The notes under the pieces are model-generated. The model worked only from the letters and a program-made list of their open reading frames with translations. It was not told where the DNA came from and made no database searches. 64,000 bases of DNA from a bacterium. Lineage in GTDB: Bacteria > Electryoneota > Electryoneia > Electryoneales > Electryoneaceae. Both the position numbers and the translations under genes were made by a program. The stretch spans positions 32,001 through 96,000 of the forward strand of contig CAXXKJ010000002.1 in the NCBI GenBank assembly GCA_963675295.2, in the 5' to 3' direction. This document shows, piece after piece, positions 1 to 64,000 of the stretch; position 1 is the stretch's first letter, and every line of letters begins with the position of its first letter.

Positions 1-135
1 GATGCATTCGCATGTCGGTTGTCATGGTTCAGGCTGCGAAATGCGGTATTTGCCCCGAAGCCTGAAATCTGTTGTCAGTTGTCAGTTACTGACCACCAAC
101 CACCGATAGCCGATAACCTAGCCGATTACCGGCTA

Positions 136-528
136 TCACCCCGGAATGATCGAATCCTGATCGTCCAGGTTCAGCGTCAATCGTTCCGCACGTTCGACCA
201 CACCCGCATGCGGCACCATCGCGAACCGGTGCGCGACCCCCAGCTGTTGGAACCGCATCTCGACGAACCACGGCACCTCTGCCAGCACCAGGTCGCCGCC
301 CAGTTCCTGCAACCGGCGCTGCACCGCCAGCAACCCAGCGAACAGGGTGTAATGCAGGAATTTCATCGAGCCGAGGGTGAGCACAATCCGGCGCGCGCCC
401 TGATCAACCAGCCCGTCGAGGACTTCTTCCAACCCACCTTCGAGGTCCATGTCCAGTGCTTTGCCGCCATACACAAACGCCGTTTGCCCACGCATCCGCC
501 GTGCGTAACTGAGAAACTTCATCATCAC
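136..528 (-). CDS. STAS-domain protein (anti-sigma factor antagonist-like)
   Basis: ~130 aa; pattern 'GGKALDM...RIVLTLGSMKFL...LLAVQRRLQELGGDLVLA' fits the STAS/SpoIIAA fold; the usual D-S-S phospho-motif is replaced by HYT. Confidence 0.7.
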   Translation of the reverse strand: MMMKFLSYARRMRGQTAFVYGGKALDMDLEGGLEEVLDGLVDQGARRIVLTLGSMKFLHYTLFAGLLAVQRRLQELGGDLVLAEVPWFVEMRFQQLGVAHRFAMVPHAGVVERAERLTLNLDDQDSIIPG

Positions 529-1133
529 TCCGTCTGTTGTCTTGCCAACGCGTAAGGCAAGCGCCGTGCCGGAGTCTTAACGTTATAATATCAACATGTT
601 ATCATTCTTTCTGCGAGGGACTACAGGGTGAAAAAACGCTCCCAAGTGGGAGATTTCTGCCGGTCGCTTTTGCCGCTCGATGGACAGGGCCAGTACGCCG
701 CTAGCTTGGGAAACTTCAAGTGTTTACGCAACGATTTTGCCTCGCCAGCTTTATAGTCCGGCCTCCCTGTCTGCTTCCTTGCACTCTGTTAGTCGCCAGC
801 GTCTTTCCGCAAACCACCCGTTTTTGTACCCATTCAGCGGCTTCAGGGCAATCCAGCTCAAGATAATACACACGCTCTCTGTCCTGTAGCAGCAGCCAAC
901 AACCTGGCCAATCGATTAATAATAGTTAATCGCCTACTTTAACTTATTTCCTGACCACGCCTGCTGGAGAGGTCCACGCCTGATAGTCCTTTTGCGGCCG
1001 GAACGGGATCTGTCTCACCCGTGCGAGCGGGAGCGCCCCTGCCTGGCGGCGAATCGTGCGTTTTCCTTGTACCTTTGCTGCGATGACCGGCGCGTTGTGA
1101 TCGTCCGGGCCCGGTCCAATCCAGCAACCGACG

Positions 1134-2117
1134 ATGGTGCGCGGCATGAGAGAATCCATCAGCACCCTGACCCTTCCGGTGAACGATTTTCGTCTCACCA
1201 ACTGGCTGGCGAACACAACATCCAGCGACTACCAGGAGACCCTCGCACCGTGGGGGGTGGACGTCCAGGCGTTGCGCACCGCCCGGCTGCTCGGCGGCTT
1301 GGAGGGCGAAATCCGTGTCCTCGAGGAAGACGACGACCTGGTCGCTGTGCTCCGCACGCACCAGCTCAAATGGGACGAGGAAATCCTCGGCCGCCCGGTG
1401 ATCTGCATTGACGCTATGGCTGGCGGTAACATCGAGGAGAAACACCGCCTTCTGAGTCGCGTGGTGGTAACCCTGCGTCCCGGCCAGGGCCTGCTCACCG
1501 CCCGCATCCGTGGGGACGATTACCCGTCCATGCATGCCCTCGAAAGTGTCGGCTTCCGTGTCACCGACAGTCGCAACATCTTCCTCAAGGATTTCAGTCA
1601 GGATCGCGAACCGACGAGCATCACCGAACCTCGGTCAGGATTCATCCAACCATACAATCCGACCGATATGAAGATGCGGGCTACGCTGACACGTCTTGGG
1701 ACAAATGCGCTTCGTCACAGCCGGATCTACAACGACCCCTCGGTGCCACGCGAACGGGCGGACTACTTCTACGAAGCGCTGACGGAACGATTCCTGGATG
1801 ATCCGGACACGCTGGTATATGTCGCGACAGTGGATGACGAACATGTCGGCTTTGTGGTCGGTAAGGAAGATGCCGATGTTCATGAAGCCGGGGGGGTGAA
1901 ACTTGGCTATTTGTGGTTGATTACAGTAGATGAGGTGCACATGGGCAAGGGGCTCGGACTGGCACTTTATCAGACCTTCGAACAGGCGATGCGCGACAAG
2001 GTCACATTGCTCGAAGCGGGCGCACAAACCCATAATTACACCGTGCTCAACATCTTCACCCGCGCCAACCTGAAGCCGGTGTCGTCGCTGGTCACTTTTC
2101 ACGCGTGGATTGAATAA
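1134..2117 (+). CDS. GNAT-family N-acetyltransferase (WecD-like, nucleotide-sugar related)
   Basis: C-terminal GNAT motif 'LITVDEVHMGKGLGLAL'; 'SRIYNDP...ADYFYE' resembles WecD-type enzymes; sugar-gene context. Confidence 0.75.
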   Translation: MVRGMRESISTLTLPVNDFRLTNWLANTTSSDYQETLAPWGVDVQALRTARLLGGLEGEIRVLEEDDDLVAVLRTHQLKWDEEILGRPVICIDAMAGGNIEEKHRLLSRVVVTLRPGQGLLTARIRGDDYPSMHALESVGFRVTDSRNIFLKDFSQDREPTSITEPRSGFIQPYNPTDMKMRATLTRLGTNALRHSRIYNDPSVPRERADYFYEALTERFLDDPDTLVYVATVDDEHVGFVVGKEDADVHEAGGVKLGYLWLITVDEVHMGKGLGLALYQTFEQAMRDKVTLLEAGAQTHNYTVLNIFTRANLKPVSSLVTFHAWIE

Positions 2118-2203
2118 GCGACATCGATGTCCGAATTTCGTAGATGCCAGGCGGAATCGTTCGACAGTCAAGCGAATTCAGCGAGAAACGATAACTCTCA
2201 GCG

Positions 2204-2923
2204 ATGTTAAAGCCCACTGATCGCAAATCGGATACGCGTATCCAGAATTCCATTCTGGTACAGGTAAGCAAACAGGATGTGATTGACGAATACCAGCAGG
2301 CGTCCCGTCTGCCGGCTGCCTGGCAACGTTGCGTGTGGGGTGGAACAGAAAGCATGCTCGGCCGCTTTCGCTTCGGGCTGAGTGAACTGCCGTTTGATAC
2401 TGTGCGTTCATGGCTGGACGTTGGCTGCGGCGAAGCAGATTTCTTCGTCACGGCGGAAGAGCACGGCCACCGTTTCGAGCGGTTGGCCGGAGTCGACATC
2501 ACCCCCGCGATGATCGAGCGTGCTCGCGCCAAGTCATTGCAAAGTCCACATGAATTTCACATCGCAGATCTGGCCACTCTGCCGGACTCGTTGTCCGGGT
2601 TCGACCTGATCAGCATGCTGGGTGTGCTGCAGAAATGCGGCATGGATCCACGGGACGTATTTCACGCCCTGGCACCGCGCCTGAACAGTGGTGGCAGGTT
2701 TTACTTAACGACGAAGAACCGGCTCTGGTCGAAGTTCAGCGATGGATACCTGCAGCCGACCGTCGGGCACAGCTGGTACAATCCATATGAACTGGCGGAG
2801 ATCGCCGATGCTGCCGGCTTCAAATTGCACCGTCTGGGCGGTTTGCTTCCCCGTGAAGCACGCGAGGTTCCGGTGCAGGACTAGCAAACCGTATTCCTCA
2901 TTTTGACACGGACTGCCGCATGA
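2204..2923 (+). CDS. Class I SAM-dependent methyltransferase with an in-frame TAG at 2882-2884
   Basis: Motifs WLDVGCGEA, GVDITPAMIERAR and FDLI. The ORF track stops at TAG 2884, but the frame continues QTVFLILTRTAA to TGA 2921-2923, which overlaps the next ATG (ATGA). Confidence 0.7.
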
Positions 2924-3948
2924 GCCAACCGTGGACATTGACCGTCTTCACCGACTGCGGCGACACCTCCGGGTACGATCGATTGCGCCGCTGTAAAGCC
3001 GTCGTCGACGAAGTCTTCTCCGCAATTACGGACACGCGTGTCCGTTATTTGCTGCCTGACGGTTGCGAACCAGGGTCCCTTGTTGACAAGCGAGCGGAAA
3101 TCAAGCACTTCAACGAATCCGGGTTGCAAGCGATCGTCCATGCATGCAAGCCCGGGGACGGCCCGATCCTGATTGATAGCAACCAGCTCGACGAGACGGG
3201 CCAGCAAGTTCTCCGTGCAGCGGGGTATTGCCTCGTGCAATTCACGGACGGTCCGCTCTTTGACCATTTCACCGCGTCGCTGGTGATCGACAGTTCGCCA
3301 GCCGCATTGTCCGCGCAATATGTCGGCGAACCCGATACCGTCTTCCTGCTTGGACCGGTCTATTTCCCGTTACGAAACACCGTTCGTGAGGTTGCCCCGC
3401 GTGACGAACAGCCAGACGAGGCGAAACATTTGCTTATCGCCTTCGGCGGCAGCGACACCGAGGACACGGCTGCCCGTGTGTTGCAGATCGCACGTGAGGA
3501 CGACTTCTGGACACAAATTACCGTGATCCTCGGGCCGGGCTATCGGGGTACGCTGAAGGAAGCAAACACAGCGTCAGACCGAGTTGAGATCCTGAGAGAT
3601 CCTGCTGATTTTGCAGGTAACGTTCGCCATGCCGATTTAGCGGTGTGCGATGCAGGGCTGACTGCCTGGGATATTGCCTGGCTCGGAGTTCCAATGCTAC
3701 AGCTTGTAGTGAGTGACGATCAGCTGCTCAACGCCTCCACCTTTAGCAATAGCCAGGCTGCGGTCAACCTTGGCAAACTGGACGAGTTCGACGCCGACTG
3801 GATTCGCCAGGCATTGGCCGAAGTCCGTACGGACAAGCTTCTTCGCACCATGCTGGCGGACAATGGCAAAGCGCTTTTCGATGGTCATGGTGCGGAGCGT
3901 ATTGCGCAGGAGATCGCCCACTTGTGGTTGCGATGGAATAACGGATAA
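2920..3948 (+). CDS. PseG/SpsG-like GT-B fold protein (UDP-sugar hydrolase family)
   Basis: LLGPVYFPLR, LLIAFGGSD, ADLAVCDAGLTAWD and FDGHGAERIA motifs typical of PseG/SpsG; the N-terminal GxGH motif reads GYDR. Confidence 0.75.
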   Translation: MSQPWTLTVFTDCGDTSGYDRLRRCKAVVDEVFSAITDTRVRYLLPDGCEPGSLVDKRAEIKHFNESGLQAIVHACKPGDGPILIDSNQLDETGQQVLRAAGYCLVQFTDGPLFDHFTASLVIDSSPAALSAQYVGEPDTVFLLGPVYFPLRNTVREVAPRDEQPDEAKHLLIAFGGSDTEDTAARVLQIAREDDFWTQITVILGPGYRGTLKEANTASDRVEILRDPADFAGNVRHADLAVCDAGLTAWDIAWLGVPMLQLVVSDDQLLNASTFSNSQAAVNLGKLDEFDADWIRQALAEVRTDKLLRTMLADNGKALFDGHGAERIAQEIAHLWLRWNNG

Positions 3949-4014
3949 GCGTGTCCGATTTAATAGCAGTCTCAATAGGGAATACAGACTGGACCGACTG
4001 AACCTTGACGGGGA

Positions 4015-6681
4015 GTGACCTTGGCAGTGAACAAGACTCTGGACAACATCGGTTGGATTGACCGTCCCGCCCTGCTCGGCGGTACACCCCACATCACGCG
4101 TGACTGGCCGCCCTTCAATACCATCGGTGCGGACGAGCAGCGCGAAGTGCTGGATGTCCTGGAAAGTGGTGTATTGTCAGCGTTTCACGCTTCTCCTGGC
4201 GAACAATTCCTCGGCGGATCAAAAGTCCAGAGTCTTGAGCAAGCGTGGACGAACCGCTTCAGGGTCAAACATGCTGTTTCGATGAATTCCGCTACATCCG
4301 CGCTGTATGCCGCTGTTGCCGCATGTGCCATCGGCCCGGGCGATGAAGTGATTACCCATCCGTTCGCCGCCCCCTCCGCCGTCTCGGCTATCCTCGGTAA
4401 CGGTGCGATTCCGATTTTCGCCGACATTGATCCGAAAACCCAGAATCTTGATCCGGAATCAGTCAAACAGCGTATTACACCATTGACCAAGGCGATTCTA
4501 GCAGTGCATGTGAGCGGCCTTCCGACACGGATGAAACCGCTGCTTGAAGTCGCACAAGAACAAAACCTGCGGGTGATTGAGGATACAGCTCAGAGCGCTG
4601 CCGCGACGTGTCACGGTAAACTTGCCGGCACCCTCGGCGACATCGGCGTGTTCAGCCTCAACAGCCGGAAGATTATCCAGTCCGGTGAAGGTGGCATTGC
4701 CGTAACCAACGATGATGATCTGGCTTTACGCTTGCAACTCGTTCGGAATCATGGCGAACAACTGATCGCATCAATGCAGCTCGACCCGGACATCACCCTG
4801 ATTGGGTTCAATTTCCGGATGACTGAGCTGGAGGCAGCGGTCGCTGTCCGGCAGCTCGAAAAACTGGATGAGTTAAACGGTTGGAGCATTCGCCTCGCCA
4901 ACCATCTCACTCGACGAATCGAGCAGGAATTTGAATGCCTGACACCACCACTCGTCCCGGACGGATTCACGCACGTCTACTACAACTATCCGATGCAGTT
5001 CGATGCTGACGTGGCAGGAATGTCTTTGGACCTGTTCGTCGAGGCGGTAAACGCGGAGGGTGTGCCGCTTAGTGCCAGACAGGTGAAGATGCTATATCGT
5101 CTTCCCCTGTTTCAACGACGCAGCACGAAGGGCGATTCCGGTTATCCATTCGGGGACGCGTGGTATCGCGGGAACGCGTCCTACGACGATGGGATCTGCC
5201 CCAATGCGGAAGCACTGACCGGCCGGTTGTTAACGCTGGATACTATCATCCGCTCGCCGAACAGCATTGACGACATGGACCGTGTCGTTGAAACGTTCGC
5301 AAAAGTGCTGCTGTTCAAGAAGGAGCTCGTCGCGTGGGACGAAGACGGACGACCCGACCCGAAACCGTTCCTGAAAAAAACGGCTTCCAAACCTGTAACG
5401 CCGAAATCAGAATCCACCCCAGTCGCAACCACCCAATCCACTTCTGAACCCACTTCCCGCCCCACAAAGAAGCAGGTACACCTGGACGAAGCCGAGCTGC
5501 TTTTACCAGAGGAAGAGGACACGGCTCCGGATGTTGAAACCACTATTCGTGTGGCGATGGGCACCCAGTCCACTGACGGCGCGAATGCGCTGGCGCCAGT
5601 GGCTGAAGTATTGCTCGAACGTCCCGATGTAGAACTCCATATCGCGGTGGCAGGGAGTGCGATTCCGATTTTCCGTCAACGGTTTCGCACGGACATTCGC
5701 GAGATGATTCCCGGCACCAATGTCTACAAGCCATACGACGAGCATGTGGACACATGGCTCGGCGAAATCCAGCCGGATATTGTAGTTACAGCCCTGACTG
5801 GATCACACACGTGGTTGGATTATGCGTTGCAGCGTGCCGCGAAGGCACGCGGAATCAAGACCGCCGCCGTGCTCGACGCCTGGACCGATTATTCCGGCCG
5901 GTTACAGGACGATGACGGCGAACCGTTCCACTACCTGCCCGCGAAATATGGGATGCCGGATTTCACGACAGCTCTCGAACACGCAGAACTGGGTGTTCCC
6001 AAGCAGAACCTGCAGCTTATCGGCCACCCGATGCACACCGACCTGAAGCGATTCATTCCGCGTTGGCGGGAAATGCGCGATCGTATCCGCGGCTGGATCG
6101 AAGTTGGACGCGATATCGACGTCATCGTCTTTATTTCCGAACCGCTGACGCAGGCCGTCGAAGCCGGCGCGATTCCAAGCCCGGGGTATGATGAATTCGA
6201 CGCACTGAACACCGTCGCTGTCGCACTGGCGCAGCTGTACCGCAAACGCAAGTGTATCCTTGCAGTGCTGGAGTTTCGCCATGAGCGTACGTTCGGCGAT
6301 CGTCTGCAGGGCGGCGAATTGGGCGGTGTGCGCGTCGTTGATGTTACCGACAGCGAACCGGAAACGCTGGACTGGCTGCTCGGTGCAGATGTGGTTGTCG
6401 GCATGTCCAGTTCGCTGCTGGTCCACAGTGCGTGCGCGGGAATTCACACGCTGATCGTGCAGCCGAACCTCCAGCGTGACCGCGACCGCAATCCGCTCAC
6501 CCGTCGCGGGCTGCTGCCCATCCTGGAGTCCACCGACGATGTGATTGACGAGCTCAAGCGTCACGGCGACCCCGACAAACGCCGGCTCGCCGCGATCCGC
6601 AAGGAGTTCCGCTGGAACCAGGACGCCGCAAAGAAAGCTGCCGCCATGGTTGTGGACCTCGGCAAACCGGATGCAGAGTAG
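4015..6681 (+). CDS. DegT/DnrJ PLP aminotransferase fused through a P/T/S/K-rich linker to a GT-B-like domain
   Basis: N-terminal MNSATSAL, VIEDTAQS, FSLNSRKIIQSGEGG and GFNFRM motifs; C-terminal ~380 aa with IGHP and ADVVVGMSSSLLVHS. Confidence 0.8.
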   Translation: MTLAVNKTLDNIGWIDRPALLGGTPHITRDWPPFNTIGADEQREVLDVLESGVLSAFHASPGEQFLGGSKVQSLEQAWTNRFRVKHAVSMNSATSALYAAVAACAIGPGDEVITHPFAAPSAVSAILGNGAIPIFADIDPKTQNLDPESVKQRITPLTKAILAVHVSGLPTRMKPLLEVAQEQNLRVIEDTAQSAAATCHGKLAGTLGDIGVFSLNSRKIIQSGEGGIAVTNDDDLALRLQLVRNHGEQLIASMQLDPDITLIGFNFRMTELEAAVAVRQLEKLDELNGWSIRLANHLTRRIEQEFECLTPPLVPDGFTHVYYNYPMQFDADVAGMSLDLFVEAVNAEGVPLSARQVKMLYRLPLFQRRSTKGDSGYPFGDAWYRGNASYDDGICPNAEALTGRLLTLDTIIRSPNSIDDMDRVVETFAKVLLFKKELVAWDEDGRPDPKPFLKKTASKPVTPKSESTPVATTQSTSEPTSRPTKKQVHLDEAELLLPEEEDTAPDVETTIRVAMGTQSTDGANALAPVAEVLLERPDVELHIAVAGSAIPIFRQRFRTDIREMIPGTNVYKPYDEHVDTWLGEIQPDIVVTALTGSHTWLDYALQRAAKARGIKTAAVLDAWTDYSGRLQDDDGEPFHYLPAKYGMPDFTTALEHAELGVPKQNLQLIGHPMHTDLKRFIPRWREMRDRIRGWIEVGRDIDVIVFISEPLTQAVEAGAIPSPGYDEFDALNTVAVALAQLYRKRKCILAVLEFRHERTFGDRLQGGELGGVRVVDVTDSEPETLDWLLGADVVVGMSSSLLVHSACAGIHTLIVQPNLQRDRDRNPLTRRGLLPILESTDDVIDELKRHGDPDKRRLAAIRKEFRWNQDAAKKAAAMVVDLGKPDAE

Positions 6682-6722
6682 TGTTTCTGAGCGTTCTACA
6701 GACTGGTCAGGCCTCGACAATA

Positions 6723-6746
6723 AAAACGGACACGCGTGTCCGTTTT
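6723..6746. terminator. Perfect 24-bp palindrome between convergent genes; possible bidirectional terminator or protein-binding site
   Basis: AAAACGGACACG|CGTGTCCGTTTT; A/T tails on both sides. Confidence 0.55.
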
Positions 6747-6772
6747 AAGTATCGCGGCAAATGATCAACGGT

Positions 6773-7462
6773 TCAAACAGTGAGTGCGGCTCGAATATGG
6801 TTCTCAAACGCGGCGATATTTGCCGCCACATCGCCCTTATAAATCGCTGATCCAGCGACCAGTTCGTCCGCACCGTGCCGGACCAGCACGCCAGCATTTG
6901 CCGGCGTAACGCCGCCATCAACCTGCAGACGGGCGTCCGACCCATGTGCCTCGATCAGCCGCGCCACCTTGTGCACCTTGTCCAGACCTTCCGGGATGAA
7001 TTTTTGCCCGCCCCAGCCAGGATTGACCGTCATGATCAACACGCGGTCAACCAGCGGCATCACGTAACGCAACGATTCCGTCACCGGCGTCGCTGGATTC
7101 AACGACACACCAGCCTCGCAACCCGCATCACGAATCATTCCGAGGACGCGGTGCAGATGCGCGGTCGCTTCGACGTGCACCGTAATCCCTTTCACACCGG
7201 CCTTTGCGAACGCCTCAATCTGCTTTTCCGGTTCCACGATCATCAGGTGCGCATCAACTCGCGCGCCGGTCGCATCAACCACCGCCTTCGTGACATCCGC
7301 ACCGAACGTGATCGGCGGAACAAACTGACCGTCCATCACATCCGCGTGCAGGCCGTGAGCGCCGGCACTCAGTGCCCGATGTGCCTCCTCGCCCAGTTTT
7401 GCAAAATCTGCCGCAAGCAAGGATGGGAGAATGCGAACCTGATGTTTCGAGATGCTGTTCAT
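6773..7462 (-). CDS. rpe: Ribulose-phosphate 3-epimerase
   Basis: ILPSLLAADF, HADVMDGQFVP, DAHLMI, MTVNPGWGGQKFI and VDGG motifs; probable ATG at 7462. Confidence 0.95.
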   Translation of the reverse strand: MNSISKHQVRILPSLLAADFAKLGEEAHRALSAGAHGLHADVMDGQFVPPITFGADVTKAVVDATGARVDAHLMIVEPEKQIEAFAKAGVKGITVHVEATAHLHRVLGMIRDAGCEAGVSLNPATPVTESLRYVMPLVDRVLIMTVNPGWGGQKFIPEGLDKVHKVARLIEAHGSDARLQVDGGVTPANAGVLVRHGADELVAGSAIYKGDVAANIAAFENHIRAALTV

Positions 7463-7510
7463 GAACTCGGTCTCTCGCACGATTAGTGTTAAATCGGACA
7501 AGCGTGTCGT

Positions 7511-8353
7511 TTATTCGCCGTCCACCGCAGTCAACGAGTCCAACCGTGCAGCTTCCGCCCTCGCCCGCAGGGTGTCTGGATGCACCCAGCCCTCCGGATA
7601 GTTGACCTCGAGACGCACTCGGCTACGGCGCTGCACGCTGCTTTTCGGCGCCGGAATCTGGTTCATAACCGCGCCTTTACGTCGTCCGACGTATTTGTCA
7701 TACGTCACCGATCCGACCCGTAGACCAGACTTCAGGATCAGGTAGCGTGCTTGTTCGAACGGCAGATCCAGCACATCCGGCACAATGTATTGACGCGGCT
7801 CCTTGCCGAGGCTGACGGTAATCTCGGCAGGAGATTCACGTTGCAACACGATCCCCGAATCAGGCTGTTGCGACATCACCTGGTTTTCGAAAACGGAATC
7901 ACTGAACGCGTAGTAGATCGTATCAACCACTAACCCTTGCGCTTCCAACTGCAAGACAGCCGCCTCGCGCGCCATCCCGACCACGTACGGCACATCGGTC
8001 ATCGGTGTTCCAGCAGCAACAATCACGTGCACACGCCGTCCCGGCTTCGCTTCCACGCCGGGCAGCGGGAACTGCTCGAGCACGGTTCCCTGGGCGATTT
8101 CCGCTTCGAATCGTTCGTCCTGAACGAACACTTTCACGTGTTCCTTTTTCGCCACCTTTTCCGCTTCCTCTTGGGACAAACCGCGCAGATCGGGAACCGT
8201 AATTTCGCTCCAATTACGGATATAAATCGGCATTACAACCTGGTTCAGGAACAGCACGAAGACAACCCAGACCCCGAGAATGAGACCGATTCGGACCGCC
8301 CACGCACCGATGTTGCGAAACAGGTTCGAGGAACTCACAGTGTTCGCCTCCAA
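7511..8353 (-). CDS. Membrane-anchored PASTA-domain protein (3 repeats)
   Basis: N-terminal TM helix; VPDLRG, VPYVVG and VPDVLD repeats, each with a Q-x-P motif; lies between rsmB and rpe. Confidence 0.9.
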   Translation of the reverse strand: MEANTVSSSNLFRNIGAWAVRIGLILGVWVVFVLFLNQVVMPIYIRNWSEITVPDLRGLSQEEAEKVAKKEHVKVFVQDERFEAEIAQGTVLEQFPLPGVEAKPGRRVHVIVAAGTPMTDVPYVVGMAREAAVLQLEAQGLVVDTIYYAFSDSVFENQVMSQQPDSGIVLQRESPAEITVSLGKEPRQYIVPDVLDLPFEQARYLILKSGLRVGSVTYDKYVGRRKGAVMNQIPAPKSSVQRRSRVRLEVNYPEGWVHPDTLRARAEAARLDSLTAVDGE

Positions 8354-9651
8354 CGTGTGACAAACGCTCCGTCCACTTTGTCGCGTGGTGGCCAGGTGGC
8401 TGCGATTCCGATTTCACCACGCACCGCTTGCGGGATCGTTTCCGGCAGGTCTTCGCGCTCGAACTCACCTGAGAATCGTTTGTCGAAGGCACGCACCCGC
8501 TTTTCGTTTTCGGAAGGTTCCAGGCTGCACGTGCTGTACACCAGCACGCCGCCCGGCTTGACAAGTTTCGCGGCTCGGTTCAACAGTTGCCGCTGTACTT
8601 TGGCCATGTGATCCACCTGCAACGGCGAGTGGTGGATCAGCAGATCGGCACGCCGGTGCGCGACACCGGTTCCGGAGCAGGGGACGTCGATCAGCACCCG
8701 GTCAAACGCTACCGCCTCAAACTTCACCACATCCTCGGTGATCACCTCGACCGCGTCATGCCCCAACCGGTGCAGTGTTTCCCGCGTTAAATGATTGCGC
8801 TTCATGCTCTTATCAACCGCGATTAGCGTGCCCTCACCATGCATCATTTCCCAGATCAGCGCAGTTTTTCCGCCCGGCGCGCAACACAGGTCAAGGACGC
8901 GTTCGCCTGGACGAGGGTCCAGCACCCGCACCGAAAGTGACGGCGCCGGGTCCTGCACCGTGGTGACACCATGTTCAAACGACGGCAGTTCAGCAGGGCG
9001 CACATCCCGTGCATACACTGACCCCGGCCAATCGGGCAGCACATCGAACTCGACACCTTCAGCAGTCAGGATTTCGTGCCACTGTTCGTCTGATTCCGTA
9101 CGCAGCAAATTGCGCCGCAATCCTACTGGTGGAACGGTTTTGTAAAAGTGGACAAGCGTGTCCGTTTTATCGTCACCCCACTGTTGCCGCCAGTGTTCGC
9201 GCCAGCGATGCAGCGGTGTGCCCTTGTGCGTAAACGCATCAACCGGCCGTTCCTGTGGCGGTTGACGCAATGCGGATCGCAGGACGGCGTTCACCAGTCC
9301 GCCTCCATTGTTGCCCGCAATGTGACGGGCGTGTTCGACGGCTTCGTTCACCGCCGCGTGATCGGGAATCCGGTCGAGATTCCGCAGTTGGTACAACGCT
9401 ACCTCGAGAATCGGCAGCAAACCGGGCTTCAGCTTCTTCAGCGGCGGATTGACCAGTTTCGCCAGCTCGACGTGCAACGCTGCCTGGTTCCGTGCCACGC
9501 CATACACCAGCTCAGTGACCAGCCCTCGGTCGCGTTCGTCCAGCTCGACCTTGCTCAGGTGACGGTCTCGGACCTCGTCGATCTTGCCTTTTTTCGTCGC
9601 CCATTCGGTCAGGATTTCGGCGGCGACACGACGTGCGCTGGTGGGTTTCAC
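8335..9651 (-). CDS. rsmB: 16S rRNA (C967-C5)-methyltransferase RsmB/Sun
   Basis: NusB-like N-terminus (AAVNEAV, LVNAVLR); VLDLCCAPGGKT, DVPCSGTG and VYSTCS motifs. Confidence 0.92.
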   Translation of the reverse strand: MKPTSARRVAAEILTEWATKKGKIDEVRDRHLSKVELDERDRGLVTELVYGVARNQAALHVELAKLVNPPLKKLKPGLLPILEVALYQLRNLDRIPDHAAVNEAVEHARHIAGNNGGGLVNAVLRSALRQPPQERPVDAFTHKGTPLHRWREHWRQQWGDDKTDTLVHFYKTVPPVGLRRNLLRTESDEQWHEILTAEGVEFDVLPDWPGSVYARDVRPAELPSFEHGVTTVQDPAPSLSVRVLDPRPGERVLDLCCAPGGKTALIWEMMHGEGTLIAVDKSMKRNHLTRETLHRLGHDAVEVITEDVVKFEAVAFDRVLIDVPCSGTGVAHRRADLLIHHSPLQVDHMAKVQRQLLNRAAKLVKPGGVLVYSTCSLEPSENEKRVRAFDKRFSGEFEREDLPETIPQAVRGEIGIAATWPPRDKVDGAFVTRWRRTL

Positions 9652-10595
9652 TGATCGTCCCCGACCCGTTCACCGGGTTTGATTTGATAGCCGCGTAGAA
9701 AATCGGACACGGACATCCGTTTTTTGCCCTGCAGCTGAACCTCACGGATTTGCAGCGCGCCGTTTCCGCATGCAATCACCAGCCAGCCACTCCGTCCGTC
9801 GGCTTCGAGGATCGTACCGGGATCGCCGGAACCTCCGTCCAGCGGGCGAGTTGCGAACAGCTTCAGTTGCTTGCCACGGAGCGTCGTAAACGCTCCCGGC
9901 CACGGCGTCACGCCTCGCGCCCGGTTGTGCAATTCCACCGCAGGGAGGGTCCAATCAAGCCGTCCGTCTTCCTTCTCCAGCTTCGGCGCCTTGCTGACGA
10001 GGGATTCATCCTGCGGCAATGGGCTCAATTCACCCAGCTCAAGTCCCTGCAACGCACGCAGGATCATTTCCCCGCCCACCGGCGCGAGCCGGATCGCGAG
10101 GTCGCCCGCGGTTTCGTGCGGATCGAGCGGATAGCGTTCCTGCAGCAATACCCCGCCGGCGTCCACTTTTTGCGTGATCCGGATGACGCTGACCCCGGTT
10201 TCGGTGTCGCCGTTGATCAATGCCCAGTTCAGCGGTGCGGGACCGCGATATTTTGGCAGCAGGCTGGGGTGGACATTCAATGTGCCATGTGTTGGCGCAT
10301 CAAAGATTTGCGGCGGCAGGATGCGGAACGCGACCACCACGGCAGCGTCCGCATCGAACACGCGGAACTGCTCGTGGAATGCCGGATCTTTCAGCTTACG
10401 CGGGGTGAAGACAGGGACATCGGGCGTATGGTCGAGTACATGCTGATGGACCGGGGTTGGCGTCAGCTTACGTCCCCGGCCGGACGGTTTGTCCGGACCG
10501 GTGACCACGCCCACCAGCTCATGCTCGGGGCTGGTCATCAAACGGTCAAGGGTCGGTACACCGAAGCGATCGGTGCCGAGAAACACGACTCGCAT
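9648..10595 (-). CDS. fmt: Methionyl-tRNA formyltransferase
   Basis: MRVVFLGT, PDKPSGRG and NVHPSLLPKYRGPAP motifs. Confidence 0.97.
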   Translation of the reverse strand: MRVVFLGTDRFGVPTLDRLMTSPEHELVGVVTGPDKPSGRGRKLTPTPVHQHVLDHTPDVPVFTPRKLKDPAFHEQFRVFDADAAVVVAFRILPPQIFDAPTHGTLNVHPSLLPKYRGPAPLNWALINGDTETGVSVIRITQKVDAGGVLLQERYPLDPHETAGDLAIRLAPVGGEMILRALQGLELGELSPLPQDESLVSKAPKLEKEDGRLDWTLPAVELHNRARGVTPWPGAFTTLRGKQLKLFATRPLDGGSGDPGTILEADGRSGWLVIACGNGALQIREVQLQGKKRMSVSDFLRGYQIKPGERVGDDQ

Positions 10596-10620
10596 GCGTC
10601 ATTCAACCCCGTGCGGTGGG

Positions 10621-11136
10621 TTACTGTTCGCTGAGTTTCTTCAGTTTGCCACGCATTAACGTCTTCTTCAACGGCGGCAGGTAATCGGTGATCAGGACGC
10701 CGTCCAGGTGGTCCATCTCATGCTGCACGACAACGGCGAGCATGCCGTCCGCCTCGAGCACATGCGTCTCGCCCTTCGGGTCCTGGTATTCGACGGTGAC
10801 CGCTTCCGGACGGTCCACCTGCACGTTGATTTCCGGCAACGACAGGCAGCCTTCCTCGCAGGTGGCTAGCTCTTCGCTTTCGCCAACAATTTCCGGGTTC
10901 GCCATCGCGTACACCTTGAGGTGGCGTTCGCCGTCCACCTCTTCCGGCAGACCGATCACGAGGAACCGGATGCTCAAGCCAACCTGCGGCGCGGCGAGAC
11001 CGATACCGTCGCTCTTTTCCATCGTCTCGAGCATGTCGGCGGCGAGCTTTTCGAGCTCGGGTCCGAATTCGGTGACCGGTTCCGCGACCTTGCGCAGCAC
11101 CGGATCGCCATAAATGCGTACATCAAGCATTGCCAT
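10621..11136 (-). CDS. def: Peptide deformylase
   Basis: GIGLAAPQ, EGCLS and QHEMDHLDG motifs. Confidence 0.97.
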   Translation of the reverse strand: MAMLDVRIYGDPVLRKVAEPVTEFGPELEKLAADMLETMEKSDGIGLAAPQVGLSIRFLVIGLPEEVDGERHLKVYAMANPEIVGESEELATCEEGCLSLPEINVQVDRPEAVTVEYQDPKGETHVLEADGMLAVVVQHEMDHLDGVLITDYLPPLKKTLMRGKLKKLSEQ

Positions 11137-11162
11137 GAAAATACTCCGTGATCGCGCGCGAC

Positions 11163-11495
11163 TTAACTCGCGTCCGTCTTTCGATTGACGGCGCTGCGAT
11201 CCACAATGATCTTGTTCCCCTCGTTGATCTTGATGATCAGGGTGTTGTCCTGTTCACGGATACCGGCGACGGTGCCGTGGATCCCGCCGATGGTGACAAC
11301 GTTGTCACCCTGTTTCAGCTCCTGGATCATCTTCTGCTGTTCCTTCTGGCGCTTGGCCTGGGGACGGATCATCAGGAAGTAGATGATGACAAAGATGAGG
11401 ATGAAGGGCAGGAAGCCCAGCAGTCCGCCGCCACCTGTGCCGCCTTCCGCGCCGCCGCCCGCCATGAGCGGAATGAAGTACATGGGAAAATGCAT
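11163..11495 (-). CDS. yajC: Preprotein translocase subunit YajC
   Basis: FVIIYFLMIRPQAKRQK and GDNVVTIGGIHG motifs. Confidence 0.95.
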   Translation of the reverse strand: MHFPMYFIPLMAGGGAEGGTGGGGLLGFLPFILIFVIIYFLMIRPQAKRQKEQQKMIQELKQGDNVVTIGGIHGTVAGIREQDNTLIIKINEGNKIIVDRSAVNRKTDAS

Positions 11496-11620
11496 CGTGT
11501 CGTCTCTCGCCTTCGTTTTAGTGGGGAATCAGCTTCGCAATATACATGGTGGAAACGGGAGATGCCGTGGTTGGGTACGCGCGGAGCGCCTCACCCGTTC
11601 CAACGATGTCCGGGGGTGAA

Positions 11621-11835
11621 GTATGCCCCGACGAGTTTACTCGTCGGGATGATCCGAGGTCATGTCATCGAGTTGCCTATGACCCGACTTGCTCGCAAGT
11701 CGGGATCATCTGCCGCTGGAAATCTCATCGTCCGTGCCCCAGACATTCATGTCTGGGGTCATCCGACGGTCAATAGTCCAGGGGGGTGCAAGGTTGTATG
11801 CCCCGACCGCGGAAGAGCTGGTCGGGCTTATCCAC
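11621..11835. repeat. Cluster of four REP-like hairpins (TG(C/A)CCC-stem-loop-GGG-NT-NATC family)
   Basis: Units at ~11623, 11679, 11734 and 11798, e.g. CCCGACGAG-ttta-CTCGTCGGG and CCCCAGACAT-tc-ATGTCTGGGG. Confidence 0.75.
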
Positions 11836-11980
11836 CCTCGGATGACCCGCGATAGCCGTCACAAACAGACGTGACGGACAATCACGGGCACCGTCATTAA
11901 ACCCATATCAGATCATCACGGGCACCAGCGTCCACTCTCTCGTTGTATATTGACGTATCACGGTTCCACCGAGGTCCACA

Positions 11981-13447
11981 ATGACACGCTTTCTGCTCAC
12001 CCTTCCCCTCATCCTGCTGATCACACTGTTGCTGTCCCAGCCGTCTCACGCCCAGTGGGAGCGACACGAATTGCCAACCGGTGCTGAAGGTGTTCCCGGT
12101 GGCTTTCTTGGGATGGATGATGTTGACTACGACGGCGACCTTGATCCCATCGTTCTTCGCTCCCATTTCCGTATCGTCGAAAACACGCTGCCAGACGATT
12201 GGATTCTACACGAAAACGCACAAGTCACAGATTCAGCATATTTCTTCTATTCCGCAATGACGGATCTCGACTCTGACGGTGATCATGATTATATATTCAA
12301 TGGTTGGATTGCCGATGCTCCTGATCCCGACTCCTATGCAGTCGGTTGGCTGGAAAATCTTGGTTATCCCGAGTATCGAATTCACTTCATCATGCATGTT
12401 GAAAACTATGGCACGTTCCACCCCGGCGATCTTGACAACGACGGCGATATCGATTTCTTGACCCGGTTTGGTCCTGATCCTGATCTGACTGGTGCGATTC
12501 ACCTCTGGCTGCAACAACCAGACGGCACATTCGAGATTGAGATAAACACGAACATCGTCGGACTCCGTGCCTCAAATCTTGCTGACCTCAACGGTGATGG
12601 CTGGCTCGATTTCCTGATGGCCACTGCAGATGGCCTTGAAGTTCACTTCGGTTCTGCAGATGGATGGACCTCCATTGTCCTCGATCCACTTCCCAACGGT
12701 CTTGGATATGTGTATGATCAATACGATTTCGCTGATTTCGATACCGATGGGGATCTCGATTTCGTCACGCAACGGTACTACTTCCCCGGACTATGGTTTG
12801 GACAAATCGCCTGGTGGGAAAACGAGGGTGGTATGTCTTTTTCACGTCATATCATCTTGGACAATATTGAAAGTGGCAGCATGAATACTTCGCGCCCGCT
12901 TCGGATTCTGGATATCGAGCTTGATGGTGATATGGATGTCGCTGATGGTGGACTTTTCTTCGTCAATCAGGGCGACAATGAGACCTTTGTACAACAGTTT
13001 TATGAGCCTGATGAATGGTATGACTTTCCGATCCTTGAAAAAGCGGACATCGACAACGACGGCGACATCGACCTGTTCAACGAGCACGTTTACTGGTACG
13101 AAAATCCGACCAACGATCCGCCGCAGTTCATCATCCGCTTGGTCCCGCGCCAGACGACGGTCCCGTCCGCCGGTGGCGAGGTCGTCTTCGACGGCATGAT
13201 CTACAACCAGTTCCCACAGCCGATTAACGGCCATCTCTGGGCCGACGTAACCGGCCCGAACGGCAACCGCGCACGTGTCTGGCACCGCCGGATGACCTTT
13301 CCCAACGGCGAGTGGCTGACGTGGCCCGACCTCGGCCTGACAGTCCCCGGCGGATTGCCCACCGGAGACTATAGGATGACCGTCCGTGCCGCAGCAGGGG
13401 GGTATGGGTTCGTCCCCGGTGACAGCCTCAGCTTTACCAAAGAGTGA
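11981..13447 (+). CDS. Secreted FG-GAP/VCBS-repeat (beta-propeller) protein with a C-terminal beta-sandwich-like domain
   Basis: Signal peptide; seven DxDxDGDxD-type repeats; RBS-like GAGG upstream. Confidence 0.85.
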   Translation: MTRFLLTLPLILLITLLLSQPSHAQWERHELPTGAEGVPGGFLGMDDVDYDGDLDPIVLRSHFRIVENTLPDDWILHENAQVTDSAYFFYSAMTDLDSDGDHDYIFNGWIADAPDPDSYAVGWLENLGYPEYRIHFIMHVENYGTFHPGDLDNDGDIDFLTRFGPDPDLTGAIHLWLQQPDGTFEIEINTNIVGLRASNLADLNGDGWLDFLMATADGLEVHFGSADGWTSIVLDPLPNGLGYVYDQYDFADFDTDGDLDFVTQRYYFPGLWFGQIAWWENEGGMSFSRHIILDNIESGSMNTSRPLRILDIELDGDMDVADGGLFFVNQGDNETFVQQFYEPDEWYDFPILEKADIDNDGDIDLFNEHVYWYENPTNDPPQFIIRLVPRQTTVPSAGGEVVFDGMIYNQFPQPINGHLWADVTGPNGNRARVWHRRMTFPNGEWLTWPDLGLTVPGGLPTGDYRMTVRAAAGGYGFVPGDSLSFTKE

Positions 13448-13559
13448 ATCTGTCCGTTCATGCCTGTGTGACCCGCCGGTCTGTTTCGGCGGTTCGCAGG
13501 GGTCGACCGTTCGTAAGCCGCGGTAGCCAACTGAAGCTCCCGCGGGCATCTTGACAAAT

Positions 13560-13594
13560 GTGCCCCAGATGGCTCCGCCAGCAGGGCTTGTCCG
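13560..13594. repeat. REP-like hairpin GTGCCCC(A/T)GATGGCTCCGCCAGCAG
   Basis: Near-identical copies at 40436-40460 and 44356-44390. Confidence 0.75.
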
Positions 13595-13937
13595 CAGGTT
13601 CCGGGGACACCTGTCGGCACAGATCAGGCGGATCGTCGTTGAGTCGCTGTCTGTTTGCCACGTCACACACAGCGTTGAACCAGCGTCAAGTGCCGCCAGA
13701 TGTCCCCTATTGTTTTGCTCACAGCTCATTGCTCACGGCTCACTGCTCGGTTCCGCGACGCAAAGTGGACAGCCCTGTCACGCACGACCGTCCCCTGCAA
13801 TTCGCGTCCGTCTCAACCCCGCGAACACCCCCCTCACCGCTCGGTTTCATTCCACCCGTTCGGCCCTTACATTCCGTAGCTTCCAGCGATACACCAACAC
13901 ATCACCTGCCGGGCGCGGCAGACATGGAGAGGGTCTA

Positions 13938-14930
13938 GTGAAAACGGTATTAGTCACCGGTGTGGCGGGCTACATCGGCTCGGTACTCGCACGTCAACTG
14001 CTCGACAACGGCTACAAGGTGCTGGGTGTGGACGCCCTGTTTTTCGGCGGGGACGCGATCATCGGCATCTACAACCACCCGAATTTCAGTTTCCGCAAGG
14101 GCGATGTCCGTGACGCAGCCTTCATGCAGGACGCGATCAAGGATGCGGACGCAATCGTCCACCTCGCGGCGATTGTCGGCGACCCGGCCTGCCGTCAGCA
14201 GCCGGAACTGGCGCGTTCGATCAACGGGGACGGGTCCAAGCAGCTGTTCGACCTCGCGAAGAAGGCCGGCAACATCGAACGCTTCATTTTTGCCTCAACG
14301 TGCAGCAACTACGGCAAGATGGAGGGCGACGACTACATCACCGAAACCTCCGCGTTGAACCCGATTTCCCTCTACGCCGTGCTCAAGGTCGAGTTCGAGA
14401 AGTACCTGATGGCGAACCCGGGCGGGAAAGATGGCATGGTCGCGACTCCGTTGCGCTTCTCGACCGTGTATGGGTTGTCGCCGCGTGTCCGGTTCGACTT
14501 GACCGTCAACGAATTCACCCGCGACCTGGCCTTGGGCCGCACATTGAAGATTTTCGGCGAACAGTTCTGGCGGCCGTATTGCCACGTCGAAGATCTGGCC
14601 CGCTCCTGCATCGTGGTGCTGGAAGCGGATCGTGAGCTGGTCGATGGTGACGTCTTCGGTGTCGGAGACACCTCGGAGAACTACCAGAAGAAGATGCTCG
14701 CGGACGAGATGGAGAAAATCATCCCGGACGCGAAGATCGAATACGTCAAGAAGGACGAGGATCCGCGCGACTACCGTGTCGATTTCAGCAAGATCCGCGA
14801 CCGTCTCGGCTTCAGCATCACCAAGCGTGTGCCGGACGGCATCCGTGAGATCTACGAGATCCTGCGGGACGGCGTCATTTCCGATCCGGACTCGTCCAAG
14901 TACCGTAACTCGAACCCGGAAGCGATCTGA
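13938..14930 (+). CDS. NAD-dependent nucleotide-sugar epimerase/dehydratase (extended SDR)
   Basis: VLVTGVAGYIG, HLAAIVG, FASTCSNYG and YAVLK (YxxxK) motifs; GTG start after GGAGAGG. Confidence 0.9.
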   Translation: MKTVLVTGVAGYIGSVLARQLLDNGYKVLGVDALFFGGDAIIGIYNHPNFSFRKGDVRDAAFMQDAIKDADAIVHLAAIVGDPACRQQPELARSINGDGSKQLFDLAKKAGNIERFIFASTCSNYGKMEGDDYITETSALNPISLYAVLKVEFEKYLMANPGGKDGMVATPLRFSTVYGLSPRVRFDLTVNEFTRDLALGRTLKIFGEQFWRPYCHVEDLARSCIVVLEADRELVDGDVFGVGDTSENYQKKMLADEMEKIIPDAKIEYVKKDEDPRDYRVDFSKIRDRLGFSITKRVPDGIREIYEILRDGVISDPDSSKYRNSNPEAI

Positions 14931-16069
14931 TGGCGTTTGACATTCCCCTTTTCGATCTCAACTTCGACGATCATGAAGTTGACGCGGTTGCTGAAACGGT
15001 CCGGTCCAAATGGATTTCGATGGGCCAACGGACTGTCGAGCTGGAGGAACGGTTCGCGGCACGGCTGGGGGTGAAGCATGTGATCGCGGTGACAAATTGC
15101 ACTGCCGCGCTGCACATGGCGTGCGTCCTCGCCGGTCTCGGGCCGGAGGACGAAGTGATTGTCCCGTCGCTGACCTTTGTCGCGACGGCGAACGCGGTGC
15201 GTTACACCGGCGCGCGTCCGGTGTTTGCCGACATCATCAGCGCGCGCAACTTGAGCCTTGATCCGGACGATGTGCAACGGAAGATCACCCAGCGCACCCG
15301 CGCGATCCTGCCGATGCATTATGGCGGCTGGCCGTGTCCGATGGAACGGTTCGCACAAATCGCGGACGAACACCGGCTGGTGATCATTGAGGACGCCGCA
15401 CACACCATCGATGTCGATTATCACGGCCGCAAGCTCGGAACCTGGGGCAAGTTCGGCTGCTACAGCTTCTTTTCGAACAAGGTGATTACCAGCGCCGAGG
15501 GCGGCCTTCTGGCGACCGACGACGATCAGCTCGCCGCGCGTGCGAAGCTGATCCGTTCGCATGGCATGACCACGCTGTCCTACCAGCGCGCGCAGGGTCA
15601 CGCGACACGGTACGACGTCGTCGAACCCGGCTACAACTACCGCATTGACGACATCCGCGCTTCCCTGGCATTGGCCCAGGAAGCCAAGCTGGACGGGATC
15701 ATCGCCAAGCGGAAAGAGTTGCGCGCGGTCTACGAAAAGGCGCTGGCGAATGTGGACGGCATCACGGTGCCGTACATGGGCGTGACCGAGAATTCGGCGA
15801 ACTATATCATGCCGGTGGTGATCGACAGCGGCGGCGAGGAGCGCCGGGATGCGATCCGTCAATACCTCGCCGACCACGGCATCCAGACCAGCGTCCACTA
15901 TCCGGCGATTCACCGGTTCTCGATTTATTCCGGCACGCATCACCTGCCGACGACAGACTATGTCGCCGATCACCTGGTCACGTTGCCGATGTACGATTCG
16001 TTGACCGAAGAGCAGATCGGGCGTGTCGCGGATACCTTGCAGGGCGCGTTGCAAAAGGTGTCATCCTGA
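14930..16069 (+). CDS. DegT/DnrJ/EryC1 sugar aminotransferase
   Basis: TNCTAALH, IIEDAAH, YSFFSNKVITSAEGG and GYNYR motifs. Confidence 0.92.
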   Translation: MAFDIPLFDLNFDDHEVDAVAETVRSKWISMGQRTVELEERFAARLGVKHVIAVTNCTAALHMACVLAGLGPEDEVIVPSLTFVATANAVRYTGARPVFADIISARNLSLDPDDVQRKITQRTRAILPMHYGGWPCPMERFAQIADEHRLVIIEDAAHTIDVDYHGRKLGTWGKFGCYSFFSNKVITSAEGGLLATDDDQLAARAKLIRSHGMTTLSYQRAQGHATRYDVVEPGYNYRIDDIRASLALAQEAKLDGIIAKRKELRAVYEKALANVDGITVPYMGVTENSANYIMPVVIDSGGEERRDAIRQYLADHGIQTSVHYPAIHRFSIYSGTHHLPTTDYVADHLVTLPMYDSLTEEQIGRVADTLQGALQKVSS

Positions 16070-16152
16070 ACGAAGTGAAGGATCTCCAACTTCTCCAATC
16101 ATTAGTTCATGGGGAGATTCTTCACTACGCTTCACTTCGTTCAGAATGACAC
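16058..16152. repeat. Inverted pair of GTCAT(C/T)CTGAACG...GTGAAG(G/A)ATCT REP-like elements
   Basis: GTGTCATCCTGAACGAAGTGAAGGATCTC ... GAGATTCTTCAC...CGTTCAGAATGACAC; contains the stop codon of the upstream gene; further copies at 35298-35335 and 40348-40377. Confidence 0.75.
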
Positions 16153-16192
16153 ATCGATAGGGTTTTATCAGGAAATGGCAAGGAGAAGCTCG

Positions 16193-17278
16193 GTGTACCG
16201 TTCCCCGGAAGTGCTGCGAGATCTGACTGTTGGTGAATCCGTCAGCATCCGTCACGCGATCGAGGCGATGGATGAACACCACCTCGGCGTGGTGCTGGTG
16301 GTGAACGGCGAAGGTGTCCTTACCGGGATGCTGACGGACGGCGACCTGCGCCGCGCGATCCTCGCCAACGCCGACCTTGACGGGCCGGTGGAACGGGTGA
16401 TGAAGCACGGTCCGGCGACCTTGCGTCACGACGAAGCCAGCGAAGACGCGGTCGTCGAGTTGCTGGAGGAACGCAGCTTCCGGCACGTGCCGATCGTGGA
16501 CAACGACGGTAAACCGGCCGACCTGATTGTCTGGAATGATCTCGAAGCCGCGCAGCTGCGTGAAACCGAAGAACATCGCCAGCTCGACTGTGACGTCGTC
16601 ATCATGGCCGGCGGCAAGGGGTCACGGCTGGACCCGTTCACCCGTGTGTTGCCGAAACCGCTGGTGCCCATTGGCGACAAGCCGGTGCTTGAGCTGATCA
16701 TGGATGATTTCCGCCCGTACGGCGTCGATCATTTCTTCGTCAGCGTCAACCACATGCGGAAGATGATCCGCGTCTACCTGGAGAGTGTCAACCTCGCCGA
16801 CCAGGTCGAACTGGTCGAAGAGGACAAGCCGCTTGGCACCGCCGGCGCGTTGCAATTTCTGAAGGGGAAGGTCGAGCGGCCGTTTTTCGTGGTCAACTGC
16901 GACGTCATTATCCGTGCCGACTTCGCAGACATTTTCGACCATCACACGAAGAATGGCCACAAGTTGACCGTGGTCGGATCGTTGAAGAATCATACCGTCC
17001 CGTACGGCGTCTGCGAGGTCGCTGAGGACGGTTCGTTGTCGAAGATCGTGGAGAAGCCGCGGTACGATTTCCTAGTCAATACCGGGATGTACATCCTCTC
17101 GCCCGAGGTGCTGGAGTACATTCCCGAGGACCGCGAATTCCACATGACGCACCTGATCGACGTGGTGCTCGAGCGTGGCGAAAAGGTCGGCGTCTTCCCG
17201 ATCGGGGAAAAGGCGTGGCTGGATACCGGCCAGTGGGAAGAATACCGCCGGGCGATCAAGTTGCTGGGCAAGATGTAG
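16193..17278 (+). CDS. CBS-pair plus nucleotidyltransferase (PtmE-like, nonulosonate pathway)
   Basis: LTDGDLRR CBS motif; IMAGGKGSRLDPFTRVLPKPL and EEDKPLGTAG; probable GTG start after AGGAG. Confidence 0.9.
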   Translation: MYRSPEVLRDLTVGESVSIRHAIEAMDEHHLGVVLVVNGEGVLTGMLTDGDLRRAILANADLDGPVERVMKHGPATLRHDEASEDAVVELLEERSFRHVPIVDNDGKPADLIVWNDLEAAQLRETEEHRQLDCDVVIMAGGKGSRLDPFTRVLPKPLVPIGDKPVLELIMDDFRPYGVDHFFVSVNHMRKMIRVYLESVNLADQVELVEEDKPLGTAGALQFLKGKVERPFFVVNCDVIIRADFADIFDHHTKNGHKLTVVGSLKNHTVPYGVCEVAEDGSLSKIVEKPRYDFLVNTGMYILSPEVLEYIPEDREFHMTHLIDVVLERGEKVGVFPIGEKAWLDTGQWEEYRRAIKLLGKM

Positions 17279-17291
17279 TGGGGGCAGGGCC

Positions 17292-18305
17292 GTGATTGAT
17301 CGGCATGATCTCGTCTATCACTGTGATTCGTTGCCGGAAATCGGCAACGGTCACCTGAAACGCGGGCTGGACGTGTTGCACGCCCTGCACGCCCGCGACC
17401 CCGGCCTGCGTCTCGGCCTCTGCGGTACGTTTTCCGACGGTGCACAACGCTTCATCGACGAATTCCTCGACCCGGAGATTGAGGTCTTCGCCAACCCGAA
17501 GCAGCTCCCTTTCGCGAAGTTTACCGTGCTCGATACGATGCACAAGCCCGGTGTGCCCGGGTACATGGATCCGCAGAAAACGGCGAACGTGCGCGACAGC
17601 GGTGAACTGTTCATCATCATCTCGTCAGCGTTGTACCAGCAATTGCCGGTGATGTGCGACCTGTTCATCGACCATCTGCCGGACGTTGTCATTGCCGGTG
17701 TCGCGCCCCGGCGTTCATTGTACGGTTTCGCGTTCGCACCGGTGGGCGCGGAGTTTTTCCAGCCGGTAGATGAGGACGACGAGGACCATCACGGCTGGCT
17801 TGTCGCGGTGATCGGCGGCGGGCCGGTGCAGAACGGGCCGCAACTGCTGGCGGCCGAGGTGTACGACCGCGCGTTGGAGCAGTTCCCCGGCTTCGCGATG
17901 GTGCTGTCGCCACATTTCCCGGCGGATCAGATCACGGAATTGCGGGAACGTTTCCCGAAACTTGAGTTGTTGCAGGGGATACCGTCGCTGGTGCCGCTGC
18001 TGCAGAACGCTGGCGCGGTGATCTGCACCTATGGCAACATCACGTACGAAGCGTTAAGCTGCGGACAGTCGGTGTTTCTTGCCAATTATCTCGATTTTCA
18101 GCAGGAATACAGCCAGATGCTGGAACGGAAAGACCTGGTCGTCAACCTCGGCACGTTCGACATGCTCATGCCGGGCAAGCTGAAGCTTCTGTTCCAGCCC
18201 AAGGTGCGGGAATTGTTGTCCAGCCACGCGCGCAGTGAATTCTCCGGGCCAGGCATCGAAGCCATCGCCGAAGCTGTGCTGGAGTTGATGGAAGAAAACG
18301 AGTGA
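17292..18305 (+). CDS. PseG/SpsG-like nucleotide-sugar hydrolase
   Basis: N-terminal CDSLPEIGNGHLKR (GxGH motif intact); GT-B-type C-terminus (TYGNITYEAL). Confidence 0.7.
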   Translation: MIDRHDLVYHCDSLPEIGNGHLKRGLDVLHALHARDPGLRLGLCGTFSDGAQRFIDEFLDPEIEVFANPKQLPFAKFTVLDTMHKPGVPGYMDPQKTANVRDSGELFIIISSALYQQLPVMCDLFIDHLPDVVIAGVAPRRSLYGFAFAPVGAEFFQPVDEDDEDHHGWLVAVIGGGPVQNGPQLLAAEVYDRALEQFPGFAMVLSPHFPADQITELRERFPKLELLQGIPSLVPLLQNAGAVICTYGNITYEALSCGQSVFLANYLDFQQEYSQMLERKDLVVNLGTFDMLMPGKLKLLFQPKVRELLSSHARSEFSGPGIEAIAEAVLELMEENE

Positions 18306-18313
18306 CGCAGAAG

Positions 18314-18410
18314 ACGGTAGTCGGTAAACGGTGATCGGTTGTCGGTAACACCCAGCCTATCGCCCATGGCCCATAGACCACAGACCATAGACCATAGACC
18401 ATAAGACCAG
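18314..18410. repeat. Degenerate 7-mer tandem repeats
   Basis: (CCATAGA)n-type units, preceded by CGGTAGT/CGGTAAA/CGGTGAT/CGGTTGT units. Confidence 0.75.
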
Positions 18411-18414
18411 ACCC

Positions 18415-19419
18415 ATGCCCAACCTGAACCTGGATCGCATATACATCGTTGCCGAGATGGCGAACGCGCATGACGGCCGTGTCGAGGACGCGCTTGGCAT
18501 TGTGGACGCCGCCGCGCGTGCCGGTGCGGACGCAGTCAAGTTCCAGATGTTCACGCCGGACGAACTCGCGGTGCCGTCGTTCTCGTATTACGACCTGTAC
18601 ATCAAGCTGCAGATGCCGGACGAGCACTGGCAGTCGATCATAGACCGCGCCCATGGCCACGGCCTGACCACCATCTGCGACGTGTTCGGCCTCGAAAGTC
18701 TGCAACGCGCGGACCGGCTCGGCATGGACGGGTTCAAGGTGCACAATGCGGATGTGTCCAACAGCCCGTTACTCGCAGGAATCGGCCAGACAGGCAAGCC
18801 GGTGTTGTTGTCCACCGGCGGCTCGAAGCCGGAGGAAACCGAACGCGCGATTGATGTCCTGCGCACCAGCGGCGCGCCGCAGATTGTGCTGATGCACGGC
18901 TTCCAGTCTTACCCGACCAAATTGAGCGACTCGCACCTGCGCCGGATCGAAACCCTGCGCCGCATCTTCGACCTCCCGATTGGCTTTGCCGGGCATGTGG
19001 ACGGTGGCACCGAGGAAGCGATCCAACTGCCGGTATGGGCGGTTGCCGCCGGGGCGGACCTGATCGAGACGCACATCACCCTCGACCGTTCGCAGGAAGG
19101 CGGCGACTGGTTTTCGTCGCTCGATCCCGACCCGTTCAAGCGCATGGTCGAGACAATTCGTGCCGCCGAACCGGCGCTGGGGTCGCGCAGCATTGAGATG
19201 GGCGAGGACGAACTCGCATACCGCAACAAGCACAAGAAATGGCTGGTGGCAACGGCCGACATCGCCGCGGGTGAGGAATTTACCGGTGCCAATCTCAGCC
19301 TCAAGCGCGCGGACGATGTTCCCGCGGAAACGTATTCCACCCTCGACGCCGTGCTCGGCAAACTTGCCGTGCGCGCGATCAACGAACACGAACCGATTCA
19401 ACCCGGGGATTGCAAGTGA
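18415..19419 (+). CDS. NeuB-family nonulosonic acid synthase
   Basis: VAEMANAHDG, ADAVKFQ, LLSTG and IETHITLDRS motifs; C-terminal SAF/AFP domain. Confidence 0.9.
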   Translation: MPNLNLDRIYIVAEMANAHDGRVEDALGIVDAAARAGADAVKFQMFTPDELAVPSFSYYDLYIKLQMPDEHWQSIIDRAHGHGLTTICDVFGLESLQRADRLGMDGFKVHNADVSNSPLLAGIGQTGKPVLLSTGGSKPEETERAIDVLRTSGAPQIVLMHGFQSYPTKLSDSHLRRIETLRRIFDLPIGFAGHVDGGTEEAIQLPVWAVAAGADLIETHITLDRSQEGGDWFSSLDPDPFKRMVETIRAAEPALGSRSIEMGEDELAYRNKHKKWLVATADIAAGEEFTGANLSLKRADDVPAETYSTLDAVLGKLAVRAINEHEPIQPGDCK

Positions 19420-20144
19420 AAACCTGTGCCGCGATAGCCTGCCGCGCCTATTCCACCCGTCTCTTCGGCAAACCGTTGCAACTGGTCGGGGACCGTCCCA
19501 TCCTGACCCACCTGCTCGACCAGATGAAGCAGGCGAAACGGTTGGATGAGATCGTGCTCGCGATCAGTGAAGGCCCGGATTCCGGCCTCTTCATTGAATA
19601 CGCGAAGGAACACGGCTACAAGTATGTCGTCGGTGCGGGACGCGACGTGCAATATCGTCTGATCATGGCCGCCGAGAGTGTCGGTGCAGACATCATCCTG
19701 CGCAACACCAGCGAAAACCCGTTTATCTACTGGGAAAACATCGACGAGATCATCGAGCGGCACATCGCCAATGAAAATGATTTCACGGTGACCGAAAAGC
19801 TGCCGATTGCGGCATTTGTCGAGGTGGTGTCGACCGCGGCGTTGAAACGTGCCCACGATCTCGGTGATGAACGCACCCGCAGCGAGCTGGTGATGCTCTA
19901 CATCGCCGAGCACCCCGAACAGTTCAAGATCGAACGCGTCGCCCCACCCCCGGACCTCGCACGCCCGGAAATCCGTTTCGCGGTGGACGATCCGATGGAC
20001 CTGCTGATGATTCGCAAGATGTGGGAAGCGGTCAACGGCGGCCGCAAGTTCGTTCCTCTCAAGGAGCTGATCGACTACTGGGATCAAGATGCGGACGTCG
20101 CCCGTGTACTGAGCACGGGTGATATTCTGACCCTCTGGTCCTGA
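19416..20144 (+). CDS. SpsF-like acylneuraminate cytidylyltransferase
   Basis: IACRAYSTRLFGKPL and RFAVDDPMD motifs; GTGA overlap with the upstream stop. Confidence 0.85.
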   Translation: MKTCAAIACRAYSTRLFGKPLQLVGDRPILTHLLDQMKQAKRLDEIVLAISEGPDSGLFIEYAKEHGYKYVVGAGRDVQYRLIMAAESVGADIILRNTSENPFIYWENIDEIIERHIANENDFTVTEKLPIAAFVEVVSTAALKRAHDLGDERTRSELVMLYIAEHPEQFKIERVAPPPDLARPEIRFAVDDPMDLLMIRKMWEAVNGGRKFVPLKELIDYWDQDADVARVLSTGDILTLWS

Positions 20145-20152
20145 TCGTAAGC

Positions 20153-20821
20153 GTGGATTCCAGCATGGCACGTACACCGTTACTCGTCGCCGGCGCAACC
20201 TCGCCGGATTTCCTCAAAACGTTGCACGCGATCAACCGTGCAACCGGGGACGGGTACGATCTGCGTGGTTTCCTCGAGATTGACGAGTCCCTGGTCGGCA
20301 CCGAACAGTTTGGCTACCCGGTGCTTGCCGAACGGGACGTGACGCCGGAAACTCACCCAGGCCATGCCATTTTCGTCAACATCGCGCACACGATGGTTGC
20401 GAAACGCAAGGCGACGGACGCCGTGCGCGACCGTGGCTTCACCACCTTCGCGACGCTGATCCATCCGGACGTTGACATGACCGATGTCACCGCCGGTGAG
20501 GGCACGGTCATCCTGCAGGGCTCAGACATCGGCCCATTCACCACGATTGGCGGTCACTGTACGATCCTGATGGGCGTCAACCTGAACCACGAATGCCGCG
20601 TTGGCGCGTACACCTTCCTCGGCCCGGGTGCGATTCTGCTCGGACGAGTAAGCACGGATGACGGCGTCTACGTCGGTGGCGGCGCAATCATTCACCCGAA
20701 CGTGCACCTGGGCGAAGGCTGTGTTGTCGGCGCGGGAACCGTGGTCCGCAAGAACGTTCCGCCGTGGACCGTTGTCGCGGGTAATCCGGCGCGGACGATC
20801 AGACAGATTCCTCATGACTAA
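20153..20821 (+). CDS. NeuD/PglD-family hexapeptide acetyltransferase
   Basis: ATLIHP, NHEC, left-handed beta-helix repeats, VVAGNPAR. Confidence 0.9.
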   Translation: MDSSMARTPLLVAGATSPDFLKTLHAINRATGDGYDLRGFLEIDESLVGTEQFGYPVLAERDVTPETHPGHAIFVNIAHTMVAKRKATDAVRDRGFTTFATLIHPDVDMTDVTAGEGTVILQGSDIGPFTTIGGHCTILMGVNLNHECRVGAYTFLGPGAILLGRVSTDDGVYVGGGAIIHPNVHLGEGCVVGAGTVVRKNVPPWTVVAGNPARTIRQIPHD

Positions 20822-20833
20822 GGATGTTTTCGC

Positions 20834-21805
20834 ATGAAACGAGCGTTGATCGTTGGCTTCGGCTCCATTGGACGGCGTCACTTCCGTCACTTTCGCAACC
20901 TCGGTTGTTCGCCGATGGACGTCTTCCGGACCGGCAAGGCAACCATGCCGGACGACGAAGCGTTGCAGCCGGACAACATCTACTACGATTTCGACGAAGC
21001 GCTGGCGCAGAAGCCGGACGTGGTCGTGATTGCGAATCCGACCTCGCTGCATGTGGATGCGGCGTTGAAGGCCGTCCGGGCCGGTTGCCACGTGCTGGTC
21101 GAAAAACCGATCTCGCACAACCTGGATGGCTGCCTCGACCTCGCCGCCGAAGCGGTCCGGCACCAACGGATCGTCGGTATCGCGCATAACCAGCGGTATC
21201 ATCCGCTGATCTGCCGTTTAAAACAGATGATTGAAACGGGCGATCCACTTGGTAAACCGTTAATGGCGCACGCGCACATGGGCGGCTACCTCCCGGATTG
21301 GCATCCGTGGGAAGATTACAAGCAGGGCTATGCCGCACGCCGGGATCTCGGCGGCGGCTCAAGCCTGACCAACATCCACGAGCTCGATTTCATCCTCTGG
21401 TTGCTCGGGGATGCGACGGTGCACGCCGGCGTGGAGTTGGGCACGCATCCGCTCGAGACGGATGTGGATGAAGCGTCCGCGTTTGTGCTGCGGCACGAGT
21501 CTGGTGTGATCAGCGCGCTGACCTTTTCCCTCGCGCACAAGCCGCAACGCCGCACCACCGACATCTCGTTCACCGGCGGAAACGCTCACCTCGACCTGAT
21601 CGCCGGCGAATTGCGGCTTGACTTCGCGGCGAACGCGTCCGAAGTGATCGAGCCGGACGACGAGTGGGACATGGACGACACCTACCGCGACCAGGCGGCG
21701 GATTTTCTCGCCGCGGTGGAAGGAACCACCGAGGGCGCGTTTACCAAAGTGGATGAGGCGATGGCGGCACTGACCATCGCCCTCGATCGAAAGGGTTCCG
21801 CATGA
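20834..21805 (+). CDS. Gfo/Idh/MocA oxidoreductase
   Basis: IVGFGSIGRRH, HVLVEKP, YLPDWHPWEDY and HELD motifs. Confidence 0.9.
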   Translation: MKRALIVGFGSIGRRHFRHFRNLGCSPMDVFRTGKATMPDDEALQPDNIYYDFDEALAQKPDVVVIANPTSLHVDAALKAVRAGCHVLVEKPISHNLDGCLDLAAEAVRHQRIVGIAHNQRYHPLICRLKQMIETGDPLGKPLMAHAHMGGYLPDWHPWEDYKQGYAARRDLGGGSSLTNIHELDFILWLLGDATVHAGVELGTHPLETDVDEASAFVLRHESGVISALTFSLAHKPQRRTTDISFTGGNAHLDLIAGELRLDFAANASEVIEPDDEWDMDDTYRDQAADFLAAVEGTTEGAFTKVDEAMAALTIALDRKGSA

Positions 21806-22584
21806 GTACCGATCCGGTGTTTGACGTATCCGGCAAAATCGTGGTGATTACCGGCGGCTGCGGTTTGATCGGCCGCACATTGACCAAGGCCCTCGCCGAA
21901 CGGGACGCGAAGCTCGTCGTCGTTGATGTCGAAACCGCCGACCCGGAAAAATGGGCTGCCGGGCTCGGGGACGACCACATGGGCGTGATCTGTGACGTGT
22001 CGGATGAAGACGCTGTCGCGGCGTTGCATGACAAGGTGATCGAGCGGTACGGACGGATCGATGTATTGATCAACAACCACCACTTCCTCGCCAAGGGCGC
22101 GTGGGACACGACGGCGGAAACCTTTCCCAGTGACGCCTGGCGCGGAATCATCGACGTCAACCTCACCGGCCTGTTCTGGATGTGCCGCAAGTTCGGTTCG
22201 ACGATGCTCGAGCAGGGCAAGGGCGTGATCATCAACATGGCGTCGACCTATGGCGTGGTTTCGTCCAACCCGGCGTTGTACACCGACAATTCCCTCGCCA
22301 GCCCGATCGCATATTCGGCGAGCAAGGGCGGGGTGGTGATGATCACGAAATATCTCGCGTCGTACTGGGGTTCACGGGGCGTGCGGGTGAATTCGCTGAC
22401 GCCGCACGGGGTATGGAACAACCACGAGCCCGAGTTCGAGAAACGCTTCTCCGAGATGACGCCGTTGAAGCGGATGATGCAGCCGGAGGAACTGGTCGGC
22501 GCGACGCTGTTCCTTGCCAGTGACGCCAGCAGCTATGTCAACGGCTCCAACCTGCTGGTTGAGGGCGGCTGGACAGCTTGGTAA
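21802..22584 (+). CDS. Short-chain dehydrogenase (PtmA-like)
   Basis: TGGCGLIG, YSASK and VRVNSLTP motifs. Confidence 0.88.
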   Translation: MSTDPVFDVSGKIVVITGGCGLIGRTLTKALAERDAKLVVVDVETADPEKWAAGLGDDHMGVICDVSDEDAVAALHDKVIERYGRIDVLINNHHFLAKGAWDTTAETFPSDAWRGIIDVNLTGLFWMCRKFGSTMLEQGKGVIINMASTYGVVSSNPALYTDNSLASPIAYSASKGGVVMITKYLASYWGSRGVRVNSLTPHGVWNNHEPEFEKRFSEMTPLKRMMQPEELVGATLFLASDASSYVNGSNLLVEGGWTAW

Positions 22585-22855
22585 AGAAGCAACAGATGCC
22601 AGGGACGCAAAAGACGCAACTGAAGCAACTGAAAGTAAAAAATAGCCAAAGACAGTAAAAAACAGGAACAGAAAGTAAAAGGCAGGCAAAAACAGCAAAT
22701 AACAAGAACAAGCAGCACCAGATAGGGAAGTTATCATTCAAGTCTGTATTGTCTTTTACAATAAGTATGTAGTTGTTTTCTTTCGTCTGTTTTCGCGCCT
22801 TTCGCGGTTAAAGAGAAGCGGTTTTCCGTGTGTTCCGTGTATTCCGTGGTTGAGA
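22585..22855. repeat. Low-GC intergenic tract with 9-nt periodic repeats
   Basis: GAAGCAACA-GATGCCAGG-GACGCAAAA-GACGCAACT-GAAGCAACT, then TTTCGCGCC-TTTCGCGG and TTCCGTGTG-TTCCGTGTA-TTCCGTGGT. Confidence 0.7.
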
Positions 22856-22866
22856 GGGGTCCGGTC

Positions 22867-23901
22867 ATGAGCCAAACCATCACCATCAACGCCAGCCGTA
22901 TCGGCCCGGGCGAACCGGCGTACATCATCGCCGAGTTGTCCGGCAACCATCACCGTGACCTCGGCCTTGCAATCCGGATGATCGAGGCGGCGGCGGAAGC
23001 GGGCGCGAACGCAGTCAAGCTGCAGCATTTCACCGCGGATGGTATCACTGTGGACAGCGACCGTCCCGAGTTCATCCTCGGCGATACGACGATGTACGCG
23101 GCGTACAAGGCGTTCGAGACGCCGTGGGAGTGGACCGCCGAGCTGAAGGAGAAGGCGAACTCGCTGGGCCTGGATCTGTTTTCGAGTCCGTTTGACGTTT
23201 CCGCTGTGGATTTCCTTGAGGAGCTGGACGTTCCGGCGTACAAGATCGCCTCGTTCGAGCTGGTCGATCATGTGCTGTTGAAACGTGTTGCCGCGACCGG
23301 CAAGCCGGTGATCATGTCCACCGGCATGGCGAAGGTCAGTGAAATCGAGGAGTCGGTGAATGTATTGCGCGACAACGGATGTGACGAGATCGTGCTGCTC
23401 AAGTGCACCAGCTCCTACCCCGCGCCGCCGGAAGAGATGAACTTGCGGACCATTCCGTACCTGGCGGAGCTGTTCCATTGCCCGGTCGGCTTGTCGGATC
23501 ACACGCTGGGGATCGCGTTGCCGGTATCGGCGGTGACGTTGGGCGCGAACGTAATTGAAAAGCACTTCATCCTTGACCGTGACCAGGGCGGCCCGGAGAG
23601 CAGCTTCGCGCTGGAGCCGCATGAGTTGACGATGATGGTGGACGCGGTTCGCATGGCGGAGAAATCCCTCGGCACGGTTCATTTCGGTCCCGCCGAACGG
23701 GAAGCTGCGAGCCTGATCTTCCGCCGCAGCCTGTACGTGGTTCGCGACATCGCCGAGGGCGAGAAATTCAGCGAGGAGAATGTGCGTAGCGTACGGCCGT
23801 CCCACGGCATGCACACCCGCCACTACGAGGAAATCCTCGGCCGTCGTGCCGCGACCGCCATCGGGAAAGGAACGCCGCTGTCATGGGAGTTGATCCGGTA
23901 A
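22867..23901 (+). CDS. pseI: Pseudaminic acid synthase-like NeuB-family protein
   Basis: IIAELSGNH, TPWEW, FSSPFD, LLKCTSSYPAP, GLSDHT and FRRSLYVV motifs, typical of PseI. Confidence 0.85.
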   Translation: MSQTITINASRIGPGEPAYIIAELSGNHHRDLGLAIRMIEAAAEAGANAVKLQHFTADGITVDSDRPEFILGDTTMYAAYKAFETPWEWTAELKEKANSLGLDLFSSPFDVSAVDFLEELDVPAYKIASFELVDHVLLKRVAATGKPVIMSTGMAKVSEIEESVNVLRDNGCDEIVLLKCTSSYPAPPEEMNLRTIPYLAELFHCPVGLSDHTLGIALPVSAVTLGANVIEKHFILDRDQGGPESSFALEPHELTMMVDAVRMAEKSLGTVHFGPAEREAASLIFRRSLYVVRDIAEGEKFSEENVRSVRPSHGMHTRHYEEILGRRAATAIGKGTPLSWELIR

Positions 23902-23923
23902 GCTCCGGACAGGATTTTAGTTG

Positions 23924-24871
23924 ATGAACCAGAGGCTGCCAAACACGTTGATTGTCGGCGTTCCCAAGTGTGGAACGTCCTCGATGCACACGTATTTCCG
24001 CGACCATCCGCAGGTCTACGTCTCGGAGAAGAAGGAGCTGCACTGGTTCAGCCGTGACCGGATCGCCGCGAACCTCGCAGGTCCTGGCGACCGCGAAGTA
24101 TTTGACCGGATCGCGCCTACATTTGACGCGTACAAGGCTCATTTCGCGGACGCCCGTGACGAACCGGTCGTGCTCGAAGCCTCACCGTCGTACGCGTACT
24201 TCAACGACACCGTGATCCCCCGCCTCAAGGACACCCTCGGCAGCGACCTGAAGATCATTCTGCAGATTCGTAACCCGATCAAGCGTGCGCATTCGACGTG
24301 GGTGCACATGGTGACGAACGGGCGCGAAACGTTGTCATTCCACGACGCGATCCTCGCCGAGGAACGGCGCGCAGCAGAAGGATACGGAGATTTCTGGCGC
24401 TACGCCGGACATGGATTCTACGCCCCCCAGATCGAGCCCTTTGTTGCCAACTTTGGACGGGAAAACGTGAAAGTGATCGTGCTCGAAGACTTCAACCGCG
24501 ACCGGAAGCAGGGCTTCCTCGACCTCGCGCGTTGGCTGGGAGTAGACGGCAGCTTTCTGCCGAAGGATCTGGACATCGCATACGGCCACACCGGCCGTGC
24601 CAAAAATCCGGCGCTGAAGGCAACGCTGGACGCGGCGACCGCCGCCGCGGTCAAGTTGAAACGAATGATTCCGAAGGGCCTGTACGACCGCGCCCGTATC
24701 CTGAATGCCAAACTCGGCCGGATGAACACCACGCGCGACGTGTATCCGCTCGAGGATCGTACCTGGGATCAGCTCGCGGAGCGGTTCCGCACGGATCTCG
24801 AACGTACCAGCGCGTTGATCGGTCAGGATCTGACCCCGTGGCTGGACCGTCCGCGCGGGGGGCACCAGTGA
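23924..24871 (+). CDS. PAPS-dependent sulfotransferase
   Basis: 5'-PSB loop IVGVPKCGTSS, KKELHWF, EASPSY and 3'-PB motif RNPIKRAHS. Confidence 0.9.
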   Translation: MNQRLPNTLIVGVPKCGTSSMHTYFRDHPQVYVSEKKELHWFSRDRIAANLAGPGDREVFDRIAPTFDAYKAHFADARDEPVVLEASPSYAYFNDTVIPRLKDTLGSDLKIILQIRNPIKRAHSTWVHMVTNGRETLSFHDAILAEERRAAEGYGDFWRYAGHGFYAPQIEPFVANFGRENVKVIVLEDFNRDRKQGFLDLARWLGVDGSFLPKDLDIAYGHTGRAKNPALKATLDAATAAAVKLKRMIPKGLYDRARILNAKLGRMNTTRDVYPLEDRTWDQLAERFRTDLERTSALIGQDLTPWLDRPRGGHQ

Positions 24872-26343
24872 GCTTCGCGGAACCGTATTCAGATGAACTA
24901 GCGGAGATGCTGCTGAACCTCGAGGCGAGCCTCAACCAGCAGCCATTCAACGGCATCCCGATGGGGTCAACCCTCGCCGCGTCCCTGATCCTCGATTTCT
25001 GGAATGGAAACGCGCGCTGGTCACGTGGCGCCCGTTGGCGGCAACGCCTGCAGCGGATTCAGCGGTTTTACAAACCGTACGGCCTGCCAGACGCCGACCG
25101 TTCCGTCGCCTTGCACGAGTTGCCCCGCGACGGCATTCTGGTCACCTGGCTGCGGGACGATCCCCGCTACAACGGCATGATCCAGCCGCTTTTGAACCAG
25201 CTACCCGACGACGGCACCGTGGTCCTCGTGCGCAGCCGCGGGTTGTTTGCGCAAACCGGCAACAAGGCGGCGACACTGCTTGAAGCCCCACCCCCGCCGG
25301 ACAAGCTGGCGTGGCAGCGAATGTACCGCCGCATGGCACCGTATTGGGCCAAGACGCTCGAATCGTACGTTCGCGATCATGGCCTGGATCCGCTCTCCGT
25401 GCCGATGCTGCGTGTCCGGTTACTGATTCAGTCACAGCGTGTCTCCGGCTACCGGCACCTGCTGGAGGTGTTGCGTCCGAAAGCGATCCTCACCGAGTTC
25501 GACCGCAACATTTACAGTTCCTGCCTTGTGCTGGCGGCGAAATCGCTCGGCATTCCCACCGCGACGCTGGTGCATGGCACGATCAACCCGCCGTATGGCT
25601 ACAATCCGGTGCTCGCGGATCGCATCTTCGCGTGGGGTGAATTGCAACGCGACCAATTGCTTGGCCTCAAAACGCCGCCGGAAAAGATCCGGCTGACCGG
25701 GTTTGCCCGGGTCCAGCGTCCTGAACCGAAAGACGTCGCCGCGATCAAGCAGGCTGCCGGCCTGCCGTCGGATAAACCGGTGGTGTTGCTGGCGACGAAC
25801 CCGATTGAGCCGAAGGCGCATGAACGGCTGATCACGACGTACTGCAACGCGTTCGCCGGTCGTAAGGATGTCACCGTGGTCGTGCGTACCCATCCCGCCG
25901 AAGGGGAGAACGCTTGGGAAGCGTACCGTGACCGGTTCCCGTTCGTGTATCCGTTCGGGCGCGGCGATCAGTCGGTCGAGGATTCGCTGGCGATGACGGA
26001 CGTGTTCGTCTGCAACAACACCGGCATGTCGATGGACGCTCTGCTGCACGGCGTTCCGGTGGTGCTGCTGGACGTGCCGGGCTCCAGCCTGCTGAGCAAC
26101 CAGGACCTCGCCGCCGCGGGCGTCGCGCAGGTTACCCAGACCGCTGACGAGCTGGCATCCACGGTGGACGAAATCCTCAACGCCCCTGATCGTGCCGCCG
26201 CATTGGCGGAAAAGCGGGAAGCGTACCTCAAATCGATGTACGTTGCAATGGGTGACGAGGCCGCGACATTGGCCGCGAAGGAATTGTTGGCGCTGGCCGG
26301 GGACGATGCCCCTGTCCCGCAGCACGGGAGAGTTCATGCCTGA
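24868..26343 (+). CDS. GT-B fold glycosyltransferase or CDP-glycerol transferase-like protein (candidate nonulosonate transferase)
   Basis: TLVHG, FAWGE, VRTHPAE and DALLHGVPV motifs; GTGA overlap start. Confidence 0.65.
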   Translation: MSFAEPYSDELAEMLLNLEASLNQQPFNGIPMGSTLAASLILDFWNGNARWSRGARWRQRLQRIQRFYKPYGLPDADRSVALHELPRDGILVTWLRDDPRYNGMIQPLLNQLPDDGTVVLVRSRGLFAQTGNKAATLLEAPPPPDKLAWQRMYRRMAPYWAKTLESYVRDHGLDPLSVPMLRVRLLIQSQRVSGYRHLLEVLRPKAILTEFDRNIYSSCLVLAAKSLGIPTATLVHGTINPPYGYNPVLADRIFAWGELQRDQLLGLKTPPEKIRLTGFARVQRPEPKDVAAIKQAAGLPSDKPVVLLATNPIEPKAHERLITTYCNAFAGRKDVTVVVRTHPAEGENAWEAYRDRFPFVYPFGRGDQSVEDSLAMTDVFVCNNTGMSMDALLHGVPVVLLDVPGSSLLSNQDLAAAGVAQVTQTADELASTVDEILNAPDRAAALAEKREAYLKSMYVAMGDEAATLAAKELLALAGDDAPVPQHGRVHA

Positions 26344-27358
26344 CCGTCCGACGGTATACCTGTTGACCTACAACGACACCGCTGTCGCCAATCCCATCGC
26401 ACGCGCGTTCGAGGAACGCGGCTGGACCTGCCGTCAATTTATCTACGCCATGCCGAAGGTGTCGCCGACGATCATCAGGCTGCGGAAATTGGCCGATCCG
26501 ATGGTCGCGCGGAAGCTGCTGGCGGGCGAATACAACCGTGTCATCCGGGAGGAACTCGCACCCGCGCTCCAGTCCGATCCGCCGGACTTGCTGCTGGTGA
26601 TGAAAGGTCACCGGATCGACGCGGACAATTTCGCCGCGATTGAAACCAGCGGAGTGCCGGTGTTCCTCTGGTTCTACGATTCGCAGGAACGGTTTCAGCA
26701 CCAGGGCGACCTCGTCCCGTTGGCGAAGAAAATCTATGTCATCGACCGCAGCGACATTGCCGATGACCGCTACAGCTGGCTGCCGCTTGGATTCGATGAA
26801 CAGGTGTATCGCCCTTCAGATGACAGTCCCTTGTTCGACATCTTCTTCATCGGCAAGCTTGAGCCGCGCTACTACAAGACCCGCCGTGAATACCTGCTGA
26901 TGCTGGCCCGGTCGGAACTGCCGAAACGATACCGTGTCGGGTTCATCGGCACCACCGGCAACCGGATCCGTGACCGTCTGCTCGGGATCAAGCCGCCGTT
27001 CCAGTGGCTCGCGCCTCGCATGCCGGCGGACAAGTACGCTGCGATGATCGCACGTGCGAAGGTCGTCGTCAACGTGCACCAGGATGATGGCGGCGAACCG
27101 GTCAACCCGATGTTTTTCGCCACGGCAGGCTGCCGTGTCTGCCAGGTGATGGAACAGCGGGATTATCTGACGGAATGGATGACGCCGAACGAGGCCTACG
27201 TGCCGGTAACGCGGGATACGTTCCTCAGCACGCTGGAGATGCTACTCGCAGACCACACCGGCCGGAAACGGGTCGCCGAAGCGGGTTACCAGCAGGCACT
27301 GAAGCACACCTTCGCCGCACGTGTGGACAGGCTGTTGCAGGATTTCGCCGCGATCTGA
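26336..27358 (+). CDS. CgeB-like glycosyltransferase
   Basis: WLPLGFDEQVY, AKVVVNVH and GYQQALKHTFAARV motifs; RBS GGGAG. Confidence 0.8.
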   Translation: MPDRPTVYLLTYNDTAVANPIARAFEERGWTCRQFIYAMPKVSPTIIRLRKLADPMVARKLLAGEYNRVIREELAPALQSDPPDLLLVMKGHRIDADNFAAIETSGVPVFLWFYDSQERFQHQGDLVPLAKKIYVIDRSDIADDRYSWLPLGFDEQVYRPSDDSPLFDIFFIGKLEPRYYKTRREYLLMLARSELPKRYRVGFIGTTGNRIRDRLLGIKPPFQWLAPRMPADKYAAMIARAKVVVNVHQDDGGEPVNPMFFATAGCRVCQVMEQRDYLTEWMTPNEAYVPVTRDTFLSTLEMLLADHTGRKRVAEAGYQQALKHTFAARVDRLLQDFAAI

Positions 27359-27393
27359 CCCGGTGTGGAACCAGTAGCCAACATCTGTCCCAC

Positions 27394-28374
27394 CTACCGT
27401 TTTCCCATCAACCTCAAGCGCAGGTGATGCACCGACTTCAGCATCCGTTCCTTCTTCAACCGTTTGGCACGTGCGGCGTGAAACGCGGACGCTTTCGTCC
27501 GTTCCTCCGGGGTTAGCGGCGGGGTGTTATCCTCGATCCCGAGATCGGCGAACATCGCGCTGACCGAATCAACAATCTCCGGTGACAGTTCGTTCCGCCA
27601 TCCGTACGCACGTTCTTCCGACACCCGTTGCACCGAGTGGAAGGATGCGCCCACTTCTTTCGGTTGACCGCGTTTGCGGATTTTTTCGCTCACGGTCTCC
27701 GACCAGCCCAACCCGGCTTCTGTGAACAACTCCCGATACCGATCGGCGGAATCGAAGCACAGGTTTTCGTACTCAACAATCCGGTGGCTGTACGGTTCAA
27801 GCAACTTCGGCGCGAGCTGATGGCGCACGTGGGTGATCAGCGCGTGTTTCTGCGGCAGCGTCCGCGCGCGCGCGAAATCGAGCTCGATGCCGAACTCGGG
27901 CGCATGCCGTTGCATCTGATCGAACTCGAGGTTGATCGTCGACTTGATCCGTTTCAGCATCCCGAACCGCTCATTGCTGTTCAGGATCGCGTACGGGTTG
28001 CGGTGCATGAAGAAGACGAAATCCGGCTGATAGCGATCCAGCAGCAGCGGCATTTTTTCGAGACGTGGAATCTTGACCACGACAGCATCGTGATCACGAT
28101 TCGCCTCCTGTTCCATGACATGATCGAGGTGCTGGAAAACGGGTTTCGCGTGTTGGCGGGCTGCGTCTGTCGCGGTTTCCTGTGTGATGACGAACGGTTC
28201 GGCGGTCCAATAGGGGCGGATCTGTTCACGCCACGGACTGTCGTAGCGGCGTGGCACATCTGGTTCGAACAGCGCGCATACCGTTGGCAGCAGGTCGAAG
28301 GTTTTGACCGCCCAGCTGGTTCCGCTGCGGGGAGTGCCGAGGATGAAAACCAACCGTTTGTCAGTCACCATCAC
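27394..28374 (-). CDS. Sulfotransferase
   Basis: FILGTPRSGTSW, LFEP, HRNPYAILNS and EYENLC motifs. Confidence 0.85.
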   Translation of the reverse strand: MMVTDKRLVFILGTPRSGTSWAVKTFDLLPTVCALFEPDVPRRYDSPWREQIRPYWTAEPFVITQETATDAARQHAKPVFQHLDHVMEQEANRDHDAVVVKIPRLEKMPLLLDRYQPDFVFFMHRNPYAILNSNERFGMLKRIKSTINLEFDQMQRHAPEFGIELDFARARTLPQKHALITHVRHQLAPKLLEPYSHRIVEYENLCFDSADRYRELFTEAGLGWSETVSEKIRKRGQPKEVGASFHSVQRVSEERAYGWRNELSPEIVDSVSAMFADLGIEDNTPPLTPEERTKASAFHAARAKRLKKERMLKSVHHLRLRLMGKR

Positions 28375-28390
28375 AATCTCAGGTGAGAGT

Positions 28391-29725
28391 TCAACTGATT
28401 AACTGGCCGGGAATGGGCTGAGCCTGCGATCTCCCCAGCTTTCGCAGCCGTCCGTACTTGCGTTCAAGTCCGTACGCGTACCCGAAGTATGTCATCAGCA
28501 CGAAGGAGTGGTAGGGTGAGATGTAGACCGACCGGCCGAAGTTGAGCGCAACCTCGACGAGAAACAGCGCCAGCAGCATGTTTGCGTGATGCCGGTCGTT
28601 GCTGTTGAGCTTCAGTTTTCGCACCCGCTGAATGCGGAAATAACCGACGAAATACATTGAAAAGTAGAGAGCAAAACCGACAAGTCCCGTGCCGGTGAGG
28701 ATCTCCATGTAGTCGCTGTGTGCGGCCCCCTGGTACGGCGATAGCAAACGGTAGTTTCCCAGTCCGACGCCGGAGAATGGATGCTGCAGGAACATGCCCC
28801 AGCCGTCAATGTACATGTTGATCCGCTTCTCTTCCGACATCGGGTTCATCAGGAATTCGAGCAGGCGATTGCCGGCAACGGTCTCGTTGAGGATGATCGG
28901 CACCAACGCGATAATGACCACGATGAACAGCGTGGATAGCAGGAATTCGCCGAGTCGCTTGTTCTTCCGCCGCGCAAACTGGAAGAAATAGTACAGCGCG
29001 ATGGCAAAACCGAGGCCGAGGATGCCTTTGCGTGAACCGGTAAAGACAATCGTCGCGGCAGCAATGATCATCAATGCCACCAGCACAACCCGCAACGTTT
29101 TGTTCTTGGTTTCCTTGAAGATGTAGATGAGGAATCCGATGTACGGAATCCCTTGCTGGCCGATGGTGTTCGGGTTGGTGGCGATGGAGTAAACGCGGAC
29201 CTCATCCCCGGCGAGTGCGGATTGAAATTCGCCGGTGATCATCCCGTACACAATGACGAACGTCAACGCGGGGACGTAGCTGACAATGTTACCGCGCAGA
29301 TCCTCCCGAATGGCTGCCACACCGAACGCAATCAGGCCGAACACCCACACCTGCAGCGCTGTCAGGTATTCGCTGACGAAATGGTTCAGGTTGTAGGCAA
29401 CGATAAACCCGGTCAGCGACCAGAGTAACCATAGCCCAACCAGCGCAAGTTCCCATTGTGGGAAGCGCTTGTAGTAAAACATGCTGACGATGAATACCGC
29501 CGTCAGCACAATCCCGACGTAGAAGTTGATCGTGTTGATGGAGGGGAACATCTCCATCAACGCCTTGCTCATCAGGATGATGACGCTCATCGTGAACGTG
29601 AACAACACGATCACGATGGTGATCATCAGCTTACCCCGTTCGGCGAGCGGACCGGTCCTATCCGCCAGCGACGGCTGTGGCTGGTTCGAAGGTTTGTAGG
29701 AAAGCCGGTGAGCGTAGCTTTGCAT
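28391..29725 (-). CDS. O-antigen ligase/polymerase (Wzy_C family) membrane protein
   Basis: About 10 TM segments; NPN, TGSRKG, GVGLGNY and AHSDY motifs; exact start uncertain. Confidence 0.85.
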   Translation of the reverse strand: MQSYAHRLSYKPSNQPQPSLADRTGPLAERGKLMITIVIVLFTFTMSVIILMSKALMEMFPSINTINFYVGIVLTAVFIVSMFYYKRFPQWELALVGLWLLWSLTGFIVAYNLNHFVSEYLTALQVWVFGLIAFGVAAIREDLRGNIVSYVPALTFVIVYGMITGEFQSALAGDEVRVYSIATNPNTIGQQGIPYIGFLIYIFKETKNKTLRVVLVALMIIAAATIVFTGSRKGILGLGFAIALYYFFQFARRKNKRLGEFLLSTLFIVVIIALVPIILNETVAGNRLLEFLMNPMSEEKRINMYIDGWGMFLQHPFSGVGLGNYRLLSPYQGAAHSDYMEILTGTGLVGFALYFSMYFVGYFRIQRVRKLKLNSNDRHHANMLLALFLVEVALNFGRSVYISPYHSFVLMTYFGYAYGLERKYGRLRKLGRSQAQPIPGQLIS

Positions 29726-29752
29726 GATCTCGCGTTCGCAGCTGAGACAGGA

Positions 29753-31528
29753 TCAGAAGCTGAAGGAGTCAGAGAACTCGTCCAGCACCGCCATGCTGAA
29801 GATGGCGTTTGATAGCATCGACGGATTCCACAGGCCCATGTCGAAATTCATCGACGGATACAAATCGCGCAGCCTGTCAATCAACCAGCGCAGGTGTTCG
29901 TGTTTTCCCACAACCTGGTTGAAATGATTCCACGAGACCTTTTCACGCCGTATTGGCGCTTCCTTCTGGGCGAGCATCATCCGCAGCGGGGTCATCGACC
30001 CGACAAGCCGCCGCATGCGGCTCGAGGTCGGCTCATGGACCGGCACATAGCCCTGCAGCGACTTCAGGTTCGCCACTTCCGGATCGAGCCGTTCTCGCAT
30101 CAACGCTTCAAAGCCGCCGTACGAACGAATGTACGACGTCGCACGATAGGCCATCAGCGTGGTATCATACTCCGCGAAAGGCGCGAGAAAATGGCCCAGC
30201 TTCAGGCGTGCGTTGATCAGCGGCCCGGAATAGATCGGCGACCGCACTTCGCCAAGGTGCCGCCGGTAGACGCCGCGTTCGGCCCGCCGTGGCAAGGTCC
30301 GGCGCAAGAGGCGCGCCGTCTTCGCCACCATCCGGTCGGTCAGTTCGGCCAGCAGCGAGGCTTCGTTGAATGCCAGCGTCATTCCGTCGTAGAACAGCCG
30401 GTAATACATCCAGTAGACGAAGTCCGTGGTCTGTGTGTTGATCTGGTAGAAGTTGCGGTAAATCTCGCCGTTCAACCCCTCGATCCGCAGCCGGTTTTTC
30501 CCGAGCAGGTACTCGTTGAACTCGCGGGTGTGAATTCGGCTGAAGCAGTCGAGCGTTTCATTGCTTACGCCGTCGTTGAACAGCACGACATCCTTCAGCG
30601 TCGCCAGAGTGGTGTCGGCGTCCAGCTCGTTCAGTTGCTTCAGTTTGATCGCACGGACATCGAGCCCGCGTGTCGCGGCGATCTGGTTCGCGATCTGCAC
30701 TCGTTCCTGCTCATCCCCGGACGACCAGTAGCTGTGGATGGATGGAGTGATGCCGTCCAGCTCACGCGTGAGCATGAACACCATCCGGTTGACCAGCTCA
30801 CCGAGCAGGCTGATTTCGAGCCCGGTTTTCTCTACAAACGGACGGATTTCACGGAAATAGGTGCGCAGGTGTTCGAGCTGAAAATCGGCGCATTCTTCTT
30901 CGTTACCGCCGCAGCCTTCCATCGCGCCGGGCGGAGGGTAGGCGCTGCGCAGGTTCTTGAACTTGTACCAGCGGCCTTCGAGGTCGAGATGAATCGCCGG
31001 AGTGTAGACAAACACTTCGCCCGCGAGGGTTTCCGGGCCGAGGATGCGTCCAGTAGCGAGCTTTTCAAGCAGCGCCATCCGGTTCAGGCTCAACCGTTTC
31101 GGCGCACCCGCGAGGATTGCGAGCTGGGATGAACTGACCGCGTTGCGGGACTCGTCGAAGAAGACGTGATACAGCCCCATCGGGTCGGTGTGCAGCCGGA
31201 CTTCCTTGCCGCGATGGTAGATGAAGCAGTACGCGCCGCGCAGCTCGGTCGCATCAAACTCGTCATTGTGCAGGTCCGACAGCAGGCGTTGCAGCGATTC
31301 GCGCCAGGTCAGCCCGCGGTAAACGAGCGTGCCGACGCTGTACACTCCGCCCTGCTTGTCCTGCGCGTAATTCTTGTCGCCGTCCACCTGCTTCCGGTAC
31401 AAAATCAACCGCGCTTCCGGGCCCAGTTCGAAGTGCTCCGCCTCGCCGAAACCCGTCGCCACAAACAGCTGCCTGACCCGTTCAATCAGAACCGGCGCTT
31501 TCTTTGTATAGAGGTAGAAAGCTCCCAT
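29753..31528 (-). CDS. Asparagine-synthetase-like protein (divergent amidotransferase family)
   Basis: N-terminal GATase-II-like 'RGAYCF...TDPMGLYHVF' and C-terminal 'GLNGEIYR'; the ATP-binding SGGxDS is replaced by SLLGELVNR. Confidence 0.6.
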   Translation of the reverse strand: MGAFYLYTKKAPVLIERVRQLFVATGFGEAEHFELGPEARLILYRKQVDGDKNYAQDKQGGVYSVGTLVYRGLTWRESLQRLLSDLHNDEFDATELRGAYCFIYHRGKEVRLHTDPMGLYHVFFDESRNAVSSSQLAILAGAPKRLSLNRMALLEKLATGRILGPETLAGEVFVYTPAIHLDLEGRWYKFKNLRSAYPPPGAMEGCGGNEEECADFQLEHLRTYFREIRPFVEKTGLEISLLGELVNRMVFMLTRELDGITPSIHSYWSSGDEQERVQIANQIAATRGLDVRAIKLKQLNELDADTTLATLKDVVLFNDGVSNETLDCFSRIHTREFNEYLLGKNRLRIEGLNGEIYRNFYQINTQTTDFVYWMYYRLFYDGMTLAFNEASLLAELTDRMVAKTARLLRRTLPRRAERGVYRRHLGEVRSPIYSGPLINARLKLGHFLAPFAEYDTTLMAYRATSYIRSYGGFEALMRERLDPEVANLKSLQGYVPVHEPTSSRMRRLVGSMTPLRMMLAQKEAPIRREKVSWNHFNQVVGKHEHLRWLIDRLRDLYPSMNFDMGLWNPSMLSNAIFSMAVLDEFSDSFSF

Positions 31529-31674
31529 CAGGCACCCAATTCGGTCAAGGCTTTGTGGAACCGTTTTCCGCGCGGATCACAACGGGACAATGATAGCAAC
31601 GGACGGGACGGTATGAAACCCGCCCACACGCCGGACTCCGTCAATTGAAGCAAGGAGACACTCTCGAAATGCGG

Positions 31675-32559
31675 TTAGAATGTGTAATTGTACTTCTCGA
31701 GCTCGCCGCTCCAGATCCGGTAGTTCTCCGTTTGCAGAACGTTCTCGAGATCCGGTTGAAACCGGACCAGTTGCGCGCGCGAAGTGCGGAATTTCCGTTT
31801 CGTCAGCTTGCGCATCGCCGGCTCGACATACCGGCGGACCCGTCCCCGGCTTGCCTGTTTCGACACACCGAGCGCATTGAGCAGTCGGGTTAAGCATAGC
31901 GATGGCAAAGTCAGCGATTCGCGCACCTGCTGGAACACGTCCAGACCGTCCGGTTCCTGCACGCCGATATGATCCCAGATCCGGCGCAGAAACTCCAGCC
32001 GGTCATCCCGCATCAGCTCGAAGGGTAGTACCAGCACATTGTCCGCGCCGAACACGTCCTGCTGCATCCGGATCAGCTCCTGGTAGTTGAGCTTGTGAGT
32101 GATCTCCCGGCCGGGCAGGTTGACATCCTGCAGCAGCAGCCGCAACGTCAACGCACCACCCTGCTGTACATACTGCTGGTACATCGATCCGACGTAATCC
32201 ACCGGGTGCCGCAGCACGAGAATCACCTTCACCTCGCCGAACAGCTTCCGGCAACGCCGGGCAAGGGTCATCGTGTCGCGGGCGTGGATCATGTCGCCAG
32301 CGAGGATTTCGTATGAGATGCCGACCTTGTGACCACTGAGATCCAGCCCCTCGGTTTCGCGCTCGAAGTCCCGCCACCACCTGTCCGCGTCGAACATACC
32401 AGTCGCTGTGCGGTAGATCTGCATCAACACCTTGTGACTGTCCCGGTGTCGTGTCCCGTGGTGGAAGACAAACAGCTCCGGATGCCGGTCGAACACCTTC
32501 TGCTGCAGCCAGGTGGACGCGGTCTTGTGCAATCCGATGTGAAGAAACTCAACCTTCAT
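31675..32559 (-). CDS. Sulfotransferase-family protein
   Basis: FLHIGLHKTASTWLQ, ISYE, LRHPVDYVGSMYQQ and VLPFE motifs. Confidence 0.85.
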   Translation of the reverse strand: MKVEFLHIGLHKTASTWLQQKVFDRHPELFVFHHGTRHRDSHKVLMQIYRTATGMFDADRWWRDFERETEGLDLSGHKVGISYEILAGDMIHARDTMTLARRCRKLFGEVKVILVLRHPVDYVGSMYQQYVQQGGALTLRLLLQDVNLPGREITHKLNYQELIRMQQDVFGADNVLVLPFELMRDDRLEFLRRIWDHIGVQEPDGLDVFQQVRESLTLPSLCLTRLLNALGVSKQASRGRVRRYVEPAMRKLTKRKFRTSRAQLVRFQPDLENVLQTENYRIWSGELEKYNYTF

Positions 32560-33892
32560 CGTCGTTCCGGTCCATAGGTTCGGCGTCCTTCTTCGGCGAC
32601 GCACCCTCCTTGTTCAGCAGGATCATAGCCGATCCATAGCCCATTAGCAGGTACGTGACCCGGCCCGCGACCATCGCCTGCGGGAAGGAAGCAAGGTACG
32701 GTTCCGGCGTGTTCAGCCACCACAGCAGGCCGCCGTACACGAGAATCCCGGCCAGCGTGTTGATGAACAGGATGTCCTGCCGCCGGACCACAGTCAACGC
32801 CACGTTGATCACCCGTAGCGACCATAAACCGGCCATCACCAGTGACCACTGCGCCGCGGCGATACCTTCCACGTAATTCGGCAGAAACGCCCGCGTGAAC
32901 CAGTCCACCACCGGGATCCCGATCGCCACCGCCGGGGCCATCATCGCGAACAGCACCAGCGTCGGCTTGATCAACGTTTTGACCACGCCGCGGAAGTGTC
33001 CGTCCTTGCCGAACATCATTGCCGCGCGTGGCAAGGTAACCTTGCTGAATGCGCTTGGGATGATCTGCATCACGTTGCCGATGGTCATCGCCAGCGCGAA
33101 CAGGCCCATGCCGTGCGTGCCGAGGATTTTCAGGACGAGCGTCCCGTTCACCGCCTGCCACAGCACCTCGAGCTGCGCGACGGCGTAAATCGGCAATCCC
33201 ACCTTCCACAGGCTTTTCAGGTTCGGCCAGCTCCAGGACGGGCGCACCTCTTTCATCGGTCGCCAGATGTACACCAGCGCCAGCGAGACAAAACCGAGCA
33301 GCCAGCCACGGATGCAGAGGCCGTAGTAATCGAGAAAATACACGGCGGCCAGCGTCACAACCGACAGCACCGCGCGCACGATCTCGATCTTCGCCAGCTT
33401 CCCAAAATTGGAATGTGTACGGTAGGTGACCTCGTACATGTGGAACAGCAGCGTGAAGGACACGATGAACGCGAACGTGAACCAGCCCACCGCATTCTCG
33501 GTCGGGCCGAGGAACAACTGATGCACACCGAGCCCGGCGAGAATGACGAACACGATGCCGGTCATCAGCGTCATCCACGCAAACCCGGCAGCCGTCTGAT
33601 CCTGCGCACGCTGGTAGTCGTCCTGCCCGATCGCGTACGGAATCTCCCGCGCGAGACCGTTGATCGTGCCGAACTGCGTCATCAACGCGTACTTGTTCGC
33701 CAGCGCGAAGCCGTTGAACAGACCCAGTGTCGAAGGCGCGACCAGGCGTGCGACGAGGAATCCGGCGACCATCTGCAGGAACAGGCCGATCATCTTACCG
33801 CCGGCAAAGATGGCGGTGATCTTCGCCAGCGAGCCCTGCTCGATCTCGTCCTTCAGCCGGGTGGCCTCGTTCAGGCGATCGGCCTCGGCCAC
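32549..33892 (-). CDS. wzx: Wzx-type oligosaccharide flippase (MOP family)
   Basis: About 12 TM segments; VARLVAPSTLG and GLAREIP motifs; located in the glycan operon. Confidence 0.82.
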   Translation of the reverse strand: MAEADRLNEATRLKDEIEQGSLAKITAIFAGGKMIGLFLQMVAGFLVARLVAPSTLGLFNGFALANKYALMTQFGTINGLAREIPYAIGQDDYQRAQDQTAAGFAWMTLMTGIVFVILAGLGVHQLFLGPTENAVGWFTFAFIVSFTLLFHMYEVTYRTHSNFGKLAKIEIVRAVLSVVTLAAVYFLDYYGLCIRGWLLGFVSLALVYIWRPMKEVRPSWSWPNLKSLWKVGLPIYAVAQLEVLWQAVNGTLVLKILGTHGMGLFALAMTIGNVMQIIPSAFSKVTLPRAAMMFGKDGHFRGVVKTLIKPTLVLFAMMAPAVAIGIPVVDWFTRAFLPNYVEGIAAAQWSLVMAGLWSLRVINVALTVVRRQDILFINTLAGILVYGGLLWWLNTPEPYLASFPQAMVAGRVTYLLMGYGSAMILLNKEGASPKKDAEPMDRNDDEG

Positions 33893-34092
33893 CCGGACAG
33901 ACTTCTCCAGCGGGTCCTGATCGCCCGGAACGGTTGTCTTGTCACGGTCCGGCGGTTGTTCGGGGGTGGTGTTCAGCGTCGTGTCCCACAGATGGTGGAT
34001 TCTTGCCGCGAAAGGTACGAAGGAATGCGGGGAATTTGCATAGGGTAGCAGGCCATTGAGTGCTGGGGACGGGCGAGTTCAGGCCTCTGCTA

Positions 34093-35214
34093 TCACCGCG
34101 CCAGGATGTCGTCGTACATCGCCTCGAGCGAATCGAGTTCCTTCGCGTAGTTGTAGTTCTCGAAGACAGCGTCCCGGCCTTTTTGCCCCATCGCTTCGAG
34201 TCGGTCACGGTCGCGCAGCAACGCCTTCACCACCTCAGCGATGTTGCGGGGATCCTCGGTGTTGATGATCTCTGCCGCGCCGGTTTCTTCCGCGACACGC
34301 CGCAGCTCGGTGTAGTCGCTCATCAGCAGCGGCAGCTTCGCGAACATGTAGCTGAAAACACGGTTCGGCAGGCCGATCTGGTTGTTCTCGTTGTCCTGGT
34401 AAAAAACGGTTCCGATTGACGCCTTCGCGATCTCGTCAAAGCTTTCCACCCACGGCACCCAGCCGTCGACGTCCACGTGATCGGCGACACCCAGCTTCGC
34501 CGCCATCTCCGGGATTTTATGCTCGTAACCGTACGCGTATTTGCCGAGGAAGCGGACACGCGCGTCCGGGAATTCCTCATGGATCAACGGTAGCGCCTCA
34601 ACCAGCTTGTCCACCTGGCGTTCCGGTCCGAGACTGCCGCCCGCGCTGAGGATTACCGGCGGGTCCTGCCGTGGTGGCGGGGTCCAGTCGTTGAGACGGC
34701 TGAGGTCGATGATATTGCGGATCACACAGGACCGTTTCACCTGCCCCGCGAACAGATCCGCCTGGCTTTGCGAAACAAACACGACGCCGTCCAGCCGTGG
34801 CAGCAGGTACTGCTCGTACTTCGCGAACCAGTCGGGGAAGATGTCCCGTTTCCAGCCGCTCAACCGGTTGCGCATCGCGCCGGCGTAATTCTCGTGCATG
34901 TCAAACACCACCCGTTTGCCCATGCGCTTCAGCACATCCATGAACGGGTGCAATTCGGGGTCGTGATAGTGATAGATGTCGGCGTTCAGCTGGCGGGCGA
35001 TGCGGAAGGCTTCCCAGGTGGTCAGCAGGATACGTTCCCACTTGGAACGGTTCGGCGTCACCGGCAGAATCGAGACAGCTTCCTCCCGCCGTGCACTCTC
35101 GATCGGTGCGATGTACACCATCTGGTGCCCGCGTTTCGCGAGACCGCGGGTGCAACGCATGAAGATGCGTTCGTCCTGCCACGGGTGGGCGCTGGTGATC
35201 TGGCAAATCCGCAT
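34093..35214 (-). CDS. GT4 glycosyltransferase
   Basis: TSAHPWQDERIF, YHYHDPE, FDMHEN and PNRVFSYM motifs. Confidence 0.88.
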   Translation of the reverse strand: MRICQITSAHPWQDERIFMRCTRGLAKRGHQMVYIAPIESARREEAVSILPVTPNRSKWERILLTTWEAFRIARQLNADIYHYHDPELHPFMDVLKRMGKRVVFDMHENYAGAMRNRLSGWKRDIFPDWFAKYEQYLLPRLDGVVFVSQSQADLFAGQVKRSCVIRNIIDLSRLNDWTPPPRQDPPVILSAGGSLGPERQVDKLVEALPLIHEEFPDARVRFLGKYAYGYEHKIPEMAAKLGVADHVDVDGWVPWVESFDEIAKASIGTVFYQDNENNQIGLPNRVFSYMFAKLPLLMSDYTELRRVAEETGAAEIINTEDPRNIAEVVKALLRDRDRLEAMGQKGRDAVFENYNYAKELDSLEAMYDDILAR

Positions 35215-35248
35215 GGGTCTGACTCAGGTTGATCGACGACGGTTCATG

Positions 35249-35433
35249 AACCACGGAATACACGGAAGAAACGGAATTTCGGGCTCTGGGCTCGAAGGTG
35301 TCATTCTGAACGGAACGAAGAGAAGTGAAGAATCTGCTTGATACTACGGGTTCGAGTCATCGTTGAACCGGCACCGGTTTGCCACCCACCGGCTACCGAC
35401 CACTGCCTACCGACCACCGATTACCGGCTACCG
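35249..35433. repeat. Composite intergenic repeat block (9-mer, REP-like and 7-mer units)
   Basis: AACCACGGAATACACGGAAGAAACGGAA (35249-35276), GTCATTCTGAACG... (35298-35335) and CTACCGA/CCACCGA heptads (35381-35433). Confidence 0.7.
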
Positions 35434-36590
35434 TAGTACTCTTCCGCCTTCGCTTCCATGAACTGCTTCATCTTCACCGCGCGGGCGCCGAGGCTGTTCT
35501 CCTCGGACCACTGGCGGGCGGTGCGGCTCATCTGTTCACGTTTCGCTGTGTCGCTCACCAACGCCGCCGCTGCGTCATGCAGCGCCTTGATATCGGTCGG
35601 ATCGACGAGAATCCCGCGATCCTTGTCCACGATCAGATGGTTGAACGGCAGGTCCGAACTGATCACCGGCAGGCCGCACGCGAGCGCCTCGGTGACGGCG
35701 TTGCACGACCCTTCCGCCAGCGTCGGCAGCATGAACATGTCCGCCGCGCTCAGCAGTTGCGGGAGCTCGTCATGGTCGATCCGTGCCTTCCAGCGAATCT
35801 GGTCGCTCTCCAGTTGCATCGCGCCGTCGCCGATCAGCAGCACGCCGACATTGTTCAGCCCCTTCAGCGCCTCGATCACCCGGTCCGGCCCTTTGCGGTC
35901 GATGTACGCCCCGACAAACGCGACCAGCACTTCATCTTCCGGCAGCTTGTACTTGCGGCGCATCTCCGCACGGTCATACGGCTTGAACTCGTCCGTATCA
36001 GCGGCGTTCGGCAGCACGACGATGTTTTCACGCGGCACATGCAGCTCGTTGTGCATGAAGTCGGCGTTCGGAACGCTCACCGACAGCACGCCGCTCACTC
36101 CACGCACCATCTCGCGCAGTTCGTCCGGCAGGAATGCTTTCTTCGCGCCGCTGTACGACGATTCATCCAGCGTGATGAAGCTCGGCTTGTTGAAGATGCG
36201 CCCCATCCGCACCGACGTAACCCCGCCCGGCAGCAGGAAATGGCCGTAAAACGCGTCGGCGTTGAGCAGGTGCCGGCGGTAGACGTGTTCCACCGCGCGG
36301 GCGAAGAAGTTGACAGTCACATGTGCGGCGTTGCGTGGCGAGAGGAATTTGGACGATACCGACAGGTAGAGCGGAAAGTGCTGATACAGCTTGTTGCCGT
36401 TGGGCAATGTGATTACCCGATCGCCCGCCAGTTTGAGCCCGTTGCGCAGGTCGCTGACCGGCGCGGGGAAAATCACCTGCCCGTCTTCCTCCCACAGGGC
36501 CTGGACCCGTTTGATCAGATCCTGCACGAAAACACCGTGATAGGGACGGTTGGGAGTGGGGTAGACGCTGGACAGGTAAACAGGCTGCAT
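35421..36590 (-). CDS. GT4 glycosyltransferase (TuaC-like)
   Basis: SSVYPTPNRPYHGVFV and LAEGSCNAVTEALACG (E-x7-E) motifs. Confidence 0.88.
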   Translation of the reverse strand: MQPVYLSSVYPTPNRPYHGVFVQDLIKRVQALWEEDGQVIFPAPVSDLRNGLKLAGDRVITLPNGNKLYQHFPLYLSVSSKFLSPRNAAHVTVNFFARAVEHVYRRHLLNADAFYGHFLLPGGVTSVRMGRIFNKPSFITLDESSYSGAKKAFLPDELREMVRGVSGVLSVSVPNADFMHNELHVPRENIVVLPNAADTDEFKPYDRAEMRRKYKLPEDEVLVAFVGAYIDRKGPDRVIEALKGLNNVGVLLIGDGAMQLESDQIRWKARIDHDELPQLLSAADMFMLPTLAEGSCNAVTEALACGLPVISSDLPFNHLIVDKDRGILVDPTDIKALHDAAAALVSDTAKREQMSRTARQWSEENSLGARAVKMKQFMEAKAEEYYGSR

Positions 36591-36716
36591 CGAACTGGTA
36601 TTCCAAGGTTTAGAGTTACATCGATAGGTTACGCTCAAGCTCGGTCATGACTGTACCGCGGTCCGTAGCCCGTAGCCCACAGTCCGCGACCTATAGCCTA
36701 TAGCCCATCGCCTGAG

Positions 36717-37820
36717 CTATGTCCACGGCAAATGATCATGCGGCTGGGCCTTGCTCAGGTCACGTACACGCGACAGCGCAGGTTCCGCGAGCCGTTTCAC
36801 GACGCCCTGGATACCTTTTTCGTCAATCCGTTTCCGGATGTCGCGGTAGAGGTATCCCGCATACCACAGGGTCAGCCGCAGCCGGTTGACCGGGTCGAAC
36901 AGCTTCCGGTCCCAGACATCCGCGACCCCCTGAAAATACGGGTCGCCGGTCATCCCGGCGAGGATCGTCAACTGGCCGACATGCATCTGGTGATAACGGC
37001 TGAGGAACAGCGGCGGTTCGCCGTACTCGTGCCGCAGATCGTAGCTGCTGAGGAAGTGCAGGTCGAATGCCGGCAGGTTGTCCCGGATCGCTTTCACACC
37101 CTGGTCGAGCAGCTCTTTCGCGTGTTCATCGCCGCAGACCTTGTGCAGATCGTACAGGCCGAACAACGCCGCGAGCATACCGTTAAGCGTGTGGTGCTGC
37201 TTGTTTTCTTCGACAAACGCGTACTCTTCGTAGAACACACCCCGCGCGGCTTCATAGCGCACGCCGCCGTCCCGCACATCCCGCTCGAAGGTCAGCATCG
37301 TCCGGCGTGCGAGCTCGAGGTACCGGTCCTCCCGGGTGGTTTCGTACGCCCGCGCGAGCACCGCGATCACCAGCCCTTGCGCCATTGAGCTGATCCATGG
37401 TACTTGCTGGCCGGGGTAATAGGTCAGCGGATAGGGCCAGATCAACGCACCACGGTCTTCGTCCGCGTTCTCGATCAACGTTTCGGTCAGCTTGAGGAAA
37501 TGAGTGCGGTAAACTTCATTACCGGTATCGAGGTACTGACGGTAGTGTTTGTTCGCGACGTGGCAGGTGCGTACCGGGTGCAGCCAGCGGCGACCGTCGG
37601 TTTCGGCCCACACCGGCTCGGTGGACAGCTCTTCGATCGTCGCCGGATTGAGGTAGTACGGCCCGAGTTTATCGGTGCCGAGGTAATCCAGCCGGATCGG
37701 CGTCACCTTGCGGCGGGTGTCGTTCTTGAAGTACAACGCGAGCACCGCGCCGATGGCAAGCACCGGCGCGATGACGATGAACCAGAAGACGAATCGAGTC
37801 AGTCGGAAAAATCTGTTCAA
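36717..37820 (-). CDS. D-glucuronyl C5-epimerase family protein with N-terminal membrane anchor
   Basis: WISSMAQG, GVFYEEY, HTLNGMLAALFGLYD, SSYDL and YHQMHVGQL match the C5-epim_C conserved blocks. Confidence 0.85.
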   Translation of the reverse strand: MNRFFRLTRFVFWFIVIAPVLAIGAVLALYFKNDTRRKVTPIRLDYLGTDKLGPYYLNPATIEELSTEPVWAETDGRRWLHPVRTCHVANKHYRQYLDTGNEVYRTHFLKLTETLIENADEDRGALIWPYPLTYYPGQQVPWISSMAQGLVIAVLARAYETTREDRYLELARRTMLTFERDVRDGGVRYEAARGVFYEEYAFVEENKQHHTLNGMLAALFGLYDLHKVCGDEHAKELLDQGVKAIRDNLPAFDLHFLSSYDLRHEYGEPPLFLSRYHQMHVGQLTILAGMTGDPYFQGVADVWDRKLFDPVNRLRLTLWYAGYLYRDIRKRIDEKGIQGVVKRLAEPALSRVRDLSKAQPHDHLPWT

Positions 37821-37835
37821 CCTCTGATCTCCGGC

Positions 37836-39017
37836 TTACTTCCGCACGAATTCCACAATCGCGTCCACCACTTCCTGCATCTGCTCGAGGGTCAGTTCAG
37901 GATAGATCGGCAACGCGAGGGTGGTCGCGGCGGCACATTCGCTGGCCGGGAAGTCGCCCTGCTTGTAGTTCAAGTCCGCGAAGCAGTCCTGCATGTGGAA
38001 CGGGACCGGGTAATAGACTTCGTGCCCGACGCCCTTCTCCTTCAGCACCTCGCGCAGCTCATCCCGCTTGTCGAGCCGGATGACAAACTGGTTGTAGATG
38101 TGACGGCGGTTATCGAGATCGTCCGGCAGGATCACTTTGTCCGAGCCGACAATGCTGCAGTTCGGCCAATCCGCGCAGCCATTCTTCAGGCAATCGCCTT
38201 TCTCCGCGACCACACCGGCTTCGGTAAACAGCTTGCGGTAGGTGTCGGCGTTCTTCTGACGGCCTTCGGTCCAGCTGTCGAGGTGCTGCAGCTTGACCAG
38301 CAACACCGCCGCCTGGATCGCGTCGAGACGGAAGTTTCCGCCGATCACGCGATGATAGTACTTCGGCTTGCCGCCGTGAACACGGAAGATGCGCAGCTTT
38401 TCCGCGAGCGCGTCATCGTTGGTCACCACCATGCCGCCATCGCCCGCACCGCCGAGGTTCTTCGACGGGAAGAAGCTGAAGCAGCCGTAATCGCCGACAC
38501 TGCCCGCGCGCTTGCCCTTGTATTCCGCGCCAATCGCCTGGGCGCCGTCCTCGATCACGGTCAGCTGGTGCCGTTTGGCGATGTCCATGATCGGATCCAT
38601 GTCCGCCATCTGCCCGTACAGATGGATCGGGATGATCGCCTTGGTGCGTTCGTTGATCGCCGACTCGACCTTGCCCGGGTCCATGTTGAAGGTGACCGGG
38701 TCGATGTCGACAAACACCGGCTTCGCGCCGGTACGCGTGATGCAGCCCGCGGTCGCGAAGAACGAGAACGGCGTCGTGATGACTTCGTCACCCTCGCCGA
38801 TGCCGTCCGCCATCAGGCTGATCAGCAGCGCATCGGTGCCGGAGCTGACGCCGATCGCGTGCTTCGCCTGCGAATACTCCGCGACCTGCTTCTCCAGCTC
38901 GACGACTTTCGGGCCGAGGATGAAGTATTGCGAGTCGAGCACCTCCTGGACTGCCGGCTCGACTTCGTGCTTGATGGAGGCGTACTGCGCCTTCAGATCC
39001 AACAGGGGCACACCCAT
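37836..39017 (-). CDS. DegT-family aminotransferase (WbpE-like)
   Basis: VPLLDLKAQY, SSGTDAL, SFFPSKNLGGAGDGG and GNFRLDAIQAA motifs. Confidence 0.9.
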   Translation of the reverse strand: MGVPLLDLKAQYASIKHEVEPAVQEVLDSQYFILGPKVVELEKQVAEYSQAKHAIGVSSGTDALLISLMADGIGEGDEVITTPFSFFATAGCITRTGAKPVFVDIDPVTFNMDPGKVESAINERTKAIIPIHLYGQMADMDPIMDIAKRHQLTVIEDGAQAIGAEYKGKRAGSVGDYGCFSFFPSKNLGGAGDGGMVVTNDDALAEKLRIFRVHGGKPKYYHRVIGGNFRLDAIQAAVLLVKLQHLDSWTEGRQKNADTYRKLFTEAGVVAEKGDCLKNGCADWPNCSIVGSDKVILPDDLDNRRHIYNQFVIRLDKRDELREVLKEKGVGHEVYYPVPFHMQDCFADLNYKQGDFPASECAAATTLALPIYPELTLEQMQEVVDAIVEFVRK

Positions 39018-39119
39018 GATTTCCCCCTACTCTTCCGCGTTTGGTTTGCGTCTCTAGTCGTTGATCTCCGAACGTGGGCCGCCAATTGATCGGCGGCAGG
39101 ACGCCAGGAGGGTTTTTCT

Positions 39120-39192
39120 TCTCTCACATCTCACATCTCACATCTCAAGTCTCAAGCCTAAAGTCTTTCGTCTTTCGACTCACGACTTTCGA
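39120..39192. repeat. 7-mer tandem repeats
   Basis: (TCTCACA)3, TCTCAAG and CTTTCG(T/A) units. Confidence 0.75.
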
Positions 39193-39201
39193 CGTTGTAC
39201 T

Positions 39202-40263
39202 TCAGTACTTCTGGACCAGCAGCTCCGCGATCTTCGCGGATGCGTTCCCGTCGCCGTACAACTCCGGTTGTTCCTCCGGCCACCAGCGTGTTGTCAGCAT
39301 CTCACCGACCTGGTCGAGATTGTCCCACAGCAGCCGGTTCCAGCCAGCGTCCACTGTTTCCACCCACTCGGTTTCGGGACGAACGGTCACGCACGGCACT
39401 CCGGCGAAATATGCTTCCTTTTGCACGCCGCCGCTGTCTGTCATGATCAATCCGGCGTTCGCCTCGAGCTGCAGGAAATCGAGGTAGCCGAGCGGTTCGA
39501 TGGCACGCACATTTGCCGGGAATTCGATCCCGAAGGTCGCCAGATTGTTGCGTGTGCGCGGATGCACGGGGAAGACATACGTCCGGTCAACCCGGCCCAT
39601 GGTGTCGAACAGCCGCCGCATCCGGTCGGGATCGTCCACGCTATACGGCCTGTGCAACGTGACCAGCACAAACTCGCCTCGCGCCAGGCCGAGCCGCTGC
39701 ATCGCGTCCGATTTCTTTTCCGCGATGGGACGAAAACGTTTTGCGACATCGTACATGACGTCCCCGACACGGTGCACGCCGGCGGTGATCCCTTCCTTCG
39801 TCAGGTTGTCGACCGCGACCTGCGTCGGGCAGAAGAGTGTGTCCGAACAGTGATCGGTCAGCACCCGGTTGTGTTCTTCCGGCATCGACCGGTTGTAGGA
39901 GCGCAGCCCGGCTTCGTTGTGCACCACTGGAATCTGCAGTTTCGCCGCCGCCAGCGCCGCTGCGAGGGTGGAGTTCGTGTCGCCGTGCACCAGCATCGCG
40001 TCCGGCTTGAACTCCAGCAGCGACTGCTCGAACTTCGCAAGCATTTTACCGGTCTGGACCCCGTGCGACCCGGACCCGACCTCGTAATTGACCGCAACCT
40101 CGGGAATGCCCAGCTCACGGAAGAACACGTCCGACATCAGGTCGTCATAATGCTGGCCACTGTGGACGAGGATCTCCTCCACGCCGCGCATCTTCAGCTC
40201 CTCGCTGAGGATCGCGGTCTTGACAAATTGTGGTCGTGCCCCGATGGCGGTGAGAATTTTCAT
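39202..40263 (-). CDS. wecB: Non-hydrolysing UDP-N-acetylglucosamine 2-epimerase (WecB/WbpI-like)
   Basis: GARPQFVK, HSGQHYD, HGDTNST, EAGLRS and TDSGGVQKEA motifs. Confidence 0.92.
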   Translation of the reverse strand: MKILTAIGARPQFVKTAILSEELKMRGVEEILVHSGQHYDDLMSDVFFRELGIPEVAVNYEVGSGSHGVQTGKMLAKFEQSLLEFKPDAMLVHGDTNSTLAAALAAAKLQIPVVHNEAGLRSYNRSMPEEHNRVLTDHCSDTLFCPTQVAVDNLTKEGITAGVHRVGDVMYDVAKRFRPIAEKKSDAMQRLGLARGEFVLVTLHRPYSVDDPDRMRRLFDTMGRVDRTYVFPVHPRTRNNLATFGIEFPANVRAIEPLGYLDFLQLEANAGLIMTDSGGVQKEAYFAGVPCVTVRPETEWVETVDAGWNRLLWDNLDQVGEMLTTRWWPEEQPELYGDGNASAKIAELLVQKY

Positions 40264-40268
40264 GAAGA

Positions 40269-40460
40269 CAGTTGCCAGTGGTCAGTGAACAGTGGTCAGT
40301 GACTGCCCCGACCAGCTTGCTGGTCGGGATTCGGGAAAGCCAACGACGAGATCCTTCACTGCGTTCAGGATGACACCCCTGGTCCGCAGTTTTCATGCCC
40401 CAGACATTTATGTCTGGGATCATCCACCCGCTCGTGTGCCCCTGATGGCTCCGCCAGCAG
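40269..40460. repeat. Composite intergenic repeat block (heptads plus several REP-like hairpins)
   Basis: CAGTGGT/CAGTGAA heptads; CCCGACCAGC-tt-GCTGGTCGGG; GAGATCCTTCAC...GATGACAC; CCCAGACAT-tt-ATGTCTGGG; GTGCCCCTGATGGCTCCGCCAGCAG. Confidence 0.75.
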
Positions 40461-40530
40461 AGTTCAATAACCTGCGGTTCGCCCGCGTCTGCAAGCAGAC
40501 ACGGCCAGTTCGCAACTTCCAGATCCCAAC

Positions 40531-42195
40531 TTACGTCAGGCGCGCGCCATGCACGATATCGTCGTAGAACTTTTCGCCGACCCGCAGATGGTCCGGCAGC
40601 GGCGCTTCTTCGTCCAGGTCGAGGCAGCGCAGTTTGCCGTCCTCTTCCTTGTACCGCAGGCCGCTTTCCGGGCAGGTGTAGATGCCGTCCTTGTCCGCGT
40701 CACGCAGCGGAAGTCCGTGCCGGCTGACCCAGCCCTTCTGCTTCGCCGGAACGCCGATCATCAGCGCGTAATCCGGCACGTTGGCGGTCACCACCGCGCC
40801 CGCACCTACGAACGCGTAGCGTCCGACCTCGATGCCGCAGACTACGGTCGCGTTCGCACCGATCGAGCAGCCGCGACGCAGGATGGTCTTCTCGTACAGG
40901 CTGTGCCGCAGCACCTGCGACCGTGGGTTGGTCACATTGGTCAGCACGCAGCTCGGGCCGAGGAAGACATCATCCTCGATTACCAGGCCGGTGTAAAGGC
41001 TGACGTTATTCTGCACCTTGACGTTGTTGCCGACGATGACATTGCTGTCGATGTTGACGTTCTGGCCGAAGACGCACTTCTTGCCGATCTTCGCGTTCTT
41101 CATCACGTGGCCGAAGTGCCAGATCTTGGTGCCCTCGCCAATCTCGCACGGCTGATCAACCACGGCGGTCGGGTGCGCGAACCACGGCTTTTCGTCCGTC
41201 TTCTGCGGCTCACGGCTGACGGCGATGGTCTTGCCATTTTGCTCGAGGCTGTCCTGGCAGTAGTTCAGCATGCGGAGGACATTCAGCCCTTCCTGCGCGT
41301 CGCTGATCGGCGCCTTGCGGCTGTCGACGGCATCGAGGAACGCCTGACACTCGTTCTTCAGCGGCTCTTCCAGCGGCACTTCGACGACTTCCTTGTCCGC
41401 CTTGTGCGCGGTCGGCATCTGGTTTTCCCACGTCACCTTGTGCGGGTAGGTCACCAGCTTGTCGGCGGATGTGTCTTCGAACACCGCCATCTTTTCGCTG
41501 CCCACGACCACCAGGCGCTGCTCCTTGAACGGGTGCAGCCAGCTGACGTGAATGTGCGCCTGCACGTTGTTCGGGAAGCTGAAGACGGACAGCGTCGAGT
41601 CGGCGACATCGTGCGTCAGGTGTGCCTTGCCGTGGCAGGAAACGTATTCCGGCTCGGTGTTCAGCAGGCTGAGGATGACGCTGATATCATGCGGCGCGAA
41701 ACTCCAGAGGATGTTCTCCTCGGTGCGGATCTTGCCGATCGACAGACGGTTGGAGTAGATGTACTGGATGCGGCCCAGTTCGCCGGAATGAACCAGTTCC
41801 TTCAATTTGCGCACGGCCGGGTGGTACTGCAGGATGTGACCGACCATCAGCACGCGGTCCAGCTTCGCTGCGAGATCGACCAGCGCGCGGCCGTCCTTCT
41901 CGGTCAACGCGAGCGGCTTTTCGACGAACACGTCCTTGCCCGCTTCGAGGGCGGTGCGGACGACGTCATAATGGGTCACCGCCGGCGTTGCGATCGCGAC
42001 CGCCTTGACGTCGTCATCGGCGAGCACGGCCCGCATGTCGGTGGTAAAGCCGACGCCCGGATACTGGCTGGTGACGGCTTCTTCGCGCGATGGGTCGGCG
42101 TCACAGACCGTCTTCAACGCGCCAAGATTGTGAAAATTACGGACAAGGTTCTTGCCCCAGTAGCCCATGCCCAGCACAGCGACTTTGCTGCTCAT
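40531..42195 (-). CDS. Fused UDP-GlcNAcA 3-dehydrogenase (WbpB-like) and N-acetyltransferase (WbpD-like)
   Basis: N-terminal Gfo/Idh/MocA domain (GMGYWG, VEKP, APHD); C-terminal KIWHF, QNNVS, GPSCVLTN and GANATVVCG hexapeptide domain. Confidence 0.9.
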   Translation of the reverse strand: MSSKVAVLGMGYWGKNLVRNFHNLGALKTVCDADPSREEAVTSQYPGVGFTTDMRAVLADDDVKAVAIATPAVTHYDVVRTALEAGKDVFVEKPLALTEKDGRALVDLAAKLDRVLMVGHILQYHPAVRKLKELVHSGELGRIQYIYSNRLSIGKIRTEENILWSFAPHDISVILSLLNTEPEYVSCHGKAHLTHDVADSTLSVFSFPNNVQAHIHVSWLHPFKEQRLVVVGSEKMAVFEDTSADKLVTYPHKVTWENQMPTAHKADKEVVEVPLEEPLKNECQAFLDAVDSRKAPISDAQEGLNVLRMLNYCQDSLEQNGKTIAVSREPQKTDEKPWFAHPTAVVDQPCEIGEGTKIWHFGHVMKNAKIGKKCVFGQNVNIDSNVIVGNNVKVQNNVSLYTGLVIEDDVFLGPSCVLTNVTNPRSQVLRHSLYEKTILRRGCSIGANATVVCGIEVGRYAFVGAGAVVTANVPDYALMIGVPAKQKGWVSRHGLPLRDADKDGIYTCPESGLRYKEEDGKLRCLDLDEEAPLPDHLRVGEKFYDDIVHGARLT

Positions 42196-42488
42196 GCGAA
42201 ATGTCCTTCGGTTGATCCCGTGTGGGAAAAAACGGTGAAATCGAGGTAAGTCCCCCTACGGACCCCAAGATACAACGGTTGAAAACCAGCGAAGCAGACT
42301 CTACGCTATTCGCTCTCCGGTGTCAAGCTCCGGTATCAGGAGCCCGGTTCCGTAACTGCGGCATTCTGAACGGACTTTGGTGAATTTTGCATTCACCGGG
42401 ACCGGAGGATTTCAGAGAGAAAGCGGCTGCCAAAGCTGGCAGCCGCGGATAGCAATCAAACGATTCCGGACAGGCCGGATCATCGCGC

Positions 42489-43046
42489 TTAGTAGACGAA
42501 GATCCGCACGCCGAGCTGGAGACCGAACTTGTTGCCGGTGATCCAGTCATCTTCATACTTGTCGTAGAAGTGCAGCTCGTAGTAGAGACCGCCGGTCACG
42601 CCAACATTCTGGTTCAGCAGGTACATGTACCCGCCGCCGAGTTCGGTGGCGACATGGGTCTCATTGAAGCTGCCACGGCTGGCTGTGTCGTAAAACAGTC
42701 CACCCAACGAAACACGCGCCTGCACATAGGGATAACCCGGGCCGTACTGCTTGAAATAATAGCCAATGCGCGGGCCGAGCTCAATCTCGAACAAGCTGTA
42801 GTTGGCGTAATCTTCAACGTTGAGGTTGAAATATGCGCCCAACGTCGTGTTGTGGTTCAGGAAAATGGCAAAGTGCGGACGAAAATCATACTGGTAGAAA
42901 CCTTCCTGGCTTTCGTCCCCAGACCAGACATCCCCACCACGGTTTTCGAAGCCTGTGCCTCCGCCAAACTCGATCACGGTTGCTTCCGCGTGTTGCACGG
43001 AAAAGACCATCATCAACGCAAGCACCACCCAGGCCAACTTTTTCAT
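42489..43046 (-). CDS. Small outer-membrane beta-barrel protein
   Basis: Signal peptide MKKLAW...AEA; alternating aromatic/Gly strands; ends in aromatic residues (RIFVY); RBS GAGGAG. Confidence 0.75.
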   Translation of the reverse strand: MKKLAWVVLALMMVFSVQHAEATVIEFGGGTGFENRGGDVWSGDESQEGFYQYDFRPHFAIFLNHNTTLGAYFNLNVEDYANYSLFEIELGPRIGYYFKQYGPGYPYVQARVSLGGLFYDTASRGSFNETHVATELGGGYMYLLNQNVGVTGGLYYELHFYDKYEDDWITGNKFGLQLGVRIFVY

Positions 43047-43275
43047 CTCTCGCTCCTCGTTCCGACGGGTCATGGAGAGCGTATACAGGTTCTGGACAAC
43101 CGTCCTGGAATACCGACCCAACCATTGACGCAAAAATAGGTTGCTCAGCTGAAAAAATCTACTCTTAATCGCAGGGGAGTTCTTCCCCCTGTGCTGCCGT
43201 ACTTCCAACCAAACTTACCAAGTATAACTATTATCTGTGCCGAGCGCAGTATCCGTCGCGAGACGGATCGCTCGC

Positions 43276-44322
43276 CTACTCTCCGTAAAAATCTTTGAAC
43301 CAATCGACAAATCTCGGGATGCCTTCCTCCAGCGTAATTCCCGGCGAATAGCCGACATCGCGCTTCAGGTCCTCCACATTCGCGAAGGTCGATTTGACAT
43401 CTCCGGGCTGCATCGGCTCGAGCTTCACCTCAGTCGTCTTGCCCATCGATTCTTCAATCAGCTCGAGGAATCGCCGCAAATTGACCGGTCTCCCCGCGCC
43501 GATATTGTACACCCGATAGGGAGCCGGACTGGAGCCCGGATCCGGGTCGTCACCATTCCATGCACGGTTTGGTGACGGAATGTGATCGAGTGCGGCGACC
43601 GTTCCGGCGGCGATATCGTCCACGTACGTGAAGTCCCGTTCCATGTCGCCGTGGTTGTACAAACTGAGCGGATCGCCGTTCTGAATCGCCTTGCAGAATT
43701 TAACCGGCGCCATGTCCGGCCGTCCCCACGGACCATACACCGTGAAGTACCGCAATCCGGTCACCGGCAGCCGGAACAGATGTGCGTACGAGTGCGCGAT
43801 CAGCTCGTTCGACTTCTTCGTCGCGGCATACAGGCTGATCGGATGATCGACGTTGTCGTGCACCGTGAACGGCATCTTTGTGTTCATGCCGTACACCGAG
43901 CTCGACGACGCGAACACGAGGTGATCAACCCTTGTCTGTCGGCAGGCCTCGAGCACGTTGAAAAAACCGATCACATTGGCGTCGATGTACGCCTGCGGGT
44001 TCTCAATCGAATAGCGCACACCCGGCTGGGCGGCAAGGTGGATCACACGACGGAACTTGTGTTCGGCGAACAACCCGTTCACCGTATCGGCATCCCGCAG
44101 GTCGCCCTTAACAAACGTGAAGCCGTTCAGCTTCTGCAGCTCGGCGACACGAGCTTCCTTCAGCGCGACATCGTAGTACGGATTCAGGTTATCAATGCCA
44201 ACAACCACCCGTCCCGCTTCCAGCAGTTGGCGCGAAACGTGGTAGCCGATGAATCCGGCGCTCCCGGTGACGAGCACCGGCGCGGTGTGTTGTGAAGCAG
44301 ACGTGTTGGCTTCGCTGGTCAT
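43276..44322 (-). CDS. UDP-glucuronate 4-epimerase (CapI/WcaG-like)
   Basis: VTGSAGFIG, HLAAQPGVRYS, YAATKK and FTVYGPWGRPDMA motifs. Confidence 0.92.
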   Translation of the reverse strand: MTSEANTSASQHTAPVLVTGSAGFIGYHVSRQLLEAGRVVVGIDNLNPYYDVALKEARVAELQKLNGFTFVKGDLRDADTVNGLFAEHKFRRVIHLAAQPGVRYSIENPQAYIDANVIGFFNVLEACRQTRVDHLVFASSSSVYGMNTKMPFTVHDNVDHPISLYAATKKSNELIAHSYAHLFRLPVTGLRYFTVYGPWGRPDMAPVKFCKAIQNGDPLSLYNHGDMERDFTYVDDIAAGTVAALDHIPSPNRAWNGDDPDPGSSPAPYRVYNIGAGRPVNLRRFLELIEESMGKTTEVKLEPMQPGDVKSTFANVEDLKRDVGYSPGITLEEGIPRFVDWFKDFYGE

Positions 44323-44355
44323 CAGCCGTTGTTGTTGGTCTTCCCCATGCCACAT

Positions 44356-44490
44356 GTGCCCCTGATGGCTCCGCCAGCAGGGCTTATCCGTCAATCAATC
44401 AGCTGTCTGCCCCGACCAGCTTGCTGGTCGGGCTTATCCGTCAATCAACCCACCGCCCGCAAACCGCAGCCCATTGCCTACAGCCTACAG
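44356..44490. repeat. Two REP-like hairpins sharing a GGGCTTATCCGTCAATCAA tail, plus heptads
   Basis: Direct duplication of the tail at ~44380 and ~44430; CCTACAG heptads overlapping the upstream stop codon. Confidence 0.7.
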
Positions 44491-45900
44491 AAACACCACT
44501 TTCGCCTTCACATCACCCGCCTTGTCCACCAGGATGTTGCGGGTATCGAACACCACGGACGCATGTTCCATGATCATGTCATAATCGACATTTTGTTTGT
44601 GTCCTGTGGTGATGATGATCAAATCCTGCTCCGCGAGCGTCTCCGGAGTCAACGGTGTCGATTCGACCATCCCGCTGTCTTCCATCTTCGCTTTCGGGCA
44701 ATACGGGTCGTGGTAGCTCATCACCGCGCCGCGTCGTTCCAGCAGCATGTACACATCCAGCGCCGGCGATTCACGCAGATCGTCGATGTCGTTCTTGTAC
44801 GCCATCCCGATCAGCATGATTTTCGAGCCGTTGAGCGGCTTCTTCTCGTCGTTCAGCAGCGCGCCCGCGCGGTTGACCACCCAGCGCGGCATGTCGGTGT
44901 TGATCTCGGTCGCGAGGTCAATGAAGCGGGTCTTGTATTCCATTGACCGCATTTTCCACGCGAGGTAGCTCGGGTCGATCGGGATGCAGTGCCCGCCCAA
45001 TCCCGGACCGGGGTAGAATGGCATGAAGCCGAACGGTTTCGTCGCGGCGGCGTCGATGATCTCCCACACATTCACTTCGAGCAGGTGGCAGATGATCGCG
45101 AGTTCATTGACCAGGCCGATGTTGATCGCGCGGAAGGTGTTTTCGTACAGCTTGACCATTTCCGCGGCGGTGGTCGAACTCAGCGGCACCGGCTTGTCCA
45201 CGATCTGCCCGTAAAACGTTGTCGCGATCTCAGTGCAGGCCGCGGTTACGCCACCCACCACCTTCGGCGTATTTTTCGGGCCGTGGGTTGCGTTCCCCGG
45301 GTCGATGCGTTCCGGGCTGAACGCGACAAAGATGTCCTCGCCGATCGTAAGGCCGGCCTCTTCGACCGCCGGAACGAACAGATCTTCGGTGGTGCCGGGG
45401 TACGTCGTCGATTCCAGCGAGATCAGCATGCCGGGATGCAGATGTTTTTTCATCGCGGTCAACGCGCTGACCACGAAGCTGAGGTCAGGGTCGCCGGTCT
45501 TGACCAGCGGAGTCGGCACGGTGATCAGGACAACGTCCAGCTCGCGCACGATGGCGTAGTCAGTGGTCGCGTCCAGCTTGCCGGCGTCCACATGCTTCTT
45601 CGCGGCGTTGGCGGGCACATCCTGGATGTAGCTTTCGCCACGGTTGATCTGGTCGACCCGGCGGCTGTCAACTTCGATACCGGTGACATGAAAGCCGGCG
45701 TCCGCGGTGATCTCGGCCATCGGATAGCCGACATAGCCCATACCAATGATCCCGACACGGGCGGTGCGGGCTTCGATCCGATCTTTCAGAGTCCTGGCAT
45801 GTGTCGAAAGCACGGCGGTACCGGCTTGAAAGGGAGCAGCGAACGATGCGCCGCTGGCCGTGGCCCGCGCACCGGTGCTGACATCGGCGACCATCTTCAT
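44485..45900 (-). CDS. UDP-N-acetylhexosamine 6-dehydrogenase (WbpA/WbpO family)
   Basis: IIGMGYVG, ESTTYPGTT, FSPERIDPG and GPGLGGHCIPIDP motifs; start uncertain (45813-45900). Confidence 0.9.
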   Translation of the reverse strand: MKMVADVSTGARATASGASFAAPFQAGTAVLSTHARTLKDRIEARTARVGIIGMGYVGYPMAEITADAGFHVTGIEVDSRRVDQINRGESYIQDVPANAAKKHVDAGKLDATTDYAIVRELDVVLITVPTPLVKTGDPDLSFVVSALTAMKKHLHPGMLISLESTTYPGTTEDLFVPAVEEAGLTIGEDIFVAFSPERIDPGNATHGPKNTPKVVGGVTAACTEIATTFYGQIVDKPVPLSSTTAAEMVKLYENTFRAINIGLVNELAIICHLLEVNVWEIIDAAATKPFGFMPFYPGPGLGGHCIPIDPSYLAWKMRSMEYKTRFIDLATEINTDMPRWVVNRAGALLNDEKKPLNGSKIMLIGMAYKNDIDDLRESPALDVYMLLERRGAVMSYHDPYCPKAKMEDSGMVESTPLTPETLAEQDLIIITTGHKQNVDYDMIMEHASVVFDTRNILVDKAGDVKAKVVFL

Positions 45901-46083
45901 CAGTGATGTCTCAACTGGCTGAGGGTTGATGCAAAAGGTTTGCCGTCCGCGCCAACGTGGTTTCGCGACACGAAATCCACGCCTCGACGGCAAGGGACCG
46001 GGGAATGTAGGGCGCTGGAACGATAGACACAACCAGCCGCCGGGGTAGTTCGTCCTCCTGAGACATGGCTAACACCGCGGACG

Positions 46084-48363
46084 TCACCTCCCCATCGGGG
46101 GTTCATCGCCGCGGCGGAACAGTTCGGTGTAGACATCGGCGCTGAGCGGGCCCGCGCGCATGCCGGTTTCACGGTCGATCTGGACTTCGACCACACCCAC
46201 CGGCAGCTCGAAGTCGTCGTACGGATATTGTTTCGCCTCGTACGCCCATTTCATGTACCGTGCCCAGATCGGCAATGCCGCCACCGACCCAGCCTGTCCC
46301 GGTCCGAGGCTGACCTTCGGATCGTCGAACCCGACCCAGACCACGGTCACCAGGTACGGTGTGAACCCGGCAAACCAGGCATTATTGAAGTTGTTCGTGG
46401 TGCCGGTCTTGCCACCGGCCGGCGCGTAGAAACCGTATTTCCACCGTGCCGACCCGCCGGTGCCGCGATTGATCACATCCTCGAGCATGTTGGTCATGAT
46501 CGCGGCGGTTTCCTCGCTAAGCACGGCGTCCCGTTCCACCGGAACGTTGAGGATTTCCTGCCCGTTCTTGTCGTCGATCCGCTTGATCGCGCGCGGGGTA
46601 ACCCGTGTCCCGCCGGTCGCGAAGACGCCGTAGGCCGTGACCACGTCCAGCGGGATGACGTCATTCGCGCCCAACGCCACGGCTGGATACGGCTGAAGCT
46701 CCGTTCGAATCCCCATCCGGTGCGCGGTCTGGATTACTGCCTTGATCGGGATGACGCGCTCGTCGCCTGCGACCATGCGCACAGTCACGTTGTTCAGCGA
46801 CCGTTTCAGCGCCTCGCGCATGGTGACATATTCGCCACGGTTGGTGATGTCGTAATTTTCCGGCCGCCACCAGGTACCATCATCCAATAGAACCGGCTGC
46901 ACCATATTGAGTACGCGATGATTACCGTAAATACCGTTATCGACAGCAGTTGCGTATACAAATGGTTTAAAGACCGACCCCGGCTGACGTGCAGCCTGCA
47001 CTGCGCGGTTGTACTTCGACTCCCGGAAATCGCGTCCTCCGATCATCGCCAGCACATCCCCGGTTTTCGGGTCCATCGACACCAGCGCGACCTGCACCTG
47101 GAACCGTTCGTGAATGATCGAATCGACCAGCGCGCTGTCCCGCATCGCGCGTGACGCCAGTAGTTTCGCCGAATCGGTCAACGCCTCCTCGTACAACAGG
47201 CTGTCCATGCCGGGATGCCGCTCGGCGAATCCACCCGCGAGCAGCGAATCGCGGTTCTGCGCGGTGAGGTGATCGTGCACATACCCCCGCGCTCGTGTCG
47301 CCTCGAAGGTCGCCTGCCATTGTACCAGGTGGGAGTCCACCGCCGCTTCGGCCAGCCGTTGCAGGGTGGAATCCAGCGTGGTGTGAACCGTCAGTCCGTC
47401 CCGGTAGTAATCGAACCCGTATTTCGTTTCCATTTCTTCCAGCTGACGCCGCACCCATTCGGTGAAGTGCGGGCCGGTGCCGAGCTGGTCTTCGCTCGCC
47501 TCACCGAGTACGACCTCACTGGCGGAAGCAGCACGGTAGGTCGCAGCGTCGATGTACCCGGCATCCCGCATCATCGACAGCACGACATTCCGCCGCTGCT
47601 TCGCCTTGTCCGGGTAGCGCAACGGGGTATAGTTGTTCGGCGCCTTCAAAAGGCCCACGATCAACGCCGCCTCCGGCAGGTTCAGTTCGCTGGCGGACTT
47701 GTTGAAGTACAGCCGTGCCGCCGCTTCCGCACCGTATGCCCCGTGCCCGAAGTACATCTGCGTGAAGTACATCGTGAGGATTTCGTCCTTGGCGTACGTG
47801 CGCTCGATCTGCACGGCGGTAATCGCCTCGCGGATCTTCCGTTCCCACGTCTGCCGCAGGTGCAGGTGCAAATTGCGGGCGAGCTGCTGGGTCAGGGTGG
47901 ACGCACCTTGTTCGGTGGACATGCTGCTCAGGTTGACAACCGCCGCGCGCAGAATGCCCAGTGGGTCCACGCCCCAGTGCTTGTAAAAACGCTGGTCCTC
48001 GGTGGCGAGCACGGCGTCCACGAGATGTGGCGACAGCGAGTCGAGCGGCACCACGACACGCCGTTCGGTGTAGAATTCCTTCAGCGGACGATCATCCCGG
48101 TCGAGCACCTTGGTCACCAGCCGCGGCTCGTAGGTTTCGAGCTGCTGCAGGCTGGGCAGATCGGTGGAAAACGCGCGGATGATGAGCAGCAGGACGATCA
48201 GTCCGGCGAATGCGACGGAAAGCCCGTAGATCGCTACGCGTTTGAACGACGCGGTGCGGAAATGCAGCAGAAATTTGCGCAGAATGTTACTCGAGGATTT
48301 CTTTTTCTTCGGAGGAGCCACATCGCGTGGCTTGCGTGGTTCCTGTCCCTCAGCACGGCTCAT
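46084..48363 (-). CDS. mrcA: Class A penicillin-binding protein 1A
   Basis: TM anchor; EDQRFYKHWG and GASTLTQQLARN (transglycosylase); SVFK, SLN and KTG (transpeptidase). Confidence 0.92.
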   Translation of the reverse strand: MSRAEGQEPRKPRDVAPPKKKKSSSNILRKFLLHFRTASFKRVAIYGLSVAFAGLIVLLLIIRAFSTDLPSLQQLETYEPRLVTKVLDRDDRPLKEFYTERRVVVPLDSLSPHLVDAVLATEDQRFYKHWGVDPLGILRAAVVNLSSMSTEQGASTLTQQLARNLHLHLRQTWERKIREAITAVQIERTYAKDEILTMYFTQMYFGHGAYGAEAAARLYFNKSASELNLPEAALIVGLLKAPNNYTPLRYPDKAKQRRNVVLSMMRDAGYIDAATYRAASASEVVLGEASEDQLGTGPHFTEWVRRQLEEMETKYGFDYYRDGLTVHTTLDSTLQRLAEAAVDSHLVQWQATFEATRARGYVHDHLTAQNRDSLLAGGFAERHPGMDSLLYEEALTDSAKLLASRAMRDSALVDSIIHERFQVQVALVSMDPKTGDVLAMIGGRDFRESKYNRAVQAARQPGSVFKPFVYATAVDNGIYGNHRVLNMVQPVLLDDGTWWRPENYDITNRGEYVTMREALKRSLNNVTVRMVAGDERVIPIKAVIQTAHRMGIRTELQPYPAVALGANDVIPLDVVTAYGVFATGGTRVTPRAIKRIDDKNGQEILNVPVERDAVLSEETAAIMTNMLEDVINRGTGGSARWKYGFYAPAGGKTGTTNNFNNAWFAGFTPYLVTVVWVGFDDPKVSLGPGQAGSVAALPIWARYMKWAYEAKQYPYDDFELPVGVVEVQIDRETGMRAGPLSADVYTELFRRGDEPPMGR

Positions 48364-49106
48364 TCGTCTACCTCGGATCGCGGCAGTCCGCCTTCAATCA
48401 GGCCGTAGCGGCTTTCTTCCATGTACGGCCCCGGGTTGAAGAAGAAGCCACCGTCGATGTCTTCGAGAAACATCTGGTGGATGTGTCCGATCACGACCAC
48501 GTCGTGACCGTTTCGCAAAATGGCGCGTGCGGTTGACCGGTATTCCCTGCGCACCGGCAGCTCGCCTTCGTCGGTGTGGTTCTTGTCACCACCGAGCGCG
48601 CTGGCCCATTTGCCAATTTGCATCGCGAGATCGGGATGGATAACGCTGCCGAACAACCGTTGCACCACCCTGTTTCGGAACACGGCCTTCATGCGCCGAT
48701 AGTTCCGGTCGCTCTCCGCGAACCCGTCTCCGTGGTGGAAATAGTAGCGGCGGCCATCCAGTGTGATGGTCCACTCATCCAGGTGTGTCTCCGCGCCCAC
48801 ATACTTGCGCAGAAACCGGCCTAACTTAAAGTCGTGATTCCCCGCAAAAATATGCACCGGGATCCCAGAGCGCGTCAGATCGTGTAACAGAGACAGCAAC
48901 GGGAACGCTCGCTTGGGAACAACGTGTACCCACTCGAACCAGAAGTCGAACGTGTCACCGAGTAGCACCAGCATGCCGAGCGTGTCTCGATAGCGCTCGA
49001 TCAATTGGGTCATCCGTGCCAACTCGGCGTCCGCGCCTGGACGCCCATCCAACGGAACATGCGCATCCGCGATGATCAGCACTCGATTTTCGGGGGAGGT
49101 TTTCAT
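48360..49106 (-). CDS. lpxH: UDP-2,3-diacylglucosamine diphosphatase (LpxH-like)
   Basis: IADAH, LGDTFDFW, GNHD, HGD and GHIH metallophosphoesterase motifs. Confidence 0.85.
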   Translation of the reverse strand: MKTSPENRVLIIADAHVPLDGRPGADAELARMTQLIERYRDTLGMLVLLGDTFDFWFEWVHVVPKRAFPLLSLLHDLTRSGIPVHIFAGNHDFKLGRFLRKYVGAETHLDEWTITLDGRRYYFHHGDGFAESDRNYRRMKAVFRNRVVQRLFGSVIHPDLAMQIGKWASALGGDKNHTDEGELPVRREYRSTARAILRNGHDVVVIGHIHQMFLEDIDGGFFFNPGPYMEESRYGLIEGGLPRSEVDE

Positions 49107-49230
49107 GCCTGAATCTCGAACGTTGGTCCGTGCGTCACAAGCACGTTTCAGGATTGGGGAGCAAGGTAAGAGCACGAGTCCAGTCGTGCTTGCGCCACCC
49201 TGAGAGACAAGCTATGTTATTCTTATGATT

Positions 49231-49307
49231 TTGACACTCAACCTTGTTACTACGTAGTAGCATGGGTTCATAGCACGAAGAGATTCACGTAGTATTGTTT
49301 AAGGAGG
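49231..49307 (+). promoter_or_regulatory. Putative sigma70 promoter with a palindromic operator, plus RBS
   Basis: TTGACA at 49231; palindrome TACTACGTAGTA (49248-49259) over the expected -10 position; AAGGAGG at 49301. Confidence 0.45.
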
Positions 49308-49313
49308 AAGTAC

Positions 49314-51827
49314 ATGAGTACACGAGCATGGTTCACATTTGCACTGGCTCTGATTTTCGTTACGGGGACAGCGTTCGCCGTGACGCCGGTGGAAAATCAC
49401 CGAACCCAGCTGGCCAAGGAAGACGCGCCGGTTGTAAACAACGAACTCGACGAAGTCGTCTACATGGAAGACTTCGAAGGTGATGTCAGCGACTGGGTTC
49501 CGACCAGCCCGGACATTCAGGATGTGTACTGGCAGACGGACGATTGGACTCCGTACGCGGGGACCAATGCATGGCGCTGCTTCAGCCCGGACTATGGCAG
49601 CCCGGATTTTGGTGGGTACAGCGATGACTGGCTGCAGCTGATGCTGTCGCCGGCGATGGACCTGTCGTCCGCGTCCAGCGTAGACTTCAGCTTCCAGTTC
49701 CGCGTCAACGCCGAAGCGGGTGACTGGGACGGCGGCAACGTCTGGGTATTTTACGGCAACAGCCCGGACGACCTGACGAAGGAACTCGCGACTCCGGCCA
49801 GCCCGGCGTACAACGCGGCTGACCTGAATGCCTTCATCCTGTGGTTTGGTGAAGACCAGGACTGGCCCGGCTGGAATGGCCAGGGCGCAGAAACATTCAA
49901 CACCGACTACGTTGAAGCGACGTTCGACCTGTCGGACTACACCGGCTACAGCGTGGTTCACGTTGTGATCGCATTCTCGACGGACGGTGGCTACAACTCC
50001 GGTGACGATCCGAACATGTTTGGTTTCCAGGTTGATGACATTGTCCTCGACGTGGACGGCAGCACGGTGTGGGCGGATGACGCCGACGGCAACAACATCG
50101 GTGGTGCCCCGACCTTCATGACCGGCGCGGAAGCTGCCGGCCAGGATGTGCTCCCGTACCAGTGGGAAATCGCGGAAGCGACCGGCTCCTATGCCAATCC
50201 GCCGTCCCCGACGCACATCGCGGGCGTGTTGCAGGATGCGAACACCGCGTTCGACCAGTACCTCGAAGGTCCGGAATTCACGATGCCGGAGGTCGGCCCG
50301 GGCGAAACCCTGTGGCTTGACTGCTACTTCAACAGCGACATTGAATACACCGACAATTTCCCGGATGAATTGGCCTGGCGTCCCGAGGTCTGGGATCCGT
50401 CTACCAGCAGTTGGGTTCCGCCTGCAACCACCGGCAACTATGTTTACGTTGGCGGCAACGAATCCACGTGGGAAATGTTCTCCACGGCCGGGTATACCTA
50501 CGACTGGGACCTGACGTATCTCGCCGGTGAAGAAGGTGTCCGTTTGCGCCTCTACTTCACGTCTCCGGATGTGGATCGCACGATGACCCATCACGCGGTT
50601 GACGATCTGTTTATCGTGAAGAACTCGCTGCAGCATGACCTCGCAACGCAGCTGGTCATGCCGTACCCGACTACCGTTGGTGTTGCCAATTTTGGCAAGG
50701 TGTACCTGACCAACAACGGTCCGAACGAAGAAACCGGTTTCAACGCGGTTTGGAGCTACGGCGGTCTTGTTTATCCGCTCTTCCCGGCAGGTCTGTACAC
50801 ACTTGGCGCTGGTGACACGATGCAGCTGTCGATCAACGACCCGACCGACCCCGATCACGAAGGTTATCTCGTGCCGGAGACTGAAGGTGCGATCACCGTT
50901 GATGCGTACCACACGATGGCCAACGATGAAATCCCGGACAACGATAACTCCACCGCGCAGATCGACATTCTCGCGGAAGGCATGTACGAAGTCGGTATGG
51001 ACACGCGAGTGACCAACGGCCTCGTGTCGGTTGCCCAGGAGAACGACGGTCCCCTGGTTCACATTGATCCGGCGGAAGCAAACGGCAGCCTGTTCAGCAA
51101 CTACTTCGACAACTGGGATCTCCAGTACATTAATGCGTGGGTGACCTACCACGGCGCCGCGAACGGTGCGCCGGCGAACCCGCAGATGACCTTCAAGGTC
51201 TATGAAGGCGGTGCGACTCCGGGCGCGTTGATCTGGTCGGGCGATTACGTTTTTGACGGCGTCCAGCAGGGTGACACCGGCTCGTACCTCGTCAACTTTG
51301 ACGTCAGCGACGTCGCCCAGTTGCAGGACCTGACCGGCAGCTTCTACGTGCAGGCTGTGGTCACGCAGCTCGGTAACAACGGCGAGTATTACCAGCCGTT
51401 CATCGACCAGACCGCCGCCTACGATCCGTGGCAGCCGTACCAGTTCCAGAATATGGATAACGCGAGCGAAGGCACTTACGACATGGACAACGGTCATCAC
51501 ATCACCGTCACCATGTACCAGGATCCGGCGAGCGCGGAAGAGCTGACGGAAACCGGTATCCCGACCGAGTTCGCGCTGGGCCAGGCATACCCGAACCCGT
51601 TCAACCCGTCCACCACGATCAGCTTCAACGTGGCGGCGACGGGCAACGTCAGCCTCGTGGTCTACAACGTGATGGGCCAGGAAGTCGCACGCTTGGCGGA
51701 TCGTCAGTTCCAGCCGGGTACGTACAACGCGACCTTCAACGCTGCGGCGTTGTCCAGCGGCGTCTACTTTATCCGTATGGATGCTCCGGCCTTCAGCGCG
51801 GTGCAGAAGATCATGCTGATGAAGTAA
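49314..51827 (+). CDS. Secreted acidic protein with a T9SS type-A-like C-terminal sorting domain
   Basis: Signal peptide; EDFEG and WDGGNV adhesin/MAM-like motifs; C-terminal PTEFALGQAYPNPFNPSTTI...LSSGVYF...KIMLMK. Confidence 0.88.
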   Translation: MSTRAWFTFALALIFVTGTAFAVTPVENHRTQLAKEDAPVVNNELDEVVYMEDFEGDVSDWVPTSPDIQDVYWQTDDWTPYAGTNAWRCFSPDYGSPDFGGYSDDWLQLMLSPAMDLSSASSVDFSFQFRVNAEAGDWDGGNVWVFYGNSPDDLTKELATPASPAYNAADLNAFILWFGEDQDWPGWNGQGAETFNTDYVEATFDLSDYTGYSVVHVVIAFSTDGGYNSGDDPNMFGFQVDDIVLDVDGSTVWADDADGNNIGGAPTFMTGAEAAGQDVLPYQWEIAEATGSYANPPSPTHIAGVLQDANTAFDQYLEGPEFTMPEVGPGETLWLDCYFNSDIEYTDNFPDELAWRPEVWDPSTSSWVPPATTGNYVYVGGNESTWEMFSTAGYTYDWDLTYLAGEEGVRLRLYFTSPDVDRTMTHHAVDDLFIVKNSLQHDLATQLVMPYPTTVGVANFGKVYLTNNGPNEETGFNAVWSYGGLVYPLFPAGLYTLGAGDTMQLSINDPTDPDHEGYLVPETEGAITVDAYHTMANDEIPDNDNSTAQIDILAEGMYEVGMDTRVTNGLVSVAQENDGPLVHIDPAEANGSLFSNYFDNWDLQYINAWVTYHGAANGAPANPQMTFKVYEGGATPGALIWSGDYVFDGVQQGDTGSYLVNFDVSDVAQLQDLTGSFYVQAVVTQLGNNGEYYQPFIDQTAAYDPWQPYQFQNMDNASEGTYDMDNGHHITVTMYQDPASAEELTETGIPTEFALGQAYPNPFNPSTTISFNVAATGNVSLVVYNVMGQEVARLADRQFQPGTYNATFNAAALSSGVYFIRMDAPAFSAVQKIMLMK

Positions 51828-51881
51828 GTCAGTCGTGAGTCTTGAGACCTGAGTCTTGAGACAGGGACAGACAGAAACCTT

Positions 51882-51919
51882 AACGGGGACATGTTCCGAA
51901 CGAACGTGTCCCCGTTTTT
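51882..51919 (+). terminator. Rho-independent terminator
   Basis: AACGGGGACATGTTC-loop-GAACGTGTCCCCGTT followed by TTT, downstream of the T9SS-CTD gene. Confidence 0.7.
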
Positions 51920-52436
51920 GCGCTCTTTCCCGCATTGCAGAAATGCCAACTCGGCCGACCGCAGTCCGTAGCCAACAGCCCATAGCCAATAGCCCACTGC
52001 CTTTGACTCCTGAAACGAGTTCCTCATGGAGAGGAAACACACCGGCCTAGCTTTCCGCTTCGGTTCGGTGGAGGAGCCACACCACCTGAAGTTGAGGTGA
52101 TCCTGATCACGGAGCTGCTCATCGGCGGTGTACCTCGCGGCGTGTTTCAGAGAATGTTCAATCTCCAAATTCGTAATTCCACGCATCTTGTTTGAATCGC
52201 CGTTGGGACGCTGTGATCTCGCGTGAAAATCGTCCACAGGCCTCTCAAACTCGGATTCGCCGGGAAGCGAATCCACAGGCGGTTTTCAGCCACAGCTCAG
52301 GCTAAACCGCTGGAAAACCAGTGTGATGGGCGTCACTGGGTGATGCAAAACACAGCGATGGGGGTCGCGCAAAACGTATTGTATCCCGCGAGGGTTGAAA
52401 CAACGCAAACATGCCCCAGCGGGCGAGGAGGATGAG

Positions 52437-52562
52437 ATGGAAAACGTATTGTTGGTCTTGATCGGTTCGATGGGTATCGTCGGTGCGGTGCTGTTCATTG
52501 GCACGTTCTTTTACACGCACAAGGGCGGCATGAAGCGCGCCGATGTCCCGATTCCCGAATAG
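52437..52562 (+). CDS. Small single-pass membrane protein, 41 aa (below the ORF-track cutoff)
   Basis: MENVLLVLIGSMGIVGAVLFIGTFFYTHKGGMKRADVPIPE*; strong RBS GAGGAGG just upstream. Confidence 0.7.
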   Translation: MENVLLVLIGSMGIVGAVLFIGTFFYTHKGGMKRADVPIPE

Positions 52563-52689
52563 AGTGTGGTGAAGTCGCACGCATGACGACCTCCACCTTC
52601 CCTACAGAATTCCCTGCAGAACGAACGTCCGGATGAGCCACCGGGCGTTCTTCTTTTATCACGGATAAGACTAGCGGTAGCAAACAAAG

Positions 52690-52721
52690 CCGGGGACAGT
52701 TTGTCCCCAAACTGTCCCCGG
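52690..52721. repeat. Perfect 14-bp hairpin of the GGGGACA...TGTCCCC family between convergent genes
   Basis: CCGGGGACAGTTTG-tccc-CAAACTGTCCCCGG; related arms at 52757-52784 and 56090-56122. Confidence 0.65.
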
Positions 52722-52856
52722 TGTACTGACAAACCGATAGCATTCACAAACAGATCGGGGACACGTAACGGAGTAAGTGTCCCCGGCCTCGTTAGTCTCA
52801 ACAGTTTTGGAATCACATGCCGACCCCTGCTGGCGCAGCCTTCAGGGGCACGTTGA

Positions 52857-54797
52857 TCACACCCCGTACTCGATGCCGCTGACCCGTGCGACGGGGTTGA
52901 ACACGATCAGGAACGGTCCGTGTTCGGCCACCACACGCACGAATCCTTCCCCTTCCTTCGGTCCGAAGCTGACCTCGCTTTCACGGGTCAGGGTTTGTTT
53001 TTTCGTCCGGAACGGGCCGTAAATCTTGAGCGTGTCGACGCGCTTGTTGAACTTGATGTGCAGCTGTTCGCCGTCGAACCGGAATTCTTCCACTTTCGGC
53101 AGGTTCGGGTGCGGGATTTCGCGCGTGACATTGCGGCTCATGTGGCGCACCGCGACGAACCGTCCCGCCTTCAGCGCTTCCAGCACCAGTTGTCCGTCCG
53201 CCGGTTCGCCGGGGATCGGAGCTTGGTCGCCGAGATCGACCATCAGGAAGCGTTTGCCGGTCTGGTGCCGGCTGCGGATATCGTGGCAATCGTCGCCTGC
53301 GGTCGCCCACACCAGCAGCCCGGAGCTGAGCGCTTCGTCCCAGCGGCGGTAGCTGTCGATTGAGCGGTTGAACACTTCGATGGCGTCGTAATCGTGACGG
53401 GTGACATCGTCGGACGGCCACGCGCCCTTGTTCCGCGGGTGGGCGAGCACGGTAAACTCGCTGACGCCGCGGAGCCGGTCCAGCACCTTGCCACGGTCAC
53501 GGACGGTGCCGCCGAACATATTCGTTTCGACCAGCCGTTTGTGCGCGCCGAGCACGAGGATATGGTGGTTGTGTGGACCCCAGCCGTGTTCGTACGCGTC
53601 AATGCTCTGGAACGGGCTCTTCGCGCGCGTGATTCGATTGTGGTCGGTGAGGATCACCGATCCCGCGCCAAGACGCCGGAAGTGATCGACCACCACATCG
53701 GCCTTGAACTTGCCTTCCCAGCGGTTGCTGTGCATGTGCAGCACCACCGGCACCCAGCTCGGCTCGGCGTTGGTGTACGGGTTGTAGATGACGTCGCTCT
53801 TGGCGTCAATGAACCGGCTGCGGCGGTTTTCCGGCGTGCCGGTGCGTACCCGTCCACCGCCGGTGATCGTGCCGAGAATGGCCGACGTTCCGATCAACCC
53901 TTCCTCGACAAATCCCCGTACCGGTGTCAGCTGGCTCGGTGGGTGACGGGTAGGATCTTCCGAGATCAGGCGCTGCCGTGCGGCAATCGAGATGCCGAAA
54001 CTGAAGCTGAACAGGGCGATCGTGTCCACCGGCACCTGCTGCGGGAAGACCATGGCGCCGACCAGGGCGATGGTACCGAGGAACACGGTGGTGTACATCA
54101 GGAAGCGCATGAACCGTTGCTGCGCCCAGCGGGATCGTTCCACCCGGGCCTGCGAGAGCACGGCAATCAGACTTATCAGTACCAGCAGCAGCAGCAGCCG
54201 GTATTGCACGCCGCCGTGGTAGAGCAGCGACGCGATACCCTTATCGTGGGAAAACAGCGGAACAAATTTTGTTTCCATCTCGGGCAGGTGCACGGTGATG
54301 TAGTATTCGATCCCGAGCACCAGGATCAACGCGGCCACACCAATCGCCCACCGGGCACGGATAAACCACGCGAACATCCAGATCAGAATGATGCCGTACA
54401 CGAACGGTTCGGTAAACGCTTCCATGAACGGCTTGCCGCTCAGCATCCGCATTACCGGCATGCCAAGTACGATCAGCAGGGTTGGCAGAAACGCCGGGTG
54501 CGGCCGTGGTGCGGGCAAAGTGCGGGTGGCAAACCCGATCAGGGCCAGCAACGCCGCGATGCCGATCCCCATCCACGGATTCGCTTCCGATGGATGCTGG
54601 AGAATCGTCACGCCCTGCACCGTCAACAGGACCACACCGATCAACGACCAGATCTGCGGCGCATCTTTCTGCATGATGTCAACGATCAGCGACGGAACCT
54701 GCCGCTGCTGCGTTGAGCGGGACCGGTGCTTGCGCCGCCAGTGTTTACGATGCGAATCCGATTTTGACCGCTTCTTCAAGCGTGTCAACGACAGCAT
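52857..54797 (-). CDS. Polytopic membrane protein fused to a PHP-family metallohydrolase domain
   Basis: About 8 TM segments, then LHMHS, LTDHN, AHP, IEVFN and GDDCH motifs; TAATG overlap with the GT9 gene. Confidence 0.75.
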   Translation of the reverse strand: MLSLTRLKKRSKSDSHRKHWRRKHRSRSTQQRQVPSLIVDIMQKDAPQIWSLIGVVLLTVQGVTILQHPSEANPWMGIGIAALLALIGFATRTLPAPRPHPAFLPTLLIVLGMPVMRMLSGKPFMEAFTEPFVYGIILIWMFAWFIRARWAIGVAALILVLGIEYYITVHLPEMETKFVPLFSHDKGIASLLYHGGVQYRLLLLLVLISLIAVLSQARVERSRWAQQRFMRFLMYTTVFLGTIALVGAMVFPQQVPVDTIALFSFSFGISIAARQRLISEDPTRHPPSQLTPVRGFVEEGLIGTSAILGTITGGGRVRTGTPENRRSRFIDAKSDVIYNPYTNAEPSWVPVVLHMHSNRWEGKFKADVVVDHFRRLGAGSVILTDHNRITRAKSPFQSIDAYEHGWGPHNHHILVLGAHKRLVETNMFGGTVRDRGKVLDRLRGVSEFTVLAHPRNKGAWPSDDVTRHDYDAIEVFNRSIDSYRRWDEALSSGLLVWATAGDDCHDIRSRHQTGKRFLMVDLGDQAPIPGEPADGQLVLEALKAGRFVAVRHMSRNVTREIPHPNLPKVEEFRFDGEQLHIKFNKRVDTLKIYGPFRTKKQTLTRESEVSFGPKEGEGFVRVVAEHGPFLIVFNPVARVSGIEYGV

Positions 54798-55882
54798 TAT
54801 GACTTCTCCAGTTCAGCGAGAAGGTGGATGACTTCATGGGAAACTTCAGTCGAGGCGATGGTTGAAACCGGTTCGCCTCGTGGTGCCAGGATCGCTCGAT
54901 GTGGAACCGATTGCGGCGCGAAACGGAGATACACTTCGTGATCACCGTTGTACAGCACCACCATCGGCACCCCCCTGGCCGCGGCTGTCTGGACGATGCC
55001 CGTGTCTACCGTGATCAGCATGTCCGTGCGCGCGACAATCGCCACCGCTTCCAGCAGGCTTCGTGTCGGGACCGTGGTCACCGCCTCGAAATCACGTGCG
55101 AGTGATTCGCACTCGGCCCGTTGATCGGGGGCACTCAGTGCGATGAACCGTGCACCGGGCCGATATTCGAGCAATTCGCGCAGCAGTTCGCGCCACGCGT
55201 CCAGGGTCCATCGCCGGCTTTCGCGGCTGGCGGACAAGTTAAGCGAAAAAAGCGGATTTCCCTCATTAGCCGCATAGATTCGTTCAGCCCACCGCTCTGC
55301 TTCCGGGATCATCCCGATGTGCAGCCGGCGGCTGACCCGGGTCGGATCAACACCGAACGGTGCGAGCAGCCGAACATACGCCTCCGTGCGGTGCTCATAC
55401 TCCCAGTCATGGGCCACGGAATGGGTGAGGAGAGGATCGTGGTGCTCGTGCGACAGGCCAACGCGGTACCTCGCGCGGCTCACCACCATCAGCAGGCTTT
55501 CGGTGAACGCCGGATGGCCTTTGGGCAGCACGACAACATCCGGATGATACTGCCACACCTCGTTCATCGACGCGAACCACTTCGGCAGCGACTCATACAA
55601 CAGCACGCGATCAACGTTCGGGTCGCCTTCCGCCAGTTCACGGCCGGCCTCTTTCACCAGCACACCCAGCTGCGCACCGGAGCACGCTTTCTTCAGCCCG
55701 GCGATCAACGGTGTCGCCACCATGTAGTCCCCGCGTAACACCGGTGCCAGCACGAGGATGCGCTTGATATCCTTCGGGATTGGACCGGATTCAGGACGTG
55801 AGCGTCCGCTGTCCGCAAGGCGTGCGAACAGAGAGAATCCCTTGGCGCGAAACCAGGGGCGGCTGAATGGACGGTCGCTCAT
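54797..55882 (-). CDS. GT9 (heptosyltransferase-family) glycosyltransferase
   Basis: RGDYMVATPLI, SRRW and ITVDTGIVQTAAARGVP motifs. Confidence 0.85.
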   Translation of the reverse strand: MSDRPFSRPWFRAKGFSLFARLADSGRSRPESGPIPKDIKRILVLAPVLRGDYMVATPLIAGLKKACSGAQLGVLVKEAGRELAEGDPNVDRVLLYESLPKWFASMNEVWQYHPDVVVLPKGHPAFTESLLMVVSRARYRVGLSHEHHDPLLTHSVAHDWEYEHRTEAYVRLLAPFGVDPTRVSRRLHIGMIPEAERWAERIYAANEGNPLFSLNLSASRESRRWTLDAWRELLRELLEYRPGARFIALSAPDQRAECESLARDFEAVTTVPTRSLLEAVAIVARTDMLITVDTGIVQTAAARGVPMVVLYNGDHEVYLRFAPQSVPHRAILAPRGEPVSTIASTEVSHEVIHLLAELEKS

Positions 55883-56229
55883 CGAGACGGGGCAAAAGTG
55901 AGTGTGCGCGAAAAATCGGAAGCAGCAATGTATCCCGCTTCTCGCGCGAGTGTCAATGGAGACGTGTCGCGTTTTTGGGACTGGTGGATAAGCGGGGGAC
56001 ATCTGTGGCACAACTTGCCGCTGGATCGGAGTGAGCGGGATGGTCGATAGACTCACCGTGTTGGATACCAGGACCGGTATGTGCCACAGTTGTCCCCGCG
56101 CATGGCCGTCGAACCGGGGACAAGTGAACGGCTTAATCGTAGACACATTCGAGGCACTGTACCGGCTGATCAGGAACCACACACCGAATAACCACCGGCT
56201 ATCCGTTCACATGTCCCCTGAGTATCTCG

Positions 56230-58017
56230 CTACGGCCCAAAGGGCGGGTCGGGGTGCTCCGGTTCCGGTTCAATCCACGGAGAGTCGTAGAACTTCGGCA
56301 GGTCGTATTCGAAACCATCCCAGATCGGCCAGCAATTCCGGTTGCCTTCCGCGATGAACCAGTACTTTGGTACCTCCACGTTCAACACCTTGAACGTGCA
56401 CTCCTCGAACCTGGCGTGGTAGAAGTAGTAGCAGCGGCTCAAGCGTGGTGCCGCGCCAAACGTAAACCAAGTGGTGAGGGTTGTGTCCGGCTTGTTGAAC
56501 AGCACGTTCTTGTAGTGATGGCTGGTCATGTAATAGTACGTCATGTCGGCGTACGGTTCCATGACGCCGTCTTCCATGAAATAATCCAGCGTCAGGATCA
56601 ATACCGGGTAGTCGAGGATGCCAAACACGATCGAGTTTTCCATCACCAGCGAATCGACCGCGCTGAATGACAGTTCGGACGGGCGGAAGCGTGCGATCTG
56701 GGGGTCGTCAACGGGCAGGTTGTTGTGGCTCAGGAAGATGTGGTTCAGGTGTACCGGCCCGAAGCAGCGTTCCATGAACACGCCGCGGAAGTAGTTGAAC
56801 TGGCAACGAATATGTTCGAGTTCGATGTCGCGTCCGTCTTTGTCGAACCACAATCCATGACCATAATTCCACACGCCTTCGTAGTCGGCGACACGAATGT
56901 GGCGGCAGCGGAAGAATTTGAGGCCGCCGGCGTCATAGCCGACCGTGCCCGCCTCGAACCCGCGCCAGTTGTTGCTGTCGACGAAGGCGTCCCGCAGCTC
57001 TACCCCCAGTGCATGCGCGACCAGGATGCCGTAAATGCCGTTGTCGTGCGCGCGGACGTTTTCGATCAGGTTGTACGGTGGCCGTTTGCTGTAGTCGATG
57101 TACCACGAATCGGGATCGTCCGGATTTAATGGCCGGGCGGGGGTTTTGCGCACGGAAAGACCGTATGAATTCCCGTTGCGGAACATGCAATCGCTGATGT
57201 GCACCTTCTCCACCAGCGCGATATCCACCATGCCGTTCTTGATGAACGAGCTGCCGTACGCGAACTCGAGGTTGTGCAGCTCCACGCCACGGATGTGATG
57301 CGCGCGAAACAGGTACTGGCATTCGGAGTAGTAAATCGGGTACACGTTCGGGTTCAGCGTGGTGCGAACTCGGATGGTGCCGGAACCCTCCATCGGCACG
57401 GCGAAAGAGTTGAGTACATAGGGCACCAGCCCATGATCGCCCAGTTGCCGCAGCCGTTGCTCACCCTGAAACAGGTGCTCGCGGCGGATCAGGGTGTGCG
57501 CGTCACGATACTGCCCGCTATCGGGATTGGGCACCCACTTCTCCAGCAGGCAGCCCATCCAGCCCTCGAAGCCGTCATCGCCGCAGATGTACGAGTCCGG
57601 ATCCTGGTAATAGCCGAAATCATGGTCCCAAGGCGCTTCCCAGATGCTGCCGCCAATGTTGACCCAGCCTTCGATCGGGTCGGGACACAATCCGGTGATT
57701 AGCGGCTTTTCTGCTCCAATTCCCCGGAAAATGAGATACGGAATGTCCCAACCGTTCTATGACACCGTGGAATCGTCCCGCATCCGGTACGTGCCGGGCA
57801 GAATGTTGAGGGTGACGGTCTGATCGCCGGTAAATCCGCTCTGGGTTCGAATCCACTGAATCGTGGTCTGCAGACCGGCGCAAGCGTTGCTGCTGTCCGT
57901 CCCGCTGAAATCGCCGGACCCCTGGGGACTGACCCAGATGGTGTATTGTGCGTTCGCCAGGGGAACGCTGAGGAGAAGCAATGCGAGAAACAGGATGGTC
58001 TGATAGATTGATTTCAT
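56230..58017 (-). pseudogene. Secreted right-handed beta-helix-like protein, paralogue 3, interrupted by an in-frame TAG at 57757-57759
   Basis: ORFs 57757-58017 and 56230-57690 share a frame: ...DDSTVS*NGWDIPYLIFRGIGAEKPLITGLCPDP..., which aligns with both intact paralogues. Confidence 0.8.
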
Positions 58018-58247
58018 CGTGGCCGCCTGATTGATAACGGTCTACCAATGGCTAAATGTAGTGTGACAGACCGGAGTTTCAAGCGATTAGTTTGCAATTT
58101 CCACGAAAAAGGTTGGTTTTTTGGGGTTAGTCTCTTAGAGGCGAATGTTAATTTTTCTGGTCGTGCGCCGGTAGACAACAAAACAGCCGGTATTTCGGGA
58201 ATTCCCAAAACCGGCTGACGCAGATCATCTCGATATTGTTGTGTGAC

Positions 58248-60050
58248 TCAGGGGCCTCCACCCCCGTGCCGTCTCCCTTTATGCTGTTCCCCTTCCGGCG
58301 GGTCTTCATCCCACGGCGTGTCGTACCACTTCCGCAGATCGTACTCAAATCCATCGTAGATCGGTTGGCAGCGACGGTTGGATTCGGCAATCACGAAATA
58401 TTTCGGGATTTCCAGACCGTCCACGATCCACGTGTTGTGATCGAGCTCGGTGTGGTACATATAATAGCAGCGGCTCATCTGCGGTGCGACACCGAAGTAG
58501 AAGAAGTAGAAATCGTCCCCGTCCGGCCGGCTGAACGTGCAATCCTGGTAGCGATTGTTCCACGCCTGCGTGTACAACGTATCGCTGTACGGTTCCATGA
58601 TGCCATCTTCCATCACGTAGTCGATGGAATGGATCAGCACCGGATATCCGCGCTGGCTCAGCAGCTGCGTGTTGCGGACGAGCATCGTGTCGCAGGCACT
58701 CATGCCCAGCGCGCTCGACCGGAAGCGGTAGATCCGGTCATCGTCCATATCGCGCGTATTCTGCGTCATGATACAGTGTTCGATCAGCACCGGGCCGAAT
58801 GATCGTTCCACAAAGATGCCACGGTAGGAATTGAACTGCATCCGGCTGTTGCGGACAGTCAGGTCGCGTCCATCCTTGTCGAACCACATCCCGTGCCCGT
58901 AATTGAACTGGCTCAGGAGGTTATCGATCACCATGTGCCGGGTTCGGAAGAACTTTGCTGCGCCGGCATCATAGGCGACGGTCCCGGCTTCGTAGCCACG
59001 CCAGTTGTTTCGTTCCAACCGCAGGTTGGTCACCGAGAACGCCTGTGCGTGCGCGATGAACAAGCCGTATATCCCGCAATGGTGGGCGTATACGTTGTCA
59101 ATCGTATTCCACGGCGGCCGCTTCTCTTCCATCACCACCCAGGAATCGGGATCGTACGGATCAATCGGATAACACGGTGCGCGGCTGACATACAAGCCGA
59201 CGGCGTTGCTGTAGCTGAATTCGCAATCGCGGATGGTGACCTGCGGGGTGTTGGTGATTTCGACCATGCCGGTCTTGATGAATGGATTGCCCTGGGTGAA
59301 TACGAGGTTGTGCAGCTCGACCCCCCGGGAGTTGCGCACCGCTAGCAGCTGTTCGCAATCGGCCATGTAAACCGGGACGTCGTTCGGATTGTCCGGAGTC
59401 TTGATCCGTACCATGCCCGGACCGTACATCGGGACGGTAAATGAAGTCGGGCGCAGCCACAGCGCTTCCATGTTGCCGACTTGCTTGAGTCGTTCCCCGT
59501 TCTGGAACAGCATTTCCCGCCGCAGGATGGTTCGCCCGTCACGCCAACGCTGATTCTCGAGGCTGGGGTGGAAGTTTTCCAGCAGGCATCCGATCCAGCC
59601 CTCGAATCCATCTTCGCCGCAGAGCATGGAATCGGGATTGGCCATGAAGCCGAAGTTGTATGGCCACGGCGCTTCCCAGTAATCGAGCCCCATGTTCACC
59701 CAGCCCTGTATTGGTTCGGGCTGAAGTCCTGTTATAACAGGCTTTTCCGACCCGTGCCCACGGAGAACCAGATACGGCAGATCCCAGCCTGTGTAGGTAA
59801 GACTGGAGTCTTCCGACATGTGGTAGGTTCCGGGCAGGACCATGATTTCAACCGTGGCCTCGCCTGGAATCCCGCTGGTGTGTTTGATAATGGAAAACGC
59901 TCGTTGAAGACCGGGAATGGTATTTGTGCTGTCGGATCCCGAAAAGTTTCCGGACCCTTCAGGGCTGACCCAAAACGTGTATTGAGCAAATGCACCAGGA
60001 ACCAGGATCAGCAGACAAACCAATACCACCAGTCTGCTGGCTACCCGCAC
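58248..60050 (-). CDS. Secreted right-handed parallel beta-helix-like protein, paralogue 2
   Basis: Signal peptide; FWVSPEGSG...PGTY N-cap; NNWRG, NYGHGMWFD and NSYRGIFVE repeats; RBS GGAGG. Confidence 0.8.
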   Translation of the reverse strand: MRVASRLVVLVCLLILVPGAFAQYTFWVSPEGSGNFSGSDSTNTIPGLQRAFSIIKHTSGIPGEATVEIMVLPGTYHMSEDSSLTYTGWDLPYLVLRGHGSEKPVITGLQPEPIQGWVNMGLDYWEAPWPYNFGFMANPDSMLCGEDGFEGWIGCLLENFHPSLENQRWRDGRTILRREMLFQNGERLKQVGNMEALWLRPTSFTVPMYGPGMVRIKTPDNPNDVPVYMADCEQLLAVRNSRGVELHNLVFTQGNPFIKTGMVEITNTPQVTIRDCEFSYSNAVGLYVSRAPCYPIDPYDPDSWVVMEEKRPPWNTIDNVYAHHCGIYGLFIAHAQAFSVTNLRLERNNWRGYEAGTVAYDAGAAKFFRTRHMVIDNLLSQFNYGHGMWFDKDGRDLTVRNSRMQFNSYRGIFVERSFGPVLIEHCIMTQNTRDMDDDRIYRFRSSALGMSACDTMLVRNTQLLSQRGYPVLIHSIDYVMEDGIMEPYSDTLYTQAWNNRYQDCTFSRPDGDDFYFFYFGVAPQMSRCYYMYHTELDHNTWIVDGLEIPKYFVIAESNRRCQPIYDGFEYDLRKWYDTPWDEDPPEGEQHKGRRHGGGGP

Positions 60051-60214
60051 GACGATCTTCCCTCCATATCTGCCTATGTGAGGAGCAGTGGGGCGAATAT
60101 AGCTCAGGATGCTGGGCGGGCATGTGGTTTTTCTGAGTTTCCTGTTTTTTGTGACTCTGTCTTCGGTTTACCGTTGACAGAACGAAGATCCGAGGCTCTC
60201 TTTTTGCCGAGAGA

Positions 60215-60238
60215 GAAAACCCCGCGACTGGCGGGGTT
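60215..60238 (-). terminator. Rho-independent terminator downstream of the hairpin array (minus strand)
   Basis: Minus strand reads AACCCCGC-cagtc-GCGGGGTTTTCTCTCT. Confidence 0.7.
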
Positions 60239-60307
60239 GTCAGAAATTAGCTACAAAAATGTAAGAACAAAGTCTTAGAATCGCTAAGTTGCTTAGTTTC
60301 AAAATTT

Positions 60308-61104
60308 GCCTGGCGTGGCTGGCCGGATTCGGCTCAGGTTTTGGTTTGACCGTCCGCCATCCACGCACAGGCCTCGGTACTCCGTTCGGGGGGTCAACAG
60401 TTCTGCCTGGCGTGAAGCGTTGGTTGCAAGACAAGATTGCCGAGTGATTGTCTGCCCACGCTTCACGCTCAGGCCAGTGGTCCCTGGATGACCTTCCCGT
60501 GCTTCAACAAGGTTGCCTGGCGTGGGTGATTGGATTCGGCTCAGTGGTTAGTAGTTGACCGTCCATCATCCACGCGCAGGCCTCTGTTTTTCGATTGTCA
60601 AGGTGCTGCGGGTACACGTTTGCCCGGCGTGAAGAGCTGGTGTCGCAAGTCTTCTGATGTGGGTCAGGTCATGCTCCCCACGCACGGGCCTGTGGTTCCT
60701 GGGTTGTGGCTTCCGTTGTATCCACAGATCTGCCTGGCGTGGCTGGCTGGATTCGGCTCAGGTTTTGGTTTGACCGTCCGCCATCCACGCGCAGGCCTCA
60801 GTTTCCGATTGTCAAGATCCCGTTGTACAGATTTGCCTGGCGTGAAGCGCTGAAAAACGGATCATCATTTCGGTTTTTGTTGTCCGTCCGCACTTCACGC
60901 ACAGGCCTCAATCCCCGGGTTACCGTTTTCGGCAACCGCTACAAGGTTGCCTGGCGTGGCTGGCCGGATTCGGCTCAGGTTTTGGTTTGACCGTCCGCCA
61001 TCCACGCACAGGCCTCGGTACTCCCGATTGTCACACTTCTGCCCGGCGTAGAGAGTATGCCATGTGTTGCCTGGAGTGGGGTTGGTCCCTCTCCACGCAC
61101 GGGC
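60308..61104. repeat. Array of eight bulged hairpins of alternating constant and variable type (candidate structured ncRNA array)
   Basis: Each unit is GCCYG-GCGT...ACGC-N-CRGGC; units at 60308-60372, 60405-60474, 60515-60581, 60622-60689, 60732-60796, 60835-60906, 60949-61013 and 61041-61104; linkers 27-42 nt. Confidence 0.9.
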
Positions 61105-61111
61105 CTCAATC

Positions 61112-62926
61112 CTATTCACCCGACAGTTCACGCTGCTTTCGGAACGGGTTGTCGCCCGGTACCGTGTCCAGCCACGGACTGTCGTAGAAATCGCGCAAGT
61201 CGTAGTTATTCCCGTATTCCACCGGCGGACACCACCTGATCATCTCCCGAACCACTTCGAAATGGGTGTGGTCCATCGTGCGTGTCCGGAATTCGGTTTC
61301 GTTGAACAGGGTGTGGAACATGTAGTAGCAGCGGAACATGAACCCTTCCACCACGAACCAGATGAACGACAGCTCCGGATCGGACCGGGTGATCGTGCAG
61401 TGTTCGAACTTGTTGTTCCAGCACTGCAGGTATTCCGGTTCGCCGTAGGGGGCATACAGACCCGGCTCCAGCAGGAAGTCCGGCGAGTGCATCATGATCG
61501 GGTAGCGGTACGGGTCGCTGATATGGCAGGAGCGAACGGTGATCGTATCGGTCGCGCTGATGCCCATCGCGCTCGGTCGCAGCCGCACAACCGTCGTATC
61601 CACCGGCTGCGAATTGTTTTCCATCACCACACGTTCCAGCAGGATCGGACCCGGCGCGCGTTCGATGTAGAAGCCGCGGTAGTAGTTGAACTCCAGCCGG
61701 CTGTCGCGCAGGGTCAGGTCACGGCCGTCCAGGTCGAACCAGATCCCGGCACCGTAGTTCCAGTCGGCGAGGTAGCCGGTCACTTCGCTGTGACGGCAGC
61801 GGAACATCTTCATCCCGCCGGTGTCGTAGGCCATTGTGCCGGATTCGTACCCACGCAGGTTGTTGCGCCGCACGATGCTGTTCTTGTGCAACAGGCCCTT
61901 GGAGTGGGCGATCAGCATCCCGTAGAACCCGTTGTCGTGCGTGTAGCAGTTATCGATCTGCCACCAGCCCGGGCTGTTCGCTTCCTCGATGTAGTCGAAA
62001 TCGGAATCGGGATCGTTTGGGTTGATCGGCCGCATCGGCATCTTGCGCACGGAAATGCCGTCCGCGTTGCTGTGGTGGAATTCACAGTCCTTGATGAGTG
62101 CGGTTTCGGAAGAGCTGATGTCCACCATGCCGAACTTGATGTACGGGTTGGCGTACGCGAACTCGAGGTTGTGCAGTTCGACGCCGCGCGTGTCACGCGC
62201 GGCAAAGAGGTACGAACAGTTCGCGGCATAAACCGGAACCTGGTTCGGGTTCTGATCGGTGTTGATGCGAACGTATCCAGTGCCTTCCAATGGGGTGTGG
62301 AAGGTTTGCTCGCGCATGTCGACGAATTCCGGCATCGTCAACTGCGTGAACCGTTCGCCGTCCTGAATGATCAATTCCCGGCGTAACATCGTGAGACCGT
62401 CCCGCCACTGGCCGGTGTTCAAATCGGGCACATACGATTCGATCGTGCAGCCAATCCAGCCATCCCAGTCGGAACCGCAAACATAGTTGTCCGGGTTGCC
62501 GTACCAGCCGAAGTCGTAGTTCCACTCCGCGACCCAGACATTGCCGCCCAGGTTCGTCCACGGACCCAGCGGCTCTTCGTCCAGCCCGCTCAGCAACGGA
62601 CGGGTTTCGCCGTTCGGGCCAAGGCCGTCCAGTCCTTCCAGGACGAGATATGGTTTTGACCAGCCCTGCCAACGGAATAGCGAATCACCCTTGAAGTGAT
62701 ACGTACCGGGCAGAACCTTCATCGTCACCATGTCATCCCCGGTGATCTCCGGGTGCATGCGTACATACGTCGCCGCCTCGTACAGGCCGCACATGGCGTT
62801 GTCCGGATCGGAACCGCTCATGTTGCCGGAACCTTGAGGGCTTACATAAAATGTATACTCCGTGGCAAACAGACTCGCCGGCAGCAACAGCGCCAGGATC
62901 AGTATGCCAAGAATGCCTCGTACCAT
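61112..62926 (-). CDS. Secreted right-handed parallel beta-helix-like protein, paralogue 1
   Basis: Signal peptide; FYVSPQGSG...PGTY; same conserved blocks as paralogues 2 and 3; ATG 62926 after GGAGAGG. Confidence 0.8.
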   Translation of the reverse strand: MVRGILGILILALLLPASLFATEYTFYVSPQGSGNMSGSDPDNAMCGLYEAATYVRMHPEITGDDMVTMKVLPGTYHFKGDSLFRWQGWSKPYLVLEGLDGLGPNGETRPLLSGLDEEPLGPWTNLGGNVWVAEWNYDFGWYGNPDNYVCGSDWDGWIGCTIESYVPDLNTGQWRDGLTMLRRELIIQDGERFTQLTMPEFVDMREQTFHTPLEGTGYVRINTDQNPNQVPVYAANCSYLFAARDTRGVELHNLEFAYANPYIKFGMVDISSSETALIKDCEFHHSNADGISVRKMPMRPINPNDPDSDFDYIEEANSPGWWQIDNCYTHDNGFYGMLIAHSKGLLHKNSIVRRNNLRGYESGTMAYDTGGMKMFRCRHSEVTGYLADWNYGAGIWFDLDGRDLTLRDSRLEFNYYRGFYIERAPGPILLERVVMENNSQPVDTTVVRLRPSAMGISATDTITVRSCHISDPYRYPIMMHSPDFLLEPGLYAPYGEPEYLQCWNNKFEHCTITRSDPELSFIWFVVEGFMFRCYYMFHTLFNETEFRTRTMDHTHFEVVREMIRWCPPVEYGNNYDLRDFYDSPWLDTVPGDNPFRKQRELSGE

Positions 62927-62949
62927 GTTGACCTCTCCGTGGTCTCGCA

Positions 62950-63110
62950 AAATCCGAAGTACCAGAAATTGTTATTAAACTCAATTCTTACGATCTTCAG
63001 TAGAATTATCAGAAGAATTTCTCGAGAAAGCAAGACCTCCCAGAGAATTCTAATAATAATTATGAGCACGTTATAATATTACGAAAATAACGGAGTATAA
63101 CAGGGGTTAC
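62950..63110. promoter_or_regulatory. AT-rich upstream region of paralogue 1 with palindromes
   Basis: Markedly AT-rich; TTTCTCGAGAAA palindrome (63018-63029) flanked by inverted TAGAATT/AATTCTA. Confidence 0.4.
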
Positions 63111-63164
63111 ACCGGATGGAGTGTTGCCTGGAGGGGTAAAAGAGAGGCCTCTTGCAGACAGCGG

Positions 63165-63959
63165 TTACAGTTTGGCGAGCAACTTCCGCGCTTTTTCTTG
63201 CGCCGCCTCGTCATGCTCGTCCCGCAACGGGAGTTCGAGCGCGGCGTCCAGCTGCGCGCGGGCTTCGTCCGCCAGAATCCCTTGTTCGATCAGGTAGTCC
63301 GCGTATTCGACCCGTGCCTGGATCATCTTTCCGTTGGCAACGTGCAGCGCTTTCTTGAAGTAGTAGGCGATGGAATCGTCGGACGCGAAGGTGAGTCCGG
63401 CGAGCCGTCGCGCGAGGCCGGATTTGGCCATCAGCGTGCGGTGAGTGCGTCCGAGGATGTAGTACGCAACCGGCATCGAGTCCGCTTCGACAGCGGCGAG
63501 GTGAGCGTGCCGGTAGGTATCCTTGACCAGCCCGGCCGTGGAAAACGGTCCCTTGAGCAGGGCGACACGTCCGCTGGCGGTGGCGATCCGGATGTGGGCT
63601 TCGGGGTTGTTGGCGTCGGTTTCGAGGATGCGGTTGGCTTCGTCAATGGCGAGTTCATACTGCGGTTGGGCGGCGTCCTGGTCCTCCATCGCCTCGCCGA
63701 TGTCGATCCGTGAGCGTGCGAGACGCCAGAGCACATCGGCGTCCGTGGTGTCGGCGTGGGTTTCCAGCACACGGACGGCGTCCGCATTCCGCCAGCCGGT
63801 GCTGAGCAGGTCGGCGGCGGCAATGGGATTCGTGGCTCCGAGCGAATCGATGATCTGCTCCGCCTGGACATCGCTGAGCCGTGGGCTTGCCTCAACGGTC
63901 AGCACCGCGGCCAGCAGGATCACCAGCAGGGCCGCCAAACTCGCACGCGCCGTTTTCAT
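63165..63959 (-). CDS. Exported TPR-like helical protein
   Basis: Signal peptide; ADVLWRLAR, NPEAH and AYYILGR helical-repeat patterns. Confidence 0.75.
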   Translation of the reverse strand: MKTARASLAALLVILLAAVLTVEASPRLSDVQAEQIIDSLGATNPIAAADLLSTGWRNADAVRVLETHADTTDADVLWRLARSRIDIGEAMEDQDAAQPQYELAIDEANRILETDANNPEAHIRIATASGRVALLKGPFSTAGLVKDTYRHAHLAAVEADSMPVAYYILGRTHRTLMAKSGLARRLAGLTFASDDSIAYYFKKALHVANGKMIQARVEYADYLIEQGILADEARAQLDAALELPLRDEHDEAAQEKARKLLAKL

Positions 63960-63962
63960 CGG

Positions 63963-64000
63963 TCACACCTTTCCGCCGTTGACGTTCGCCATTTCGCCAT
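63963..64000 (-). CDS. C-terminal end of a gene entering from the window edge, probably an SDR
   Basis: ...GEMANVNGGKV* resembles the SDR C-terminal G-x4-V-(D/N)-GG motif. Confidence 0.45.
   Translation of the reverse strand, partial: GEMANVNGGKV

Follow-up and report, generated by a model that had tools for sequence, protein, structure and literature searches.

A genus-specific array of eight covarying hairpins behind a bacterial beta-helix protein gene, a candidate family of structured 3′ untranslated RNA

Positions 60308-61104 of the window (the whole 64,000-nt stretch of DNA that was analysed, by which all positions are numbered unless another contig is named) carry eight hairpin units of 64-72 nt each, all in direct orientation, and the base pairing in these units is kept by selection. 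Since the pairing has been kept by evolution, the array is probably a new structured RNA; as a structure it is well supported as a new, unannotated RNA family of a known general kind. The reading that we prefer, to which we assign a probability of about one half, is that of a genus-specific structured RNA read from the minus strand, namely an array of stable hairpin RNAs in the 3′ untranslated region of a protein-coding gene that may act as sibling sRNAs or decoys.

The original prediction had placed eight directly oriented units in this interval, and a strict pattern search of the 4.81-Mb genome agreed with it, matching 8/8 units at the array and zero elsewhere. A single long, irregular hairpin of about 65-72 nt makes up each unit. 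Its near-invariant basal helix (5 bp, a bulged base whose identity is free, and at least 6 bp) is topped by a covarying middle stem and then by an A/C-rich apical loop; 3′ of each unit lies a short conserved single-stranded flank, A-R-M-N-N-U-G-U. In the minus-strand reading, the apical loops contain 114 A, 81 C, 23 U and 18 G, or 83% A+C. In the direction of minus-strand transcription, the first is unit 8 (type B, 61041-61104, 55.7 bits with the covariance model described below), which starts 7 nt past the stop codon of a 612-aa gene. It is followed by unit 7 (type A, 60949-61013, 88.3 bits), unit 6 (type B, 60835-60906, 73.1 bits), which is without orthologue in the six-unit array of a related genome, unit 5 (type A, 60732-60796, 89.2 bits), unit 4 (type B, 60622-60689, 55.5 bits), unit 3 (a type A variant, 60515-60581, 88.1 bits), unit 2 (type B, 60405-60474, 76.4 bits), with the apical loop CACUCGGCRA, and, as the last one, unit 1 (type A, 60308-60372, 86.6 bits). 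The relations among units described at the outset were all recovered: unit 7 repeats unit 1 without a change over 78 nt, and unit 5 departs from unit 1 at two positions within the hairpin; two compensatory changes are present in unit 3, and units 4 and 8 have both partners of base pair 4 of the basal helix replaced. The same holds for the linkers of 27-42 nt between units and for the absence of an ORF across the whole array, the longest ORF within it being 107 aa. The A+B period had been given as 206-217 nt; the start-to-start spacing of the A units measures 207, 217 and 217 nt, which keeps the upper value and not the lower one. Tandem Repeats Finder did not report the array, because its copies are too diverged.

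The array is specific to one genus and lies at a single genomic locus. A blastn-short search of the whole genome gave no second array copy, with a 17-nt exact word as the best outside match, and a covariance model built from 19 units had eight matches in the genome, all within the array, when 150 candidates out of about 1,700 from a first look were scored. Pattern, blastn-short and covariance model thus find this locus only, in line with the earlier separation of the array from dispersed REP elements. Among the relatives, a DNA search matched 3/41 genomes, the present genome (G000) itself counted, and the covariance model matched 4/16 genomes of the family, the same 16 being those of the whole order: the element is found in 4/4 genomes of the genus (eight units in G000, six in G001, five in G002 and one in G003) and in 0/12 genomes of ten other genera (80-96% complete). 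Rfam 15 had no gathering-level match in the whole window, and its best hits at 59500-62000 had E = 2.7-9.7 and 15-16 bits, against cut-offs of 40-70; none of them came near a gathering score, in keeping with the original prediction, in which no CRISPR, attC, REP/BIME or TIGR consensus could be matched. BLAST of the array, B interiors and linkers included, against 50,697 phage and 72,556 plasmid records returned no match.

Pattern scans of larger collections yielded chance hairpins and no further homologues. In a public genome collection, the pattern, which was too loose, hit at least 119 stretches; among the matches listed, 80 loci scored at most 36.9 bits, versus 53-90 bits for real units, and they were rejected as homologues. 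A metagenome scan gave four loci, all at or below 20.3 bits, and a scan of viral contigs gave five, all at or below 16.4 bits. A GC-rich hairpin with a similar basal helix was seen as a single copy at 35-37 bits in each of two Comamonadaceae MAGs, one of Rhodoferax and one of Ramlibacter (sites L087 3412-3489 and L040 3960-4037); this likeness is most likely coincidental, and the sites contain the search pattern by construction.

When folded on either strand, every unit forms a single long hairpin, with z-scores against shuffles from -2.4 to -6.6 on the plus strand and from -3.9 to -6.5 on the minus strand, where the unit hairpins have energies of -29 to -38 kcal/mol. The fold of a 926-nt minus-strand sequence had z = -11.3 and retained all eight hairpins in its centroid. 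For pair counting, a hairpin of 25 pairs was written onto a MAFFT alignment of 19 units on the minus strand, an alignment that is not structure-biased. In these statistics, which like all pairing statistics given here draw on units from among the four carrier genomes, related and not independent, standard pairs occupied 91.7% of 456 cells compared to 80.4% after shuffling, a level reached by 0/500 shuffles, and dropped to 29-41% when the 3′ partner was slid by 1-3 columns; changes on both sides occurred at 13/25 pairs and involved 55 cells. A model-fitted alignment of 20 units, including that of G003, leans towards the structure and gave 92.5% standard pairs, again with 13/25 pairs changed on both sides. 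RNAalifold, given the plus-strand alignment, arrived unaided at the outer helix of the 25-pair hairpin, with 8/14 of its pairs compensated. The pair counts and this outer helix support what had been claimed from the sequence alone, that structure is conserved and not only sequence.

These data also bear on the possibility that the array arose by neutral tandem duplication of one hairpin, without function. Such an origin would suit the near-identical copies of the A units and the restriction of the carriers to four related genomes. It would also suit the comparison of G000 with G001, in which the linkers (80-100% identical) are conserved like the units (84-99%), and no extra constraint on the hairpins is therefore visible in that comparison. 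We nevertheless consider it very improbable: identity between paralogues of the two types is only about 45-65%, at which level drift would have broken the stems, yet the architecture is unchanged, type B units sharing that of type A down to the inner helices, and units this far apart pair in 92% of cells, with 13/25 pairs changed on both sides.

Unit by unit, the arrays of G000 and G001 are one-to-one orthologous, at 91, 96, 99, 84, 95-97 and 97% identity, the linkers being orthologous likewise, and G000 has one additional period of 217 nt. The original prediction saw a constant A scaffold alternating with variable B inserts; the B units, however, are kept between the two species at 84-97% identity and have the same architecture as the A units, and are therefore conserved, diverged paralogues and not fast-changing inserts. 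Nor did the B interiors and linkers match any of the phage and plasmid records searched. Neither is the A/B alternation a rule, since G002 has five units, mostly A-like and non-alternating, and G003 has one. The CACUCGGCRA apical loop is the most widely kept feature; all four species carry it, each in one unit, above stems that differ. The array probably grew through tandem duplication of an A+B dimer, and its copy number probably shifts through recombination between units. In a DNA contig from a seawater metagenome (run X5), the left flank is joined to unit 5, and unit 5 runs back to unit 2 (60225-60796), which means that in some relative the units differ in order or number.

As to the strand, the units had originally been treated as plus-strand elements, whereas the G-U bias and terminators on the same strand point to the minus strand. 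The minus strand has 16 G-U cells in the 16 outer pairs of the 19 units, where the plus strand has a single one; over all 25 pairs the counts are 25 versus 13, and over the nine inner pairs, which are poorly aligned, 9 versus 12. On the opposite strand the covariance score does not exceed 17.3 bits, against 53-90 bits for real units. From the G-U bias, the position behind the gene and the terminators we infer strongly that the minus strand is the RNA strand, and we hold this to be very probable. The converse would be an independent antisense RNA of the plus strand, starting in the AT-rich region 60241-60305 that precedes unit 1. Six of the eight units do fold a little more stably as plus strand, on which wobble pairs in the G/U-rich loops lower the free energy, but G002 does not retain these additional apical pairs. 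A terminator-like site on the plus strand of G002 could be counted in favour of this antisense RNA, though it lies before the array in that direction. No plus-strand terminator was found after the array and no sigma-70-like promoter for such a transcript, and with a single G-U cell in the outer stems a plus-strand RNA appears very unlikely. A Bacteroidetes-type promoter (CAnnTTTG, plus strand) before each unit was also rejected, because its predicted start falls inside the covarying basal stem and the strand evidence favours minus.

On the minus strand, the array occupies the putative 3′ untranslated region of the gene of a 612-aa right-handed beta-helix protein (61112-62950), whose stop codon is TAG. 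About 70 nt past the last unit lies an intrinsic-terminator-like hairpin with a U-rich tail (60218-60238, minus strand), which has an orthologue with a compensatory change in G001; in G003 a terminator follows the single unit, so that same-strand terminator-like sites are found after the array in 3/4 genomes (G000, G001 and G003). The hairpin at this position in G002 passes the terminator scan on the opposite strand only. Beyond the terminator, the next gene (58248-60050, minus strand) encodes a paralogous beta-helix protein of 600 aa with a signal-peptide-like start, 45% identical to the 612-aa protein; at E ≤ 1e-20, the 612-aa protein and its paralogues were found in the array-bearing genus only. 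Upstream of the 612-aa gene in G000 there is a TPR-like gene. In the AT-rich promoter and 5′-UTR region of the 612-aa gene (62951-63164, minus strand), several blocks are conserved across the four species and are present even in G003, which lacks most of the gene. This conservation suggests a regulated promoter or 5′ leader, and one of the conserved blocks is short and hairpin-forming.

A third beta-helix paralogue (56230-58017) has an in-frame TAG at codon 87 (57757-57759, minus strand), where the G001 orthologue has Tyr, and is therefore interrupted in G000; the gene may be a pseudogene, the nonsense mutation may be confined to this strain, or the sequence may be in error. For the 612-aa gene, the idea that the hairpins stimulate recoding or read-through of the stop codon was considered and rejected, as a second in-frame stop comes two codons later; this reading is weakened also by the TAG of the third paralogue, which replaces a Tyr codon of G001.

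The position of the array, directly past a stop codon and before a terminator, would equally be expected of a structure acting in cis only, which, in the manner of REP/BIME elements, protects the 612-aa mRNA against 3′ exonucleases or insulates it from the downstream paralogue. The stability of the hairpins speaks for such a role, and so does the lack of any RNA chaperone found in the genome. An exonuclease block, however, needs neither a near-invariant basal helix nor the CACUCGGCRA loop nor a conserved 3′ flank, and eight hairpins ahead of a terminator hairpin would be redundant. A purely cis-acting role is thus a possible reading, to which we give clearly less credit than to RNAs that act in trans. 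We favour a trans product because the basal helix, one loop and the 3′ flank are conserved in sequence and because the G003 unit stands without the gene.

G003 is instructive in this respect. The gene in front of its single unit is homologous to the TPR-like gene, and about 350 nt between the two align with the promoter, 5′ UTR and start of the 612-aa gene when compared with the region of that gene in the other three species. The beta-helix CDS is absent; there is a 33-codon ORF, with the unit 13 nt past it and, beyond the unit, another hairpin and the terminator. This layout therefore links the unit to the promoter of the 612-aa gene and indicates that the unit is kept without the CDS. That a well-paired unit and its terminator persist although the CDS is gone argues against a role in cis only, to the extent that the deletion, which may be recent or old, allows.

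The 33-codon ORF (L009 1393-1494), which lies upstream of the single unit behind a strong Shine-Dalgarno-like site, looks like the remnant of a large deletion. A derivation from the C-terminal end of the 612-aa protein was rejected, as tblastn showed no match; the ORF aligns with the start region of the gene. A convergent aminotransferase gene adjoins the unit in G003 and lies about 68 kb away in G000 (C2:22971-24104), so this interval is variable within the genus. It comprises cell-envelope and polysaccharide genes, and in the window (1-60050) an epimerase, UDP-glucose dehydrogenase, PBP1, GT9 and beta-helix proteins were seen.

Compared with the known systems, the array lacks at least one defining feature of each of REP/BIME elements, attC sites, CRISPR, TIGR-Tas, type III antitoxins and the CsrB/CrcZ type of RNA. 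In enterobacteria and pseudomonads, REP/BIME elements form groups of imperfect, GC-rich hairpins between genes or in 3′ untranslated regions, where they are cotranscribed with the upstream gene and can stabilise it; REP copies are scattered and number tens to hundreds, and the orientation of successive units alternates in BIMEs. The array shares with them the GC-rich imperfect hairpins and the location in a putative 3′ untranslated region, but it is a single locus, all units are direct and they are about twice as long. The genome has a separate palindrome family, GGGGACAC...GTGTCCCC, with 125 hairpin pairs genome-wide and a consensus unlike that of the array; its 8-mer occurs 410 times versus about 147 expected, and sites were noted at position 52757 of the window and at C2:2975600-2975870 and C2:2139950-2140080. 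Y1-transposase (PF01797) matches number 12 in the genome, eight of them with identical scores and none in the window, and this palindrome family together with the Y1 transposases is probably the real REP/IS200-type system of the genome.

attC sites are likewise imperfect hairpins with extrahelical bases and a variable centre, in direct-orientation arrays, and their consensus cores are R'' (RYYYAAC) and R' (GTTRRRY). The array hairpins have one extrahelical base and direct orientation in common with them. The cores were found within 10 nt of the ends in 0/8 units, linkers of 27-42 nt hold no cassettes as an integron would, and the flanking genes encode beta-helix proteins. On these grounds a DNA-level element, in which ssDNA hairpins or cruciforms would serve a recombinase or transposase (attC- or REP/RAYT-like) or the units would be repeated protein-binding sites, is highly unlikely. 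The differences in unit number and order, both among the four genomes and in the seawater DNA contig, are compatible with such an element, as are the 12 Y1 (HUH) transposase matches and the attC-like extrahelical base, but copy-number variation is expected of any tandem repeat, and the REP-like family of this genome has another consensus and many copies where the array has a single locus. The original prediction had left the choice between an RNA and an ssDNA substrate; the 16 to 1 G-U asymmetry and the contigs from RNA libraries described below tip it towards an RNA-level element.

The remaining comparisons were equally negative. CRISPR repeats measure about 23-47 nt, whereas the array units have 64-72 nt and their 'spacers' are mutually homologous, conserved between species and without phage or plasmid match; no Nop-domain match (PF01798), as in Tas of TIGR-Tas systems, was present in the 92.8%-complete genome. 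The statements that no attC, CRISPR or TIGR consensus is matched therefore stand, on core sites, on unit length and homologous spacers, and on the Nop-domain search, respectively. In type III toxin-antitoxin loci (ToxI-like), tandem RNA repeats and a terminator precede an endoribonuclease toxin gene; past the array terminator, by contrast, comes the 600-aa beta-helix protein. CsrB and RsmZ sequester CsrA, and CrcZ, which has CA motifs, sequesters Hfq/Crc. The array resembles these RNAs in its many stem-loops with a similar single-stranded motif, the A/C-rich loops recalling the CA motifs of CrcZ, but its loops share composition and not a fixed motif. Moreover, Hfq (PF17209) and CsrA (PF02599) had 0 matches each in the 92.8%-complete genome and no RRM_1 protein was found there, so that no chaperone or sequestered partner can be named.

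The closest working analogue, to which there is no homology, is CcsR1-4 ('cuckoo'-type) of Rhodobacter sphaeroides, four homologous sRNAs which RNase E matures from the ccaF1 3′ UTR (PMC8034643). Both cases have homologous hairpin RNAs head to tail right behind a CDS, on the same strand and before the end of the transcription unit, where for the array the strand is the one favoured above. The gene upstream of the array encodes a large secreted beta-helix protein, whereas that of CcsR encodes a small DUF1127 RNA-binding protein. The array is without sequence or structural similarity to CcsR, and Rfam gave no match; it consists of single long bulged hairpins, in up to eight units, with A/C-rich loops, and no Hfq was found in its genome. 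The loops of CcsR have a C/U-rich motif.

Parts of the stretch are contained in 12 public sequencing runs, two of them metatranscriptomes from one freshwater-sediment study; runs with a small share of it come from marine, seawater, sediment and soil samples. In a contig comparison that covered 4/12 runs at an 85% cut-off, contigs of 90-99% likeness spanned 60307-60760 and 60803-60977 in the first metatranscriptome and 60404-60584 and 60588-60924 in the second one. Neither of the two covered 60150-60297 on the terminator side or 61001-61250 on the CDS side. The G001 flanks are 92% (terminator side) and 88% (CDS side) identical to those of G000, and the flanks of a relative should therefore pass the 85% cut-off. 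The array is thus present in RNA-library contigs, which fits an abundant and stable array RNA, these contigs being from a single study, free of strand, end or level information and open to DNA carry-over. The uncovered flanks give no more than a hint, as do the contig ends, two of which (60307 and 60404) were seen near hairpin bases, in contigs of this one study. With a role in cis only, array-confined contigs could be protected decay intermediates.

For the preferred reading, that of stable hairpin RNAs acting in trans, we infer the following course of events. The array would probably be co-transcribed with the 612-aa gene from the promoter of that gene, as a 3′ UTR of about 900 nt that would end at the terminator 60218-60238. 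The hairpins would block 3′-to-5′ exonucleases, so that stable hairpin RNAs would accumulate and outlive the mRNA, either as the whole array or as units cut apart in the linkers. Once accumulated, these RNAs might exert a trans effect, whether as decoys or as sibling sRNAs, by means of the loops and the invariant bulged helix. Complementarity gave no clear target: the complement of the 10-mer in the unit 2 loop has nine further sites in the genome, with about nine expected, none of them convincing at a start codon. A more elaborate variant, which we think unlikely, takes the array for a polycistronic precursor of hairpin RNAs, whose bulged basal helix would be read by an endonuclease or RNA-binding protein, as Cas6 reads CRISPR repeats and Drosha reads miRNA clusters; up to eight different RNAs of 65-85 nt would be released, with the loops as guides or decoys.

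Should the array be a 3′ stabiliser only, it would be a lineage-specific analogue of REP function and of limited interest. Little is known of RNA-based regulation in those relatives of the Bacteroidota that have neither Hfq nor CsrA. For these organisms, a covarying and amplified hairpin RNA that is tied to a cluster of secreted-protein and cell-envelope genes and detectable in environmental RNA libraries provides a tangible starting point. The invariant bulged helix could serve as bait for a new RNA-binding protein or processing enzyme, and the natural series of 1, 5, 6 and 8 units permits a comparison of dosage.
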